This document shows, in pieces, positions 1 through 60,845 of a DNA stretch of 60,845 bases. The notes under the pieces are model-generated. The model was not told the origin of the DNA, did no database searches, and worked only from the letters and a program-made list of their open reading frames with translations. The stretch spans positions 1 through 60,845 of the forward strand of contig JACQWV010000010.1 in the NCBI GenBank assembly GCA_016209085.1, read 5' to 3'. Position numbers and translations under genes: made by a program. Source of the stretch: Elusimicrobiota bacterium (lineage in GTDB: Bacteria; Elusimicrobiota; Elusimicrobia; Elusimicrobiales; UBA9959). How positions within the stretch are numbered: the stretch's first letter is position 1; each line of letters opens with the position of its first letter.

Positions 1-1
1 A

Positions 2-1633
2 CTAGTTCCTGTCCCGTCCCCTCAGAAAAAGGATGAGCTTTCCGATAGTGTACGTCTCCTGTCCCGGGGGCGATAGAGCGAGCAGTTCCCTGACTGCGTG
101 GAAATCCTCTCCGAGCGTGACAATGGGCGGTTCCACATATCCGCCTGCGCGTATCTGGGCAAAACCGGCAGTGGCAAGCAGGCCGTTGCACAGACATACT
201 CGGCCAGCTGTATTCTGCAGCCTGCCGCCCTTTGACGTAAAATCTTCAACCGGCTCGGCCGGGCACCGGTAGCCTAAATCTCCTTCAGGAGTGACATAGT
301 TGGCCTGCAGTAGCCGGATGTCGCAGACGCGTTTTCGGCCCTGATAGACCGCCTTATCGGAAATCGTTCCCGGGATTTGAGCCACCTTAAACGGAAATCC
401 GGTCGGCGATATCATTGTATCCGTTACTACAAGTTCGTTGCGCGCTGCCATCCGCAAGGCCTGAGCCCTGAGATTAGGGGCCATTCCGGATTGCCCGGAA
501 AGCGCTGCTGCCGTGCCTATTTGTATGCCGGCGGCGCCTTTGTCCAGAGCCTCTCTAAGAAATTCAGGACTGGCATAAGAGCCGGCCAGCCAAAACGGCA
601 GACCGAGTTTGTAGATGGCGCCGATGTCGGCGCGGTCGTGCTCTGTATACTTGAGAACCTGCTGGCCCTGGTCGTTAAAATGCATCTTCGCCGGTGGAGC
701 GTTATGCCCGCCCGCTTCCGGTCCCTCTACCACAAAACCGTACGGCCGGGTCGCTGGGTTGGAGGCTAATGCCCGGGCTAAAGCGAAAGATGACACGATG
801 GCCAGAAATCTCGGCCGCTTCAACTCGCCTGACTGGGGGCCGACTAAAGTATCCGGTCTGATTAAGACGAAAAACTCTCCCGATCCCGAGCGGGTCCCGT
901 GGACTTTCAGAGGCAATGACGCCGGCTCGTGGCAAGACAACCGAGCTATCATCCCGGGAAGTTCAGGCGGACTACCGGCCCCGACCACCACGTAATCCAC
1001 GCCGGCCAACATGGCGCCATAGAGCGCCCAGGGCAATGGCCTCTCTAATTTGCGCAAAAAATTAATCCCGACTAAGCCGTTGTGTCCCTCCTTGGCCAGC
1101 CAAACCTCGGCGAAGTTAGCAGCTATAGTCAGCGCCTGCGTATCTCGCTCCCACTCCCAAAACGAGGACAGTCCGGTCGTCGGCATAGCCTCCGACACCT
1201 GGGGTGGCAGAGCCGCTGTTCCGTCAGAAAAATCTTTAATGCGGTTCAGTTTCCATGTGGGCACCGGTTTGTAGGGCTTGTCGGCCGGCTTGCCGCCTTC
1301 AATGTAGTAATTGTCTATCAGCCGCTTGAGGGGTTCGGCCAGCGTTGACTGGCGTTTAGATAACTCGGCAAACGCTCTCCGTGTGTGCCCGCCCGGGTCG
1401 CCGAGCTGCAATATGCGGGCATGAACGATATCAAGCGCTGTGCCTGATACGACGCCCAGCCCGTCCATTAAGGCAACTATCCTGGCCATTTGCCAGCAGG
1501 AAACATGTACGCCCATGCCGCCGGAGATAATCACCGGGTCAGGACGATTAGCCGTCGGCATAGCCTCCGGCACCTGTGGCCCCTGAGGGGCTGTTCCGTT
1601 CAGCGCTTTTTTGTCTGATTCAAAAGGCGACAT
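2..1633 (-). CDS. NMO-family FMN oxidoreductase (nitronate monooxygenase / 2-nitropropane dioxygenase-like)
   Basis: 543-aa complete ORF. IISGGMGVHVS and VVEGPEAGGH motifs are typical of NMO/FabK-type TIM-barrel flavoenzymes. It contains two in-frame copies of a short repeat. Confidence 0.75.
   Translation of the reverse strand: MSPFESDKKALNGTAPQGPQVPEAMPTANRPDPVIISGGMGVHVSCWQMARIVALMDGLGVVSGTALDIVHARILQLGDPGGHTRRAFAELSKRQSTLAEPLKRLIDNYYIEGGKPADKPYKPVPTWKLNRIKDFSDGTAALPPQVSEAMPTTGLSSFWEWERDTQALTIAANFAEVWLAKEGHNGLVGINFLRKLERPLPWALYGAMLAGVDYVVVGAGSPPELPGMIARLSCHEPASLPLKVHGTRSGSGEFFVLIRPDTLVGPQSGELKRPRFLAIVSSFALARALASNPATRPYGFVVEGPEAGGHNAPPAKMHFNDQGQQVLKYTEHDRADIGAIYKLGLPFWLAGSYASPEFLREALDKGAAGIQIGTAAALSGQSGMAPNLRAQALRMAARNELVVTDTMISPTGFPFKVAQIPGTISDKAVYQGRKRVCDIRLLQANYVTPEGDLGYRCPAEPVEDFTSKGGRLQNTAGRVCLCNGLLATAGFAQIRAGGYVEPPIVTLGEDFHAVRELLALSPPGQETYTIGKLILFLRGRDRN
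1174..1227. repeat. In-frame short repeat, family 'GTCGGCATAGCCTCCGACACCTG', copy 1 (inside the NMO-like CDS)
   Basis: Near-identical to 1561-1613 and 3447-3552. It contains the GTCGG...CCGAC mini-hairpin and is translated as [17 protein letters not shown]. Confidence 0.8.
1561..1613. repeat. In-frame short repeat, same family, copy 2 (inside the NMO-like CDS)
   Basis: gccgtcggcatagcctccggcacctgtgg...ctgttccgttcag, translated as GTAPQGPQVPEAMPTAN. Confidence 0.8.
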
Positions 1634-1810
1634 TTAATTCCTTGCGTTCCCTTACCCGACAGAAACAATAAATTAGTATCAATGGAAAAATAGAAAAAGA
1701 AAATCAGGAAAGAATCTGCTCTATGGCAGTTATAATAGATGACATATATTATATTTTATTAAAAAACTCCCCAGTAAATCCACTAAAAGTCCGTTTTCTA
1801 CTTTATTTTA

Positions 1811-1935
1811 CCCCGTTAGAGACAGGTCGTGCTTGCACGACCGTGCTTTGTTTCAGAGCTTTTGTCTGAACTTTCATAATTTAAACGTTTTCAGCATTTG
1901 TAATCGACGCTTTCACCAGTGTGTCTCTAACGGGG
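1811..1935. mobile_element. MITE-like element, family 1 (terminal inverted repeat CCCCGTTAGAGAYA), intergenic copy
   Basis: 125 nt. It has 14-nt terminal inverted repeats (ccccgttagagaca / tgtctctaacgggg) and an internal perfect hairpin ggtcgtgc-tt-gcacgacc. It is about 80% identical and colinear with 29187-29311, and is flanked by ttta / tttac. Confidence 0.8.
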
Positions 1936-1936
1936 T

Positions 1937-2191
1937 TTACGGCACAACCTTGAAAACCTTATCGCCTGGGTGAACCTTGCCCGGGACTTTCATGCCAGCT
2001 ATTTGCCCTTTAACGGCTTCTGTCACATTTTTGTGGTCCACCTGCATGGACTCCACAGGCATCGTGATGTCCGTGACGTTCCCCTTGATATGAACGGTGT
2101 CGCCGACCTTCAGCGTCTCTGCCACTTCCACCAAGCCGACTCCCACGCGTCCGAAATAATGCGTTATTTTTCCCGCTTCTATTTCCGGCAT
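1937..2191 (-). CDS. Small translation-elongation-factor-domain-II-like protein
   Basis: 84 aa. KITHYFGRVGVGLVEV...VGDTVHIKG...ESMQVDHKNV matches the small EF-Tu-domain-2-like beta-barrel proteins. Confidence 0.6.
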   Translation of the reverse strand: MPEIEAGKITHYFGRVGVGLVEVAETLKVGDTVHIKGNVTDITMPVESMQVDHKNVTEAVKGQIAGMKVPGKVHPGDKVFKVVP

Positions 2192-2366
2192 ATGTTCTCC
2201 TGTATTTCTAGAATTACCGCTTCCGAATCCGCGGCATCTTTAAAGAATATTGTATTATATTTTTAATTTAATCATAAAAAGGACACAGGAAGCGCCCGAG
2301 TCCTGCCCGCTTTGCGCTCATCCCAGGGAGTATTTTAAGCCATTGACAGAAAACTGACCAGATGTA

Positions 2367-4304
2367 TTACTTGCCGCTTCTTTTGCGGAGGGAATGGTCC
2401 AGAACTTTTTTACGCAGACGCAGGGATTTCGGCGTTGCCTCTACGAATTCATCCTCTTCAACGTATTCTATGGCCTGTTCCAGGCTGAACCGCCTCGGCG
2501 GCGTGAGGATGATGGACTCGTCGCAGGCGCTGGAGCGCATATTGGTCTGCTTTTTTTCCTTGCAGGGATTAACCACCAGGTCGTTGCCGCGGCAGTTCTC
2601 GCCGACTATCTGCCCGGCGTAAACTTTTTCGCCGGGTCCCACAAACATAGTTCCATGTTCCTGCAGGCTGTTAAGCGCGTAGGCCGCAGACTGCCCCGGC
2701 TCCTTGGCTATGAAAGCCCCGTTGCGTTTGGGCGGGGTGAACTTCCCCTCCGGCAGGTATCCGCCGAAACTGTAATTCATCAGGCCATTACCCTTTGTGA
2801 AAGCCATGAACTCGGATTTAAAGCCTATAAGCGCCCTGGCGGATATTACATATTCAAACCTGACTCTCTTGTCCTCTGACAGCCGCATATCCCTCATCTG
2901 CGCGCCGCGGCGCCCCAGAACCTCCATAACCGCGCCCTGGTATTCTGCCGGGGCATCCAGGACAAGGTGTTCCACCGGCTCCATGATAATGCCGTTCTCC
3001 GCGCGTGTTATCACGGTCATCTTGGAAACGCACAGTTCAAAGCCTTCGCGCCTCATAATTTCTATCAGTATTGCCAGATGCAGTTCCCCGCGGCCTGAGA
3101 CCTTGAACCCGCCCTTGCCCGCTATTTCCTCCACTTTAAGGCCCACATTGGACTCTGCTTCTAAAAGGAGACGGTCTCTGAGCTGCGCGGCAGTGACGAA
3201 CTTTCCGTCTCGGCCCGCGAACGGGCTGTCGCTTGCGTAAAATTCCATGGAAACAGTGGGTTTTTCTATCTCAAGCGTGTCCAAGAAAGCCGGCTCCTCG
3301 GAAGGCGAAAGCGTGTCCCCGGCTTCCACGCCTTCAAGCCCGGAAACCGCCACAATGTCGCCTGAGCGGGCTTTTTCAAGCTGGACCCGTTCAAGCCCCT
3401 TAAAACCCATGACCTGCATGACCTTGCGCGTGACCGGCGCCCGCTCCCGGTCGTCGGCATAGCCTCCGACACCTGTGGGTCGGGTGGCATAGCGCCCGAC
3501 ACTTGATGAGCCAGAGGCTCGTTGTTCCGCCGCAGTGCGGCTGTTCCGAGAGCCCATGGCAACCATCTGACCTGGAACTATCTTTCCCTGGAATATGCGC
3601 CCTATGCCGATGCGTCCGGTGTAAGAGCTGTAATCCAGCATGGTAATAAGCATGCGCAGCGGCTCTGCGTCCTTTTCAAACGGTCCGGGCACATGTTTTA
3701 TTATGGCGTCAAACAGCGGTTTAAGATCAGTCCCTTTCTTCGCCGTGTCCGTGGTAGCCCAGCCTTCCCTGCCGCACGCATAGATGACCGGAAAATCCAG
3801 CTGTTTGTCGTCCGCTCCAAGTTCCATGCACAGGTGAAAAACCTTATCAAGCGCGGCGTGCGGATCACAGTTCCGGCGGTCTATTTTGTTTATCACAACT
3901 ATGGGTTTGAGGCCAAGAGCCAGAGACTTTTTCAGCACAAAGCGGGTCTGCGGCATGGGCCCGTCCATCGCGTCCACCAGCAGCAATACGCCGTCAACCA
4001 TTCTCAGCACGCGCTCAACCTCGCTGCCGAAATCCGCGTGGCCGGGCGTGTCCACTATGTGTATGACTGTTCCGCCGTATTTCACGGAGGTGTTTTTTGA
4101 AAGTATGGTTATGCCGCGTTCGCGTTCCAGGTCAATGGAATCCATGATGCACTCACGCCCGGCGTCGTCCTTTGCCGAGATAGAGCCGGTCTGCCTCAGC
4201 ATGGCGTCCACCAGCGTAGTCTTGCCGTGGTCCACATGGGCTATGATAGCTATATTGCGCAGGTCGTCTCTTCTATTATTGCTGTTGTTTGGCGCGGCAG
4301 CCAT
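2367..4304 (-). CDS. typA: Translational GTPase TypA/BipA
   Basis: 645 aa. G1 motif [12 protein letters not shown] and DTPGHADF are present, with trGTPase architecture throughout. An extra segment of about 35 aa in domain II is encoded by the repeat at 3447-3552. Confidence 0.95.
3447..3552. repeat. In-frame short repeat, same family as 1174/1561; composite (internally duplicated) copy inside typA
   Basis: cggtcgtcggcatagcctccgacacctgtgg is followed by the degenerate second unit ggcatagcgcccgacacttg and by ...gctgttccg. typA reads it in a different frame (..TGVGGYADD..) from the frame used in the NMO gene (..QVSEAMPTT..). Confidence 0.8.
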
Positions 4305-4330
4305 AATTTTAAGAACTATTTTATCTATAC

Positions 4331-4416
4331 AAACGGATTTACACTCCCTCGTCCCACGAGCTTTTGAGTTCCCCGATTTCGTTCTGGACAGATTCCAGAA
4401 TTTGGCAGTTTTTGAC
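4331..4416. repeat. Degenerate duplicate of the hutH 3' end plus about 18 nt downstream (left direct repeat of a cassette)
   Basis: aacggattt...ccacgagcttttgagttccccgatttcgttctggacagattccagaatttggcagtttttgac aligns with 5469-5552 at roughly 85% identity by eye. Confidence 0.8.
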
Positions 4417-4530
4417 TCTGCCCCCTTTTTCTTATGGGTAAACCAAATTTTACCCCACCACTGAAACTGGAATATCGTCTTTTAAGAATAACTCAAGTTT
4501 CGTTTCGCCGCAAGCGTTGGTGTAATGTGT

Positions 4531-5331
4531 TCAAGCATGGCCAAAGCGGGCATGTCTTAAACTTTCAAGTTCTTTTAAAAGCGGCTGCCAGTAATGTTTG
4601 TCTTTTTTCCTTTCTATAAGTTCTTCTTTAAGAATCAATTTTTCAAGATTGTTCAGATTGTTTTTGAGAACAGACTTTAATAATGGCCGCGTTTTTACGC
4701 ATTCTACGGCAAATTTTCTATATTTTCTTGATAAGTCAATTAATGTTTGAGCAGTTCTGCATTCACAGAGCCACCATTTTATTTTATTAACATTTGGTCT
4801 GGCTGTAAGCAATATGTCATTTTCAATAAGTTTTTTTATCATTAACCAGTCTTTATCTCTTTGTGTTTTTTTGCTTTGAACGAGGTCTTCGACAGAAATA
4901 ACGTTCACAACCAGATCATTTCGGAGTTTAAGAACGAATTTTCTTTCCCATAGTTTCAAAAATTCGTCACAGCCTCGCATTTTTACCATAACATCTATGC
5001 GCAATCCTTCAATTCCTTTTGCAAAACAGCGGAAATGGCAGGCGTGACCTCTTTCAAGGTATTCTTTTTTTAGAGGCGGGAGATAAATGTTTTTTGCTTT
5101 AAGAAGTTTTAGAGCTTTTTTAAGACGGAATAAATTTTCTTTTTCACAAAGTATGACAAAATCAGAATCCCTGCTAAATTCTGCGGCGCCGTAAATTATG
5201 CAGGCTTGTCCGCCTATTAAAAGGTTTTTTACCCCGCATTTCTGGAAAATTGAAAGGACTTTGAGGATCGGGTTCCGGGTCAAGGCTGCCTCCAAAAGAC
5301 AGATATATTTGCCATAGTTTGGCTGATTCAA
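4531..5331 (-). CDS. Nucleotidyltransferase-fold protein (pol-beta superfamily; AbiEii/DUF6036-like)
   Basis: 266 aa. LLIGGQACIIYGAAEFSRDSDFVI fits the hG[GS]-x9-13-[DE]h[DE]h nucleotidyltransferase signature. Confidence 0.55.
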   Translation of the reverse strand: MNQPNYGKYICLLEAALTRNPILKVLSIFQKCGVKNLLIGGQACIIYGAAEFSRDSDFVILCEKENLFRLKKALKLLKAKNIYLPPLKKEYLERGHACHFRCFAKGIEGLRIDVMVKMRGCDEFLKLWERKFVLKLRNDLVVNVISVEDLVQSKKTQRDKDWLMIKKLIENDILLTARPNVNKIKWWLCECRTAQTLIDLSRKYRKFAVECVKTRPLLKSVLKNNLNNLEKLILKEELIERKKDKHYWQPLLKELESLRHARFGHA

Positions 5332-5392
5332 GCATTCTCTGTGCTGGCGTCAAATTGAGCCATTCTGTTTCCTCATTGACATATTTCCTCAT
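5174..5392 (-). CDS. Small hypothetical protein upstream of the nucleotidyltransferase gene, overlapping it
   Basis: 72-aa ORF. The N-terminal ~47 aa look protein-like (..LTPAQRMLESAKLWQIYLSFGGSLDPEPDPQSPF). The basic tail overlaps the nucleotidyltransferase N-terminus out of frame by 158 nt. Confidence 0.35.
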   Translation of the reverse strand: MRKYVNEETEWLNLTPAQRMLESAKLWQIYLSFGGSLDPEPDPQSPFNFPEMRGKKPFNRRTSLHNLRRRRI

Positions 5393-5468
5393 ATTTCAAA
5401 TTATACAAATTTACTTCGCTGCCCGAACAGGCGTCCGCAGTTCTGCGGGACGTTCGGGTAGTAGGGTT

Positions 5469-5552
5469 AACGGATTTGCTGTCCCCCTACCACGAGCTTT
5501 TGAGTTCTCCGATTTCGTTCCGGACAGCGTCCAGAATCTCGCAGTTTTTGAC
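5469..5552. repeat. Right direct repeat of the cassette (functional 3' end of hutH)
   Basis: Partner of 4331-4416. Confidence 0.8.
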
Positions 5553-7025
5553 CGCTTGTTTCATTGCATTGTGATCCGGAAACAAGGGTCTGTCTTCTTC
5601 CAAGTGTTTTACTGTTTTGCGGACAGCCGCGTGAGCCGCTTGCGTCCCTTTGCCATAAGTAAATTTTCTAAAATCCAGAGCCTGCGCCGCAGCTATAAAC
5701 TCTATTCCAAGCACTCCATAGGCATTGTCAAGAATTTGAGCTGTTTTCAAAGCGGCATTCATTCCCATGCTTACGAAATCCTCCTGGTCTGCCGCAGCCG
5801 GAATGGACTGGATGCAGGAAGGCGCGCTCAAAATCCGCTGTTCCACAATCATCATGTCGGCAGTATACTGGCTCAGCATCAATCCTGAAAACATCCCGGC
5901 TCCTTTGGTCAGAAAAGCAGGCAGACCCACGCTCAGAGCAGGATTTAAAAGGCGGTTCAGCCGGCGCTCGGAGAGAACGCTTACCATGGTCACGCCTGCT
6001 CCTGCCATGTCCAGAGGCATGCTTACAGGCGTGCCCTGGAAATTGGCTCCTGTCAGGACAGTATCGGTTTCCGGCAGGAAAATTGGATTGTCGGCCACTC
6101 CGTTAAGCTCTGTTTCAAACTGTTTGCGGGTATATGCCAGATGGTCCCTGAGAGCGCCTATGACCTGGGGCGTTGAGCGCATGGAATAGGCGTCCTGCAC
6201 CTTGACTTTCAGTTTTCCGGTAACAAGGTCGGAGCCTGCAATCACGGAGCGTATGTTTCCCGCAGATGTCATTGCTCCCCTGAATCCCCGCAGTTCGTGA
6301 AGTTTAGGTTCATAAGGCTTCATGTTGGCCATGAGGGCTTCAAGCGTCATTGCTGCCGCTATCTCGGCCTGCTTTACCCAGCGTTCAATATCATAAAGCT
6401 CAAGGCAGCCCATGCCCGTGATTAAATTGGAGCCGTTTATAGCGGCCAACCCGTCCCTTGCTTTAAGCCCCGGAATCTTAATTCCGGCTTTTTGCATGGC
6501 AATTTTGGACGGCATGCGTTTGCCTTTGTAAAAACATTCTCCCTCGCCCATGAGAGAAAGAGCCATCTGGCTCATGGGAGACAAATCTCCGCACGCGCCC
6601 ACGCTCCCTTTTTGGCAGGCAACCGGCGTGACTCCCTTGTTCAGCATGTCAAGGTAGGCGCGCGTTATTTCAAGCCTGCAGCCCGAATGTCCCTTTGCGT
6701 GCACGTTTATGCGGCTGAGCATTGCCGCCCTGACATGTTCAACCGGACAGGGCTCTCCTATGCCTGCTGCGTGATTATAAATCAGATAGCGCTGAAAATC
6801 CCTGACCTGTTTGTCGTTAAGCACCACTTCCGAGAATTCGCCTATGCCCGTGTTGACGCCGTACATTATTTCCCTGGCTTTTATTTTCTTTTCAAGCATT
6901 TCCCTGCATTTTTTAATGCGTTCAACAGCCTTGTGCGCGAGCTCTATTTTTTTTCCATACAGCGCTACATTAACCACATCTTCAATCGTAAGAGAACTGC
7001 CGTCTATTTTAATTGACATAATCAT
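5487..7025 (-). CDS. hutH: Histidine / aromatic amino acid ammonia-lyase (MIO-dependent family)
   Basis: 512 aa. YGVNTGIGEF and GSVGACGDLSPMS (MIO-forming tripeptide region) are present, and the length is typical of HAL. Confidence 0.85.
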   Translation of the reverse strand: MIMSIKIDGSSLTIEDVVNVALYGKKIELAHKAVERIKKCREMLEKKIKAREIMYGVNTGIGEFSEVVLNDKQVRDFQRYLIYNHAAGIGEPCPVEHVRAAMLSRINVHAKGHSGCRLEITRAYLDMLNKGVTPVACQKGSVGACGDLSPMSQMALSLMGEGECFYKGKRMPSKIAMQKAGIKIPGLKARDGLAAINGSNLITGMGCLELYDIERWVKQAEIAAAMTLEALMANMKPYEPKLHELRGFRGAMTSAGNIRSVIAGSDLVTGKLKVKVQDAYSMRSTPQVIGALRDHLAYTRKQFETELNGVADNPIFLPETDTVLTGANFQGTPVSMPLDMAGAGVTMVSVLSERRLNRLLNPALSVGLPAFLTKGAGMFSGLMLSQYTADMMIVEQRILSAPSCIQSIPAAADQEDFVSMGMNAALKTAQILDNAYGVLGIEFIAAAQALDFRKFTYGKGTQAAHAAVRKTVKHLEEDRPLFPDHNAMKQAVKNCEILDAVRNEIGELKSSW

Positions 7026-7179
7026 CTCCTAACATCAGTGATTAAGTGATTGAGAGATTAAGCGATTAAGTTTTTAAAAGCATTTTCTTAATTCCCGTAT
7101 TCTTTAGGCAGAGCATCACACCATGTCGGTATGACGTGGAGCTCTGTAACTACAAGGCGAATAGCGAAGCTCAGTAAAT

Positions 7180-8829
7180 TTAATGATATTTTATCAAATA
7201 TAATGTTCCGGGTTTTTTTGAAAGGGGCGTTTTGTATTCAATAGACGCTATTGTTTCTTGTTCAGGCGCAGTTCCCTGCTTATTGATTGCAGGGACGGGC
7301 CTGAACGAGACGAATGCTTTGGTTTTAAGCAGTTCCGGCTTCTGCCACTCCCATTCCGATATCATTTTCAGCGGCTTGATTGATTTTAAAAGCTTCATGT
7401 TTTTTTCGTAGTGAAACCAGGCGTTATAGTCAAACCCGGCCGAAACTTCTTCCCGGTTTATGCCGCGTTCAGCTCCCATGCCTGATATTTTCCACTTGAC
7501 TGAATTCCACGCAAAATAGTCTTTTGTCCCGGCCAGCGCAAGCCCGGCCGATAATGCCAGGCCCGCCAGAGCCAAAGCCGTGGAGTAATTCAATCTACGC
7601 GCCAGAAACGCGGTTGATGCGAGAAACCATATAAAAAACGTGATTATGTACCTGTCAAAAAATCTTGCGCCCGCTATTGACAGCATAAAATGAAAAAGGG
7701 CGCAGTAAAGCAGGAAATTTATTGCTTTATCCCGCGCCCTGATTGTGAAAAGCGTTGTTGACAGGAATATGGAGCCGCATAGAGCGCCTAACCCTGTTGC
7801 AATAAACCAGAACCATGTCCGGCTGAATATCCCTGAATTTTTCAAATCCGAGGCTCCGACCGTAATAACACCTAACCCGTGTCTGGTGAAGTTGTTCTCA
7901 AGATACGGAAGATAACCTTTTGAAAAAACATAAACTGCCGTTAAGACCAGAAAGACAATCATTGAAAAACGGGAAACCCTTGCTTTAAATTCATTTTTTC
8001 CGTAAAGCTCCTTAATATAAGGAATAAAGCCCAGCGCGGCCGGGAAAAGAAAAAATCCGGTTTCAATCAGGGAATCGGCAAACCTTTGCATTCCTGAAAC
8101 CAGAAAACCGGCCGGGGACAAAAGGTGTTTTGCCGTCTTTGCCATCAGGTAGCTTTCAACTATCCAGGTCGGGCCGTGAACGTATTTGAACCAGAGCCAG
8201 TGCCCTAAAAACGCCAGCGCAGGAATCAGCCATATCCTGAGGAGATTCCTGAAACTCATTTTTTTCTGCAAAAGCAGGCTTAGAGTGAATGCGGGAGGCA
8301 GAGCCATTCCCAGCTGGCGCGTAAGATATGCGAACGCTGAAAAAAGAGAAGCCAAATAGATAAATTTTTCATTTTCGGTCCTGAGATATTTCACGTAAAA
8401 ATACGCTGAAACAGTCATCCAGAAAAGATACGGGATGTCGTTCATGAAAGAGTGGCTGAGAAGAAAGCACAGGGGATTGAAAGCCAGAACAGCTGCTATG
8501 GCGATTGAGTGTTTTGGCTTTGCGTCCATCTCTTGCAGAATCATCTGAAAAACAAAAAGAAGGCAGGTAAAAAGCAGGATTGTGGAAAGTCTTAATATCC
8601 CGAAATGAAAACCGAAGAGTCCGGCGAATAAACCGCCGAAGAGCACGTGCGTTATCTGGGTTGCCGGCGCCCAGTCGGAAAGTATTATTCTGCCGTCTTC
8701 CATTAAATGCCTGACCGCTATGGAATATGCCCAGTCGTCGTTCAGGGGAAAGTCCATGGAAAAAGTTTTAAGGAAAAGAGAAACAGCCAGATAGGCCAAG
8801 GGGACAATAAATTTGTAATATTTTCCCAT
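7180..8829 (-). CDS. GT-C fold membrane glycosyltransferase (GT39/ArnT-PMT-like)
   Basis: 549 aa and polytopic. The first loop contains NDDWAY, and the overall layout resembles ArnT/PMT-family proteins. Confidence 0.5.
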   Translation of the reverse strand: MGKYYKFIVPLAYLAVSLFLKTFSMDFPLNDDWAYSIAVRHLMEDGRIILSDWAPATQITHVLFGGLFAGLFGFHFGILRLSTILLFTCLLFVFQMILQEMDAKPKHSIAIAAVLAFNPLCFLLSHSFMNDIPYLFWMTVSAYFYVKYLRTENEKFIYLASLFSAFAYLTRQLGMALPPAFTLSLLLQKKMSFRNLLRIWLIPALAFLGHWLWFKYVHGPTWIVESYLMAKTAKHLLSPAGFLVSGMQRFADSLIETGFFLFPAALGFIPYIKELYGKNEFKARVSRFSMIVFLVLTAVYVFSKGYLPYLENNFTRHGLGVITVGASDLKNSGIFSRTWFWFIATGLGALCGSIFLSTTLFTIRARDKAINFLLYCALFHFMLSIAGARFFDRYIITFFIWFLASTAFLARRLNYSTALALAGLALSAGLALAGTKDYFAWNSVKWKISGMGAERGINREEVSAGFDYNAWFHYEKNMKLLKSIKPLKMISEWEWQKPELLKTKAFVSFRPVPAINKQGTAPEQETIASIEYKTPLSKKPGTLYLIKYH

Positions 8830-8906
8830 TATTAATCAATTTTAAAAAACAAATGCAACTTTAATCAATTTAATTCTGCGCGGAGTTTTGCTAAAATAAA
8901 CATATT

Positions 8907-9746
8907 ATGCGCATAAAATTCTGGGGAGTGCGTGGAAGCACGCCTGTAAGCGGAAAGGAATACCTCAGGCACGGCGGAGACACTACCTGCGTTGAAATAA
9001 GAGACAACAGCAAAGAGGTCATCATCATAGACGCAGGCACCGGAATCCGGGCGCTTGGAAAAAAGCTCGCCAGGGAAAACCTCAAAAGTTTTACAATGCT
9101 TTTCACCCATTCCCACTGGGACCACGTCATAGGATTTCCTTTTTTTAAGCCCGTTTACAATAAAAACACCCGCATTACCGTGATGGGGTGCTCCTTTTCT
9201 CCCGACCCGGTAAGGGAAATAGTGGCAAAAACCATGCAGCCTCCGGGTTTTCCGGTGAAATTTGAGGAAATATCCGCTCATTTTGAGTTTAAATCAGTCT
9301 TAGAGACAGGATGCGATTTCGAAAAGATTAGAATGATTCCGATTGAAACGAGCCATCCGAACCAGGGACTCGGGTACAAATTTGAGGAAGGCGGGAGAAA
9401 ATTCGTATTCATTACCGACAATGAATTAGGCTTTCAGCATCCCGGAGGAAAGACTTTTCAGGATTATGTCCAATTTTGCCGAGGCGCCGACCTGCTGGTG
9501 CATGACGCGACTTACACGGACGCAGAATATCCGAGAAAAAAAACATGGGGTCATTCCACTTTTCAGCAGGCCGTTGAACTGGCGGTCAAAGCGCGGGTCA
9601 GAAAACTCGGGCTTTGCCACCATGACCATGATAGAACTGACTCTGAAATAGGCAGAATGGTAAAAAAGTCCGGGAAAATTCTGAAAGCCCGCAAATCAGA
9701 CGTTAAATGTTTTGCGGTTTATCAGGGACAGGAGATAGAGCTGTAG
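8907..9746 (+). CDS. MBL-fold metallo-hydrolase
   Basis: 279 aa with the THSHWDH (HxHxDH) motif. Confidence 0.85.
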   Translation: MRIKFWGVRGSTPVSGKEYLRHGGDTTCVEIRDNSKEVIIIDAGTGIRALGKKLARENLKSFTMLFTHSHWDHVIGFPFFKPVYNKNTRITVMGCSFSPDPVREIVAKTMQPPGFPVKFEEISAHFEFKSVLETGCDFEKIRMIPIETSHPNQGLGYKFEEGGRKFVFITDNELGFQHPGGKTFQDYVQFCRGADLLVHDATYTDAEYPRKKTWGHSTFQQAVELAVKARVRKLGLCHHDHDRTDSEIGRMVKKSGKILKARKSDVKCFAVYQGQEIEL

Positions 9747-9818
9747 TAACCAGTAATCAGTAACCAGTAACAGCAAACAGCAGCAGCCAGTGGCCAGTAA
9801 CCAAGTAACCAGTAACTG
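9745..9818. repeat. Stop-codon-rich word repeat (CAGTAAC-type words)
   Basis: tagtaaccagtaatcagtaaccagtaacagcaaacagcagcagccagtggccagtaaccaagtaaccagtaac. Confidence 0.7.
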
Positions 9819-9867
9819 CAAGATACGGACTGCAAATTACGGAATTATTTAGTAGAATGTTTTAATT

Positions 9868-10320
9868 ATGCCGATACCGAATTTTTATTCAGCGTGGCTG
9901 GACCCTGTTTTTTACGCGTCAGCCGTTGTTTTTGCCTTTGGTCTGACGTTTTTGGTGTATTCAATAAAAAAGCGTCTTGAAGTCTCGGACTCGCTCGCCT
10001 TCGGCGAAATTTCTACTGAAAAGGGCGGACCTGTTTTAGCGCAAGAGGGCCTGTCCTCCGTAGCTTTAGCGAAGGAGGAAGCGCCGGATTCCCAGCATGA
10101 GGAACATCCGAAGGCCGAGGTCTTTGTAAAAGGAATTTTTGACAATCTCAAAGACATGGATGTGAGACTTAAAAACATTGAAGGGACTTTGTCCAGGGAA
10201 AAATCCAAAACTTATCTTGCCACGACCTATCTTGAGGATTTACTGAACAATTGTGATGAAATTGACAAGGAAAAAATCAAAGCCAGGATAGAGTTCCTGA
10301 TTTTCAGCCTGAAACAGTGA
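9868..10320 (+). CDS. Hypothetical membrane-anchored protein
   Basis: 150 aa with one N-terminal TM segment. It overlaps the next gene by 4 nt (ATGA-type coupling). Confidence 0.5.
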   Translation: MPIPNFYSAWLDPVFYASAVVFAFGLTFLVYSIKKRLEVSDSLAFGEISTEKGGPVLAQEGLSSVALAKEEAPDSQHEEHPKAEVFVKGIFDNLKDMDVRLKNIEGTLSREKSKTYLATTYLEDLLNNCDEIDKEKIKARIEFLIFSLKQ

Positions 10321-11741
10321 AACCCGCAAAATTTCTTTTTGTTTTTTTTGTATCCTCTATTTATTTTTCCATTTCCCATTCAGGCATATTTCCCGAACAT
10401 TCTTTTTCAGACGAAGCAAGAGGCGCTACATCCGCTAATTTCCTTAAAACCCCTGCCAGCGCCAGGTTTGAGGCCATGGGCGGAGCCGGTCTTGCCCTGA
10501 AAACCCCTGATTCCTTTTTTTACAACCCTGCGGGTCTGGCTTTTTTGCGGAAAAAATCCTCCGTCCTGATTCTGAATTACGAAACCATGCTGGAAACATC
10601 CGGCAGAACCAGCATGGCGTACATAAAAGCTTCTGAACCGTGGGTTTTGGGGGCGGGTTTTCTTTTTTATTCAAGCGCGGATTTTGAGGAATTAAGCGCA
10701 GGCGGAGTGAAAACAGGGGATTTTTCGGTTTATGACCTTTCAGCAATATTTTCATTTTCAAGAAGATTCGGGTTCGCTGATTTCGGCGCGGCAGTGAAAT
10801 TGCTAAGGTCAAAACTGCATACTGAAACCGGAAATTCAGCGGCATGTGATTTCGGCATTATTTTTAAGGACAGGGAAGGATTCGGTCCTTCGGCTGATCT
10901 TGCCGTTGCAGTAAGGAATCTGGGGTTCCCCATGAAATCAGGCTCGGAATCTTTTCCCCTTCCTTTTGAACTTGCAGGCGGCTTGAACTGGCATTATACA
11001 AGAAACATGGATTTAATCGTTGAAGGGAAGCTTCCGGTTGACCACGCTCCTTTTGTAGCAGCCGGCGCGGAACTATTCGTTCCTTTCAGCAGGAAGGTTT
11101 CCGGGAACGGAGTTTTTTTAAGGACAGGCTATAGTTTCAAAAATCACAGGGACCTCGGATTCATGGGAGGATTCAGCGCGGGCTTCGGAGCAAAATTAAA
11201 CAGCATAGGCATTGATTATGCTTTTGTGCCGTACGGGGATTTAGGCTCCACTCACAGGGCAACCCTGTCTTATGGTTTCGGGGACATATCAGCCGAAAGA
11301 CCCGATTCTCCGGCCCGCAAGCCGGATTTGAGGACAGACAAATTCCTGAAAAGACTGGCGGTAGCCGGCATTGAAGCAAAACACGGGACAAGAGATGCAG
11401 AAGCAATAATGGCTGAAAATTTCATTGAATCCGAGCTGATAAAATCCGGGGCGTATAAAGTTCTGGAAAGAACGAGCATGGAAATGATTCTTGCGGAAAA
11501 AAACCGGGCAGAATCCAAATCTTACGGCGTTGAATACGCTGTGGGGCTCGGAACATTCGTGCTTGCGGATGAAATGGTTTTCGGAACTCTGTCAAAAATT
11601 GACAACAAATTTCAGTTATCCGTGAAAATCGTGGAAGTCGGAACCGGCGAGATTATTGCCTCCGAATCTGAAACCGCAAAGACAGCGTACGATTTGAAAC
11701 AGGCGGTAAAAATCCTAGTAAAAAGAATGCTCTCTGAGTGA
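10317..11741 (+). CDS. Outer-membrane beta-barrel (PorV/UPF0164-like N-terminal motif) fused to a CsgG/LpoB-like C-terminal domain
   Basis: 474 aa with a signal peptide. The barrel signature is FLKTPASARFEAMGGAGLAL...FYNPAGLAF. The C-terminal ~130 aa are LAVAGIEA...ENFIESELIKSGAYKVLERTSMEMILAEKN...LGTFVLADEMVFGTLSKIDNKFQLSVKIVEVGTGEII. Confidence 0.55.
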   Translation: MKPAKFLFVFFVSSIYFSISHSGIFPEHSFSDEARGATSANFLKTPASARFEAMGGAGLALKTPDSFFYNPAGLAFLRKKSSVLILNYETMLETSGRTSMAYIKASEPWVLGAGFLFYSSADFEELSAGGVKTGDFSVYDLSAIFSFSRRFGFADFGAAVKLLRSKLHTETGNSAACDFGIIFKDREGFGPSADLAVAVRNLGFPMKSGSESFPLPFELAGGLNWHYTRNMDLIVEGKLPVDHAPFVAAGAELFVPFSRKVSGNGVFLRTGYSFKNHRDLGFMGGFSAGFGAKLNSIGIDYAFVPYGDLGSTHRATLSYGFGDISAERPDSPARKPDLRTDKFLKRLAVAGIEAKHGTRDAEAIMAENFIESELIKSGAYKVLERTSMEMILAEKNRAESKSYGVEYAVGLGTFVLADEMVFGTLSKIDNKFQLSVKIVEVGTGEIIASESETAKTAYDLKQAVKILVKRMLSE

Positions 11742-11742
11742 T

Positions 11743-12603
11743 TCACTTCCTCAGGACTGCCAGCATTTCAGCGTGTATCCTGTTGTTTGTGACAAGGGTT
11801 TCTTTTCCGTAATCCCGGACATTTTCATGGGCCTTGCCGCTGAAGTCGGTCATTTTCCCTCCGGCTTCTTCCAGTATGATTTTGCCTGCGGACACGTCCC
11901 ACGGTTTTAATCCGAATTCCCAGTACCCGTCAAACCTTCCGCAGGCCGTGTAAGCCATATCTATTGAAGCGGCTCCGGTTCTTCTGATGTCGTGGCACAT
12001 CTCCATGAATCTGGAATAAAACGAGCAGTAAAATTTTGACTTGTTCCCCCTGTCGTACGGGAACCCGGTGACGAGCAGGGCTTCGGATAGACGGCTTGTT
12101 TTTGAGACTTTTATTTTCCTGCTGTTCAAAAAAGCGCCTTTGTTTTTAACTGCCCGGAACAATTCCTTTCTGAAAGGGTCAAATATGCCTCCGGCAATCA
12201 TTTTCCCGTCTGACATGAAACCTATTGACACGCTTGCCATGGGAAAGCCGTGGGCGTAATTGGTCGTGCCGTCAAGAGGGTCTATTATCCAAAGCCGCTC
12301 TGTCGCGATGCTTGTTAAATCCCCCTTCCCGTCCCCCTTTGTAAAAGGGGGATTGAGGGGGATTTCTCCGATGTTTTCCCTGTCTTCTTCCGCGAGAAAA
12401 GAATCAAGAGGAAAATGTTTTTTTATGATTTTTATGACTTGTCTCTGGGATTCCAGGTCCGCTTTGGTCAGGAGGTTCGCTTTTCCCTTGAGGGAATAAC
12501 CCACTTTTCCGAAATATTTAAGCAGGATTTCACCGCCTTTCAGAGCCGCTTTTTTCAGAATTTCCGCTTCTTTCATAAGTAATATTTTTTTCCGCGTTCT
12601 CAA
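11743..12603 (-). CDS. suhB: Inositol monophosphatase family protein (SuhB-like)
   Basis: WIIDPLDGTTNYAHGFP motif. The likely start is the MKEAEIL Met at 12576. The gene contains an in-frame palindromic element encoding NPPFTKGDGKGDL. Confidence 0.85.
   Translation of the reverse strand: MRTRKKILLMKEAEILKKAALKGGEILLKYFGKVGYSLKGKANLLTKADLESQRQVIKIIKKHFPLDSFLAEEDRENIGEIPLNPPFTKGDGKGDLTSIATERLWIIDPLDGTTNYAHGFPMASVSIGFMSDGKMIAGGIFDPFRKELFRAVKNKGAFLNSRKIKVSKTSRLSEALLVTGFPYDRGNKSKFYCSFYSRFMEMCHDIRRTGAASIDMAYTACGRFDGYWEFGLKPWDVSAGKIILEEAGGKMTDFSGKAHENVRDYGKETLVTNNRIHAEMLAVLRK
12318..12366. repeat. Palindromic element, 'CCCCCTTTGTAAAAGGGGG' family, in frame in suhB
   Basis: aaatcccccttcccgtccccctttgtaaaagggggattgagggggattt has nested inverted repeats. 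A second copy lies at 31694-31773. Confidence 0.8.
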
Positions 12604-13711
12604 CGCCGTGTTCCTGTCTTAAATTCTCTATGTAATTTACGGTTTTTTCAAGCTTATTTCTTCTGGCGCTTACAAGCTCAGTGTATTTTTCCTGAGCAGC
12701 TGAAATCTTTTCGCCCATATCGTCCATTGTCTTTATAAATTTTCCCCACTCTTCGGAAAATTTTGATACGGACGTCAGAATTTGTTTTATGTTCTGTTCA
12801 AAGTTGAAATTATCCATGGCCTGTCTTATTACCGCAAGCACCGCGTAAAGCGTAACCGGCGAAACCAGTACGGCTTTTTTGCCTAATGCCTCGTCTATTA
12901 TGCCGCGGTCGTTTTCATTTATGAAATGAAAGACCTGTTCGTTGGGTATGAAAACTATGATGTAGTCCAGGCTGTTTTCCTCCCTGTGATATTCTTTGGA
13001 AGTTACGAGGCTGATGGTTTTCCTGACATCATGCAGGAACTTCTCCCTGTGGTCTTTTTTCTCTAATTCGTTCTCGGCTTCAAGATATTTGAGATAATTG
13101 TCCAGGGGAAATTTAACATCCATGTTTAATTTCATATCTTTCGGGAGGAAAAAGGTAAAATCAGGCATTTTCTGGTTTTCGGAGCGTTTCTGCTTGACGT
13201 AGTTTATGCCTTCAATCAAACCCGCAAATTTTAGAATGTCTTCGGCCATCCTCTCGCCCCATGAGCCTCTTGCCTTTGAGCCTGACAGTGCCTGGTTCAG
13301 TTTTCCGGCGGTCTCATGCAGGCGGAGATTGGCGTCGTTCAAGTTCTTTATCTGCGTTGAAAGTTCGCTGAATTTGTTTTCACGGTCTTTTTCAAGGGAT
13401 TTCATCAGGTCTTCCACCTTTTTCAGTTCCGAGGAGACGGCGTCCAGATTTTTATCTATCAGGTTTTTTTTGTTCTCCAGCTCTTTGGCGCCTTCCATTG
13501 TCCGGTTTGCCAGGACCTGTTCGGATAATTTCAGGAATTCATTGCTTGTTTTTGACAGGGTTTCAAGGGAAATTGAGGCAAAGGAATTTTTCAGATATTC
13601 CAGCGTTTTTTCGTGCTCTTTTTCCTTTTGTTTTTCTTTGAAAAAACTGATTATAAAAGTTAAAACGGCTCCTGCCAGAAATCCGGTTATGAATGTGATT
13701 GCGAGGGACAT
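12530..13711 (-). CDS. rmuC: DNA recombination protein RmuC
   Basis: 393 aa. It has an N-terminal TM segment and coiled coil, then ARGSWGERMAEDIL and a C-terminal RmuC nuclease-like region. Confidence 0.8.
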   Translation of the reverse strand: MSLAITFITGFLAGAVLTFIISFFKEKQKEKEHEKTLEYLKNSFASISLETLSKTSNEFLKLSEQVLANRTMEGAKELENKKNLIDKNLDAVSSELKKVEDLMKSLEKDRENKFSELSTQIKNLNDANLRLHETAGKLNQALSGSKARGSWGERMAEDILKFAGLIEGINYVKQKRSENQKMPDFTFFLPKDMKLNMDVKFPLDNYLKYLEAENELEKKDHREKFLHDVRKTISLVTSKEYHREENSLDYIIVFIPNEQVFHFINENDRGIIDEALGKKAVLVSPVTLYAVLAVIRQAMDNFNFEQNIKQILTSVSKFSEEWGKFIKTMDDMGEKISAAQEKYTELVSARRNKLEKTVNYIENLRQEHGVENAEKNITYERSGNSEKSGSERR

Positions 13712-13724
13712 AACGCTCCAATAA

Positions 13725-13803
13725 CAGCAGTGAATAGTGGTTAGTGATTAGTTTTTTACTTACCACTAACCACTCGCCACTGTAGTTAGCCACTTGCCAC
13801 TGC
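13725..13803. repeat. Long imperfect hairpin built from TAG/TGA/TAA-rich words, located in a divergent intergenic region
   Basis: The agtgaatagtggttagtgattag arm and the cttaccactaaccactcgccact arm are separated by a T-rich loop. It lies between the starts of rmuC (-) and the EIIA-like gene (+). Confidence 0.7.
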
Positions 13804-13858
13804 TTTTAGTTGACTGCTGTTTTATCTTAATGATAGCATAATACTGTTCTATATTGTT

Positions 13859-14344
13859 ATGGCCAAACGCTCCGACGATATTGCCATAAGCCAGGTTTTG
13901 CGGCCTGAATTTATATTTTTCCTCAACGGGAAATTAACCAAGGAAGACTCCCTCAGATTCCTTTCCGGCAAAATACATGAACTGGTCAAAGAAATAATAG
14001 ACTATAAAACCCTGTACGAGAGGCTCGTTGAGGTTGACAAGCTCAACAACGTGCTGGAAAGCGGTTTTTACATTCCGCACGCCAAATTCAAGGAAATCAG
14101 CCGGTTTTTCGCTGCGCTTGCGCTTCTGCCCGGGGGCTTTTATGACGAGAAATCCGGAAAGACCGTAAAATCAATGTTCCTTCTTCTTTCTCCCAATAAG
14201 CCCCATTTTTTCCAGAAACACCTCAATCTGCTTGCCAGGCTCTCCGGAATTTTTCAGACTTCTTTTATTGAAAAACTGTTTTCCTTTAAAACTCCGCAGG
14301 AAGTAATGGAAACAATCAGGAATTTGGAATCCCCAGCCATATAA
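13859..14344 (+). CDS. PTS EIIA type-2 (PtsN-like) domain protein
   Basis: 161 aa. GFYIPHAKF resembles the EIIA-2 active-site His region. Confidence 0.55.
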   Translation: MAKRSDDIAISQVLRPEFIFFLNGKLTKEDSLRFLSGKIHELVKEIIDYKTLYERLVEVDKLNNVLESGFYIPHAKFKEISRFFAALALLPGGFYDEKSGKTVKSMFLLLSPNKPHFFQKHLNLLARLSGIFQTSFIEKLFSFKTPQEVMETIRNLESPAI

Positions 14345-14381
14345 AATATATAATCACTAAATAATAGTATTTTCAATTCCT

Positions 14382-16403
14382 ATGAATCCCAATCCGCAAG
14401 TTCAAAAATTCAAGCAGGTATTGGTGCTGAGCACGGCCATGCTCACCTTCATTTCTTTCTGGAGAGCCGCTTCAGTGGTGTTATGCGATTTCGGCTCAAG
14501 CGCCTATTACGCGGGCGGCATAGCCATGAAAGCGTTCGGGCCCGCTTTCCCGTGGTACATAATGGCAGTAATGCTTTTTGCCGGAATCATGCTCATGGTA
14601 TATATTGAATCCTGCTCAATGTTCGTAAGAGGCGGGGTCTATGTCGTAGTAAAACATGCCATGGGCAAAGTAATGGCAAAATTTTCTGTTTCCGCCCTGG
14701 TATTTGATTACATGCTTACAGGTCCGATAAGCGCTGTAAGCGCGGGATTATATATTTCAGCTCTTTTGCATAATGTGCTTCCTCTTATCGGCGCGGACTG
14801 GCAGATTTCCAACAAATTTTTTGCAGTCATATTCGGCGTTTCAGTAGTGGCTTATTTCTGGAAGGAAAACATCAAGGGGGTTGAAGAATCCAGCGGGAAC
14901 AATTCAAAAATAATCGGTTTCGTGTCAGTAATTGCCGCAGTTCTTCTTGTATGGTCATTGTTGACCATATATATAAGAGGAGCCAAACTCCCCCCGTTTG
15001 ATTTGCATTTTACCGGACACGCTCTCGGATGGGCAAAGCATGTTCCATGGCTTGAGACAATAGGGCTTTTCGGCATTTTTATGGCTTTCGGCCATTCCAT
15101 TCTGGCTTTGAGCGGGCTTGAAACCCTGGCTCAGGTTTACAGGGAAATAGAAGACCCCAAGATTAAAAATCTGAAAAAAGCGGTTGTTATAATTTTTCTT
15201 TTCAGCCTGATGTTTACAGGGGTTTTGACCTTCCTGTCTGCTCTGATAATCCCTTCTGATTTAATAGCAGACAGGTACGCTGATAATCTTTTAAGCGGAC
15301 TGGCTCTTGAGCTTCACGGGCCTTACTGGGCGAAACTGATTCTTCAGACTTTTGTGGTGGTTTCAGGCGGACTTATGCTTGTGGGAGCCGTAAATACCTC
15401 GTTTGTCGGAGCGAACGGGATTTTGAACAGGGTAGCCGAGGACGGCGTTCTGCATGATTCTTTCAGAAGACTTCATTCAAAATACGGAACCACCTACAGA
15501 ATGATAAACATAATCGCGATTATGCAGACTGCCATAATAATTTTGTCAGGCGGCGATATATATCTTCTGGGCGAGGCTTATGCTTTCGGAGTCCTGTGGA
15601 GTCTTGTATTTAATACAGCGTCCCTGATAGTGTTAAGATTTAAGAACGGAGAATCTGAAAGGGAATGGCTGTTTCCTTTTAACATAAAGATAAAGAGAAT
15701 CCATTTCCCGGCGGGTCTTGTTTTTGTCTTTGCTGTTCTGCTTATGACCGCTCTTATGAACCTGATAACAAAGAAAACAGCCACGATTTCAGGAATAGTT
15801 TTTACAACCGCGTTTTTCATTGTTTTCCAGATTTCGGAGAAGCTGAATGAAAAAAAGGCGCGTATTTACGCTGAGGCAGAGAAACCGGACGAGAAGTTGA
15901 ATCTCAGGGAGGAATCCGACATTAATACTCTGGTGCCTGAGCTTGCAAAACCGAATAAGATACTCGTTCCGGTCAGGAACCCGAACAATCTCGTGCATTT
16001 AAAGCAGGTTCTTGAAACAGCTGACGACGCTACCACGGACATTCTCGTGCTTTGCGCCAAAATAGCCAGAGGCATTCAGCTTGACAGGGAAAAAGGCGAG
16101 ATTACCATGGAGGACAGAGATTTGTTTACGGCAGTCGTTCTTATGGCCGAGAAATACGGCAAGACCGTAAAACCCCTGCTTGTTTTTTCAAACGACCCGT
16201 TTCACTCCATAGCCCAAGTCGCCCAGACCGCAAACGTTGATGAAATAGTTCTGGGCGTTTCAGGAACCATGGGAGCGGAGATACAGCTTGAGCGTCTTGC
16301 AATGGCATGGGGAATGCTTAAAACAGGCGGAAAGGATTTTTCAAAGCCGGTTGTGGCGAAAGTGGTCTGGGAAGGAAGGCAGATGACGTGTGAACTGACA
16401 TAA
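14382..16403 (+). CDS. APC-family amino acid/polyamine permease fused to a C-terminal universal stress protein (Usp) domain
   Basis: 673 aa. About 12 TM segments are followed by KILVPVRNPNNLVHL...ILVLCAK...EIVLGVSGT (Usp-like). Confidence 0.7.
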   Translation: MNPNPQVQKFKQVLVLSTAMLTFISFWRAASVVLCDFGSSAYYAGGIAMKAFGPAFPWYIMAVMLFAGIMLMVYIESCSMFVRGGVYVVVKHAMGKVMAKFSVSALVFDYMLTGPISAVSAGLYISALLHNVLPLIGADWQISNKFFAVIFGVSVVAYFWKENIKGVEESSGNNSKIIGFVSVIAAVLLVWSLLTIYIRGAKLPPFDLHFTGHALGWAKHVPWLETIGLFGIFMAFGHSILALSGLETLAQVYREIEDPKIKNLKKAVVIIFLFSLMFTGVLTFLSALIIPSDLIADRYADNLLSGLALELHGPYWAKLILQTFVVVSGGLMLVGAVNTSFVGANGILNRVAEDGVLHDSFRRLHSKYGTTYRMINIIAIMQTAIIILSGGDIYLLGEAYAFGVLWSLVFNTASLIVLRFKNGESEREWLFPFNIKIKRIHFPAGLVFVFAVLLMTALMNLITKKTATISGIVFTTAFFIVFQISEKLNEKKARIYAEAEKPDEKLNLREESDINTLVPELAKPNKILVPVRNPNNLVHLKQVLETADDATTDILVLCAKIARGIQLDREKGEITMEDRDLFTAVVLMAEKYGKTVKPLLVFSNDPFHSIAQVAQTANVDEIVLGVSGTMGAEIQLERLAMAWGMLKTGGKDFSKPVVAKVVWEGRQMTCELT

Positions 16404-16443
16404 AAAGGTGATAAGATTATAAGGTGATAAGGGAACGGTTGAG

Positions 16444-16986
16444 ATGGCAATCAAAAGAATTTGCAAATACGGGGAAAAGATACTTAAAAAAAAGACAAAG
16501 CCTGTTGATTTTAAAAAAATTAAAATCCATCTGCCTGATATAATAAAAAACATGTTTGACACGCTTGACGCGGTCAACGGCGTGGGCCTGGCAGCCAACC
16601 AGATAGGCATGGATTTGAGAATGGCAATTATAAAAATCAAAAATAAGAACGACGAAGAAACAAAATTCGTGCTTATAAATCCGGAGATGGTTGAAAAATC
16701 CGAGGTCGTTATTGAACAGGAAGGCTGTCTTTCTTTTCCCGGTCTTTTTGCGAGAATAAAAAGATTCAATAAACTGAAGGCAAAAGCCCTGAACGAAAAA
16801 GGCATTCCGGTTGAAATCGCCGCAGACGGGCTTCTTGCAAGAGCGGTTCAGCACGAAATAGACCATCTTGACGGGATTCTTTTTGTTGAAAAACTGCCGT
16901 TAATTTCAAGAATAAAACTGAAGCCGGTCTTATTCAAACTGAAAAAACAGTGGGCGAAGATTGATGAAAGCAAAAATAACAGGTGA
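16444..16986 (+). CDS. def: Peptide deformylase
   Basis: GVGLAANQIG, EGCLSFPG and QHEIDHLDG motifs. Confidence 0.95.
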   Translation: MAIKRICKYGEKILKKKTKPVDFKKIKIHLPDIIKNMFDTLDAVNGVGLAANQIGMDLRMAIIKIKNKNDEETKFVLINPEMVEKSEVVIEQEGCLSFPGLFARIKRFNKLKAKALNEKGIPVEIAADGLLARAVQHEIDHLDGILFVEKLPLISRIKLKPVLFKLKKQWAKIDESKNNR

Positions 16987-17021
16987 TAAGGTTACAAGGT
17001 TATAAGGTGATAAGGGAAAGA

Positions 17022-17120
17022 GGATAGTGAATAGTGGATAGTGGCGAGTAAATAGTGGTGAGTGAATAGTAAAAAACTAACCACTAATCACTAACCACTA
17101 ATCACTAACCACTAATCACT
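17022..17120. terminator. About 100-nt imperfect hairpin of stop-rich words downstream of def
   Basis: The atagtgaatagtggatagtggcgagtaaatagtggtgagtgaatagt arm and the ctaaccactaatcactaaccactaatcactaaccactaatcact arm are separated by aaaaaa. It is preceded by GGTGATAAG-type words from 16983. Confidence 0.45.
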
Positions 17121-17128
17121 GATGTTAT

Positions 17129-18091
17129 ATGAAAATAGTTTTTTTGGGGACTCCTGAAATTTCCTGCGCTTTTCTGGAGAGGCTTGTAAAAGACGGGTTA
17201 GAGGTGGTCGGAGTCGTTTCACAGCCTGACAAGCCTCAGGGGAGGGGCTTATGCATCGGCTGTCCGCCGGTTAAAACCCGCGCCGAGCAGTTGAAATTAA
17301 AGGTTTTCCAGCCGAAAACCCGGACAGAGCTTTCCGGGGTACTGCGCTCTATTGAGCCGGATTTGTGCGTTGCCGTGGCATACGGCCGGCTTTTAAAAAA
17401 GGAAGAGCTTGAAATCCCTAAAACCGGTTTTTTGAACGTGCATTTTTCCCTTCTTCCGAAATACAGGGGGGCGGCTCCTGTCCAGTGGGCTTTGATACAT
17501 GGAGAAAAGACCACGGGCGTTACGATTTTCTGGATTGACGAAGGCATGGATACCGGGCCTGTTTTCTCGCAGAAACAGATGGAAATATCCGGGGAAGACG
17601 ACGCTTTTTCCCTTTTCGGCAAGCTTGCGGATGCCGGAGTGGAGATGCTTTCCGGCTGCATAAAAGAGATAGAAAAGGGTTCTTTGCCGAGAATCCCCCA
17701 GACAGGGGAGCCGTCCTGCGCTCCGATGTTGACAGCCGGCGACGCTCTGATTGATTTCAAAGACAAAGCCGTAAACGTTCACAATAAAATCAGGGCGCTT
17801 AAATGCGGGCCCAGAGCCAGATTTATCTGCGTCGCGAACGGCAGAAAAATTTCGGTGCAGGTCATAAAATCCTCAATGCCGGGGACAGTTTGCGGGTTTT
17901 CCGGCTGTTCCGGAAATTTCGCCCCGGGTTCAATATCGGCTGTTGTAGAGGGAAAAGGCATTTTTATAAAATGTGGAGAGGGATATGTTTTACTTGAACG
18001 GCTTCAGCCTGAGGCCGGAAAGGCCATGACATCTGTGGATTTTATAAACGGCTTCAGGCTTAAAAAAGGCGATGTTCTGGGCGTGTTATGA
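17129..18091 (+). CDS. fmt: Methionyl-tRNA formyltransferase
   Basis: HFSLLPKYRGAAPVQWALIHGEKTTGVTIF, in def-fmt synteny. Confidence 0.95.
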   Translation: MKIVFLGTPEISCAFLERLVKDGLEVVGVVSQPDKPQGRGLCIGCPPVKTRAEQLKLKVFQPKTRTELSGVLRSIEPDLCVAVAYGRLLKKEELEIPKTGFLNVHFSLLPKYRGAAPVQWALIHGEKTTGVTIFWIDEGMDTGPVFSQKQMEISGEDDAFSLFGKLADAGVEMLSGCIKEIEKGSLPRIPQTGEPSCAPMLTAGDALIDFKDKAVNVHNKIRALKCGPRARFICVANGRKISVQVIKSSMPGTVCGFSGCSGNFAPGSISAVVEGKGIFIKCGEGYVLLERLQPEAGKAMTSVDFINGFRLKKGDVLGVL

Positions 18092-19110
18092 CATTAAAAG
18101 ATCCTATTAAATTTAAAAATGCGGTTTCCCAATACAAATACGCTTTATTTGATTATTCAAACCTAATTTTCTTCGTAAAAACCGGGATTTCCGCTCTCGT
18201 TTTGTTTTTTCTCACCTATTTTTCATTTTCATGGACCATGGAGTCGGTAATCCATCAGAGGAAAGAAGTCCTTGTGCCGGACGTTCTCGGCAGGTCCGTG
18301 ATGACCGCTCTCCAGCTTTTGTCCGAGAATGATCTCGCGGGGAAAATAGAAGGATTTGAATTCAACGATTCCGTCCCGATAGGCACTGTTTTAAGGCAGA
18401 ATCCCGAAGCGGGCATTACCGTAAGGGAAGGCAAAATCGTCAAAATAGTTTTCAGCCAGGGCGGAGAATCCGTGTTCGTGCCGAACCTGGTCGGGCTTCC
18501 TTTGAGAAACGCGGAACTGATGATCAGGCAGAGACAGCTTCTTTTAGGAGAAGTCAGCGAATCTTATTCTCTTAAAGCCGGGAAGGGCGCTGTTCTCTTT
18601 CAGGACCCCAAACCCGAGACCAGCGTTGCAAAAAATACTCTTGTGCAGGTAGTGGTTTCAGCCGGGAAGCCTCCCGAAGGAATAATTCTCATGCCTGATT
18701 TCAGGCAGAAAAAAGCGGATGAAGTCAGGCGCTGGTCGTCCGAATCCGGATTCAAGGCGGAGGAAAAGGAAGACGAGTCTTCCATGTTTTCATACGGCAC
18801 GGTCATTGAACAGACCCCTCCCCCTGATTCCGTGATTTCAGCCGATACTATGATAACCGTCACGGTGAGCGCCAGGGAGGAATCAGGCTCTTCAACCGAA
18901 GGAGATTATCGCGTGCATTACGAAGTTTCCCAGAGCGGCTCCCAGAAAAACATCAGGATTGTGGCCGTTTTCCAGTCCGGCCAGAAGGAAATTTTTAACG
19001 GAATCAGGGATTCCGGCTCCAAGATAGATTTCACCATACCCTACGGCAGCGCTGAGAAAATCAGGATATTCGTGAACGGCATCCTTGTGGAAGAAAGGCC
19101 GGTGAAATAA
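18088..19110 (+). CDS. PASTA domain-containing membrane protein
   Basis: 340 aa. An N-terminal TM segment is followed by three VP(D/N)(V/L)xG-type PASTA repeats. Confidence 0.7.
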   Translation: MTLKDPIKFKNAVSQYKYALFDYSNLIFFVKTGISALVLFFLTYFSFSWTMESVIHQRKEVLVPDVLGRSVMTALQLLSENDLAGKIEGFEFNDSVPIGTVLRQNPEAGITVREGKIVKIVFSQGGESVFVPNLVGLPLRNAELMIRQRQLLLGEVSESYSLKAGKGAVLFQDPKPETSVAKNTLVQVVVSAGKPPEGIILMPDFRQKKADEVRRWSSESGFKAEEKEDESSMFSYGTVIEQTPPPDSVISADTMITVTVSAREESGSSTEGDYRVHYEVSQSGSQKNIRIVAVFQSGQKEIFNGIRDSGSKIDFTIPYGSAEKIRIFVNGILVEERPVK

Positions 19111-19185
19111 CAGCAGTAAACGGTAACCAGTAACAGCAAAGCATGTAGCGGCAGAGCTTGCTCTGCCATTAAAGAAAGAAAACTA

Positions 19186-19896
19186 ATGATTAAACATAAC
19201 AGGTTTCCGGAGCCGGATGGAAAAATCTCGGTAGTGCCTTCCGTGCTCTCAGCCGATTTTTCATGTCTTAAATCCCAGTTCGCGGGATTTGAAAAACACG
19301 CGGACTGGATTCAGGTTGACGTGATGGACGGGCATTTCGTGCCGAATATCAGTTTCGGGCCGCATATCGTGAAGTGCATAAAAAAAGCCTTTTCCCTTCC
19401 GGTGGACGTCCATCTTATGGTTGAGAGGCCGGACAGATTTATAAAAAGCTTTTTTCAGGCCGGAGCCGATCTCATAACGGTGCATCTGGAATCAAAATGC
19501 GGTATAAAAGAATGTCTTAAAAAAATACGCTCTTTTAACATGAAATCAGGCATTGCCCTGAAGCCGAAAACGGAAATTAACGGGATCCGGGAATTTCTGC
19601 CTTTCATGGATCTCCTTCTGGTAATGACCGTTGAACCGGGCTTCGGCGGCCAGGAATTTGTTTCCGGAACGCTTGCTAAAATAGACCGCGGCCGGAAAAT
19701 CATAGACAAGACCGGATTAAAAATATGGCTGCAGGTCGACGGCGGCATAAACGCCGAGACGGGAACAGCCGTACTGAAAAAAGGAGCGGATTCCCTGGTG
19801 GTCGGGAATGCGCTGTTTTCATCTAAAAATCCCGTTAAATTGATAAAATATCTTAAGAATTACCGCTTCGGAGGTTCAAGAGCGAGCGAGCAATAA
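19186..19896 (+). CDS. rpe: Ribulose-phosphate 3-epimerase
   Basis: PSVLSADF, VDVMDGHFVPNISFG and MTVEPGFGGQEF motifs. Confidence 0.95.
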   Translation: MIKHNRFPEPDGKISVVPSVLSADFSCLKSQFAGFEKHADWIQVDVMDGHFVPNISFGPHIVKCIKKAFSLPVDVHLMVERPDRFIKSFFQAGADLITVHLESKCGIKECLKKIRSFNMKSGIALKPKTEINGIREFLPFMDLLLVMTVEPGFGGQEFVSGTLAKIDRGRKIIDKTGLKIWLQVDGGINAETGTAVLKKGADSLVVGNALFSSKNPVKLIKYLKNYRFGGSRASEQ

Positions 19897-19899
19897 AGA

Positions 19900-19959
19900 A
19901 GTGAATAGTGGCGAGTGGTTAGTAAAAGACTAATCACTATCCACTAAGCACTAACCACT
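19900..19959. terminator. Imperfect stop-rich hairpin downstream of rpe
   Basis: agtgaatagtggcgagtggttagt / aaaaga / ctaatcactatccactaagcactaaccact. Confidence 0.45.
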
Positions 19960-19985
19960 TTGGTTGGAAGGGTGCGACAGAACGC

Positions 19986-20351
19986 ATGTCAAAGAAAATC
20001 CTGATTATAGAAGACGAGGGACTGATTGCAGAAGTTCTTTCCATAAGACTGCAGAATGCGGGATACCAGACAGTCACGGCTTTTGACGGCCAGGAAGGCT
20101 GGAAAAAAGTAAATTCGGAAAAACCCGATTTGATAATTCTTGACATAGGTCTTCCGATAATGGACGGCAACACGCTTTGCGGGTTGATAAAATCCGGTAA
20201 AAAGACGCAGAAAATTCCCGTCATCATGCTTACCGGAAAAAAACTGGTAGGCGACATGGAAGATTCTTTCAGAGCCGGCGCGGAAGTCTACATCAACAAA
20301 CCGTATGACTGGGAGCGGCTTTTTGACCACATCAAGAAACTTCTTCCGTAA
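19986..20351 (+). CDS. Single-domain response regulator (CheY-like receiver)
   Basis: 121 aa. ILIIEDE...DLIILDIGLPIMDG...KP pattern. Confidence 0.9.
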   Translation: MSKKILIIEDEGLIAEVLSIRLQNAGYQTVTAFDGQEGWKKVNSEKPDLIILDIGLPIMDGNTLCGLIKSGKKTQKIPVIMLTGKKLVGDMEDSFRAGAEVYINKPYDWERLFDHIKKLLP

Positions 20352-20465
20352 CTACTCCGTTCTTGCCTAAAAATTTCATATAATATAACAAAAGCAGAGA
20401 ATAGAGACGAGATTGCTAACCTCTCGCCTCTAACCTCTATCCTCTGCTATTATGGAGGTTTTTTT

Positions 20466-20708
20466 ATGGCGGTTGTGGTCAGACTTCAGAGATTCGGGAA
20501 AAGGACTCAGCCTCATTTCAGAGTCGTGGCAATAGACAAAAGAGCGGGCTCCGGCGGAAAACCGCTGGAGGTTTTGGGTCATTATAATCCCAAAGTCGAT
20601 AAAGCCGCTCACAAGGCGAACATTGACATGAGCAGGCTTGAGTCATGGTTGAAGAAAGGCGCGGTCCCGTCGGAAACGGTCTCTTCTCTTTTGAAAAAAT
20701 TAAAATAA
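20466..20708 (+). CDS. rpsP: 30S ribosomal protein S16
   Basis: MAVVVRLQRFGKRTQPHFRVVAIDKR. Confidence 0.95.
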   Translation: MAVVVRLQRFGKRTQPHFRVVAIDKRAGSGGKPLEVLGHYNPKVDKAAHKANIDMSRLESWLKKGAVPSETVSSLLKKLK

Positions 20709-20793
20709 GCGCAGAAGCGCGTAAGAGCGTAAGCATGAAAGCGCTAACTTGGGCGCTTACAAACTTACGAGCTTTCTTGCTGGTATCTGATAT

Positions 20794-21021
20794 ATGAAAG
20801 AACTTTTGACGTACATTGCGAAATCGCTCGTGCATGAGCCGGATAAAGTGTTTCTGGATTGCGTTGAGGAAGGCGGCGCAGTCAGGCTTAAACTGACTCT
20901 TTCCCCTTTAGATAAAGGCAGGATAATAGGCAGGGAAGGCCGCATTGTAAAATCAATAAGATCCCTTCTCCATGCCGCAGCTGCGAAAAAAGGCAAAAAA
21001 GTGTTTCTTGACATCGTATAA
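20794..21021 (+). CDS. KH-domain RNA-binding protein (UPF0109/YlqC family)
   Basis: 75 aa with GRIIGREGRIVKSIRSLL, in its conserved position after rpsP. Confidence 0.9.
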   Translation: MKELLTYIAKSLVHEPDKVFLDCVEEGGAVRLKLTLSPLDKGRIIGREGRIVKSIRSLLHAAAAKKGKKVFLDIV

Positions 21022-21028
21022 ACCGGGT

Positions 21029-21697
21029 ATGAGAATTGACGTAATTACCCTGTTTCCGCGCATGGTGGAAGCTCCTTTGTCCGAGAGCATAGTAGGCAGG
21101 GCAAGGAAAGACGGCTTTCTTAAATTAAATTTCGTCAATCCGAGAGATTTTACCGAAGACCGTCATAAAACCGTTGACGACCGTCCTTACGGCGGCGGAG
21201 CCGGCATGATTATGATGGCCGAGCCGGTTTACCGGGCGCTGGAAAAAGTTAAAACCAAAAACGCCTGCACGGTTCTGCTCTCGCCTGCCGGGATGAAATT
21301 CAGCCACGAGACGGCCGTGCGCTTTTCCGGGAAAAAGCATCTGATTCTGATATGCGGCCGTTATGAAGGGATAGACGAAAGGATTTCAAAATTCGTTGAT
21401 ATTAAGCTTTCAATAGGCGATTATGTGCTTACCGGCGGGGAGCCTGCGGCTGTTGCGGTAATAGACGCAGTCACCCGGCTTCTGCCCGGCGTTTTAAAAA
21501 AGAAAGAAGCGGTTTCCATAGAGAGCTTCGTGCACGGATTTCTTGAGTCTCCCCAGTACACGAGGCCGAGAATATGGAGAAAATTGAAGGTTCCGGAGGT
21601 TCTTTTAAGCGGGAATCACGAGTCAATCGCCGAATGGCGGCGGAAAGAATCTTTGAAAGTAACGCGTAAAAAAAGGCCCGATTTGCTGAAAAAATAA
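21029..21697 (+). CDS. trmD: tRNA (guanine37-N1)-methyltransferase
   Basis: [12 protein letters not shown]..., [11 protein letters not shown] and [12 protein letters not shown]. The start was moved to the Met at 21029 within the longer ORF 20972..21697. Confidence 0.95.
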
Positions 21698-21720
21698 CGA
21701 TTAATCTGAGAGGTAGAATT

Positions 21721-22203
21721 ATGAACATTGAAAAGCATCTGGGATTAAAAATAGAGAAGTTTGATTTTAAATCCGGAGATACCGTAAGAGTTCACACCAA
21801 AGTTTCTGAAGGCGACAGCGAAAGAATCCAGGTTTTTGACGGAGTCGTCATCTCCAGAAGGGGCAGAGGCATAAGCGAGACCTTTACGGTCCGGAAAGTG
21901 TCTTACGGCGTCGGGGTTGAAAGGATATTCCAGCTTCATTCCCCCAAAATAGAGACGGTTGAAGTCGTTAAAAAAGGCAAGGTAAGACGCTCAAAACTTT
22001 ATTATCTGAGAAATCTTTCGGGGAAATCAGCGAGGCTTCAGGAAGAAAAAAAGACGGCTGATGATAAGGTCTCCGGAACAGGAACCTCCGCCGGCCAGGT
22101 TCAGAATGCGCCTGATTCAAGCAATGAAATGGCGGCGGCTTCCGCGCAGATCCCGGCGTCAGCGCAGGCGAATCCGGAGCAGGCCGCAAAACAGAATTTC
22201 TGA
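21721..22203 (+). CDS. rplS: 50S ribosomal protein L19 with a low-complexity C-terminal extension of about 45 aa
   Basis: The core is [33 protein letters not shown]...KLYYLR. The tail is A/Q/S-rich. Confidence 0.9.
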
Positions 22204-22222
22204 ATCTTTTTAGAGAGTACAC

Positions 22223-23008
22223 ATGCCAGAATTGTCTGAGACGCCGGTTTTCCCTTCTTTACGCTCCAGACGCCGCTTGAGTGTTTCCGAAAAATCCACC
22301 GCGCTCCTCCCGCTTGCGGAGTTTGATTTTTCAATAATCAAAAAACACGGCTGTGAAATTCTGATAGGGGTCGACGAGGCGGGCAGAGGTCCCCTGGCCG
22401 GTCCTGTCGTCGCTGCCGCGGCCTGGATTCCGGCCGGAGCCCGTCCGAATCTTTCATGCGTGCGGGACAGCAAGACTTTATCCGCGTCAAAAAGACTTCT
22501 GGTTTTCAGAAAGCTGATATCAGAGGGAGTCAGATTCGGATTCGGCTTTGCATCAGCTGCCCAGATTGACTCGGAAAACATTCTTAACGCCACTTTTAAA
22601 GCCATGTCCTGTGCCGTTGCCAGGCTTGTAAAACATTTGGAACCGGAACAAATTAATCTGCCGGAACAGCCGCTCTGCGGCTCCAGGTGCAGTGAGCTAT
22701 GCGAACTGCCGGAAATTCTTGTTCTGGTGGACGGCCCGCATAAAATAAGGAATTTCAGTTTCAGGCAGATGCCCGTGGTTTCCGGAGACGCCAAATCCAT
22801 GTCAGTGGCGTGCGCGGGCATATTTGCCAAAGTCATAAGAGACAGGTGGATGGACATACTGGATATCAGGCATCCAGGGTACGGCTTTTCAAAACACAAA
22901 GGATACGGCACCAGAGAGCATTTGAATTTTTTAAAGGAAAAAGGACCAAGCCCCGTTCACAGGAAAACTTTTGCCCCTGTGAAAGAAAGGACGGCATGCG
23001 GCAGATAG
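22223..23008 (+). CDS. rnhB: Ribonuclease HII
   Basis: IGVDEAGRGPLAGPVVAAA and a C-terminal GYGFSKHKGYGT motif. The N-terminal start is uncertain. Confidence 0.9.
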   Translation: MPELSETPVFPSLRSRRRLSVSEKSTALLPLAEFDFSIIKKHGCEILIGVDEAGRGPLAGPVVAAAAWIPAGARPNLSCVRDSKTLSASKRLLVFRKLISEGVRFGFGFASAAQIDSENILNATFKAMSCAVARLVKHLEPEQINLPEQPLCGSRCSELCELPEILVLVDGPHKIRNFSFRQMPVVSGDAKSMSVACAGIFAKVIRDRWMDILDIRHPGYGFSKHKGYGTREHLNFLKEKGPSPVHRKTFAPVKERTACGR

Positions 23009-23352
23009 GAAGAGAATACGAAGAAGTCGCGGCTCAGTTCCTGCGCCGCCAGGGCTTTAAAATCGTGGAACATTCATACAGATGCCGGCTGGGAGAAGTG
23101 GATATAGTGGCTTATGAAGGAGAGGCTCTGGTTTTCGTTGAAGTAAAAGCCAGGTCCAATCCTGATTTCGGCGGCCCGTTTTGCGCCGTAGCCGAAGCCC
23201 AGAAAAAAAGAATAGTTAAGGCCGCCATCGCTTACATTAAAGCAAAAAACGTCAAGCCGGAAAGCATAAGATTTGACGTCGTAGGCATCGTGCCGGGGGA
23301 AGAGCCGGAGCTTGTCAGGAACGCGTTCAGTTCGGACAGATATTTCATGTAG
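22996..23352 (+). CDS. yraN: YraN-family (UPF0102) endonuclease-like protein
   Basis: GREYEEVAAQFLRRQGFKIVEHSYRCRLGEVDIVA...VFVEVKAR. The start is taken at the internal Met of ORF 22810..23352. Confidence 0.85.
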   Translation: MRQIGREYEEVAAQFLRRQGFKIVEHSYRCRLGEVDIVAYEGEALVFVEVKARSNPDFGGPFCAVAEAQKKRIVKAAIAYIKAKNVKPESIRFDVVGIVPGEEPELVRNAFSSDRYFM

Positions 23353-23360
23353 GAGAGCGT

Positions 23361-24182
23361 ATGAGCAAAGATTTTGTGGATTCCGTAAACGCCGCCGCAG
23401 AATGGTTCGCTAAGAAAACCGGAAATCTGAAGCCGGATGTCGCCCTGATAACCGGCAGCGGGCTTGCCAATTCAATGCCCGGTCTTGAGGATGCCGTAAC
23501 GATTGAGTATAAGGAAGTTCCCGGTTTGCCGCGCACTACGGTAAAAGGGCATAAGGGAGAATTCGTATTCGGAAAATTCGGCGGTAAAAAACTGGCGATA
23601 ATGAGAGGCAGATTTCATTATTATGAAGGCCGGCCCATGAATTTCATCGCTTTTCCGATAAGAGTGCTGCAGCGTCTCGGAGCCGGAACCCTTGTGCTTA
23701 CGTCGGCTGTCGGCTCGTTGAAAAACGAGATTGAACCGGGCCATATAGTGATTTTAAAAGACCATATAAATCTGATGGGTTCAAATCCGCTGATAGGCAA
23801 TTACGACGATGCGTTCGGAGAAATGTTCCCCGACATGAACGAGCCTTACGACCATGAATTGAGAAACAATGCCCTGAAAATATGCAGGAAGCTAAATTTG
23901 CCTTCCGTAGAAGGAGTTTATGTCGCTGTTTCAGGGCCTTCTTACGAGACCCCGGCCGAGGTGAAAGCCTATAAGATGCTGGGCGGCGACGTGGTCGGAA
24001 TGTCAATGGTTCCGGAAGTCATAGCCGCAAGGCAGTTAAAAATGAAGATTCTGGGAATCTGCTGGATTTCCAATTTTGCGAGCGGGATTTCCAAGAAGGC
24101 TCTTTCCCACGCCGAGGTTCTTGAATTAGGCGAGAACATGTCCAAAAACATCAAAAAACTGATTGAGGAACTGCTAAAGTGA
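23361..24182 (+). CDS. punA: Purine nucleoside phosphorylase (trimeric PNP family)
   Basis: 273 aa. GRFHYYEG, SGPSYETPAE and VGMS motifs. Confidence 0.9.
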   Translation: MSKDFVDSVNAAAEWFAKKTGNLKPDVALITGSGLANSMPGLEDAVTIEYKEVPGLPRTTVKGHKGEFVFGKFGGKKLAIMRGRFHYYEGRPMNFIAFPIRVLQRLGAGTLVLTSAVGSLKNEIEPGHIVILKDHINLMGSNPLIGNYDDAFGEMFPDMNEPYDHELRNNALKICRKLNLPSVEGVYVAVSGPSYETPAEVKAYKMLGGDVVGMSMVPEVIAARQLKMKILGICWISNFASGISKKALSHAEVLELGENMSKNIKKLIEELLK

Positions 24183-25489
24183 GGATTCTTGAACTGATTT
24201 TAAAAAAACGTTCGGGCTTTGAGCACAATTTCAGAGAACTTGAGTTCATAGCAAAAGGAGCGGCTGAAGGCAACATAGCCGATTACCAGCTCTCCGCGTG
24301 GCTCATGGCCGTTTATTTCAAAGGCATGAAACCCGCCGAGACAGCCGGGTTTACAAGAGCCATGGCTATGTCCGGCGCAAGGCTGAATTTAAAATCCGTT
24401 AACGCTTTCAAAATAGACAAACATTCAACCGGCGGAGTAGGCGACGGCATTTCTCTTGCCCTTGCGCCGGTTGCAGCCGCGTGCGGGGTAGCGGTGCCGA
24501 TGATGTCCGGAAGGGGGCTCGGACATACGGGCGGAACCCTGGATAAACTTGAATCCGTCAGGGGATTTAAAGTCGGGCTTTCCCCTTCGCACATAATCAG
24601 ACAGCTCAAAGAAACCGGAGTGTGCATGTTCGGCCAGACCCGGGAGCTGGCGCCGAGCGACAGGAAACTTTACGCTCTCAGGGACGCCACCGGCACGGTT
24701 GAATCTCTTCCGCTGATTGTTTCAAGCATTTTGTCCAAAAAATACGCCGAGAGTCTGGACGGTCTTGTCATGGACGTAAAATACGGTTCAGGAGCTTTTT
24801 TAAAGGATTTCAGGCAATCCAGAGAGCTTGCGGTCGCCTTGATAAAAACCGCCGGCATGCTCGGAATGAAGTGCGTAGCGGTTTTGACGAACATGGAGGA
24901 GCCCCTTGGCATGGCCATAGGCAACAGCCTTGAAATGGAGCAGAGCGTAAAAATTCTGAACGGCTGGAAAGGACCTGATGATTTTATGAAAATACTTTTG
25001 ACCCTTTCCGGCTGGATGGTTTATTTAGGCAGGAAAGCAAGAACTCCGGACGAGGGATTTGAAAAGGCATGGAGAGCGGTCAAAGACGGCTCTGCCCTTA
25101 AGAAAATGAAACAAATGGTCAGGTGGCAGTCCGGCGACGAAAGAGTCGTTGATTATCCGGAAAGATTTCTGAAAAAATCAAGGCTTGTAACTGAAATCAG
25201 GGCCGGCAGAAACGGGTACGTTAAAAGGATTGACGCAAAAACAGCAGGCATAGCTGCAGTAATGTTAGGGGCGGGAAGGTTCAAGGCTGAAGATGAAATA
25301 GACCATGGAGCCGGAATAGCGCTTGAGAAGAAAACAGGAGACGCGGTAAGTCCCGACACTGTCGTGGCAAGGCTCTATTCATCCGAAGCCGCGAAACTGA
25401 TGGAAGCGAAAAAGAAATTCCTGGGTTCTTTTGAAATAAGCCCCTCCTCTGTCAAAAAAACGGAACTGGTAAAAGAAATTATTAGCTGA
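24179..25489 (+). CDS. deoA: Thymidine / pyrimidine-nucleoside phosphorylase
   Basis: 436 aa. KHSTGGVGD and SGRGLGHTGGTLDKLE motifs. Confidence 0.9.
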   Translation: MRILELILKKRSGFEHNFRELEFIAKGAAEGNIADYQLSAWLMAVYFKGMKPAETAGFTRAMAMSGARLNLKSVNAFKIDKHSTGGVGDGISLALAPVAAACGVAVPMMSGRGLGHTGGTLDKLESVRGFKVGLSPSHIIRQLKETGVCMFGQTRELAPSDRKLYALRDATGTVESLPLIVSSILSKKYAESLDGLVMDVKYGSGAFLKDFRQSRELAVALIKTAGMLGMKCVAVLTNMEEPLGMAIGNSLEMEQSVKILNGWKGPDDFMKILLTLSGWMVYLGRKARTPDEGFEKAWRAVKDGSALKKMKQMVRWQSGDERVVDYPERFLKKSRLVTEIRAGRNGYVKRIDAKTAGIAAVMLGAGRFKAEDEIDHGAGIALEKKTGDAVSPDTVVARLYSSEAAKLMEAKKKFLGSFEISPSSVKKTELVKEIIS

Positions 25490-25503
25490 AAACGGAGAGA
25501 GAA

Positions 25504-26130
25504 ATGAACAATGTTTTCGTTTCCAGACATCCTTTCATTCTGGATAAAATCGCAAAGCTCAGAGATAAAAACACTTCCATATTAGATTTCAGGAGACTGA
25601 CCGCGGAAATCTCAATGTTTCTCGGATATGAAGCCCTTAAAGACGCAAAGACGCGCAAAGCAAAAGTTCCGACTCCGCTGGGGTTTTCAAATTCTTCCAA
25701 GATAAACCAGGAAGTGATTTTTGTCGCAATATTAAGAGCGGGGCTCGGAATGCTTGAAGGCCTTTCAAAACTTTATCCCGAGGCGAAACTGGCGCACATA
25801 GGTATTTACAGAAACGAAGAGACGCTGGAGCCGGTCAGGTATTATTCAAAACTTCCCAGAGACATAAAGGAAAGCCTCGTAATTCTCGCGGACCCGATGC
25901 TTGCCACCGGAGGCTCGGTGATTGAATCGGTCAACATATTAAAAGCGCATGGAGCCGGAGAAATCCGTTTTATAGCGTTGATAGCGGCAAGGAACGGTAT
26001 TGAACGACTCAGAAAAGCCCATCCCGGCGTGCCGATTTATGTGGGAGCGGTGGACGACAGGCTTAACGAGAAAGGCTACATAGTTCCGGGACTCGGAGAC
26101 GCGGGCGACAGGATGTTCGGAACGAATTAA
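25504..26130 (+). CDS. upp: Uracil phosphoribosyltransferase
   Basis: 208 aa. ILRAGLGM, DPMLATGGS and GYIVPGLGDAGDRMFGT motifs. Confidence 0.95.
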   Translation: MNNVFVSRHPFILDKIAKLRDKNTSILDFRRLTAEISMFLGYEALKDAKTRKAKVPTPLGFSNSSKINQEVIFVAILRAGLGMLEGLSKLYPEAKLAHIGIYRNEETLEPVRYYSKLPRDIKESLVILADPMLATGGSVIESVNILKAHGAGEIRFIALIAARNGIERLRKAHPGVPIYVGAVDDRLNEKGYIVPGLGDAGDRMFGTN

Positions 26131-26245
26131 CCCAAATTCTTCAGTTGGAATTTGGGAATATTTATAACTCCGAAAAACTCAGGCGAATTTTTTTATGCGC
26201 CTATTTATCAATAAAAATCATAGACAACTGAGTTTTTCGGGTTAA
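26127..26245. mobile_element. MITE-like element, family 2 (TTAACCC termini), short copy
   Basis: 119 nt. Its reverse complement aligns end to end with 35114-35290, except for an AT-rich block of about 60 nt found only in that copy. It has an internal inverted repeat ccgaaaaactcagg / caactgagtttttcgg. Its TTAA ends supply the stop codons of both convergent genes, upp and the Crp/Fnr gene. Confidence 0.8.
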
Positions 26246-26925
26246 TGTCTTGCTATTTTTTTGAGGGCGTTGATATCCAGGATTTTTATCGCTTTTGCCT
26301 CTCTCATGATTATCTTCTTTTTTTCAAAAGAAGCCAGGGTCCTGACCACTGTTTCAAGCGCAAGCCCCGTGATGTCCGCAAGCTCGGTTCTTTTCAGGCC
26401 GTAAATGGTGGGGGTCGGAGAATCTTTTGACCTGAAGGATACTGATTTTATCAGAGTGTCCGCGAGCCGCACTTTTGCGGGCTTATGCAGGGCGTCTTTC
26501 AGTTTCCTGTAAAGATTCTGTATTTCAAGGCTTACTGTTTTGAGCATCAAAAGATTAAGGCTTGGATACTCCTTTAAAAAATTAAGAACATTGACGCCGG
26601 GCACAAAAGATACGACGGTATCCCCCATGGACTGGGCGTGGCATATGTGGCTCTGGCATGAGAAAAAACCCACGTGCCCGAACAGTTCTCCGGGGTGTTT
26701 TACCCTGTAAATCATCTGCTGGCCCATGGCATCCGAGGAAAAAACTTTTATCCTTCCCTTGCAGACTATGTAAATTCCGTCCGGAGCGTCTCCCTGGTTG
26801 ATGATTGCTTCCTCGTTTTTGAAATTTCCGGAAACTTTTGCGTCGTTCCATGCCTTTTGCAGTTTCGGTTCCAGAGAAATGAAAAAACAGCAAATTCTGA
26901 ATTTACAATTATAACAGTCGGTTGC
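26242..26925 (-). CDS. Crp/Fnr-family transcriptional regulator (FNR-like Cys-rich N-terminus); no canonical start codon covers the conserved N-terminal part
   Basis: The frame is open from the in-frame TAA at 26926-26928 down to the stop at 26242 (227 codons). The upstream part reads ..DCYNCKFRICCFFISLEPKLQKAW...FKNEEAIINQGDAPDGIYIVCKGRIKVF (cNMP-binding beta-roll). The first ATG/GTG/TTG is at 26727. The C-terminal HTH is RTELADITGLALETVVRTL. Confidence 0.7.
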   Translation of the reverse strand, partial: ATDCYNCKFRICCFFISLEPKLQKAWNDAKVSGNFKNEEAIINQGDAPDGIYIVCKGRIKVFSSDAMGQQMIYRVKHPGELFGHVGFFSCQSHICHAQSMGDTVVSFVPGVNVLNFLKEYPSLNLLMLKTVSLEIQNLYRKLKDALHKPAKVRLADTLIKSVSFRSKDSPTPTIYGLKRTELADITGLALETVVRTLASFEKKKIIMREAKAIKILDINALKKIARH

Positions 26926-26969
26926 TTACGGGATTAAGATTAATATATTTATATATTAACTGAACCATT

Positions 26970-26982
26970 TTGTCAATGACAA
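26970..26982. promoter_or_regulatory. Palindrome TTGTCA-N-TGACAA upstream of the Crp/Fnr gene (candidate operator)
   Basis: ttgtcaatgacaa has 6-1-6 dyad symmetry and flanking A/T symmetry. It lies in the divergent intergenic region. Confidence 0.35.
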
Positions 26983-26989
26983 AAATCAA

Positions 26990-27004
26990 ATATTTGTCAA
27001 ATAT
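26990..27004. promoter_or_regulatory. Perfect 7-1-7 palindrome ATATTTG-T-CAAATAT
   Basis: Read directly from the sequence. It shares the TTTGTCAAA core with 26970-26982. Confidence 0.3.
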
Positions 27005-27029
27005 ATAGTTACCCCCGAGTAACCGCCCC

Positions 27030-27063
27030 AACCCCGCGGGTTGAAGTTCCAACCCGCGGGGTT
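27030..27063. promoter_or_regulatory. Perfect 14-bp inverted repeat AACCCCGCGGGTTG-aagttc-CAACCCGCGGGGTT
   Basis: A GC-rich hairpin or dyad in an AT-rich divergent promoter region between the Crp/Fnr gene and the flippase gene. Confidence 0.5.
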
Positions 27064-27134
27064 GATGGGGTAGCGGCGGGCAGGATTAATGGCAGTTTCT
27101 AACAGGGTCAATCTTTTTGATAATATATTTATAT

Positions 27135-28601
27135 ATGTTCAAAGATATACAGGTTCTGGGAAAAGAATCTCTCATATACGGTCTTTCCACGGTTATCGCG
27201 AGGCTTTTGAATTTCATCCTCATGCCTTTTTACACCCATTACCTGGCGCCCGGGGAATACGGAATTATCGCAGCTGTTTATTCCTACATCGCTTTCCTCA
27301 ACATAATCTATCACTATGGAATGGACCAGGCTTACATGCGGCATTTTGAGGAGAAGGAAAAAGCTTTTCCTTCTTCGTTTGTTTGCCTGATTTTGAGCTC
27401 TGCGCTTTTTTCAGGCGCGTTAGCTCTGAATCCGGTTTTTTTCGCTAAAATCTCGGGCATAGGCGGGGAATATTCAAAATTCATGCTTTATTCGGCCGCT
27501 ATTCTCTTTCTGGATACCCTGACCGTAATTCCGTTTGCGGATTTAAGAATGAGACATAAGGCTTTTTATTTCGCAAACGTCAAAATCATGGGCATCGTCC
27601 TGAACGTGATTTTAAACGTAATGTTCATAAAATACATGGATAAAGGAATTGAGGGCGTGTTTCTGGCGAATCTGGCGTCTTCCGCGGTTTCCGCCGCAAT
27701 GCTTTCAAACTATTTTGCAGACATAAAATTCAAAATTTATCCCGACGTTCTTAAAAAACTTCTGCATTTCGCCCTGCCTCTGCTGCCGGCGGGCCTCAGT
27801 TCAATGGCAATTCAGGTGATAGACAGACCCCTGCTTTTGTTTCTGGCCGACAAGACTTCGGTGGGGATTTACCAGGCGAATTACAGGCTCGGGATATTCG
27901 TCATGCTTCTGGTGGTGATGTTTGACCAGGCATGGAGGCCGTTTTTCATTGAAAGGGCGGACAGGACTGACGCAAAACGGATTTTCGCGAGAGTCTTCAG
28001 TTATTTCGCCGTTATTCTCGTATGGATTGTTCTTGCTCTGTCGTTTTTTATTTCAGACATCGCAAAATTTGAAATCAGGAATACCCCTTTGATTCATCCC
28101 GGATACTGGAGCGGAATCGGGATTGCGCCCGTGGTTTTTGTCGCTTATCTGTTCAACGGCTTTTACATAAATTTCCTCGCCCCGGTCATAATTTCAAAAA
28201 GGACGGGGTTTTTGTTCGTAATTTCCATTGCAGGCGCGGCCGTAAGCGTGATTTCCAATTTGATTCTTATACCCGTTCTTAACATATACGGCTCCGCTAT
28301 TTCAACATTGCTGTCTTATGTCACGATGGCCTCATTAGCGTATCTGGCAGGCAGAAAGCTTTACAGCATACCGTACGAATTTAAAAGGATTTTTAAAATT
28401 GTAGTTATAACTTTTGTCCTTTTAACGCCGGTTTTATTTCTGGAATTAAATGCCGGAGCGTGGTCTCTTTACCGTACAGGCGTTTTAACGATTTATCCGT
28501 TTCTGATTTTTTTCAGCGGATTCTTTGACGACAGAGAAAAAGAGCAAATCCGGAGTTTACTGAGGATTATTTCGTCTGCTGGAGTTCGCCGAAGAATTTG
28601 A
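27135..28601 (+). CDS. MOP-superfamily polysaccharide/oligosaccharide flippase (Wzx/MurJ-like)
   Basis: About 488 aa and polytopic. The N-terminus is typical (LGKESLIYGLSTVIARLLNFILMPFYTHYL). The ATG at 27135 is preferred over the TTG at 27117. Confidence 0.7.
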   Translation: MFKDIQVLGKESLIYGLSTVIARLLNFILMPFYTHYLAPGEYGIIAAVYSYIAFLNIIYHYGMDQAYMRHFEEKEKAFPSSFVCLILSSALFSGALALNPVFFAKISGIGGEYSKFMLYSAAILFLDTLTVIPFADLRMRHKAFYFANVKIMGIVLNVILNVMFIKYMDKGIEGVFLANLASSAVSAAMLSNYFADIKFKIYPDVLKKLLHFALPLLPAGLSSMAIQVIDRPLLLFLADKTSVGIYQANYRLGIFVMLLVVMFDQAWRPFFIERADRTDAKRIFARVFSYFAVILVWIVLALSFFISDIAKFEIRNTPLIHPGYWSGIGIAPVVFVAYLFNGFYINFLAPVIISKRTGFLFVISIAGAAVSVISNLILIPVLNIYGSAISTLLSYVTMASLAYLAGRKLYSIPYEFKRIFKIVVITFVLLTPVLFLELNAGAWSLYRTGVLTIYPFLIFFSGFFDDREKEQIRSLLRIISSAGVRRRI

Positions 28602-29445
28602 TTCCTATAAAAGTGGTAAGAACGGCAAAAAATCCCACCGCTGTAATGTTTGTGTATGCCGAAAAATTTCCGTATCCCAGGAGAATCCTCCTGACCATGT
28701 CAACCGCGTAGGTCATCGGGTCAAAAAAACTTATTGTTTTAATGACCGGGCTCGTTCCTGAAATTTCAAAAAGCGCGCCGCTGAAAAAAAACATGGGCCA
28801 GGTGAGAAAACTCATTACAAGCCCGAATCCTTCCATGCTCTTCATCCTGGCGCCTATTGAAAGGCCGATGTTGGCGACCATGTATGAAACCGGTATCAGC
28901 CACAAAACGCACAGGAGAAACTTCCACAAAGGGACCGGAAGAATGAAAAAATACCCTATCAGAAGGACAATCACGACTTCTATCATGGCTCCGGTGATTC
29001 CGCCTATTGATTTTCCCATAAACAGGCTTGTTCTTGAAATCGGGGCCACGAGCACTTCTTTCAGAAAATCCAGTCTTTTGTCCCAGATTATGTAAAGCCC
29101 GTAGGTTATTGAAGTGAAAAGACATACCATAACCAGAATCCCCGGAAAGATGAACTGCTGGTAAGTATAACCCTGAACCGGGCTTGCCCCGTTAGAGATA
29201 GGTCGTGCTTGCACGACCGTGCTCTGTAATGAGTCTTTTGTTTGACCTTCTATAATTTGAATGTTTTCAGCATTTTTAATTGCCACTTCCACAGGTGTAT
29301 CTCTAACGGGGTTTGCCCCTGTGCCGATGCTCCTTCCGATGACAAACAGAAATAAAAGCGGGGAGACAAGAATTGAAATTATCCTTTCTTTTTCCCTGAA
29401 AAAAATTTTAACTTCCCTCAAAAGTATGGCGTATATTCCGTTCAT
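28567..29445 (-). CDS. ABC-2 type transporter permease
   Basis: 292 aa and 6 TM segments, translationally coupled to the upstream ATPase gene by a 4-nt overlap. A family-1 MITE is inserted in the first external loop and is read through in frame. Confidence 0.8.
   Translation of the reverse strand: MNGIYAILLREVKIFFREKERIISILVSPLLFLFVIGRSIGTGANPVRDTPVEVAIKNAENIQIIEGQTKDSLQSTVVQARPISNGASPVQGYTYQQFIFPGILVMVCLFTSITYGLYIIWDKRLDFLKEVLVAPISRTSLFMGKSIGGITGAMIEVVIVLLIGYFFILPVPLWKFLLCVLWLIPVSYMVANIGLSIGARMKSMEGFGLVMSFLTWPMFFFSGALFEISGTSPVIKTISFFDPMTYAVDMVRRILLGYGNFSAYTNITAVGFFAVLTTFIGIKFFGELQQTK
29187..29311. mobile_element. MITE-like element, family 1, copy inserted in frame in the ABC-2 permease gene
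   Basis: ccccgttagagata...tatctctaacgggg, 125 nt. Adding a 4-nt flank duplication (cttg/tttg) gives 129 nt, or 43 codons. It is translated as ..NPVRDTPVEVAIKNAENIQIIEGQTKDSLQSTVVQARPISNGAS.. Confidence 0.8.
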
Positions 29446-30413
29446 TTATTTGTTTTCACCGATACTATTCTTTCAAAAATAGTGTCTTGCGATTCTTCGT
29501 TTTTTATCTCATGCCCGGTAAATTTCAAAAAAACGTCCTCAAGAGTCACGGGCCTTATTTCAACCCTGTCTATTTCTCCCGCGTGTTTCAAAAGAACCGG
29601 CAGATTGTCTGCAGCGTCCATAACCGTGATTTCAGCCTTGCCGTTTCCGGCATGAACGCTTTTTATGAAATTCAGGCCTTTAAGAGCTTCAATCTCTATA
29701 GTTCCTTCAAGAATAACTATGTCTCCCCCTACTTTTCTCTTGAGTTCCTCCGGACTTCCCAACTGAACTATTCTTCCATGATCAATTATTCCTATCCTGT
29801 CGCAGAGAAAATCCGCTTCTTCCATATAATGAGTGGTCAGAATTATCGTGATATCTCCGGTTTCCGAGAGGTTCTTGACGTAATTCCAGATTATTTTTCT
29901 GGCAGCTGGGTCCAGGCCGAGAGTCGGCTCGTCAAGAAAAAGGACTTTTGGCTGGTGCAGAAGCCCGCGGGCTATTTCAAGCCTTCTTCTCATTCCGCCG
30001 GAATAGGTTTTTACGAAACTATCCGCCCTGGCGGACAAACTCACCAGTTCCAGCATTTCAGAAATGCGTTTTTTCCGTTCGTCTCTGGCCATCCCGTAGA
30101 GCATTGCGTGAAGCTCCAGATTTTCCCTGCCTGTCAGAAGGTCGTCAACGCTCGGCTCCTGAAAGACTATTCCTATGTTTTTCCTGACCTGAAGGGAATC
30201 ATTAGAGACTTCAATGCCCGCCACCCACGCTCTTCCCGAGGTCGGTTTTAAAAGAGTGCTGAGCATGCTGATGAAAGTGGTTTTGCCCGCGCCGTTCGGG
30301 CCCAACAGGCCGAAAACCTCGCCTTTCGGAATGTCAAGGCTGATTTCATTTACTGCGATAAGACCGTCAAATCTTCTGGAGAGTTTTTCAGTGTGGATTA
30401 TTAAGGAGGGCAT
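29442..30413 (-). CDS. ABC transporter ATP-binding protein (DrrA/CcmA-like exporter ATPase)
   Basis: Walker A GPNGAGKTT, signature YSGGMRRRLEIA and Walker B LFLDEPTLGLD. Confidence 0.95.
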   Translation of the reverse strand: MPSLIIHTEKLSRRFDGLIAVNEISLDIPKGEVFGLLGPNGAGKTTFISMLSTLLKPTSGRAWVAGIEVSNDSLQVRKNIGIVFQEPSVDDLLTGRENLELHAMLYGMARDERKKRISEMLELVSLSARADSFVKTYSGGMRRRLEIARGLLHQPKVLFLDEPTLGLDPAARKIIWNYVKNLSETGDITIILTTHYMEEADFLCDRIGIIDHGRIVQLGSPEELKRKVGGDIVILEGTIEIEALKGLNFIKSVHAGNGKAEITVMDAADNLPVLLKHAGEIDRVEIRPVTLEDVFLKFTGHEIKNEESQDTIFERIVSVKTNK

Positions 30414-30456
30414 AAACTTATTGTAATAGTTTAATCACGCTAAAAACCGATTTTAT

Positions 30457-30517
30457 TTTGTAGGGGTTTGATTTATCAAACCCGCATAATCGGGTCGCAT
30501 AAATGCGACCCCTACAA
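30457..30517. repeat. REP-like compound palindrome ('TTTGTAGGGG...CCCCTACAAA')
   Basis: The outer 10-bp inverted repeat encloses two hairpins, ggtttgatttatcaaacc and gggtcgcataaatgcgaccc. Only one copy is in the window. Confidence 0.7.
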
Positions 30518-30562
30518 ATAACAACTAATTTTAAAGAAACTAAACTATTACCTCTACTTTGG

Positions 30563-31031
30563 TTAGAACAACAGTCCCAGGCTTGCGGAAACCATGCCTT
30601 TTTCAGGATATTCGGTCCCTTCAACTTCCACGGACCCGCTGCTCATCACCCCTGCAAAGTCTATGTGCAGATGAACCATGTTTATCCCTATGCCGGCCGT
30701 ATATGCAAGTTTTGAATCGCTTTCAGCAAGGTTTTTCATCAGACCTAATCTAAGCGGAATATTTTGAAGCTAAGTCTCCCAAGTCGCTTGCGTTTTCAAG
30801 CATATTGCCCGTGAATTCAACGCTTGCCAGAACAGGAAAATTAAATCCCGACACATTGTCGGCCTGCGCAAGACCCGCAGGGTTCCAATACTGGGCGATG
30901 GGCCCTTTTGCCATTGCCACAAAAGCCCCGCCCATTCCCATGGGCCTTGTGCCTAACACCTGCCACTGCTCGGCGCGGCACTGAATTCCCGCAAACAAAA
31001 GAACTATTGAAAAAATCAGTATTTTTTTCAT
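30563..31031 (-). pseudogene. Split or truncated PorV/UPF0164-like outer-membrane beta-barrel gene
   Basis: The 93-aa ORF (30750-31031) carries a signal peptide and PMGMGGAFVAMAKGPIAQYWNPAGLA, then ends in TAG. A 58-codon ORF (30563-30739) in another frame ends ...GMVSASLGLLF, a typical OMP C-terminal Phe. The combined length is far shorter than usual for this motif family. Confidence 0.5.
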
Positions 31032-31055
31032 ATTTACTGCCTCCTGAAATTCAGT

Positions 31056-31985
31056 TTACAAATTTTTCCTGAAAAACTCCAGAACTTTTTTCTCGTATTG
31101 CATGCCGGTCAGCATGTGTCCCTGGCCGTGGTCTGCTTCGGGTATTATCCACAATTCAGAGCCCGGCTTTTTTGAATGAAGCGCTTTTGCGGCTGAGACG
31201 GGTATCTGCGAGTCTTTTTCGCAGTGTATAAGAAGAACCGGCTTTTTTATGTCTGCTATGGAATCAGCCGGAGAGACTCTGCCTGTATTGAGATTGAAAA
31301 ACAGTCTTCCCCAGAATTTCATAAGCCATACGATGGGCTTTCCGAAAATCCCGAAGCCGCTGAAAATTGAATCCAGCACGGAATTCAGATTTTCATACGA
31401 AGAATCTACTACAATCGCTTTTATGTCCGGGGAATTTGCCATTAAAACAACCGCTCCCCCGAGAGAAAATCCGAACGCCCCGATGTCTTTAAATCCTCTT
31501 TTTTTCAGAAAATCAACTGCCGCGAGGAAATCCCTTGTCTCCTTCCATCCGCCTGTTGAGATTGCTCCTTTGCTTTTTCCCATTGCCCTGAAATCAAAAA
31601 GAAGCACGTTGTATTCTTTTGCAAGAAACGAGGCTGTTTCAAGAAGATTGCCCTTGTCCATGGGATACCCGTGGCATATGATTACAGCTTTCTTAAATCC
31701 CCCTCTTTCCCCCTTTGTAAAAGGGGGATGTAAGGGGGATTTGCCGCCGGTTAAAGGGGGATTTGAGGGTGGTTTTTTTGCAGGCAGAAACCATGCTGAA
31801 ATTTCAATATTGTCCGAAGTTTTAAAGGAAATCTCCTCGTATTCAAGCCCGAATGCGTCGGGGTTATAGGGGCTCACGTATCTTGAAGGCTTTACGTAAA
31901 GATAAAAAAATATCAATGAGACAATCAGATACGCTATCGCAGGATAGAGTATTGCTCTGACCAGAATTTTAATTGCAAGTTCCAT
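31056..31985 (-). CDS. Alpha/beta hydrolase (N-terminal TM anchor)
   Basis: 309 aa. It has a GFSLGG nucleophile elbow and a late HGQGH. It contains an in-frame palindromic element encoding PPLTGGKSPLHPPFTKGERGGF. Confidence 0.8.
   Translation of the reverse strand: MELAIKILVRAILYPAIAYLIVSLIFFYLYVKPSRYVSPYNPDAFGLEYEEISFKTSDNIEISAWFLPAKKPPSNPPLTGGKSPLHPPFTKGERGGFKKAVIICHGYPMDKGNLLETASFLAKEYNVLLFDFRAMGKSKGAISTGGWKETRDFLAAVDFLKKRGFKDIGAFGFSLGGAVVLMANSPDIKAIVVDSSYENLNSVLDSIFSGFGIFGKPIVWLMKFWGRLFFNLNTGRVSPADSIADIKKPVLLIHCEKDSQIPVSAAKALHSKKPGSELWIIPEADHGQGHMLTGMQYEKKVLEFFRKNL
31694..31773. repeat. Palindromic element, 'CCCCCTTTGTAAAAGGGGG' family, extended copy in frame in the hydrolase gene
   Basis: taaatccccctctttccccctttgtaaaagggggatgtaagggggattt is followed by an extra half-unit, gccgccggttaaagggggatttgagggtgg. 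Confidence 0.8.
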
Positions 31986-31989
31986 TTGA

Positions 31990-32631
31990 CTATTTTGTCA
32001 TAGGCACAAAACTGACTGAGGCAGCGTCTTTTTCTTTTATGTTGTTGCTTTCTTTTATTATGAGTTTCAAAGTCTGGAAATAAGCCCCGACAGGAATAAC
32101 GATTCTTCCCCCCTCTTTAACCTGTTCTACCAGAGTTTGGGGAATTTTTTCAGGAGCGCAGGCTGCCATTATCCCGCCGTACGGGGCGAATTCCTTCCAT
32201 CCTTCGTATCCGTTGCCTGATTTGAATTTAACGTTTGAATAGCCCAGCTCTCCCAGAAGCTTTTCCGCGTTTCTTGAAAGTTCAGGGCAGGAATCCATTG
32301 TAAAAACCCGGCCGGCAATCTCGGCAAGAATAGCGGTCTGGTATCCGCTGCCTGTTCCTATCTCAAGAATTATTCCCCCTCCCTGAATGTCCAAAAGTTC
32401 TGTCATGAGAGCCACAATGTAAGGCTGGGAAATGGTCTGGCCGAATCCTATGGGAAGGGGATGGTCTTCATAGGCCTGCGGGACCAGATTCTCAGACACG
32501 AACAGATGCCTTTCAACTTTAAGCATCGCATCCAGGACTTTTTTGTCTTTTATGTTTCTTTTTACAAGCTGTTCCCTGACCATGTTGTTCCGCAAACGCG
32601 CAAAGTCAAGTTCTCTCTTAAACAAACTCAT
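31990..32631 (-). CDS. pcm: Protein-L-isoaspartate O-methyltransferase
   Basis: GFGQTISQPYIVALMTE and ILEIGTGSGYQTAILAE motifs. Confidence 0.95.
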   Translation of the reverse strand: MSLFKRELDFARLRNNMVREQLVKRNIKDKKVLDAMLKVERHLFVSENLVPQAYEDHPLPIGFGQTISQPYIVALMTELLDIQGGGIILEIGTGSGYQTAILAEIAGRVFTMDSCPELSRNAEKLLGELGYSNVKFKSGNGYEGWKEFAPYGGIMAACAPEKIPQTLVEQVKEGGRIVIPVGAYFQTLKLIIKESNNIKEKDAASVSFVPMTK

Positions 32632-32641
32632 AAATATTATG

Positions 32642-33067
32642 TTACCTCAGTAATTCCTTTATAAATTTTTCAATCTCTATTTTTATTTCGTCCCGTACTT
32701 TTCTGAAAACCTTTAAAACTTCCTCATCCGTTCCTTTCGCTTGGGCAGGGTCTTCAAAATTCCAGTGCAATCTGTTTCCTGCTTTTCCCATGAAAGAGGG
32801 GCAGGATTCTTTTGCAGAATCCCCGCAGACTGTTATCACGTAGTCAAATTCCCTTCCTTTGAATTTCAGAACCGGCTTGCTTCTCTGTCCTGAAATATCA
32901 ATCCCCGTTTCACCGAGAACTTTTACGGCAAAGGGATGCACGAAACTCGCTTTTGCTCCTGCGCTGAAAACTTCAAACTTTTCGGGAGCCAGGGCTTTCA
33001 GGATGCCTTCAGCCATCTGGGAGCGGCAGGAATTGGAAATGCACAGAAACAACACTTTTTTAGTCAT
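32642..33067 (-). CDS. arsC: Arsenate reductase, LMW-PTP/thioredoxin-coupled type
   Basis: VLFLCISNSCRSQMAEG P-loop plus downstream Cys residues (VCGDSAKESCP). Confidence 0.85.
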   Translation of the reverse strand: MTKKVLFLCISNSCRSQMAEGILKALAPEKFEVFSAGAKASFVHPFAVKVLGETGIDISGQRSKPVLKFKGREFDYVITVCGDSAKESCPSFMGKAGNRLHWNFEDPAQAKGTDEEVLKVFRKVRDEIKIEIEKFIKELLR

Positions 33068-33071
33068 GGTT

Positions 33072-35111
33072 TCAAGGGCTGAAAGCGTCTGCGTGGTCGG
33101 GCTGAAGCTCAGTAACGGAATTTAGGGCTTTTTTTGCAGCGTTTATAAGGGCTTCAGGGGAAATATTCCGGTTTATGGCCTGTCTCATCCATTCGTCAGG
33201 CGTGATGCTTCCCAGCATGCACATCCTCGGCATTTCAGCGCCTAAATTACGGGTTTTAAAATATTCCTCAATCTGGAACGCTATTATGTGTCCCAGCGGG
33301 TAATCCGGAAGATAAAGTCCGTGTTCTATCATGTGGGAATATACGGCCAGAATCGGCGTGTCTTTTACCCCGATAAGAGGGGCGTAATGCCTGTTCCATA
33401 TTTGTTTTGCTATTGCCAGAACTGCTTTTTTCAGGGTTTCCGCATTTGCGTCCGGGCGCTTGTACATCCATCTCCAGACTTTCATGTCAACAAGAGAAAC
33501 TCCTGCTATTTCCCTTGCGCACCAGAAAGCGTCCAGCGTTTTCATGGCAGCTGTTTCTTCGTTTTCAGTCGCCGGCCGCTCGCAGCGCTCGCGGCACCGA
33601 TTGCGGTCAATGCCGCCCTGTTCCGTTATGCCCAGTATTTCCATGTCCCTGGCCTGAAAAATAAAAGCAAAGCTCTCGGTAAAAGCGGTATTCGGCACTC
33701 CTTCAAGAAGCGTGTGGTCTATTTTGCACATTGAAATCACCTGCTCCACGCAGTGTCCCAGTTCGTGCATAGCAATGTTTAACCCCTGGTAATTCATTCC
33801 GTTTCTGGTAACCCTTGTCCTGAGATGAGCTTTTTCCTCCCGCATGCCCGGCCCCCACGCGTGGCCTGAGCCTCTTGCAAGGTCCGTTTCTATTTTTGAC
33901 CCTATGAATTTCGCAAGGCCTTTTGAAAAGCCTAATTTTTCAAGAATGCGGGGTATGTCTTTTTCAAAAACCGCTGTGTCCGGATATTTCCGTGCAGTGA
34001 TTTTGTCAAGTTCTTCGGAAGAGATTTTTGAGCGGATTTTAAACCCGTCGTACCAGATGTCAAACGGTTCAAGGTTCCTGTCAAGCCTTCTTCTGATTAA
34101 TTCCGCTGTTTCCTTTCCCGTTTCCGCATCAAGCAGTTCCTCAAGCATGTTTTCAACTTCTCTTTCAGGCATTTCCCTCTGGATTTTGAATTTCCTGTCC
34201 ATGTAATTCGGAATTAAAGGGCAGTATTTGTCTTCAAGCCTGTGCGCCCTGAAAACATCCAGAAGATGTCGGTATCTTGCCCTGTCCGGCTTGCCGCGTT
34301 TTCCGTCAAGCGTGTTTGAAAAAGGTTCATAGGAATGTTGAACCGAGTTAATGAATTTCGCAGGTATTTCCTGCGCCGTTATTCTCTCCATTATTTTAAA
34401 TATGATTTGCTGCTTTTTAAGGTTTTCCCGCGGATTTGAATAAAGCGATTTTATCCTGTCTCTGAGCCCCCAGTGGGATATGAGTTTTCCTCCTGCCTTG
34501 AACATCGGCGATTTATTGCAGTCAAGGATTTTGTCAAGATAGATGTTATAGTCGGCAATGTAGTTTTCCGCCTTGACGTATGCCTGATTGATTTTCCGCG
34601 TGATTTCAGGAGGAATCCGGAACATAAATTTCTTTGCGAGCCTCGCCTGAGCCCATTCTTTTCTTGAAAACTTCACGCCGTTTTCAAGACATTCTTCCAG
34701 GTATTTAACAGGGAAGTTTAAAAGCGCCGTGAACGCTAATTTTGTCTGAAACATGTCTTCAAGAAAGTGGGCAAATGGAGCGTAGGAAGCAAACATCTGG
34801 TCAACGGGATGAGATTCGCCGGTGTCTTCGTCCATCTGGAGCCTCAGTTTCAGCATCATGGCCGTAAAATGTCCGTTTATGCATTCAATTTTTTCCTCAA
34901 ATCTCTCAAACAGAATTTCAAGGGATTCTCCGGTAAAAAAATTATCAAGGCAGAAGTTTTCAAAATCCCGGGGACTTCCGTCCCTGCCCTTCCAGAGTTT
35001 TGCCGTTTGTCTGACGCAGGTTTTTATTCTTCCGGTTTCCGTCGGATATTTATCCGCCAGTTTTTTGACGATTTTTCTAATAGCCTTTTCTTTTATCATT
35101 TTCCCTCCCAC
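33072..35111 (-). CDS. Large HEXXH-motif protein (putative gluzincin metallopeptidase)
   Basis: 679 aa. The only clear signature is MHELGHCVEQ. The family is not recognised. Confidence 0.4.
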   Translation of the reverse strand: MGGKMIKEKAIRKIVKKLADKYPTETGRIKTCVRQTAKLWKGRDGSPRDFENFCLDNFFTGESLEILFERFEEKIECINGHFTAMMLKLRLQMDEDTGESHPVDQMFASYAPFAHFLEDMFQTKLAFTALLNFPVKYLEECLENGVKFSRKEWAQARLAKKFMFRIPPEITRKINQAYVKAENYIADYNIYLDKILDCNKSPMFKAGGKLISHWGLRDRIKSLYSNPRENLKKQQIIFKIMERITAQEIPAKFINSVQHSYEPFSNTLDGKRGKPDRARYRHLLDVFRAHRLEDKYCPLIPNYMDRKFKIQREMPEREVENMLEELLDAETGKETAELIRRRLDRNLEPFDIWYDGFKIRSKISSEELDKITARKYPDTAVFEKDIPRILEKLGFSKGLAKFIGSKIETDLARGSGHAWGPGMREEKAHLRTRVTRNGMNYQGLNIAMHELGHCVEQVISMCKIDHTLLEGVPNTAFTESFAFIFQARDMEILGITEQGGIDRNRCRERCERPATENEETAAMKTLDAFWCAREIAGVSLVDMKVWRWMYKRPDANAETLKKAVLAIAKQIWNRHYAPLIGVKDTPILAVYSHMIEHGLYLPDYPLGHIIAFQIEEYFKTRNLGAEMPRMCMLGSITPDEWMRQAINRNISPEALINAAKKALNSVTELQPDHADAFSP

Positions 35112-35113
35112 AC

Positions 35114-35290
35114 TTAACCCGAAAAACTCAGTTGCCTATGGCTTTCATTGAGAAATAGCCGTATAAAAAAATGCACCTGAGTTTTTCGTAATTCTAAATT
35201 TTAAATTATAAATTCTTAATTTAGGAATAATTCAAAATTCAACACTCAAAACTCATAATTCCCGAATTCCAACTGAGGAATTTGGGTTAA
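35114..35290. mobile_element. MITE-like element, family 2, long copy (inverted relative to 26127-26245)
   Basis: ttaacccgaaaaactcagttgcctatg...cctgagtttttcg...ccgaattccaactgaggaatttgggttaa. Imperfect terminal inverted repeats are TTAACCCGAAAAACTCAG / CTGAGGAATTTGGGTTAA. An extra cacttaaccc lies just outside at 35298-35307, echoing 35111-35120. Confidence 0.8.
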
Positions 35291-35311
35291 CACTTATCAC
35301 TTAACCCTTCT

Positions 35312-35998
35312 TCAATACTTATACCATTCCGTTCCTTTTGTATCTTTATGGGAACAGTCTATCAAAACAGTTCCCCAGTTGATGGAAGAAGTATTTGAAA
35401 AATAAATCCAGCCGCCCGTGTCTTTTATCGCTGATTCAAGCTCAGTGTCAAAATCAGCCTGGTCTATAACCGTGATTTTGTTTGTTTTCGCGTGTCCGGG
35501 AACTTCAATTTCCGGGATTTCTTTGAGATACGCGGGCACGAGTTCTTCAAAGTTTTTCGGGTAGTTTCCTTCAAAGTCGCCGTAATATATCATAAGAGCC
35601 GACCTGATTGACGCTAGCGTCTGTTTAACCCGTATTTCTTTTATTGCTTCTGCTTGTTTTTTCTCTTTTTCTTCAATTTCCTTGAGCATTTCCGGACCGA
35701 GAGCGGTTTTGAGTTTCAGCGTCAGATCAGCTACCTGTTTGATTATATCTTCCATTGTTTTTGAGTCAATTTTGTCGGATTTGTCCTTTAAAAATGAAAG
35801 ATACTTTATCGCTTCGGATATCTCGGCGCCGTATTTCGGGACATAATCAAGATTCTCCTGGGCCGGTTTCGCCTCTGTTTCTATGATTTCTTCTTTTTTA
35901 ATCCGGTCAATGTCGTCTACCTTGGCTTCTTCCTGGCTGAAGGAAGAAACAACGCCGAACATGGCCGACGCCGCAAAAAACAGGAAAAATTTTTTCAT
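35312..35998 (-). CDS. Secreted hypothetical protein with a pseudopilin (GspG-like) C-terminal region
   Basis: 228 aa with a signal peptide. LASIRSALMIYYGDFEGNYPKNFEELVPAYLKEIP resembles type II secretion/type IV pilin-like folds. Confidence 0.4.
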   Translation of the reverse strand: MKKFFLFFAASAMFGVVSSFSQEEAKVDDIDRIKKEEIIETEAKPAQENLDYVPKYGAEISEAIKYLSFLKDKSDKIDSKTMEDIIKQVADLTLKLKTALGPEMLKEIEEKEKKQAEAIKEIRVKQTLASIRSALMIYYGDFEGNYPKNFEELVPAYLKEIPEIEVPGHAKTNKITVIDQADFDTELESAIKDTGGWIYFSNTSSINWGTVLIDCSHKDTKGTEWYKY

Positions 35999-36033
35999 AA
36001 TCAGTCCTCCAGAAATTTATTATACTAAACTAT

Positions 36034-36240
36034 ATGACAATGAGCTTTAACAGCGGTTCATTCCCGTATTCCAGAATAGTCCTGATGCACGTGTCAATTA
36101 TAGCCGGAGCCTTCGCAATGCAGATATTTAAGGGACAGAATTACATTCTGCCTGTTTTTATGTTTCTCAAGACAATCATTGATTTGCACGCGCACCTCAA
36201 AGAAAGAAAAAATACGGGAGTTGCTTGCCGCCGGCGGTGA
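36034..36240 (+). pseudogene. Possible 3' remnant of a membrane-protein gene
   Basis: The 68-aa ORF looks like the last TM segments of a larger protein (..VLMHVSIIAGAFAMQIF...VFMFLKTIIDLHAHLKERK). No upstream coding sequence continues it. Confidence 0.3.
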
Positions 36241-36263
36241 CTGGTTGGCCAAGAGAATATGTC

Positions 36264-38642
36264 CTAATCTTCAAGAAGTAGTTTGCCTATAAGAGATGTT
36301 GGCATAGGTCCCTCCTTCAAGAAATCGCGGTGGAACTGTGCCTCCGAATAGGCTTTACCCTTGGCTTTTTTGTATTCCTCTTTCAATCTTTCAATCTCCA
36401 TCTGACCCAGGGTGAAATCAAGCATACGGAGGGGCCACAACGCCGAATCCTGGAAATATCCTTGCGACTCACTTTGCGTCATTCCATCAGTAACGACATC
36501 GTGCCAAGTCACCTTCCTGGCATGCAGCTTGATCTCCCAAATGGCATACTCAATGAACGATATTTGTTGGTTTATACAAAAATATTCTTCCGCCTTGGTG
36601 AAGAAGCCTTTACGACGCATAAGATCAGTAACATACATAGCCCATCCCTCAATATTAAAACCTGATTCGCCCAACCAGAGGTATCTGGGAATCTCGTTTC
36701 GAAAGGCATGAAACTGTCTGAATTGAAGATCGTGTCCAGGCAGCGCCTCATGCACAGTATTCACTGCAATTTCCGGGATGGGCGGCATATCTTGCGAGGT
36801 GCCGCTGGACTTTGTAATATAAAATATTCCTCGAATATCGTCGCGGAATATGGGCACAGGCCGATAGAAAGCCCATGCGTCCTCATGCATTCCAGACGGA
36901 CCCGACATGACCTCCACTTTGAAAGAAGATGGCAAGTCAAATAGATTCTCAAGTCGGATAAAGTTTTCAGCTCGAATTATCGCATCATGGTAATACCTGA
37001 GCATTTCCCTCTCGTCTACGGGGGTGGTATTGATATTATTGTGAACCTCCGCTACGGAGACCTTCATCTCATGCGCGAGTTCGATTTTCAGTCTGTCCAG
37101 ATCGCCACTCAGTTCCGCTAAACGGGTTTCCAGTCGCCGAAGTATTTGGTCCGCATCCTCATTAACATACAACTGATTCTTTAATCTCCAATTCAGTTCT
37201 TCCATACCAAGAGCATAATCCTGACTGGCTTCAGGAAGCACCTCCCGATTGAGGAAATCAGTAAAACTGCCAAGAGCTCTGATTGTCCGCGTTGAAGCGT
37301 GCTCCAGTCTTTCTACGATTGCATGGTTCCTGTCTAACGACATCGCGGCGAATGCTGGGAGTTTTGCATAATATTCCGCCGCCTTTGGGGCTACCTTGGA
37401 GCCGTAGTATTCCGTCGAAATTTTGTTCGGGATATTTCCTTCGGCCAAACCTTCCCGAAGGTGGCTCTCCGCTTCTTTATAGTAATTAGGCAGCTTTTCC
37501 AGAATTCGAGCTATTTCCTCCCAGCCCTGGATGGTTTCTTTGCTAAAGGATAAGAACTCCTTTCGAGCCATTATATATCCCCACGGGTACGAAATATAAT
37601 CCCGCAAATCTACTATAGGATAGGATCTATGTAAGAGGCGGGGACGAAGATCGGAGTGTATCAAACTCTCCAGAAAATCAAAATAGATCCGCTCCCGATG
37701 CGGTAGTGACTTCCGGTGAATTTTCAGTGCCTGCAGACGGATGTTTAATTGCGATAGTTCTGCCTCATAGCGTTGGAGGGCGGGGAACGAAATGTCTGTG
37801 AGCACTTCATGGGAGGGAATCCCCAGGTCAAAAGCTCGTTCGGGCTTATATCTCAACCGTACTTCCCAATAATCATTCTGGAGTTGTTCGATATCCGTGG
37901 ATGCTTGAGATACTGTTCTATCCGCCGCGTGCGAAGAATCCGCCGCGGCTTGTTCGCCGGATTCCTTGCAAGCATACGCCAGCATGGGATAAGACTGCCA
38001 CTGACCTGCTCTCACGGTATTGAGTATCTTATCGATCTTTACTGTAAGACTTCTGATTAGCTCCTGCTGTGGCGGATGCACAGTAAAGGGATATCCCAGT
38101 TTGGCGCTACTGCCCAAATCAGAAAACAACTCGTTATAAGTTTTGGGCGCCATTTCTCCGTATAACGTTACCATCCTGAGAAAGTATCTATCGCGGGCTG
38201 CCGCTATTCCGGATGCCGCCGCCGCTTCCGGAATAATATGAAGCTTCTGCGCGCCAGTGAAACAGGCGTCAAGTTGTTTCCAAACATCGATCTGGGCAAC
38301 TTCAATGTCTTGCAGGCGCGCTCGCATTTGATCCATGACACATAGGGTGGCAATGTCTGAAAGAAACTCCTTCCTTAATGCGCGGTCTCGGCGGTTTGTC
38401 TCCCTTTTGAATTCTGCCGCCTGGTCAGATAAACGAGTGGGGTCTGCGCATAATGCCCGTCTTCCTGGAAGAGACCATGCAAATAGAAAGAAAATCAGTC
38501 CGCATTTAAAAATTTTAGGAAGAGCTTGTCGGATATGATTAGAGGGTGTAGTTTCAACCCCCAGACATATTGCGGAAAACCAAAAACCCAAAATTGCGCA
38601 AAGTCCGGGTACAAGTTTTTTCATTCGCGGAAAATTGACCAT
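36264..38642 (-). CDS. DUF885-family protein with a long N-terminal extension
   Basis: 792 aa. HEALPGHDLQF matches the DUF885 HExxPGHxxQ signature. It has an N-terminal TM or signal region. Confidence 0.65.
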   Translation of the reverse strand: MVNFPRMKKLVPGLCAILGFWFSAICLGVETTPSNHIRQALPKIFKCGLIFFLFAWSLPGRRALCADPTRLSDQAAEFKRETNRRDRALRKEFLSDIATLCVMDQMRARLQDIEVAQIDVWKQLDACFTGAQKLHIIPEAAAASGIAAARDRYFLRMVTLYGEMAPKTYNELFSDLGSSAKLGYPFTVHPPQQELIRSLTVKIDKILNTVRAGQWQSYPMLAYACKESGEQAAADSSHAADRTVSQASTDIEQLQNDYWEVRLRYKPERAFDLGIPSHEVLTDISFPALQRYEAELSQLNIRLQALKIHRKSLPHRERIYFDFLESLIHSDLRPRLLHRSYPIVDLRDYISYPWGYIMARKEFLSFSKETIQGWEEIARILEKLPNYYKEAESHLREGLAEGNIPNKISTEYYGSKVAPKAAEYYAKLPAFAAMSLDRNHAIVERLEHASTRTIRALGSFTDFLNREVLPEASQDYALGMEELNWRLKNQLYVNEDADQILRRLETRLAELSGDLDRLKIELAHEMKVSVAEVHNNINTTPVDEREMLRYYHDAIIRAENFIRLENLFDLPSSFKVEVMSGPSGMHEDAWAFYRPVPIFRDDIRGIFYITKSSGTSQDMPPIPEIAVNTVHEALPGHDLQFRQFHAFRNEIPRYLWLGESGFNIEGWAMYVTDLMRRKGFFTKAEEYFCINQQISFIEYAIWEIKLHARKVTWHDVVTDGMTQSESQGYFQDSALWPLRMLDFTLGQMEIERLKEEYKKAKGKAYSEAQFHRDFLKEGPMPTSLIGKLLLED

Positions 38643-38834
38643 ACAGGGATATTATATACTTTCAACTGAATGGTGCGATGTGGCCCGCTTGGAGTGAGTG
38701 TCGGATTACCCTCTTTCGCCAAAGCTTCAGATGGGCAGGCCGTCAATTCATTCTGCTTCGCCGCGTCGGTTTTGTCGCGGCTTTGCAGGAATAGATTCCT
38801 ACGAAGCGCTGCCCCGTTAGGGACAGCGCGAAGT

Positions 38835-38847
38835 AGAAGGGTGGCTG
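38835..38847. repeat. 13-nt direct repeat of the tRNA-His 3' end plus flank (agaagggtggctg)
   Basis: Identical to 40129-40141. Together the two copies bracket only the Fic gene. Confidence 0.6.
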
Positions 38848-38939
38848 TTCCGACGCTGTGCGAACATTTTTGGACCAGGGCAAAGTGTACTATGGATTCC
38901 TTTGGATATTACCCTTATTATTACCCTTATTTAAGGGTA

Positions 38940-39983
38940 TTACCCTCTTTTTGACCAAAGCGCTCCGGGACCCTTGCCAAGGCATTTTACTACGCCCTTC
39001 CTGCTCAGGTCTTTTAATACGAGCCGTATCATATCCCTGCTTACGCCTGGGCAGGCCTTTTCCAAATCAGCCAATGTAAAATTCCCCGCAAAAGATTTTA
39101 TAGCGTTCAGTACGAAACCGGTTTTTGCGCCTTTTGCGGACTTAACCTTTCCGGCTCTATCTTCAAATTCAATGTATGCCCGCCGGATTATGGAGAGAAA
39201 ATAATTAAACCAGGGGATAATGTTGTGCCTGCCTTCATGCCATTTCCGGGAACTTTCCAAAAGAACGCGGTAGTAATCTTCTCTGGTATCCTCAACGAGT
39301 CGTTCTATGCTGATGTATCTGCCGACGTCTATCCCGCGTTGATAAAGCGCCAGCAAAGTCAGGAGCCGGGCGACCCGGCCGTTGCCGTCGCGGAACGGAT
39401 GAATGCACAGGAAATCCAGTACAAAAGCCGCGATAGCAAGTATGGGAGGGACATGCTCCTGATTTATAGCGTGACGGTATGCGACGCACAATTCTTCCGC
39501 GGCTTTAGGAGTATCTTTGAAGGAAACCGGCTTGAAGCGGATAAACGGGGCCTGCCCCGGTTTCGTTTCAATGATTTCATTATCAATATTTTTGAACTGG
39601 CCAGCGTCGCCGGACCCTTCCTGAATCATCAGATGCAATTTCTTCATCAGTTCCGGCGTGATGGCTAAATTTTTATGGTTTGCGTGTATCAGGTTTAAAG
39701 CCTTGCGGTATCCCTGCACTTCCTCTTCAGAGCGATTTTTGGGACGGACATTTCCGAGGACCAGGGGCTTAAGCCGCTGCGCCTGAACCGTAATGCCTTC
39801 TATGCGGTTTGAAGATTCCACGCTCTGAACCAGAGCCATATCCCTAAGGGCTTTTAAAATCTGCGGGGACTGTTTTGTGTAAAGGTCCTGCCGGCCCTTG
39901 CTTTGTGCGATATCTGTCATGAGCCAGACCGACCCGGCAGGAATGGCGAAATTTTTTAATCTTTCATTTCGGAATGACATCAT
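38940..39983 (-). CDS. Fic-family protein (AMPylase-type; class II with N-terminal inhibitory motif) with a C-terminal winged-helix domain
   Basis: HPFRDGNGRVARLL core motif. SNRIEG fits the (S/T)xxxE(G/N) inhibitory helix. Confidence 0.9.
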   Translation of the reverse strand: MMSFRNERLKNFAIPAGSVWLMTDIAQSKGRQDLYTKQSPQILKALRDMALVQSVESSNRIEGITVQAQRLKPLVLGNVRPKNRSEEEVQGYRKALNLIHANHKNLAITPELMKKLHLMIQEGSGDAGQFKNIDNEIIETKPGQAPFIRFKPVSFKDTPKAAEELCVAYRHAINQEHVPPILAIAAFVLDFLCIHPFRDGNGRVARLLTLLALYQRGIDVGRYISIERLVEDTREDYYRVLLESSRKWHEGRHNIIPWFNYFLSIIRRAYIEFEDRAGKVKSAKGAKTGFVLNAIKSFAGNFTLADLEKACPGVSRDMIRLVLKDLSRKGVVKCLGKGPGALWSKRG

Positions 39984-40128
39984 AAATGTTTTTTCCCTAA
40001 CATTATATCTTGAGATATATGCGTCTTGTCTCCCGTTGTCTCCCTCCTTTTAAAGAGTTCAATATACCAAAAAGTGTAAACCATGTGCCCGGAATAAAGT
40101 GTTAAGAATGTCCTCGGAATATACCTTG

Positions 40129-40141
40129 AGAAGGGTGGCTG
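40129..40141. repeat. 13-nt direct repeat partner (overlaps the tRNA-His 3' end)
   Basis: agaagggtggctg. Confidence 0.6.
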
Positions 40142-40207
40142 ACGGGATTTGAACCCGCGACCTTCCGGGCCACAGCCGGACGCTCTAACCGCTGAGCTAC
40201 AACCACC
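40134..40207 (-). tRNA. tRNA-His (anticodon GTG)
   Basis: Cloverleaf folded by hand. G-1 is encoded. The acceptor is GTGGTTG/CAGCCAC, the D stem GCTC/GAGC, the anticodon stem TCCGG/CCGGA with loop CTGTGGC, and the T arm GCGGG-TTCAAAT-CCCGT. CCA is not encoded. Confidence 0.9.
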
Positions 40208-40390
40208 ATGAAAAACAGTAATCAGTAACCAGTTGACAGTAATCAGTAACAGCAACTGCAAAAACAGCAAAAAATAAACGCTACTAACTCTATTTTAAGA
40301 TTTTTGGAAAGCGTTAAGCAAACTCTCATTTATAGTATAATAATCTAAAGAAAAATTTGCGCCTGTTTATTTCTATTTGCGGGGGACATC

Positions 40391-40756
40391 ATGAGCAAAA
40401 TACTCGTTATTGACGACGACATAGAAATTCTTAATCTTATAAAAAAGGCATTGTCCGACGCGGGCCATCAAGTTGACACCTGCGAGAACGGAAGCGACGT
40501 AATGCGCGCCATAAGGGACACGAATCCCGATTTGCTTTTGCTTGACGTCATGCTTCCCGGCGTGGACGGATTTTCCCTGGCAAACCGCGTCAGGGTGTCT
40601 CCTGAAACGGTTAATCTGCCGATAATAATAATATCGGCTCTGGGGCCGTCAAGACCTTTGTTTGAAAGCATGCCCCAGGTCAAGGCATTTTTCCCCAAGC
40701 CTTTTGACGTGAACGACCTGACCGACAAGGTGAACGAGATCCTGACCGGGGGATGA
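40391..40756 (+). CDS. Single-domain response regulator (CheY-like receiver)
   Basis: 121 aa. ILVIDDD...DLLLLDVMLPGVDG...KPF pattern. Confidence 0.9.
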   Translation: MSKILVIDDDIEILNLIKKALSDAGHQVDTCENGSDVMRAIRDTNPDLLLLDVMLPGVDGFSLANRVRVSPETVNLPIIIISALGPSRPLFESMPQVKAFFPKPFDVNDLTDKVNEILTGG

Positions 40757-40829
40757 GCAAAAGATAGTTGAGAGTGTAGAGATTAGAGTGTAGAGGAAAG
40801 AAAAAGAGAGGAGTAAGAAGGGAGTTCCT

Positions 40830-42245
40830 ATGATCAGGAAACCAGTGGCGGCCGGACGCTTTTACGAATCCGACGCCGCCAGGCTTAAAGACGCTGTCGC
40901 GTCTTATCTCAGGAAAGTTGAGCCCGTAAAAGGGAAATTGCTCGGCATCCTCGCTCCTCACGCGGGCTATGTGTATTCGGGGAAAACAGCCGGCCAGGCT
41001 TTTTCTTACCTGATGGATGCGGATTTTGACACGGTTGTTTTTTTCGGGACAGGGCACGCTCTTCCGGTAAAAGGCGGGGCGCTTCTTTACAAGGATGCTT
41101 TTGAAACTCCTCTGGGCAGGGTTGAAATAGACTCTATCATAGCCGTAAAACTTCTTGAACAGCCAAAAATATTTGAAAACGTTCCGGAAGCGCATGAAAG
41201 GGAGCATTCAATAGAAGTTCAGATTCCGTTCCTGCAGGTTTTGAAAAAAAATTTCAAAATAGTTCCCATTCTGTTCAATACGCACAAGCTTGAGATTTTA
41301 CAGGAGGCGGGCAGGGCGGTCGCCGAAGCCGTGAAGGGCAAAAAAGCCGTGATTTGCGTTTCAACCGACCTCTCGCATTATCCCCCGGCGGACGTGGCTG
41401 AAAAAGCGGACAAATCCCTGATGACCGCGTTAGGCATAGCAATACGGAACAAAGACATGTCTTATTTTGACACGGCCTGCAGGCTGATTCTTGAAAAAGA
41501 AAGATACAGCCTTGACACTGTCTGCTGCGGCCAGTCGGCTGTCATAGCAGGGGTCTGCGCAGCTATTGAATTAGGAGCCGACGACTTTGACCTCATAAAA
41601 TACACTCATTCCGGAATGGTTTCAAAAGACGACAGTAACGTGGTGGGATACGCCAGCGGGCTGCTCCTCAAGTCTGAAAATCCCCTAGATGGCAGAATAC
41701 CTTTGTCCGTTGAAATGAAAAAAGAGCTTCTTTATTACGCGAGGAAAAGCATAGAGCTTTATCTCAAGGAAAAGAAAATTCCCGCCGCTTCCCTGTCGGA
41801 TACCGTTGAATTCAACCAGCCCGGCGCGGTTTTCGTCACGCTTTCCAAAAGAGGAAGTTTGAGAGGCTGTATAGGAACGATGAATCCGAAAAGCACTCTG
41901 CTTGACGCTGTCAGGAGTTTTGCGGTTGCCAGCGCCTCGGAGGACCCGAGATTCCCGGCTCTGACCGCCTCCGAGCTGTCTATGGTCTCAATAGAAATAT
42001 CAATATTGTCTCCTCTGAGAAGAGCAAGCGGCCATGATGAAGTAAAAGAAAAAATGCACGGCGTATATATTAAAAAGGGTTATTTAAGCGGAACTTATCT
42101 CCCCCAGGTCTGGGAGCACTTCAAGACAAAAGAAGAATTTCTGAATTCCCTCTGCGCGGAAAAAGCAGGACTTGCCGGAGATGCGTGGAAAGACAAATCA
42201 ACTGAAATATACGTTTACACTGTTGACGCTTTCAGAGAAGAATAA
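40830..42245 (+). CDS. Fusion of MEMO1-family (AmmeMemoRadiSam protein B) and AMMECR1 (protein A) domains
   Basis: The N-terminus is RKPVAAGRFYESD...ILAPHAGYVYSG (Memo). The C-terminus is GAVFVTLSKRGSLRGCIGT...DPRF (AMMECR1). Confidence 0.85.
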   Translation: MIRKPVAAGRFYESDAARLKDAVASYLRKVEPVKGKLLGILAPHAGYVYSGKTAGQAFSYLMDADFDTVVFFGTGHALPVKGGALLYKDAFETPLGRVEIDSIIAVKLLEQPKIFENVPEAHEREHSIEVQIPFLQVLKKNFKIVPILFNTHKLEILQEAGRAVAEAVKGKKAVICVSTDLSHYPPADVAEKADKSLMTALGIAIRNKDMSYFDTACRLILEKERYSLDTVCCGQSAVIAGVCAAIELGADDFDLIKYTHSGMVSKDDSNVVGYASGLLLKSENPLDGRIPLSVEMKKELLYYARKSIELYLKEKKIPAASLSDTVEFNQPGAVFVTLSKRGSLRGCIGTMNPKSTLLDAVRSFAVASASEDPRFPALTASELSMVSIEISILSPLRRASGHDEVKEKMHGVYIKKGYLSGTYLPQVWEHFKTKEEFLNSLCAEKAGLAGDAWKDKSTEIYVYTVDAFREE

Positions 42246-42351
42246 AAAATAAAAAAATTAATCTCCATTGACAGCTTTTGATTTGCCAAGAGGAATGTTT
42301 CAAGGGGAAAAATGCAAGGAGTTGAACGCAAAAATTTGGAGGTAAAATAAA

Positions 42352-43122
42352 ATGCAATCTTTTTCTTTAATGGCGGTTTTTCTATTTATACAAATCAGTG
42401 TTTTTGCTGCTAATCCTTGGATGGAGGGCGTGGTAAGACAAGTAATAGACGGAGATACTATTATAGTTCAATTAGATATAGATACATCAATGTATCCATC
42501 ATATGTAATACCTCCTTCATATTTTGAAGATCCTGACATTACGGAAGTTTTAGATAAAACAAAAGCTATTCATCTATCTCAAATAGATGCCCCAGAGATG
42601 GGACAAACTTATGGAGTAATCGCTAAAAAGAATTTGCTACAAAAAGTGCTTCATAAAAAAATCCGAATTATTGAACAAGATGCACCCGGGACCGCCGGAT
42701 TAATATCCGCAGAAATTTGGTATGCTGATGAAAATGAAAAATTTATTAATCTAAATAAGATTTTGATAGATGAAGGAATGGCCTGGGTCGATAGATTTTC
42801 TTATACCCAAGAATTTAAAATAGCAGAACAGGACGCACAAAAAAATAAAAAAGGGTTATGGGGCACAGTTAATCCCACGCCCCCATGGATGTATAGAGAA
42901 AAAAGAGAACGAATTAAATATAAAATACTTACAAATCTAAACTGTGTGGCAAGCGCAAAAACCTGTCTGCAAATGGCAAATTGTAGAGAAGCGATTTTCC
43001 GTTTGCAACAATGCGGAAGAACAGATTTAGACCCCGACCGAGACGGAACACCATGTGAGCGAACAGCATGCGTTAATAAGATTTCTGTACAAGCTAATTT
43101 TGATTTAGAAAATGACGACTAA
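42352..43122 (+). CDS. Secreted thermonuclease (SNase-like) with a C-terminal Excalibur calcium-binding domain
   Basis: It has a signal peptide, VVRQVIDGDTIIV, IDAPE and KKGLWG, plus the DPDRDGTPCE Excalibur motif. The local composition is AT-rich. Confidence 0.8.
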   Translation: MQSFSLMAVFLFIQISVFAANPWMEGVVRQVIDGDTIIVQLDIDTSMYPSYVIPPSYFEDPDITEVLDKTKAIHLSQIDAPEMGQTYGVIAKKNLLQKVLHKKIRIIEQDAPGTAGLISAEIWYADENEKFINLNKILIDEGMAWVDRFSYTQEFKIAEQDAQKNKKGLWGTVNPTPPWMYREKRERIKYKILTNLNCVASAKTCLQMANCREAIFRLQQCGRTDLDPDRDGTPCERTACVNKISVQANFDLENDD

Positions 43123-43306
43123 TTAAGATACCTTATAAAATGAAACAAAGGCATTGCGGAGGGTTCGCGGGTTAAATTTGTCCGAAAAATACATATTATT
43201 GAAGCCAATGTATCAAGTTGGATAAACGGACGATGTGCCACTTCCGAAGACTTCTCCAATTTATAAGAAGCTTTGAAAATTCCGGCTTTATGATGTAAAC
43301 TATTTA

Positions 43307-43652
43307 ATGAAGAAGAAAATAATCTTTAAAATTCATGATAAATTAGGCAATCCGACAATCCTTGATACTTGGTGTATTCAACATGTTCGTTTAAGACATC
43401 CTGATGTTTTACCGTATATTGAAAAAATTAAAGAGGCGTTGCTTACTCCTTCCTTAATTAATGAAAGACCAAGCAGGAGCTTTTCTGTTCTATAAGAAGT
43501 TAGATGATTCTTTTAAAGCGATATTAAACACATCTGCGAACTATCTGGCAGTATGCACTAAAAAAGAAAAGAATAGCGGGAATAGATTCGTTGCCTCCTA
43601 TTACCTTGTGGCAGAACCCAGAAAACATGGAGACAAAAGATATGAAAAATAA
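43307..43652 (+). pseudogene. Frameshifted small toxin-like gene (DUF4258/RelE-fold-like family by resemblance)
   Basis: ORF 43307-43495 (..WCIQHVRLRHPDVLPYIEKIKEALLTPSLI) and ORF 43461-43652 (..DQAGAFLFYKKLDD...NYLAVCTKKEKNSGNRFVASYYLV) together look like one gene of about 110 aa, split by a 1-nt frame change near 43460-43470. Confidence 0.5.
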
Positions 43653-44028
43653 AATAATAATGCATGAAACCATTTTAAATAGCAAAAAATTTAAAGTTAT
43701 AATCAATTTAGAACATAATACTGCTTCTGCAAATTTCGTTACGAATGAAACTATTATTTCGTCTGAGATAGACGATTATATTGTGCTTCACTATGGAGAG
43801 CAGACGAAAACTTTAGTAGGTTTTACCATATTGCATTTACAAGAATTTTTTGAATATATAGAGGCTAAATTCAAAAAATATGTTGAAGAGAAAAGATTAA
43901 AGGAACAAGAATGGCTCAAACGTAAAGCTGAAGAATCAATATATAAAGTAATAAGTGAAAAGAAATACAGGAGCGTCTTTCAAATCCCAGAGCCGTTATG
44001 GCATATGTCTTCTCACCGAAGTAGATAA
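43627..44028 (+). CDS. DUF2283-like small protein (putative antitoxin partner) with a coiled-coil tail
   Basis: ..DDYIVLHYGEQTKTLVGFTILHLQEFF resembles the DUF2283 core. It overlaps the end of the upstream toxin-like gene. Confidence 0.45.
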   Translation: METKDMKNKIIMHETILNSKKFKVIINLEHNTASANFVTNETIISSEIDDYIVLHYGEQTKTLVGFTILHLQEFFEYIEAKFKKYVEEKRLKEQEWLKRKAEESIYKVISEKKYRSVFQIPEPLWHMSSHRSR

Positions 44029-44196
44029 CGGCCGATTTTTACAAATCTACGGAAGATATATTTACGCTGAAAAATAAGTAAATCTGCGTAATCAATCTGC
44101 GAGGATTGTCCTAAAATAGACCTGTCCCAAAAACATATTGCGTAATTCAAGATAGAAACATAATAATGGAAATTTAAGGACAGAAGAACCAATATG

Positions 44197-44408
44197 TATC
44201 CAAGTCCGGTAAGGGAGCGATTTGCGAGGTTTAGTCTTGCGAGCCCCGCCATCGGCGGGGGAAGAAAACCCTTCAGAGAGTGTTGCCGAGCATGTATGTT
44301 TGAGCCTGCCGAACTATGAGAGGCAGGCGAGTTGCGGAGGCGCTGACAAAGGCGCAACGAACAACGGCGTTAAAAACCTCGCCATGAGCGAGTCTGCGGA
44401 CTTGGATA
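44197..44408. ncRNA. Candidate structured RNA or structured DNA element (unknown class)
   Basis: A perfect 12-bp closing helix pairs 44197-44208 with 44397-44408. A nested perfect 9-bp helix pairs 44224-44232 with 44374-44382. Internal hairpins are 44244-44260, 44304-44328 and 44331-44358. The element is GC-rich within AT-rich DNA and has no credible ORF. Confidence 0.45.
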
Positions 44409-44503
44409 TTTCTATGCGGGAAAAACCTACTGCCAAGACCCCGTCGTGAGTACAATCTACAGGCGTTGCCTTACAAAAATTTTCTTGGGGGATAGTCGTG
44501 GTT

Positions 44504-44890
44504 CTAAAGCCCGAGGAACCAGATAAGGCCTATCAGCGCTATCCCGCCTGTGAGAGCTCCCGCAACCGTGCCGAACAGTAAGAACCCGGCCAGAGCCCCT
44601 GCCATACCCACTATAGCCCATGGTTTTGCTTTTTGCAGCGTTTGTTTGACCGATTCCCATGTAGACGTCTTTTCTTTCTCTACGGTAACGGTTGATTTGG
44701 CATCCAGGCCTTTGACTTCAGTTCCGGCAGTCGTTCCGCTGTAGGATTTTGAGCCGTCAAATGCGGACGGAGCGTTAAGAGCTGCTCCATTAAGCTGTTC
44801 TATGGCTTCGCCTGCAAAAGCCCAGTTCAGAGCAGTTGCGGAAAATGCGATGATTAAAATTTTAAGGCATATTGTTTTGTATGTTTTCAT
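44504..44890 (-). CDS. Small secreted/membrane protein with a C-terminal glycine-zipper TM segment
   Basis: 128 aa with a signal peptide. The C-terminus is PWAIVGMAGALAGFLLFGTVAGALTGGIALIGLIWFLGL. Confidence 0.5.
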   Translation of the reverse strand: MKTYKTICLKILIIAFSATALNWAFAGEAIEQLNGAALNAPSAFDGSKSYSGTTAGTEVKGLDAKSTVTVEKEKTSTWESVKQTLQKAKPWAIVGMAGALAGFLLFGTVAGALTGGIALIGLIWFLGL

Positions 44891-44975
44891 AATTTATATT
44901 TTAGTATAAATTTCAGGTTTTGTTAAGGTAAGAACAGCCCCTTATTTAATAGGCCCAAAGACCCATATAAAAAAG

Positions 44976-45047
44976 TACCCCCACCTGGAATCGAACCAGG
45001 ATCACCTGCTTAGAAGGCAGGTGCTTTATCCATTAAGCTATGGGGGC
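44976..45047 (-). tRNA. tRNA-Arg (anticodon TCT)
   Basis: Hand-folded. The acceptor is GCCCCCA/TGGGGGT (G1-U72), the D stem GCTT/AAGC, the anticodon stem CCTGC/GCAGG with loop CTTCTAA, and the T arm CCTGG-TTCGATT-CCAGG. The variable loop is 4 nt. Confidence 0.85.
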
Positions 45048-45319
45048 ATCTATCGCACCCTCGCACTTATTGTGCTCGGGCGGAATAACCGCCCCGCCTT
45101 TTAAGGTTATCGGCGGGGTGCTCTACAAGGGGAGATAATCTCCCCATTTCATCGTCGTTCGCTCCGCACTTTTTCAGTGCTACGCTCACTGAACCCCTCT
45201 TATAAGGTTTATTCCTATAAGTGTCGCACCCTCTATAAAGCAGAGACCAGAGGTCAGGGGTCAGAGAAGAATGATTTAATGAGTTACCAACTTATTCCAA
45301 ATTTATTATTATATAAAGT

Positions 45320-46168
45320 ATGTTCTCTAATTTAAAATCCCTTCTTCCATTATCCCTTTACTCTCTTATCACCTTATCATCTTATTATCTTATTATCTCT
45401 TTTGTTCTTTTTTCCACCGGCTGTTCCGGTTATTACTACGACGACGCCGTAAAATTTGAAAAACAGGGAGCGCTTTTGAAAGCCGCAAAAATCTACGAGA
45501 TGTTCGTGAAAAAACATCCTGAAGACCCCAGGGCAGGGCCCGCGCTTTTAAAAGCAGCGGACATATATTCAAAAAAATTCCAGCTTTGCAGGAAAGCAGT
45601 TCCCCTGTATGAGCTGATTCTTAAAGATTACGGCAAACTTGAATCCGTAAACGCGGCGAAGAAAGGGCTTTACATGTGTCCGGATTATTTTCCGCTTGAG
45701 AAAAACAGAACCTGGACTTACGGCGATTCCCAGACTTTCGGCAGGAACATTAAAGAGATTCACATCGTTAAAGAGGAAAAAAATCTCGGCGCGTCCGTGA
45801 AAATAGAGCAGTACGCGGGAAAAAAACTTGCAGGCAGAATCAGGCAGGATTATTCTTTTACCGGAGACGGGATTTCTATCAACACCTCCGATTTCAAAGG
45901 CCTCAGGTTTAAATATCCGGTCAAAAAAGGAATAAAATGGACTTCAAAAATCAGAGGACAGAAGGTTATGTTTGAAATAACCGGCGTTTCCCTTAAAATT
46001 GAAGTGGACGCGGGAGCGTTTGAAAACTGCATCCGCATAGAACAGCGTTTTAAAAACGCGCCTTCATGGGTCAACGAGTATTATGCGCCGTGGGTCGGCA
46101 GGATAATGACCGCCACGGCCGGAACGGATTTTGAAAACAGGATAATGGAGCTTCTTTCATATGAGTAA
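45320..46168 (+). CDS. Putative lipoprotein with an N-terminal TPR-like helical region
   Basis: 282 aa with a lipobox-like LFSTGC. The start is uncertain, and the first ~25 codons overlap a CTTATCA word repeat. Confidence 0.45.
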   Translation: MFSNLKSLLPLSLYSLITLSSYYLIISFVLFSTGCSGYYYDDAVKFEKQGALLKAAKIYEMFVKKHPEDPRAGPALLKAADIYSKKFQLCRKAVPLYELILKDYGKLESVNAAKKGLYMCPDYFPLEKNRTWTYGDSQTFGRNIKEIHIVKEEKNLGASVKIEQYAGKKLAGRIRQDYSFTGDGISINTSDFKGLRFKYPVKKGIKWTSKIRGQKVMFEITGVSLKIEVDAGAFENCIRIEQRFKNAPSWVNEYYAPWVGRIMTATAGTDFENRIMELLSYE

Positions 46169-46207
46169 ACGCAACAATTATGAAGACCAGCCGGATCCAA
46201 GCTTTCA

Positions 46208-47389
46208 ATGTACGAAGAATGCCCCATGAAGTACAAATTCAAATACATTGAAAAAATAAAGGAAAAACCTAAATCCTACTTTGCCTTCGGTCACAGCATT
46301 CATTCCGCCATGGAGTTTCTCTATGCCGTGAAATCCCCGCCTTTTCCTTCTCTTGAAGAAGTTCTGGAATTTTTCACTACGGGCTGGGACAGAAAATCCT
46401 GGCTTGAGAAAGGATACAAAGACGCGGCAAAAGCCGAGAATGACTTTCAGGAAGGCCGCAGAATGCTCGCCGCATATTACAAAAAGCATTGCAAAACTCT
46501 TGAAGTTCCGTTCCTCCTTGAGTACGAATCAGAGGTTGAGACTGACGGTCTCATGGTAAAAATAATAGCGGACAGGATAAATTATCTCGGAAAAGGCGAG
46601 ATTTTGATAATAGACTACAAGACCGGAAAGGACGTGAAAAGAGAGCCGGACCAGCTTTACATGTATCAGAGAATCTGCGAGATGGACGAACGGCTGAAAA
46701 AACGGGTTAATGAAGTCTACGGAGAGAATCCGCCTGACATAAAAGTCAGGAATCTCGTTTATTACCACGTGCCCTCTCTCAGGGAGGTCGCTTTTGAAAG
46801 GGCGAAGGAGACCGAGATAAATTCCTTCTGGCAGAGAGTATTGTCGGTTGCGGACAGAATAAGAAAATCTGAGTTTGAACCGAATCCCGGAGAATTTCAA
46901 TGCAGGTTCTGCGATTACGGCCAGTTGTGCCCTGTTTACGCAAAAAACGGGTCTTTTACTGGAGAGGCGGACCTGTCCGCCGGAAAAGAATTACAGGGAG
47001 CGAAACTTGAAGACATGATAGACGAGTACGCCGAGTTGAAGCTGAATTCAGAGTCCATGAAAAGCCGGATGGAAACTTTGAAAAACGCCATACTTGCCGC
47101 AGCCGGAGGCCCCCGTTCCGGCCCCCTGAACGGCAGGAAGTACTCCATGGAAATCAGAAAAGACGAGAAATGGTTGTTTAAAGACAGGGAAAACATAACA
47201 AAAGTTTTAAAGGAAACCGGCATGTATGAAAAAACCGTTTCCCCCACGGTGAAAGGCATTGTGGATTTACTCAAAGACGGGACAATACCGGAAACCGTTA
47301 AAGAGAAAATAAGAAAGGCCGGGGAGCGGGTGGAGGAAGTAGAATTTGAAATTACTACTTTGCGAGGCTCAGTAAACCAGCGATTATGA
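46208..47389 (+). CDS. PD-(D/E)XK nuclease family protein (Cas4/AddB-nuclease-like, with a Cys cluster)
   Basis: ECPMKYKFKYI, IADRINY...LIIDYKTGK, and the C-terminal CRFCDYGQLCP. Confidence 0.75.
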   Translation: MYEECPMKYKFKYIEKIKEKPKSYFAFGHSIHSAMEFLYAVKSPPFPSLEEVLEFFTTGWDRKSWLEKGYKDAAKAENDFQEGRRMLAAYYKKHCKTLEVPFLLEYESEVETDGLMVKIIADRINYLGKGEILIIDYKTGKDVKREPDQLYMYQRICEMDERLKKRVNEVYGENPPDIKVRNLVYYHVPSLREVAFERAKETEINSFWQRVLSVADRIRKSEFEPNPGEFQCRFCDYGQLCPVYAKNGSFTGEADLSAGKELQGAKLEDMIDEYAELKLNSESMKSRMETLKNAILAAAGGPRSGPLNGRKYSMEIRKDEKWLFKDRENITKVLKETGMYEKTVSPTVKGIVDLLKDGTIPETVKEKIRKAGERVEEVEFEITTLRGSVNQRL

Positions 47390-48864
47390 ACGAATACATT
47401 CTCGTTGTTGACCAGGGAAGTTCAAGTTCCAGATGTTTTGCCTTTGATTTAAACGGCAAGGTCGCGTTTTACGCAAAAAGGGAATTGAGAGTTTCTTACC
47501 CGGAACAGGGCTTTGCCGAATACGAACCGCGGGACATCCTGCGAACCCAGACAGAGGTCATTGACCGGACTCTCCGGATAATGAAACCCGGTTCAAAGAT
47601 TCTCGGGCTCGGAATAGCATCCCAGAGGTCAACCATAGTGTTGTGGGATAGAAACACCGGCGTTCCCCTGTGCCCGGCGTTAAGCTGGCAGGACGGCAGG
47701 TCTTTCAGAGAAGCCGAAGCCGCGCCTGTTTCAAACAGCCGGATCCACGCGATAACCGGGCTTTACAAGACTCCTTATTATTCCGCCTCCAAAATAGTCT
47801 GGTGCATGAAAAATTATCCGGCGGTCCGCAGGGCGCTTGAAAGGCGGAATCTTCTTATTTCTCCGGTCGCCTCTTTCATACTCTGGCATTTATCAAAAGG
47901 CGGAATCTTTGCTGCTGACCCGACCCTAGCCCAGAGAACTCTGCTTTTCAACATTCATGCCATGCAGTGGGACAAAACCCTGCTGGACGCTTTCGGAATC
48001 AGCGCAGGGATTCTTCCTCAGATTAAGCCGACGTTCTCCGATTTCGGAGAAATTCAGAGAAACGGGTTCAAAATTCCGGTTCGCGCCATGATGGGCGACC
48101 AGCAGTCCGCCATGCTCGGTTTAGGCATAGAAAACAGAAACACTGCATGCCTGAATTACGGAACCGGGGCTTTCTTGCTTGTAAACACCGGAGGCCGGAT
48201 AGTGAAAACAACCGGGCTTCTCAACTCAATCGGCTGGCAGGACGGGTTTAATAAGAATAAAACCGTTTATTTCTCGGAAGGGACCGTGAATTCCTGCGCA
48301 ACCGTGCTTGAATGGCTGAAACTCAATTTCGGTTTTTACAAAGAACTTTCTGAAATAGACGCCATGTGCGCCAAATCAAAAAACAGGATTTTTGTTCTGC
48401 CCGCCATAGGAGGCATCGGCTCGCCTCACTGGGATTACAGGACTTTTACGACTTTTACCGGACTGACCGCCGGGACGGATAAAAACGATTTAATCAGGGG
48501 CTGTGTTGAGGGAATTTGTTTTATGGTCTCTGACATCGTTGAAGCCGTGAAAGAAAGCGGCGTTAAAATAAAAGAGATTAAAGTTTCCGGAGGAGTTTCA
48601 AACATTGATTATCTTCTTCAGTTTCAATCCGACGTTACCGGTTTGAAAGTCGTCCGCGTCGGACAGATTGAGGCCACTGCCGCCGGGCTTGCGGGCCGGA
48701 TTGCAAAGATTTCCGGAAGTGACGTTAAAAAATGGAAATTAGGCTCAGGCGACTCCGTATTCTTTCCCCGCATAAACCCGTCCCGGAGAAAATCCGTTAT
48801 TGCCTGCTGGAAAAACTTCCTGAACCATTCCGTAGAGATGAGCAAAAAAATAACCTGGAAATAA
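47386..48864 (+). CDS. glpK: FGGY-family carbohydrate kinase (glycerol kinase-like)
   Basis: 492 aa. VVDQGSSSSR, GDQQSAMLG and a C-terminal GG..N motif. Confidence 0.7.
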   Translation: MNEYILVVDQGSSSSRCFAFDLNGKVAFYAKRELRVSYPEQGFAEYEPRDILRTQTEVIDRTLRIMKPGSKILGLGIASQRSTIVLWDRNTGVPLCPALSWQDGRSFREAEAAPVSNSRIHAITGLYKTPYYSASKIVWCMKNYPAVRRALERRNLLISPVASFILWHLSKGGIFAADPTLAQRTLLFNIHAMQWDKTLLDAFGISAGILPQIKPTFSDFGEIQRNGFKIPVRAMMGDQQSAMLGLGIENRNTACLNYGTGAFLLVNTGGRIVKTTGLLNSIGWQDGFNKNKTVYFSEGTVNSCATVLEWLKLNFGFYKELSEIDAMCAKSKNRIFVLPAIGGIGSPHWDYRTFTTFTGLTAGTDKNDLIRGCVEGICFMVSDIVEAVKESGVKIKEIKVSGGVSNIDYLLQFQSDVTGLKVVRVGQIEATAAGLAGRIAKISGSDVKKWKLGSGDSVFFPRINPSRRKSVIACWKNFLNHSVEMSKKITWK

Positions 48865-48882
48865 AAAAATTGCGGAAATTTA

Positions 48883-48953
48883 CCCCGTTAGAAATAAGCC
48901 GCCCCGAGGCGGCTGTCGCCGTGCCCAAAGGGCAGGGCGGATTTCTAACGGGG
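48883..48953. mobile_element. Short variant sharing the family-1 termini (CCCCGTTAGAAAT...ATTTCTAACGGGG) with a different GC-rich core
   Basis: 71 nt, flanked by ttta / tttac like copy 1811-1935. The core forms hairpins gccgcc-ccga-ggcggc and tgccc-aaa-gggca. It sits between convergent glpK-like and trxB. Confidence 0.7.
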
Positions 48954-48972
48954 TTTACCGGCGGTTTTGTTT

Positions 48973-49908
48973 TTATGTTGTTGTATTTTCAATGTATTTG
49001 AGCGCTTCAAGAGCCGCCATGCAGCCGGTTCCTGAGGCTATAACAGCCTGTTTATAAAGCGGATCCGCTACGTCGCCTGCGGCAAAAACGCCTTCAATAG
49101 AGGTTCTGGTTTTTCCGTCAGTCAGAATATAACCTTTTTCATCCGTCTTCAGACTATCTCTGAATAATTTCGTTTCAGGTTCATGTCCTATCGCTATAAA
49201 AACGCCCTGGGCCGGTATTTCCCTGATTTGTCCTGTTTTTACGTTTTTGATTTTGACTCCGCTTACCTTTTTGTCGCCCATAACCTGTTCAAGAACAGAA
49301 TCATAAACCAGCTCTATTTTTGGATTTTTGAGTCTTTCCTGAAGCCTGTAAGCCGTTCTCAGCTTGTCTCTTCTGTGGATTAAATAAACTCTGGCCGCAA
49401 ACTTTGTCAGGAATACTGCGTCTTCAGCCGCAGTGTCCCCCCCGCCTATCACGCAGACTTCTTTGTTCCTGAAAAACGCTCCGTCGCACGTGGCGCAGGC
49501 TGAAACGCCTTTGCCGATGAATTTCTGTTCTGATTCCAGATTTAACCACCTGGCTCTTGCGCCTGACGCTATTATGACGGCTTTGCAGTAAAAACTGTTT
49601 TCTCCGGCAGATGTGATTTCATAAGGCTTTTTGTCGAATTTGACGTCTGCGGCTTCTTCATGGATAACTTCCGCTCCTAACCTCTTTGCCTGGTTAAGCA
49701 TGTTTTGCATCAGATCCGGCCCTGCAACCGGCTTGGGAAAGCCCGGAAAATTTTCAATCTCAGTAGTCATCAAAAGCTGGCCTCCGGGCGCAATTCCCCC
49801 GAAAACGAGGGTTTTCGCCCCGCCTCTCGCGCAGTAGACAGCCGCAGTCATGCCCGCAGGACCTGCTCCGATTATAATAATGTCATAGCTATTTGGATTT
49901 TCCGTCAT
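48973..49908 (-). CDS. trxB: Thioredoxin-disulfide reductase
   Basis: GAGPAGMTAA, the CATCDG redox site and GGGDTA. Confidence 0.95.
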   Translation of the reverse strand: MTENPNSYDIIIIGAGPAGMTAAVYCARGGAKTLVFGGIAPGGQLLMTTEIENFPGFPKPVAGPDLMQNMLNQAKRLGAEVIHEEAADVKFDKKPYEITSAGENSFYCKAVIIASGARARWLNLESEQKFIGKGVSACATCDGAFFRNKEVCVIGGGDTAAEDAVFLTKFAARVYLIHRRDKLRTAYRLQERLKNPKIELVYDSVLEQVMGDKKVSGVKIKNVKTGQIREIPAQGVFIAIGHEPETKLFRDSLKTDEKGYILTDGKTRTSIEGVFAAGDVADPLYKQAVIASGTGCMAALEALKYIENTTT

Positions 49909-49927
49909 AAATTCTCCTGTTGCTAAA

Positions 49928-50009
49928 GAAGTCAGAACACAGAAGTCAGAGATCAGATTTCCGAGTATTTATTCTTCTGATTTCTGGCTTCTGACCTCTG
50001 ATTTCTGAT
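49928..50009. repeat. Imperfect hairpin of CAGAAGTCAGAG-type words; the right arm is translated as the queD C-terminus
   Basis: agaagtcagaacacagaagtcagagatcag ... ttctgatttctggcttctgacctctgatttctga. The queD tail reads ..SYQKSEVRSQKSEE. Confidence 0.6.
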
Positions 50010-50409
50010 AGGAAGCGCAGGAATTTTCAGTTTCCCAGAATTTAACTTTTTTAACAGGCAGTTTCCTGTCTTTTGCAAAATCAAATATCAATTCAGCCAG
50101 GACCTCCGCGGTCGGATTTCCGGGGGTAAGGAAAAGAGCCTGTTTGTTCTTTTTAAGGACTTTCGCCAGCGGGTCGTTTTCCGCAAGAACGGTTTTATGG
50201 TCCAGATTGGAATCCAGCCAGCTCCCGATGATTTTTTTTATTTTTTCAAAATCCACGACCATCTTCCGGCTGTTCAAAAGTCCTGATTTAAGAATGATTT
50301 CAACTTTTGCGTTATGGCCGTGAAGATTTGAACACCTGCCTTTGTAATTCAGAAGCCTGTGGCCGTAACAGATATGAAAAATTTTTTTTACCGTAAACAT
50401 AGGCTGCAT
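49969..50409 (-). CDS. queD: 6-carboxy-5,6,7,8-tetrahydropterin synthase
   Basis: FHICYGHRLLNYKGRCSNLHGHN and later catalytic residues. 146 aa. Confidence 0.9.
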   Translation of the reverse strand: MQPMFTVKKIFHICYGHRLLNYKGRCSNLHGHNAKVEIILKSGLLNSRKMVVDFEKIKKIIGSWLDSNLDHKTVLAENDPLAKVLKKNKQALFLTPGNPTAEVLAELIFDFAKDRKLPVKKVKFWETENSCASYQKSEVRSQKSEE

Positions 50410-50412
50410 TCC

Positions 50413-50982
50413 TCAAATAGCTATACCAGCTTTTCTTAGAAATTTTATCACAATGTTCATCGGAAGCCCGACCACTGTGTCATATCGTCCCTTTATCCTT
50501 TCGATGAAAAAGTCGCCGGAATCCTGCGCCGCGTATCCTCCTGCTTTGTCCAGATGTTTGACCGCTATTTGTTCAAGACATGTCCCGGCAAGCTTTCTCG
50601 CTTTGCATTCAGCCATGTCGCAGCCGGAGATACAAAGTCCTCTGGAAAGCCATACCAGGGAAACTCCGCTATAAACCGTTTGCCATGCTCCGTTCTGCAT
50701 GGAAAGCATTTTTAAGGCGTGTTTTCTGGATTTCGGCTTTCCTATGATTTTTCCCCTGCAGTATACTATGGTATCCGCTCCGAGAACCGGCGAGCGCGGA
50801 TGCCTGACTGCGACTGCCATGGCTTTCCTGCAAGCCATGTCCTTTACTATTGAGGACGGTTTCCTGAAGCGGGTCGTTTCTTTTATCCGGCTTGGAATTT
50901 TTTTAAATTTTATCCCTGCTTTTTTGAGAAGCGCCGTTCTCCTCGGAGATTGGGATGCAAGAATCAGAATTGGAAAACTCAT
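50413..50982 (-). CDS. maf: Maf-family nucleoside triphosphate pyrophosphatase
   Basis: LILASQSPRR..LL, GADTIV and GAYGIQ-like GGYAAQD motifs. Confidence 0.9.
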   Translation of the reverse strand: MSFPILILASQSPRRTALLKKAGIKFKKIPSRIKETTRFRKPSSIVKDMACRKAMAVAVRHPRSPVLGADTIVYCRGKIIGKPKSRKHALKMLSMQNGAWQTVYSGVSLVWLSRGLCISGCDMAECKARKLAGTCLEQIAVKHLDKAGGYAAQDSGDFFIERIKGRYDTVVGLPMNIVIKFLRKAGIAI

Positions 50983-51239
50983 TTGACCAACTGTTTGTAA
51001 ATTACGGCCGAAATGAATATGCCGATGAGGCTGGCGATGTTGAATTTGAATATGAGGCCTATGGTGAATTCAAACAGACTCAGGTCAATGGTCGTGGGTT
51101 TCAGACCCGTATTTATGCCGGTGCTCATAAGCTCGGCTATTTTTCCGGCTGCAAACCAGACGTTGAACAGCTTGTTTATGAACATTCCGATGAGGGAACC
51201 TACGACGACGATGATGATTACATGAATGGCGTTTTTCAT
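50979..51239 (-). CDS. Small membrane protein (DUF4321-like)
   Basis: 86 aa with two TM segments. It overlaps both neighbours by 4 nt. Confidence 0.45.
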   Translation of the reverse strand: MKNAIHVIIIVVVGSLIGMFINKLFNVWFAAGKIAELMSTGINTGLKPTTIDLSLFEFTIGLIFKFNIASLIGIFISAVIYKQLVK

Positions 51240-51619
51240 TTAAGGAAGCCGGTTTTATGATTTTTTTCCCTGTCCCTGTCTTTTGAGATGTTGGTGGAAA
51301 ACAGGGTATTCGCTCCCAGCCATGTCAGATAATCCTTATTTCCGGAAGATATTTCAAAAAACACGGTTTCAGGGACGGTATAAGAGTGATTTTCTTTGAC
51401 GAATTGTATTATGTCCGCTGAAAGGGTTTTTCTTGTTTTAACTATGAACAGGCATTCCTTTGAATTCTCAATTTTGCCTTTCCACCAGTAAGAAGACGAA
51501 ACGTTTTCAATAATCATAACGCACGCTGCCAGTTTGTTTTTGAGCAGCCCGTCTCTCAGCTTTTCCGCCGTTTTTGCGTCTCCGGCTGTTATAAAGCAAA
51601 TCTGATAAGGCGTAGCCAT
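51236..51619 (-). CDS. cutA: Divalent-cation tolerance protein CutA
   Basis: ..LLKNKLAACVMIIENVSSSYWWKGKIENSKECLFIVKT.. matches the CutA1 core. Confidence 0.75.
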   Translation of the reverse strand: MATPYQICFITAGDAKTAEKLRDGLLKNKLAACVMIIENVSSSYWWKGKIENSKECLFIVKTRKTLSADIIQFVKENHSYTVPETVFFEISSGNKDYLTWLGANTLFSTNISKDRDREKNHKTGFLK

Positions 51620-51670
51620 ATAATAAGATAATATAAATACAACGCTGTTTCAGTCAACCCTGAGCGACAA

Positions 51671-51684
51671 CCTGAGCGACCCTA
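51671..51684. repeat. 14-nt direct repeat cctgagcgacccta (left boundary of the ATPase/DUF4276/GIY-YIG islet)
   Basis: Identical to 54133-54146. It is preceded by a tandem partial copy, cctgagcgac, at 51659-51668. Confidence 0.7.
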
Positions 51685-51692
51685 AAAAAAGA

Positions 51693-52121
51693 TTACTTCG
51701 TCTCTACAACATTTTTGGGGGATGATGGTTTCTTCCTGTGGCATGATTTCACTGGTTGGCGAAAGGTACGGCTGTCTTGTTCTCCCGTCGAACTCACATT
51801 AGCTGGAATGAATGGTTTAACACATTGTTTAGTAAGAATAATTTCCTCTTTCTTGGAGCGAGGCATCGCTTTAATCTGTGCTTCTTGGATTAGGGCTTTG
51901 GAATGCGTCAAACCCTCTTGCTGAAATAATAGATTTACCGGCAAGCGAGTTCTGGTATATGTCGCCCCTTTGCCATTATTGTGCTGTTTTAACCGCGCCT
52001 CGACATCTTTCGCTATCCCCGTGTAAAGCGATCCGTCCCCGCAACAGAGAATATAGACTGACCATTCCCGTTTGCGGCCTTTTTTCATTCCTCGGATCAT
52101 TTTCAGATATTTTGGATTCAT
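51693..52121 (-). CDS. GIY-YIG nuclease family protein (UPF0213/YhbQ-like core with a basic tail of about 50 aa)
   Basis: [62 protein letters not shown]. Confidence 0.85.
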
Positions 52122-52152
52122 TTTAAAATAAGTATTGTGTCCCCGAAATTCC

Positions 52153-52779
52153 TTAAGAAACTCGCAGTTCCCTGAGCATTTTCTCTATGTCTCTGTAACA
52201 TTTATCAAATGATTCGGAATTTGTTCGTGCGGCCGTCATATCAAGTAATTCTGTAAATGCAGGTTGATCTGTTGTTTCTGTGTATCTTTGACCTTCCGGC
52301 ATCTGGTCGCTAATCCACTCTTTTGCACCGCGAATATTCTCTGGATTCAGAGGAGATACTAATGTTTCTGGGAGTCCGCTCTTCCCGCGAAGCGACTCAG
52401 CAGCAGCCAAAAGCCATGTTTCATATTCCATCTTTGCCAACACAACAAATATCGGTATGTTCCTACGGGCTGCCTGGGCGCGCGCCCGCAGCTCAGGTCC
52501 ATTTATTGCGGGACAACAATCTTTAAAATCACCATCAAGGAGTATAAAAATGCCTCCATTTCCATTTAGCTTATAGGATGCCAGGACCACAGCGCGTTCA
52601 ATCTCCCCGGCCTTTAACAGGAGCGAAGCTGGAATACGTATAGGATAAAGTATTTGGGGGACAAAATCAGGAAAGATATCCAACGCAATTCTGCGGATTA
52701 AAATGGGGATCGCTTCACATTCCCCGTGCCCTTCAACTATTGGGATAATTTTTACTTGGCCCATGTTTGTAGTTCTCAA
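52153..52779 (-). CDS. DUF4276-family protein (Toprim-like fold)
   Basis: About 203 aa from the Met at 52764. [14 protein letters not shown] (acidic EG..E), ILLDGDF (DxD) and [14 protein letters not shown] agree with my recollection of DUF4276 hallmarks. It overlaps the 3' end of the ATPase gene. Confidence 0.65.
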
Positions 52780-53983
52780 AAAGATCTGGTTGAGTTGGAG
52801 TTGTATATTCCGTACAATCGGGTTCTAACTGATTTATCCTAAGAAGTTCGCCTGGCGTATATAGGCGTTCCTTTATTGCTTTTTTTCCCGCTGAATCCAA
52901 AGGACCCATTTTGGTCTCTCCGTTTTTATTAATAACCGGCCAAATACACGACTCGGAAATATCCTTATCATCCAACAAGTCAGGGCTATGACTGGTAACT
53001 ATAATTTGGGTTTTCTGGGAAGCAGCCAGAAGCGCGTCACGCAAAATTCCGGCTGCGCCCGGATGTAATGCCACCTCTGGCTCTTCAATACCGACAAATG
53101 GAACTTTTTTTTGGCTGTTATTGGAAGATTGGAATAAAGCTGTCAGTACGCCAAGCGCCCTAAGTGTGCCATCGGACATGTTTTCTGCCATGAATCGCCA
53201 TGGGTCACTACTGTTCCCAACATTTTGGCGAAACTCCAGCGTCTCCTTTTTTCCGATGTGTTTCACATCTACACTTTGAATACCAGGCACCGCAGTTGAA
53301 AGGAAATCAATTACCCTGTCGTGCGTTTCTTTGTTTTCCCGTTTCATCATATCCAGGACACTCGCAAGATTGCCGCCATCCCGCCTCAAGACCTCCCCCG
53401 CATCCGATGGTTGTAATTCTCTGATTTCATCCGGGCTAAGGTTATAAAATCCCATATGTGATAACGCATTATATAAAGATTTAAATTTAGGGACACCGGC
53501 AGCCATAACTAAAAAGAGTCGGTCGGTGTTTATTGGCAGGTCACTGCCTATGTTGTGCTCTTTGAGCTCTCCATCCTCAACTTTATAAAAACTGTCCTCA
53601 CCTAAGTTTTTACCAAAAATTTTGCACTCCTCGCGTTGAACTGCAAACCCCCCTTTCTCACGAGACTTTACGCGGAACGCATACATCCCTTCCGTCCCAT
53701 CTGCCAGTTGCCACTCCAATCTGATTCCAAAATGAGTCGGATGCCCGGCAGATCTTCGCCTTACTTCGTTTATCCCCCCCCGGTCTCGTAAGGCATGCTC
53801 TAGAGAAGTATTTAATGACTCCGTCACAAGGCGCAGAGCATCAAGAAAATTGCTCTTTCCTGCCCCATTTTGACCGACAAGAAAAGTCAATGGCCCAGGT
53901 TGAACACTACATTCTTTTATGCTCTTATAATTGTTGAGGATTATTCGTTTTAAAAAGACAGGGGAATTCATAATTATCTCCAC
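52733..53983 (-). CDS. ABC/SMC-type AAA ATPase (AAA_15/AAA_21, OLD/RloA/PtuA/AriA-like)
   Basis: 416 aa. Walker A is GQNGAGKSN, the signature-like motif is MSDGTLRAL, Walker B is FVGIEEPEVALHP and the H-loop is VTSHSPDLL. Confidence 0.85.
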   Translation of the reverse strand: MEIIMNSPVFLKRIILNNYKSIKECSVQPGPLTFLVGQNGAGKSNFLDALRLVTESLNTSLEHALRDRGGINEVRRRSAGHPTHFGIRLEWQLADGTEGMYAFRVKSREKGGFAVQREECKIFGKNLGEDSFYKVEDGELKEHNIGSDLPINTDRLFLVMAAGVPKFKSLYNALSHMGFYNLSPDEIRELQPSDAGEVLRRDGGNLASVLDMMKRENKETHDRVIDFLSTAVPGIQSVDVKHIGKKETLEFRQNVGNSSDPWRFMAENMSDGTLRALGVLTALFQSSNNSQKKVPFVGIEEPEVALHPGAAGILRDALLAASQKTQIIVTSHSPDLLDDKDISESCIWPVINKNGETKMGPLDSAGKKAIKERLYTPGELLRINQLEPDCTEYTTPTQPDLFENYKHGPSKNYPNS

Positions 53984-54132
53984 AAAAAAGGTTCGTATGC
54001 CACTAGCCGATTATAGGACTCACGTAATTAAACGAGTCTGTTTATCTATTCTCTAAAACCCGGAAAATTCTCGCCTTTTCCTAACCTTATCTAATTCTAA
54101 TAAATTAATTGCTGTTTTAAAAAGTAAAAAGG

Positions 54133-54146
54133 CCTGAGCGACCCTA
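54133..54146. repeat. 14-nt direct repeat cctgagcgacccta (right boundary of the islet)
   Basis: Partner of 51671-51684. It is followed by hairpins cgaccct..agggtcg and tcgtccc..gggacga. Confidence 0.7.
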
Positions 54147-54197
54147 CGACAAGCTCAGGGTCGTCCCGAGTGGAACCGAGGGACGAAGCCGAACGGG

Positions 54198-55088
54198 TCA
54201 ATACTCGCAGGTCTGGGAGAAATCCAGCTGAAGTCTTTCAACGTCCGACTGCCGGGCGAGCCTCCATTTCCTGTCTTTTTCCAGTTCTTCCATGTAAGTT
54301 TTCTGAATTTTGGCAAGTACGTCCGTTTGTATTTCGTAGAATTCCCGCTGGAACCTGTAAATGTCGTATCTCGGGAGAGCTTTTATCCTGGCCTCGTTTT
54401 TTATGGCGTCGGCTCTTGAAAGTATTCCCCTTTCAACCTTTCTCAAATCTCTTTCATAAAGAAGCTGAAAAAATTTGGACTCGTCGGTCATCGCCTCTTT
54501 TGTCTTGTCAAGCCATCCTTTTACCGAATTCATGGTCTCAAGGGGTCTCAGGCATGCCGGCTCATCAGAAAGGGCGGTGTTTCTGGCTGTTTCCATCGCC
54601 CTGTGCGAGCCTTCCATAACATAAGCGCAGAACTCGTTCAGGGTGTTTTTGGCAAAATCCCCTTCAAAATCCTCAGGTATGAAGCTCAAATCCGCCGCCA
54701 TCCTGGCCTGCAGGAGAGTCGCAAGCTCCTCTTCTTCGGATATAATCTGTTCAAGGCCGGTTTTCACGGACATGTCGTAGATGTAAAGAACCTTTGCGAT
54801 TTTAAGGGCGAGCATCGTATCCGATTTCTTCAAATCCCGCGGCAGATATATGATTCTTGAATTTGCCAGAAACTTGTGGCAGTTTTCCGGAGTGTTGGAA
54901 TATTCAAGCCGCGGAGGAAATTTTGACACTGACGCAATCAATATCCGGCCTTCCGCTGTGTGGGAAATTATGTCAAGGGCTCTTTCTATGGAGGGCTCGG
55001 CAGTCATTGATTTGTCTTTTCTTAAACTGCCGGAGCATGCGCTTAAAAAAATCATTGAGGCAAGCAAAAGCAGCGTATGTTTTCCCAT
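54198..55088 (-). CDS. Hypothetical lipoprotein
   Basis: 296 aa with the lipobox LSAC. Confidence 0.5.
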   Translation of the reverse strand: MGKHTLLLLASMIFLSACSGSLRKDKSMTAEPSIERALDIISHTAEGRILIASVSKFPPRLEYSNTPENCHKFLANSRIIYLPRDLKKSDTMLALKIAKVLYIYDMSVKTGLEQIISEEEELATLLQARMAADLSFIPEDFEGDFAKNTLNEFCAYVMEGSHRAMETARNTALSDEPACLRPLETMNSVKGWLDKTKEAMTDESKFFQLLYERDLRKVERGILSRADAIKNEARIKALPRYDIYRFQREFYEIQTDVLAKIQKTYMEELEKDRKWRLARQSDVERLQLDFSQTCEY

Positions 55089-55173
55089 TTCCGATTACCA
55101 AGTATTCTTCTTTATCCGCCGTCTGATGCGGACAGCTTCGGCGGATTCCGCTCCGCAGTAATTCTGCGGAGCT

Positions 55174-57540
55174 TCATTTTTTTAATCTCTCCAAAAGTTT
55201 TTCCAGCCCTTGTACAATGGTTTTTTTGACAGCCGGCTGTTCAATTACCGATTTCACGTCAAGCTTCACGGAAGGATTTGAAAAAGTCCCTTTTACGTAC
55301 ATTCCCACCGGCGCTGACATGCTGATTCCTGAAGCTTTGAGCAGAGTCGTGTTTATTTTCAAGTCAAGATTCTCCGTGGGAAGATTTATGTTCCCGGATG
55401 AATTTACTATCGCCATCTCGGAGTTCAGGACCGATTTGTCTATTTTCATCAATCCTTCGCTGAAAGCGTACGCTCCTTCAATAAGAGAATAGTTTATGTT
55501 GTCAAAATCGGGAAGAAATTTGGATTTGGCTGTTTTTGACGCTTTCTGCAGGAGAATCACGGGATACAAAGCCACTTTTGCGATTTTAAATTTCTGCGCA
55601 AGCTCGTATAAATTCGTGAGCCGTCCTTCTTTTATCTCAAAAGAGGCGTTCCCGTAGAGGTTCTTCAAATCGGCTGAAATGTTTTTAAGATTATAAGTCA
55701 TGACCGCGTTGTTCCCGGTAAAATTGGGGAGGCTTATAGCGCCTATTCTGGATTTCCCGCTGAGGTCAATGAACGAATTCCCGCCTTTTGATTCATCCGC
55801 TTTTTTTCCGGGTTTGTCTTTGTCCGTTCCGGCTGTTTTTTGTTCCTGAGCGGGTTTCGGGAATTCCTTGAGTTCAAACTTCGCAAGATTCAGGTTGAAA
55901 TTTATGTCCAGGTGTTTCCGGAACAGGGCGGCATTGTCCGTCCCGCCGAATGGCGGGACGAGCGGCAGATAGTTTTTAACTGAAACCGAAGATGAAAAGT
56001 TTTCATTATTCAGTTTCCCTGTTTTCTGGTTTAAATGCAGCGCGTCGTCCGAAACCGTCAGGCTGCCTGAGAGGTTTGAGAAAGAATGATTGAAACAGGC
56101 GAATTTTACGTCCGTAAAATCAGCCGCGCCTGAAATTGACGCCTTCTTATCATACGAATATTTAAACGAACCCCTCAGGATTCCGTCCGGGTTGAAATCT
56201 TTCGCTGCCGGCAATATCCCGGCCAGTTCTGATATCCGCGCTCTGTCCATGTTTACTGTCCCTGAAGCCTTCATGCCCTGTCCGGCGAAATTAAGTTTCG
56301 TATCCAATGAAATTGCCGTTTCCCTTAGATTTATCTTTACAGGGTTAACAATCATGAACGAAGGGGTCAGCCGCGCCCGGGCGCTTGCGGAAAAAGACGG
56401 TATCTTGAGATTTTTCGGGACAGCCGGAACTCTTTTTCCGATGTGGGTTGAGTCCATCTCCGGGAAATTCCCGTTTATTTCAGCGTTTAAATCATAGTTG
56501 AACGCAGGGTTCCAGACAATCATGCCTGAAAACCTTCCGTTTGCAGGCCCTGCTTTGAAAGTTGACCGGCGGAAACTGACGGATTTTGCGGTCAGTTTGA
56601 AATTTGAGTCTATTTTTATCCCGGGCATGGGCGTTTTTCCCGGAACAGCCGGGAAAAATTCCTTGAGACTTGTCGTGTTAAAAGGCTCAACAGTAAGCGT
56701 TGCTTTTGCGTCAGGCTCAAGCAGGTTTTTGAAACTGCCTTCCAAGCGGCATTTGATTTTTCCGAATCCGGCTTCGGTTTTTTTCAGGACTGCTTCCGCC
56801 TCTTCAATTTTGCCGCCTGCCATATTGAGACTGCCCAACATGGAAACCGGAAATTTCCCGTTGAGGTATTTTGATTTAACTTCAAGCGTAAACGCCGTAT
56901 TGAAGCTGAAATTTTTAGTCAGGGAGATGTTTTTAGACGCGAACGAAAGCGAGTTAAAAGATACTTCTATTAAATTTTGCAGATTTTTATATTTAACGCT
57001 GGAATCTTTTAATTCAAAATTTGAGATGACAAATTCAACCGGGATTTTTTCCTGCTTTTCCTCCGGAGGTCGTGCGGCCTCGGCGGCGGGAAGAATGTCC
57101 GAAAAATTGAAAACGTTTTCTTTTGCCTGTATGAGATTGAAATGGAGCCCCGAAATTTTAACCGAGTCTATCTTCACTTTTTTTCTCAGGATGTCTTTCC
57201 ATGAAGGGATTACACGGAGTTCCCTTGCGGAAACGAAATTTCCTTTTTTAAAATCCGGGTATTCGGATATTTTCAGGTTTTTAAACACAAAGCCAGTCAG
57301 CCTGAGGGAGGCGGATTCTATTGAAATTTCCCTTTTGAGTTTTCTGGAGGCGTAATCTACGGCTATTTTTTTGATTTTTTCCGAAGTAAAATAAACCTTG
57401 AGGAAGATGAAAAGACACAGCAAAACCAAAACAAAAAAACCGGCGAAATAAAGAAAAAATTTTACCAGCTTTCGCATTAAGGAAATTATATAAAATATTA
57501 TTATGCAGACTTTAAAAAAAATTGAAACAATACTTGACAA
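55174..57540 (-). CDS. AsmA-family outer-membrane biogenesis protein
   Basis: 788-aa ORF. The likely start is the MRKLVKFF Met at 57477. An N-terminal TM segment is followed by a long beta-rich region typical of AsmA/DUF748. Confidence 0.55.
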   Translation of the reverse strand: MSSIVSIFFKVCIIIFYIISLMRKLVKFFLYFAGFFVLVLLCLFIFLKVYFTSEKIKKIAVDYASRKLKREISIESASLRLTGFVFKNLKISEYPDFKKGNFVSARELRVIPSWKDILRKKVKIDSVKISGLHFNLIQAKENVFNFSDILPAAEAARPPEEKQEKIPVEFVISNFELKDSSVKYKNLQNLIEVSFNSLSFASKNISLTKNFSFNTAFTLEVKSKYLNGKFPVSMLGSLNMAGGKIEEAEAVLKKTEAGFGKIKCRLEGSFKNLLEPDAKATLTVEPFNTTSLKEFFPAVPGKTPMPGIKIDSNFKLTAKSVSFRRSTFKAGPANGRFSGMIVWNPAFNYDLNAEINGNFPEMDSTHIGKRVPAVPKNLKIPSFSASARARLTPSFMIVNPVKINLRETAISLDTKLNFAGQGMKASGTVNMDRARISELAGILPAAKDFNPDGILRGSFKYSYDKKASISGAADFTDVKFACFNHSFSNLSGSLTVSDDALHLNQKTGKLNNENFSSSVSVKNYLPLVPPFGGTDNAALFRKHLDINFNLNLAKFELKEFPKPAQEQKTAGTDKDKPGKKADESKGGNSFIDLSGKSRIGAISLPNFTGNNAVMTYNLKNISADLKNLYGNASFEIKEGRLTNLYELAQKFKIAKVALYPVILLQKASKTAKSKFLPDFDNINYSLIEGAYAFSEGLMKIDKSVLNSEMAIVNSSGNINLPTENLDLKINTTLLKASGISMSAPVGMYVKGTFSNPSVKLDVKSVIEQPAVKKTIVQGLEKLLERLKK

Positions 57541-59764
57541 TGTTGCCGCGGAAAACAGATATTCATTGTCTGAACCCGAAGTTTACGAAATCTTCACGGG
57601 TTTGGGCCTGAACCTCCCCCAGTACCTGTATTTCAGCTTGCGGGACGTATCGGAAATTCCGTCCATGCTTGCTGGCCTGGCTGAAAAACTGCCCGGAGCA
57701 AAAATCGCGGTTAAAATTTCCTCTTCAAAAACTTTGCACAAAACAGATTCAGGCGGGATCTTGACAGTTCCCAAACAGAAAGACGCAATTCAAAAAGCCC
57801 TCAATTCCCTTAAAGGAAAATTCAAAGACTGTGAAGGAATCCTTGCCGCTGAATTCATTGAGCATCCGGGCCTGTCTTTAGGCGGGGAATTGCTTTTAGG
57901 CGCAAGATCCGACCATGCTTTCGGTCCAATCATAACGCTCGGCCCGGGCGGAACCCATGCGGAGTCCTTAAACTCTTCCCTCAGGGAAGGCGTTTCCCTG
58001 TCTGTAGCCCCTGTTGACGCGTCGCCAGACTGGAAGGATTTTCTGGATTCAAGCTGGATATGGAAATACGTTTCAGGCAAAGTAAGGGGAGCGGAAAAAC
58101 TGGCTGATGAGTCTGAAATAATCAGATGGCTTGAGGCTTTCAGTCTGGTAATGAAAAATTTCAGGGATTCTGGCGATTTTAAATACGCGGTTGAAGAAAT
58201 GGAAGTAAACCCCCTTGCTGTTTCAAAAGGCCAAATCATAGCCCTTGACGCTCTTTTGCGCTTCAGAAAAGCTGAAAAAAAACAAAGAACAAAGCCCTCT
58301 AAAAAAGGAGTGTCCGGACTGCTCAATCCGGCTAAAGTAGGCGTGACAGGCGTTAGCGAAAAGAAAATGAACATGGGAAGGATAATTCTGAACAACGTGC
58401 TGAAAGCCGGATTTGTCAAGGAAAACATGTTCATAATCAAAGACGGCATTGACAGCATAGACGGGGTAAAATGCTTCCCCTCCGCCTCCAGTCTGCCGTT
58501 TACCGCAGATATGTACGTTGTAGCCGTCCCGTCCAGCCAAGCGCCTGAAGTCATAAAAGACGCGGGCCTGTCAAAAAAAGTAAACGGCGTGATTCTGATA
58601 AGCGGAGGAATGGGCGAGAAATCCGGCAGCGAAGGCCTGGCGGACAGATTGCTGGATGAAATAAAAAAGGCAAAACAAAACAACCCTGATTTTGTCCTAA
58701 GCGGAGGAAACTCCCTGGGCATAGTGCTGAACCGGGCCAGAGTCAACACCCTGTTCATACCTGAATACAAAATGACCTACCCGCTCGGTTCAAATCCAAA
58801 CATGGTTAAAACCGCTTTTGTAAGCCAGAGCGGCGCCTTTGTCGTATCAGTCATAAGCAAAATGCCGTGGCTAAAACCCGTTTACAGCATAACTGTCGGC
58901 AACCAGCAGGACATAACAGTCGTTGATTACCTTGAAAATCTGGTTGACGACGACGAGTTGAAGGTAATGCTTGTTTACATTGAAGGATTCAAATATTCCG
59001 ACGGGCTCAATCTTGTGAAAATCATACAAAAGGCAAAAGCAAAAGGAAAACGCGTGATAATTTACAAGGCAGGCAGAACCTCTGCCGGACAAAAAGCAGT
59101 AATGGGTCATACCGCCTCAATTGCCGGAGATTATGCGGTCTCAAAACTTTTAATGGAAAAAGCAGGAGCTTTAGTGTTAGATACATTTGACGACTTCTGC
59201 GATTTCGCAATGCTTGCGTGTTATTGCGATAATTATAAAATCAAGGGCCCGGGAGCGTTTTTCATGAGCAATGCCGGATTTGAAACAGCAGGCATGGCAG
59301 ACAATATTTCAGGCATCCTGAACGCGAGAATACAAGACGAGGGGCTTATAAAGCGGCTCAACGGAATAATGAAAGAATTCAAGCTTGACGCAATAGTTGA
59401 CGTCAAGAACCCGATGGACATGACCCCCATGGCGAACGACAAGGCGGTGGCGGAAACAGTAAAAGCTGTTCTCGCGTCTGAGGAATTTGCAGGCGTGATT
59501 CTGTCAATGGTTCCACTTACGCCCGAACTGAACGCTTTGCCGAAATCAGGCGGTTATCCTGACGACATGGAAAAATCTTTCCTGAAAGAAACAGCAGATG
59601 AAATGAAAAACGCAGGCAAACCCGTTATTTTCTGCGCAGCGTCCGGCCTGATTTACGAACCTTATGTTGAATACGCCCTGAATTTGGGAATCCCGGTATT
59701 CCGCTCCGCTGACAGGGCAGTCCGGATTTACTCAAAATACATCGCAGTATCGGAATTTCAGTAA
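57503..59764 (+). CDS. ADP-forming acetyl-CoA synthetase family protein (fused ATP-grasp, CoA-binding and ligase-CoA domains)
   Basis: 753 aa. An ATP-grasp-like N-terminal third is followed by VGVTGVSEKK (CoA-binding) and the GHTASIAG phosphohistidine loop. Confidence 0.7.
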   Translation: MQTLKKIETILDNVAAENRYSLSEPEVYEIFTGLGLNLPQYLYFSLRDVSEIPSMLAGLAEKLPGAKIAVKISSSKTLHKTDSGGILTVPKQKDAIQKALNSLKGKFKDCEGILAAEFIEHPGLSLGGELLLGARSDHAFGPIITLGPGGTHAESLNSSLREGVSLSVAPVDASPDWKDFLDSSWIWKYVSGKVRGAEKLADESEIIRWLEAFSLVMKNFRDSGDFKYAVEEMEVNPLAVSKGQIIALDALLRFRKAEKKQRTKPSKKGVSGLLNPAKVGVTGVSEKKMNMGRIILNNVLKAGFVKENMFIIKDGIDSIDGVKCFPSASSLPFTADMYVVAVPSSQAPEVIKDAGLSKKVNGVILISGGMGEKSGSEGLADRLLDEIKKAKQNNPDFVLSGGNSLGIVLNRARVNTLFIPEYKMTYPLGSNPNMVKTAFVSQSGAFVVSVISKMPWLKPVYSITVGNQQDITVVDYLENLVDDDELKVMLVYIEGFKYSDGLNLVKIIQKAKAKGKRVIIYKAGRTSAGQKAVMGHTASIAGDYAVSKLLMEKAGALVLDTFDDFCDFAMLACYCDNYKIKGPGAFFMSNAGFETAGMADNISGILNARIQDEGLIKRLNGIMKEFKLDAIVDVKNPMDMTPMANDKAVAETVKAVLASEEFAGVILSMVPLTPELNALPKSGGYPDDMEKSFLKETADEMKNAGKPVIFCAASGLIYEPYVEYALNLGIPVFRSADRAVRIYSKYIAVSEFQ

Positions 59765-59768
59765 GTCC

Positions 59769-60845
59769 CTAAATTGCGTGGGAGAGGATTTCTTCAATGG
59801 TTTTTTTTGAGTAGCGCATTCCCCAGAGTCTTACAAGCCCCATGGCGTTTTCAGCGATTTGCGGAATGTCCGCCTCGGGTATTTTTACATCTTTGAGGCT
59901 TATTGGCGCGCCGATTTGTCTGAACCACTTCTTTAATGTTTCTATTCCTTCTTGGGCGGTTTGTTCCGGATTTTTAGCGCTGATTTTCAGGACTTTTTCC
60001 GCGAATTTGGCTGTTCTTATATGATTGCCTTTTTTAAAACAATATTTCAAATACGCTGGAATGACAATGGCAAGGCCTGCTCCGTGAGGAATGTCGTAAA
60101 TCGCGCTTAAAGAATGCTCTATCGCGTGGTTTATAAAGTCAACTCCAGCGTATCCGCACACGGGGAGGCCGTTGAGAGCCAGAGTAGCTGACCACATCAT
60201 TGAAGCCCTTGCGTCATAATCCTTAGGGTTTTTTATGATTCTGTCGGCGCTCACAATGATTGAGCGGGCCAGGGCTTCCACGAGTTCGTCCGTAACCGCA
60301 CAGTCTGAATCTTTTGTCGTAAAATACCCCTCAAGAATGTGAGCCAGAGCGTCAACAGCTCCGTAGGCAGTCTGTTCTTCGGGCAGGCTCATCGTGGTTT
60401 CAGGGTCAAGTATTGAGACTTTCGGGAAAGTTTTTGAAGAGCCTGCCGAGTATTTTTGTTTTGTTTCCTCGTTGGTTATGACAAAACCGCTGTTCATTTC
60501 AGAGCCGGTTGCAGGCAGGGTCAGCGCGGTTACAACGGGCAGGGCGTCTTTTATCCCGGCTTTCCCAATGAAAAAATCCCATGCGTCTCCGCCATGTTTT
60601 GCGCCTGCGGCGATGGCTTTTGCCTCGTCTATTACGCTTCCCCCTCCTGCCGCAATTATCACCTCTATGTTTTCTTTTTTCGCTGTTTTTATGCCTTCCC
60701 TTGCGTGTGATAAAACTGGATTCGGTTTTACTCCCGCATGTTCTATAAAATCAACCTTGTTTTCTTTGAGAGTTTTTACGATTGCTTCGTAAACCCCGTT
60801 TTTCTTTATGCTGTTTCTGCCGTAGACAAAAAGGGCTTTTTTCCC
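59769..60845 (-). CDS. Iron-containing alcohol dehydrogenase (BdhA/YqhD-like), with its 5' end outside the window
   Basis: The frame stays open upstream of the listed ORF to the window edge (GKKALFVYGRNSIKKNGVYEAIV...VIIAAGGGSVID). GGGS and metal-binding His residues (HAIEHSL, HGAG) are present. Confidence 0.9.
   Translation of the reverse strand, partial: GKKALFVYGRNSIKKNGVYEAIVKTLKENKVDFIEHAGVKPNPVLSHAREGIKTAKKENIEVIIAAGGGSVIDEAKAIAAGAKHGGDAWDFFIGKAGIKDALPVVTALTLPATGSEMNSGFVITNEETKQKYSAGSSKTFPKVSILDPETTMSLPEEQTAYGAVDALAHILEGYFTTKDSDCAVTDELVEALARSIIVSADRIIKNPKDYDARASMMWSATLALNGLPVCGYAGVDFINHAIEHSLSAIYDIPHGAGLAIVIPAYLKYCFKKGNHIRTAKFAEKVLKISAKNPEQTAQEGIETLKKWFRQIGAPISLKDVKIPEADIPQIAENAMGLVRLWGMRYSKKTIEEILSHAI

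Follow-up and report, generated by a model that had tools for sequence, protein, structure and literature searches.

Introduction

In the DNA of an Elusimicrobiota bacterium, three genes separate a lipoprotein gene from cutA, and from inspection of the DNA they had been proposed to be an uncharacterised defence module, comprising an ABC-type ATPase, a DUF4276 (Toprim-like) protein and a GIY-YIG nuclease, bracketed by a direct repeat. The question raised by this locus is whether the genes constitute one new three-component system, and how they came to lie between their neighbours. The window referred to below is the whole stretch of DNA that was analysed, i.e., 60,845 nt of Elusimicrobiota bacterium (GCA_016209085.1, contig JACQWV010000010.1, positions 1-60,845, forward strand).

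The reading preferred here, with a probability of roughly 0.75, is that the locus is a foreign insert carrying a cassette of the candidate defence system HEC-01 together with a separate GIY-YIG gene of the UPF0213 type. The pair of genes in the window is a further example of a known candidate system, and there is no new three-gene system. A seemingly new module thereby moves into an existing catalogue entry, and wasted experiments are avoided.

HEC-01 ("Hma-embedded candidate 01") was described in 2024 as an ABC ATPase plus a TOPRIM-like protein with a conserved metal-binding site; it was discovered embedded in Hma systems, and its first assay in E. coli showed no protection against the phages that were used (Payne et al., bioRxiv 10.1101/2024.01.29.577857). 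In a 2026 study, a cold-seep representative of HEC-01 protected E. coli B against at least one phage. Both published phage assays used copies other than that of the window. HEC-01 is a large, well-conserved and understudied family.

The locus and its flanks

The open reading frame list confirmed that the three genes are co-directional on the minus strand between the lipoprotein gene and cutA. The features of the locus are, in order of position:

51236..51619, minus strand: cutA, flank (CutA1 Pfam match 1e-31)
51630..51657, minus strand: native promoter-like element of cutA, TTGACT-16-TATATT
51659..51670, no strand: partial third repeat copy, CCTGAGCGACAA (CCTGAGCGAC at 51659-51668), abutting the left repeat
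51671..51684, no strand: left repeat copy, exact 14 nt, at the junction with native cutA-proximal DNA
51693..52121, minus strand: free-standing UPF0213-type GIY-YIG gene, 142 aa, within the insertion
52153..52764, minus strand: HEC-01B, DUF4276 (Toprim-like) protein, 203 aa from ATG
52153..53984, minus strand: shared two-gene cassette, 1.83 kb, from nucleotide homology to the related loci L003, L004 and L096
52733..52764, minus strand: overlap of the ATPase and DUF4276 genes, 32 nt, from the gene coordinates
52733..53971, minus strand: HEC-01A, ABC-type (AAA_15/AAA_21) ATPase, 412 aa from ATG
53985..54132, minus strand: AT-rich leader, about 150 nt, from the right repeat to the ATPase gene
54133..54146, no strand: right repeat copy, exact 14 nt, 51 nt downstream of the lipoprotein stop codon
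54198..55088, minus strand: lipoprotein gene, flank; Elusimicrobia-specific, with lipobox LSAC in an N-terminal signal sequence

The gene cutA is the first of a conserved block (CutA-DUF4321-Maf-QueD-TrxB), the gene run from AsmA to TrxB is entirely co-directional, and in relatives the lipoprotein gene is directly upstream of cutA. The islet is about 2.46 kb of foreign DNA (a 2.5-kb segment), and the spacing between the lipoprotein gene and cutA in the window is 2,578 nt. Three genes only are present in the islet, none of which has an integrase or transposase domain, in keeping with the earlier statement that it has no recombinase. There is no anomaly of base composition (GC 0.42-0.48, as in the flanks). 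The AT-rich leader is specific to the insert: no homology links it to the closest HEC-01 cassettes, and weak promoter-like hexamers occur in it (from 54121 to 54094). The window copy of HEC-01 stands among housekeeping genes, outside any defence island.

Identity of the ATPase-DUF4276 pair

The open reading frame of the ATPase (52733-53983) encodes 416 aa from a GTG codon; gene callers and homologues favour the ATG at 53971. The protein matches Pfam AAA_21 (6e-26), AAA_15 (1.5e-22) and SMC_N (3e-13), and the full set of ABC-type motifs that had been recognised in it is present: Walker A GQNGAGKSN, signature NMSDGTLRAL, Walker B VGIEEPE and H-loop VTSHSP. Among 21 family members, G.NG.GKSN, NMSDGTLRALGVL, VGIEEPE and VTSHSPDLL are at least 95% conserved. 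Against the PADLOC profile for HEC-01A (PDLC04178) the match is 3.2e-155 (515 bits), with residues 6-404 aligned to profile positions 2-396 of 399; other PADLOC profiles matched are AriA (4e-25), Old (1e-24), AbiLi (1e-23) and GajA (7e-16), and the NCBIfam cut-off for MAD3 (420 bits) is not reached (97.6 bits).

The open reading frame of the second gene (52153-52779) encodes 208 aa from a TTG codon, and homologues align to the ATG at 52764. Its assignment to DUF4276 was correct (Pfam PF14103, 1.7e-8, 35.4 bits against a gathering score of 30.2), and all 24 aligned homologues also match Pfam DUF4276, whereas DUF4435 gave no match to the protein even at E<=10. In the PADLOC scan it returned HEC-01 models only, with 2.2e-65 for PDLC04196 (residues 10-203 on profile positions 3-193 of 197). 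It has 1,919 homologues.

DUF4276 has been placed in the Toprim superfamily, with a conserved Glu and DxD. In HEC-01B, the residues invariant in the 24 homologues are E11 and E15 (IVEGxGE), D77-x-D79, E113 and E115. The Toprim-type E...DxD pattern, for which a search had been proposed, is seen: E11 and D77-x-D79 close the predicted strands 5-10 and 70-77, respectively (AF2 model, pLDDT 85.7). A Foldseek search of the model against the PDB gave nothing at E<=1e-3, with generic three-layer alpha/beta folds and no Toprim in the top 50, and a DUF4276-family profile gave only insignificant CheY matches among PDB sequences (E>=0.2). The best structural neighbour in a viral library is an RloB-like protein, which is marginal (E 2.7e-3, TM 0.39); sub-threshold RloB matches (E>=0.12) occur in 5 of the 24 family members.

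Thus, the pair is not uncatalogued, as had been supposed: its members are full-length matches to PADLOC HEC-01A and HEC-01B, and the proposed PADLOC check, once run, found both genes of HEC-01, adjacent and co-directional, with A upstream of B. The stop codon of the ATPase had been said to overlap the start of the DUF4276 gene by 32-47 nt, and the lower figure applies; in relatives the overlap is 32, 13 or 4 nt. The overlap, which is conserved in relatives, suggests that translation of HEC-01A and HEC-01B is coupled. Among 90 related loci, those in which over 150 bp precede the DUF4276 gene were informative for the position of the ATPase gene, and in all of these (81/81) the ATPase gene lies immediately before the DUF4276 gene.

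At the nucleotide level, the limits of the conserved unit are visible. The cassette is 86-88% identical to L003, L004 and L096 (87.6% for the ATPase gene and L003), and the homology begins 13 nt upstream of the ATPase ATG and ends exactly at the DUF4276 stop codon. The cassette is horizontally shared, and the conserved unit is two genes. The family comprises more than 1,900 clusters at 90% identity, and its conservation is unusually high (60-64% identity across phyla). Plasmids and phages seldom carry the family (35-40% identity in three Streptomyces plasmids and one phage contig); on a Streptomyces plasmid the same ATPase-DUF4276 pair is annotated. It had been proposed to test homologous pairs or trios for enrichment next to known defence genes; many relatives lie beside components of restriction-modification, Hma, DISARM, BREX, MADS or reverse-transcriptase systems: the neighbours include HmaA, DrmD, BrxH, mad2, RT_XIII and capP-like proteins, and methyltransferases of types I, II, III and IIG. 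Several relatives, like the window copy, are situated among housekeeping genes.

The GIY-YIG gene

The gene for the GIY-YIG protein begins 31 nt downstream of the DUF4276 stop codon, as had been described, and its product matches Pfam GIY-YIG (3e-15). The protein has a conserved core of about 100 aa and a unique C-terminal tail of about 45 aa. Its core resembles UPF0213 proteins of solved structure (1ZG2, 3.6e-14; 1YWL, 2e-12), its invariant residues are Y23, Y33, R43, H47 and E80, with the catalytic residues intact, and there is a weak match to PADLOC PDC-S14 (4e-4). The gene belongs to a metagenomic subgroup whose members are 70-80% identical across contigs with unrelated flanks. The genes of other contigs are 84-89% identical to each other in nucleotides, with homology confined to the coding core, and the C-terminal tails differ in every copy.

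This gene does not accompany HEC-01 in the related loci. By tblastn, a relative was found in none of the 70 HEC-01 loci with at least 500 bp of downstream sequence (0/70); a local HMM built from 120 GIY-YIG homologues found none in 90 HEC-01 loci; and 17 cluster representatives of the same-strand downstream genes are heterogeneous and lack a GIY-YIG domain. Conversely, the close GIY-YIG homologues are solitary in all three contexts (3/3), with no HEC-01 pair nearby. These distributions, together with the end of homology at the DUF4276 stop codon, contradict a conserved third component. Judged by its separate distribution and its occurrence in unrelated contexts, the GIY-YIG gene is best regarded as a neighbour of the HEC-01 cassette and not a component of it. 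The original prediction of a split ATPase-nuclease pair with an additional GIY-YIG effector therefore survives in its two-gene part, which was already known as HEC-01, and fails as a three-gene system.

Evidence for insertion

The lipoprotein gene and cutA are adjacent, 30-138 nt apart, in five contigs of three Elusimicrobia lineages (L176, L177/L178 and L179/L180), which have the same conserved gene block and no interruption. In a fourth relative, L056, a different gene occupies the slot between them. The block had been taken for accessory DNA, inserted between the lipoprotein gene and cutA, as opposed to core DNA, and the uninterrupted relatives and L056 bear this out. The block TTGACT...TTATATTATCT...ATG is common to the window and the uninterrupted locus L179 and marks the return to ancestral DNA, with the native cutA promoter beginning again 14 nt past the left repeat copy. 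The islet is a real insertion, and the short spacer that separates the lipoprotein gene from cutA is where it was taken up.

The empty site expected in relatives was thus found at the level of gene order, and no strain-level empty site was found; this evidence is of gene order only, the nearest lipoprotein homologue being 47% identical. Exact 8-mer patterns retrieved no relatives of the lipoprotein from genome and metagenome collections; the exact 296-aa product has no record, and a 269-aa version matches only this organism's own contigs. The locus is a clean natural case of a minimal 1.83-kb ATPase-Toprim cassette within a conserved operon of housekeeping genes in a little-studied phylum.

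The sequence at 51659 in the window, CCTGAGCGACAA, is also present in L056, and was considered as a possible relic of the L056 slot gene. The match was rejected as chance, because 1.75 Mb of unrelated loci hold six copies of its 10-mer core (about three expected) and because the L056 copy is oppositely oriented relative to the flanking genes.

The direct repeat

The identical 14-nt direct repeat said to bracket the islet was recovered as described: the window has exactly two occurrences of CCTGAGCGACCCTA, at 51671 and 54133. In shuffled sequences it had a mean of 0.02 matches, with two matches reached in 0 of 100, and there is no occurrence in 1.75 Mb of unrelated loci. The left copy follows the GIY-YIG stop codon and an A7/T7 run at a distance of 8 nt. 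Downstream of the lipoprotein gene, the right copy makes up one arm of a hairpin, and a T-rich run comes next on the minus strand. RNA folds around the repeats are no more stable than those of shuffled controls in either region (z -0.64 and -0.39), and a terminator at the hairpin would be putative at most. What the two copies enclose is exactly the DNA that the uninterrupted loci lack, and when the flanks are joined over one copy the resulting spacer, of about 116 nt, is inside the 30-138 nt range of relatives. The uninterrupted relatives and the junction repeat are useful for asking how defence cassettes move when they carry no recombinase.

An extended similarity (13/18 nt), situated 15-20 nt from each repeat copy and overlapping the cutA promoter spacer, was set aside as too weak to interpret.

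Comparison with known systems and a proposed mechanism

HEC-01 is the closest of the systems compared: the window has an ABC ATPase gene followed by an overlapping TOPRIM-like gene, with full-length profile matches, and relatives of the pair lie beside helicase and methylase genes of the Hma type. However, the window copy is alone between housekeeping genes instead of being embedded in Hma, and shares a repeat-bounded insert with a UPF0213 GIY-YIG gene. PARIS (AriA ABC ATPase and AriB DUF4435 Toprim nuclease, with tRNA-Lys as its target) has the same two-gene split into an AAA_15/21 ATPase, probably the sensor of infection, and a protein of the Toprim superfamily; the partner in the window is DUF4276 and not DUF4435, and the match to AriA is far weaker than that to HEC-01A. 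In MADS, Mad3 and Mad4 pair an AAA ATPase with a DUF4276-type Toprim protein, and mad2-like genes flank some HEC-01 relatives, whereas the window ATPase is far below the MAD3 cut-off and no methylase or other MADS gene accompanies it. OLD proteins and Gabija GajA combine an ABC ATPase with the Glu and DxD chemistry of Toprim domains, and their profiles match the window ATPase weakly; their domains are fused, whereas those of the window are on two overlapping open reading frames, with neither a detected TOPRIM_OLD domain nor a GajB-like helicase partner. AbiL (AbiLi ATPase and RloB-like AbiLii) is likewise a two-gene pair of an ATPase and an RloB/Toprim-like protein, with only marginal sequence similarity to the window pair. 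The GIY-YIG gene resembles small free-standing UPF0213/YhbQ-type genes (1ZG2, BH0048; 1YWL, EF2693) in its kept Tyr, Tyr, Arg and Glu positions, and differs from them in its tail.

In the preferred reading, an Elusimicrobia chromosome has taken up about 2.46 kb of foreign DNA, with the 14-nt repeat marking both junctions and with two cargoes: the HEC-01 cassette and the free-standing GIY-YIG gene. What the genes are, how far the conserved unit reaches and that it was inserted are direct results of the analysis. From these related families and the two phage assays of HEC-01, a defence role and the following nuclease mechanism may be proposed. HEC-01A probably senses infection and restrains the nuclease, by analogy with PARIS, OLD, Gabija, AbiL and Mad3/Mad4 of MADS. 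Once released or activated, HEC-01B would cut DNA or tRNA by means of its invariant Glu and DxD metal-binding residues, which would halt either phage replication or the infected cell.

Alternative explanations

That the three genes are one defence system, with the GIY-YIG protein as second effector, appears very improbable. The genes are close (a 32-nt overlap and a 31-nt gap) with no terminator detected between them, all three are within the repeat-bounded insert, and the third has intact catalytic residues and the weak PDC-S14 match. Their shared orientation, however, carries little weight, since the whole AsmA-TrxB run is co-directional, and the absence of GIY-YIG relatives from the 70 loci (and of HMM matches from all 90), the 17 heterogeneous downstream representatives, the three homologues without an HEC-01 pair and the boundary of DNA homology at the DUF4276 stop codon all argue against one system. 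The function of the cassette is a different matter. An HEC-01 that is not anti-phage, acting as a selfish addiction-type module or as a nucleic-acid maintenance factor travelling with mobile DNA, would agree with the lack of protection in the first assay, the housekeeping surroundings of the window copy and several relatives, and the unusual conservation across phyla. It is nevertheless unlikely, in view of the discovery of the family within Hma systems, the many relatives adjoining restriction-modification, Hma, DISARM, BREX, MADS and reverse-transcriptase components, and the defence function of all characterised ATPase-Toprim relatives (PARIS, OLD, Gabija, AbiL, MADS).

More weight attaches to the possibility, doubtful as it seems, that the repeat (TAGGGTCGCTCAGG) is not the footprint of a single insertion, being a native hairpin or regulatory motif that was copied, or that the two cargoes arrived separately. 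The right copy is a hairpin arm, a partial third copy adjoins the left one, the weak 13/18 similarity accompanies both, no recombinase is present, and the cargoes differ in distribution and in homology boundaries. Against this, an exact 14-mer found twice here is not expected by chance and is absent from the 1.75 Mb of unrelated loci, and both the bracketing of precisely the missing DNA and the fit of the joined spacer favour a footprint. Since both cargoes are enclosed by the repeat, the simplest history is a single event that brought in all three genes, and for the preferred insert reading such a history leaves some room for a link in the donor between the HEC-01 pair and the GIY-YIG gene.

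It is a long shot that the 2.46-kb segment is a small mobile islet without a recombinase, in which the GIY-YIG protein is either a self-spreading homing-like nuclease with HEC-01 as cargo or an extra effector recruited in this lineage. Hints in the direction of a GIY-YIG-driven islet are the enclosure of both cargoes by the repeat, the 84-89% identity of GIY-YIG copies with unrelated flanks, the confinement of homology to the coding core, and C-terminal tails that are all different.

Identity of the ATPase–DUF4276 pair

There are three open reading frames in the islet, all on the minus strand and positioned as the original prediction had described:

52733-53983, minus strand, ATPase, counted from a GTG; the ATG at 53971 (412 aa) is preferred by gene callers and homologues
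52153-52779, minus strand, DUF4276 protein, counted from a TTG; the ATG at 52764, with which homologues align, yields 203 aa
51693-52121, minus strand, GIY-YIG protein of 142 aa, starting 31 nt past the DUF4276 stop

The families of these proteins were confirmed by Pfam: the ATPase matches AAA_21 (6e-26) and AAA_15 (1.5e-22), the DUF4276 protein scores 35.4 bits (gathering score, 30.2), the third protein is a GIY-YIG protein (3e-15), and the flanking gene encodes CutA1. The GC content of the islet has no anomaly. As the start of the DUF4276 gene is set at the ATG at 52764 by alignment of homologues, the first two genes overlap by 32 nt; this overlap is conserved, which suggests that their translation is coupled.

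The module had been proposed to be uncharacterised, which was not supported for its first two genes. In PADLOC-DB, the ATPase is a full-length match to HEC-01A (PDLC04178, 3.2e-155) and the DUF4276 protein is a full-length match to HEC-01B (PDLC04196, 2.2e-65), i.e., to the two components of the candidate system “Hma-embedded candidate 01”. Matches to the AriA, Old, GajA, AbiLi and mad3 profiles are at least 100 orders of magnitude weaker than those to HEC-01, and the NCBIfam MAD3 model of the MADS system gives 97.6 bits, below its cut-off of 420. Payne et al. (bioRxiv 10.1101/2024.01.29.577857) list HEC-01 among their “Hma-embedded candidates” and describe an ABC ATPase whose TOPRIM-like partner has its metal-binding site in common with the OLD protein of B. 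pseudomallei; the phylogenetic tree in the PARIS paper also takes in AAA15/21 ATPases paired with DUF4276. Thus, the full-length profile matches, together with the published descriptions, identify the pair as an already catalogued candidate system. The proposed split OLD-like architecture was supported: an ABC-type ATPase and its DUF4276 partner are encoded by separate open reading frames, with their motifs intact.

Motifs, fold and possible mechanism

Homologues of the DUF4276 protein form 1,919 clusters, most of them 60-64% identical, and Elusimicrobiota, Sedimentisphaerales and Lentisphaerota are among the named sources of the contigs. Across 24 aligned homologues of HEC-01B, E11 and E15 (IVEGxGE), D77-x-D79, and E113 and E115 are invariant; the motifs of the ATPase have been kept across 21 family members. 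The DUF4276 protein was modelled with AlphaFold2 at good confidence (pLDDT 85.7, pTM 0.81); in the model, E11 and the DxD lie where predicted strands end. Both elements of the Toprim catalytic motif, Glu and DxD, are therefore present in HEC-01B, and a 2025 NAR paper assigns both DUF4276 and RloB, with their conserved Glu and DxD, to the Toprim superfamily and gives Mad4 as a DUF4276 homologue. A fold search of the PDB with the model gave no hit at E<=1e-3, the best being generic three-layer alpha/beta folds, and a profile search of PDB sequences with the DUF4276 family found nothing; a viral structure library gave one marginal RloB-like match (E 2.7e-3), and sub-threshold matches to Pfam RloB occur in 5 of the 24 family members. 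The assignment of HEC-01B to the Toprim superfamily consequently rests partly on the literature, Toprim structures not having been recovered by the fold searches.

By analogy with PARIS, OLD, Gabija, AbiL and MADS, the ATPase would sense infection and would either restrain or activate the DUF4276 nuclease, which would then cut DNA or tRNA, so that the infection would be aborted. There are two published phage assays of HEC-01, one negative and one positive: the system was non-protective in E. coli assays (Payne et al., 10.1101/2024.01.29.577857), and a representative from a cold seep is reported to have protected E. coli B against one or more of T7, T5 and T4 (2026 Nature Communications, PMC12881386).

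Extent of the conserved unit

Ninety loci encoding relatives of HEC-01B at 51-85% identity were gathered. The ATPase gene is directly upstream in every locus with more than 150 bp of upstream sequence (81/81), including all 58 of those with at least 1,200 bp. A relative of the GIY-YIG protein was found in none of the 70 loci with at least 500 bp downstream; a local HMM built from 120 GIY-YIG homologues, run against six-frame translations, matched only the control loci and the organism's own contigs; and there was no GIY-YIG domain in 17 representatives of the 28 same-strand genes lying within 200 nt downstream. These same-strand genes are heterogeneous: ordinary metabolic genes occur among them beside genes for a ResIII helicase, methylases and a DprA-like protein. 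More broadly, the 164 genes flanking HEC-01 loci fall into 96 clusters, many of which are defence components (HmaA, DrmD, BrxH, mad2, mad8, RT_XIII, capP-like proteins, and type I, II, III and IIG methyltransferases), interspersed with housekeeping genes.

The three closest cassettes are 87.6% (L003), 87.1% (L096) and 86.2% (L004) identical to the window at the nucleotide level. Most tellingly, this DNA homology starts at 53984, just 13 nt ahead of the ATPase ATG, reaches the DUF4276 stop codon (52153-52155), and goes no further on either side. Thus, the shared, mobile unit is a 1.83-kb two-gene cassette, and the three-gene composition originally put forward was not borne out. The cassette of L003, an Elusimicrobiota MAG, lies elsewhere, between a Mur ligase gene and genes for an Hma-like SNF2 helicase and a Type ISP methylase, a neighbourhood resembling the Hma setting of the original HEC-01 description. 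There (L003:9559-15380), it is directly upstream of the SNF2-type helicase gene and a gene for a 1,122-aa Eco57I/Type ISP methyltransferase, with a DUF3800 gene beyond. The same annotated pair, likewise with no GIY-YIG gene, is found on a Streptomyces plasmid.

Two further features of these neighbourhoods were observed. On the plasmid (Streptomyces sp. NBC_00445, NZ_CP107915.1; L181:2583-10563), the pair is flanked on one side by the gene for a Fic-family toxin and on the other by two more paired genes, for an AAA ATPase of ~660 aa and an ATP-dependent helicase of ~620 aa, whose sizes recall Gabija. The most frequent recurrent neighbour of HEC-01 (7 loci) is a Peptidase_M78 gene (ImmA/IrrE, capP-like), which, divergent and together with an HTH gene, is immediately 3' of the DUF4276 gene in L005:6001-7878, L007, L008, L116 and L133; it could be a regulator of the cassette.

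The GIY-YIG gene

The third gene of the islet belongs to the UPF0213 family (PDB 1ZG2, 3.6e-14; 1YWL, 2e-12). Hundreds of small proteins of ~100 aa share 70-80% identity with its GIY-YIG core, which is itself ~100 aa long. Three close homologues (76-80% identity) are solitary, in unrelated neighbourhoods, with neither the HEC-01 pair nor cutA nearby. The genes compared were:

Window 51693-52121, minus strand, UPF0213 GIY-YIG gene of the islet
L013:4509-4907, UPF0213 GIY-YIG gene
L014:5001-5306, UPF0213 GIY-YIG gene
L015:5001-5300, UPF0213 GIY-YIG gene

An N-terminal KYLxMIxGMK segment is invariant, as are the catalytic Tyr, Tyr, Arg and Glu positions; homology ends after KKEEII, and the C-terminal tail is different in every copy. 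At the DNA level, only the coding core (~290 nt) is shared, at 75-78% identity to the window; among the other three contigs, which have unrelated flanks, the core is 84-89% identical. Core-only identity, unrelated flanks and variable tails would fit the pattern of an independently mobile small gene. As the homologues are solitary and the DNA homology is confined to the core, the distribution of the gene is independent of HEC-01: the UPF0213 gene is an unrelated neighbour of the pair.

Insertion between the lipoprotein gene and cutA

The window organism is a deep-branching member of the Elusimicrobia (best TrxB match, an Elusimicrobiaceae MAG, 64%). The block AsmA-lipoprotein-CutA-DUF4321-Maf-QueD-TrxB is present in five contigs from three lineages (L176, L177/L178 and L179/L180), with, as in the window, PfkB and an ATP-grasp CoA ligase next to one end and an FGGY kinase and a PD-(D/E)XK protein next to the other. 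The distance between the lipoprotein gene and cutA is 30-138 nt in all five, compared with 2,578 nt in the window. In L056, from a fourth lineage, the slot holds a different gene, whose 423-aa product has a signal peptide and the look of an outer-membrane protein; no homologue of this gene was found in the window. The uninterrupted spacer in five contigs and the other gene in L056 imply that all three islet genes are accessory here, and gene gain seems to recur in this slot. At the level of gene order, the proposed insertion footprint was supported. The lipoprotein family is named from Elusimicrobia only, and its next-best member is 47% identical, no close relative being on record.

The 14-mer CCTGAGCGACCCTA occurs exactly twice in the window, at 51671 and 54133, and, as predicted, this is beyond chance: shuffled sequences average 0.02 matches and 0/100 give two; nor was the 14-mer found in 1.75 Mb of unrelated loci. 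A partial copy of 10-12 nt abuts the left 14-mer, and the right 14-mer makes up one arm of a hairpin that lies 3' of the lipoprotein gene. The cutA-proximal block TTGACT...TTATATTATCT...ATG, which scores as a promoter, is common to the window and L179; the native sequence is thus back by 51657, 14 nt past the left repeat. With the two flanks joined across one copy of the 14-mer TAGGGTCGCTCAGG, the spacer would be ~116 nt, inside the range of the relatives.

No recombinase is encoded in the islet; the repeat could serve as an att-like core for such an enzyme supplied in trans, or could be a microhomology junction. A single insertion event is the simplest history of the islet, as both cargoes lie between the repeat copies; stepwise assembly of the two cargoes is a possible alternative. 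A weaker second similarity, ATAAAT.A...GCTGTTT (13/18 nt), is found at 51633-51650 and 54100-54117, 15-20 nt from each 14-mer. Its left copy is inside the spacer of the native cutA promoter, so the stretch following the right repeat may have arisen as a diverged duplicate of this promoter; alternatively, two AT-rich stretches may match by chance.

The islet is a further instance of HEC-01 with an unrelated UPF0213 neighbour; its value lies in a well-delimited insertion site for a candidate family.

Three observations concern other genes. The slot protein of L056 (4446-5717), an Elusimicrobiaceae relative, has a C-terminal Phe and resembles an outer-membrane beta-barrel, with a strong hairpin after the gene. 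A PD-(D/E)XK nuclease-superfamily gene adjoins the FGGY kinase gene in the window (46208-47389) and is defence-like at first sight; it is probably core genome, as both genes recur beyond trxB in L176 and L177. Finally, a Fic/DOC-domain gene (38940-39983, 347 aa) lies ~150 nt from a tRNA-His gene (40133-40206).
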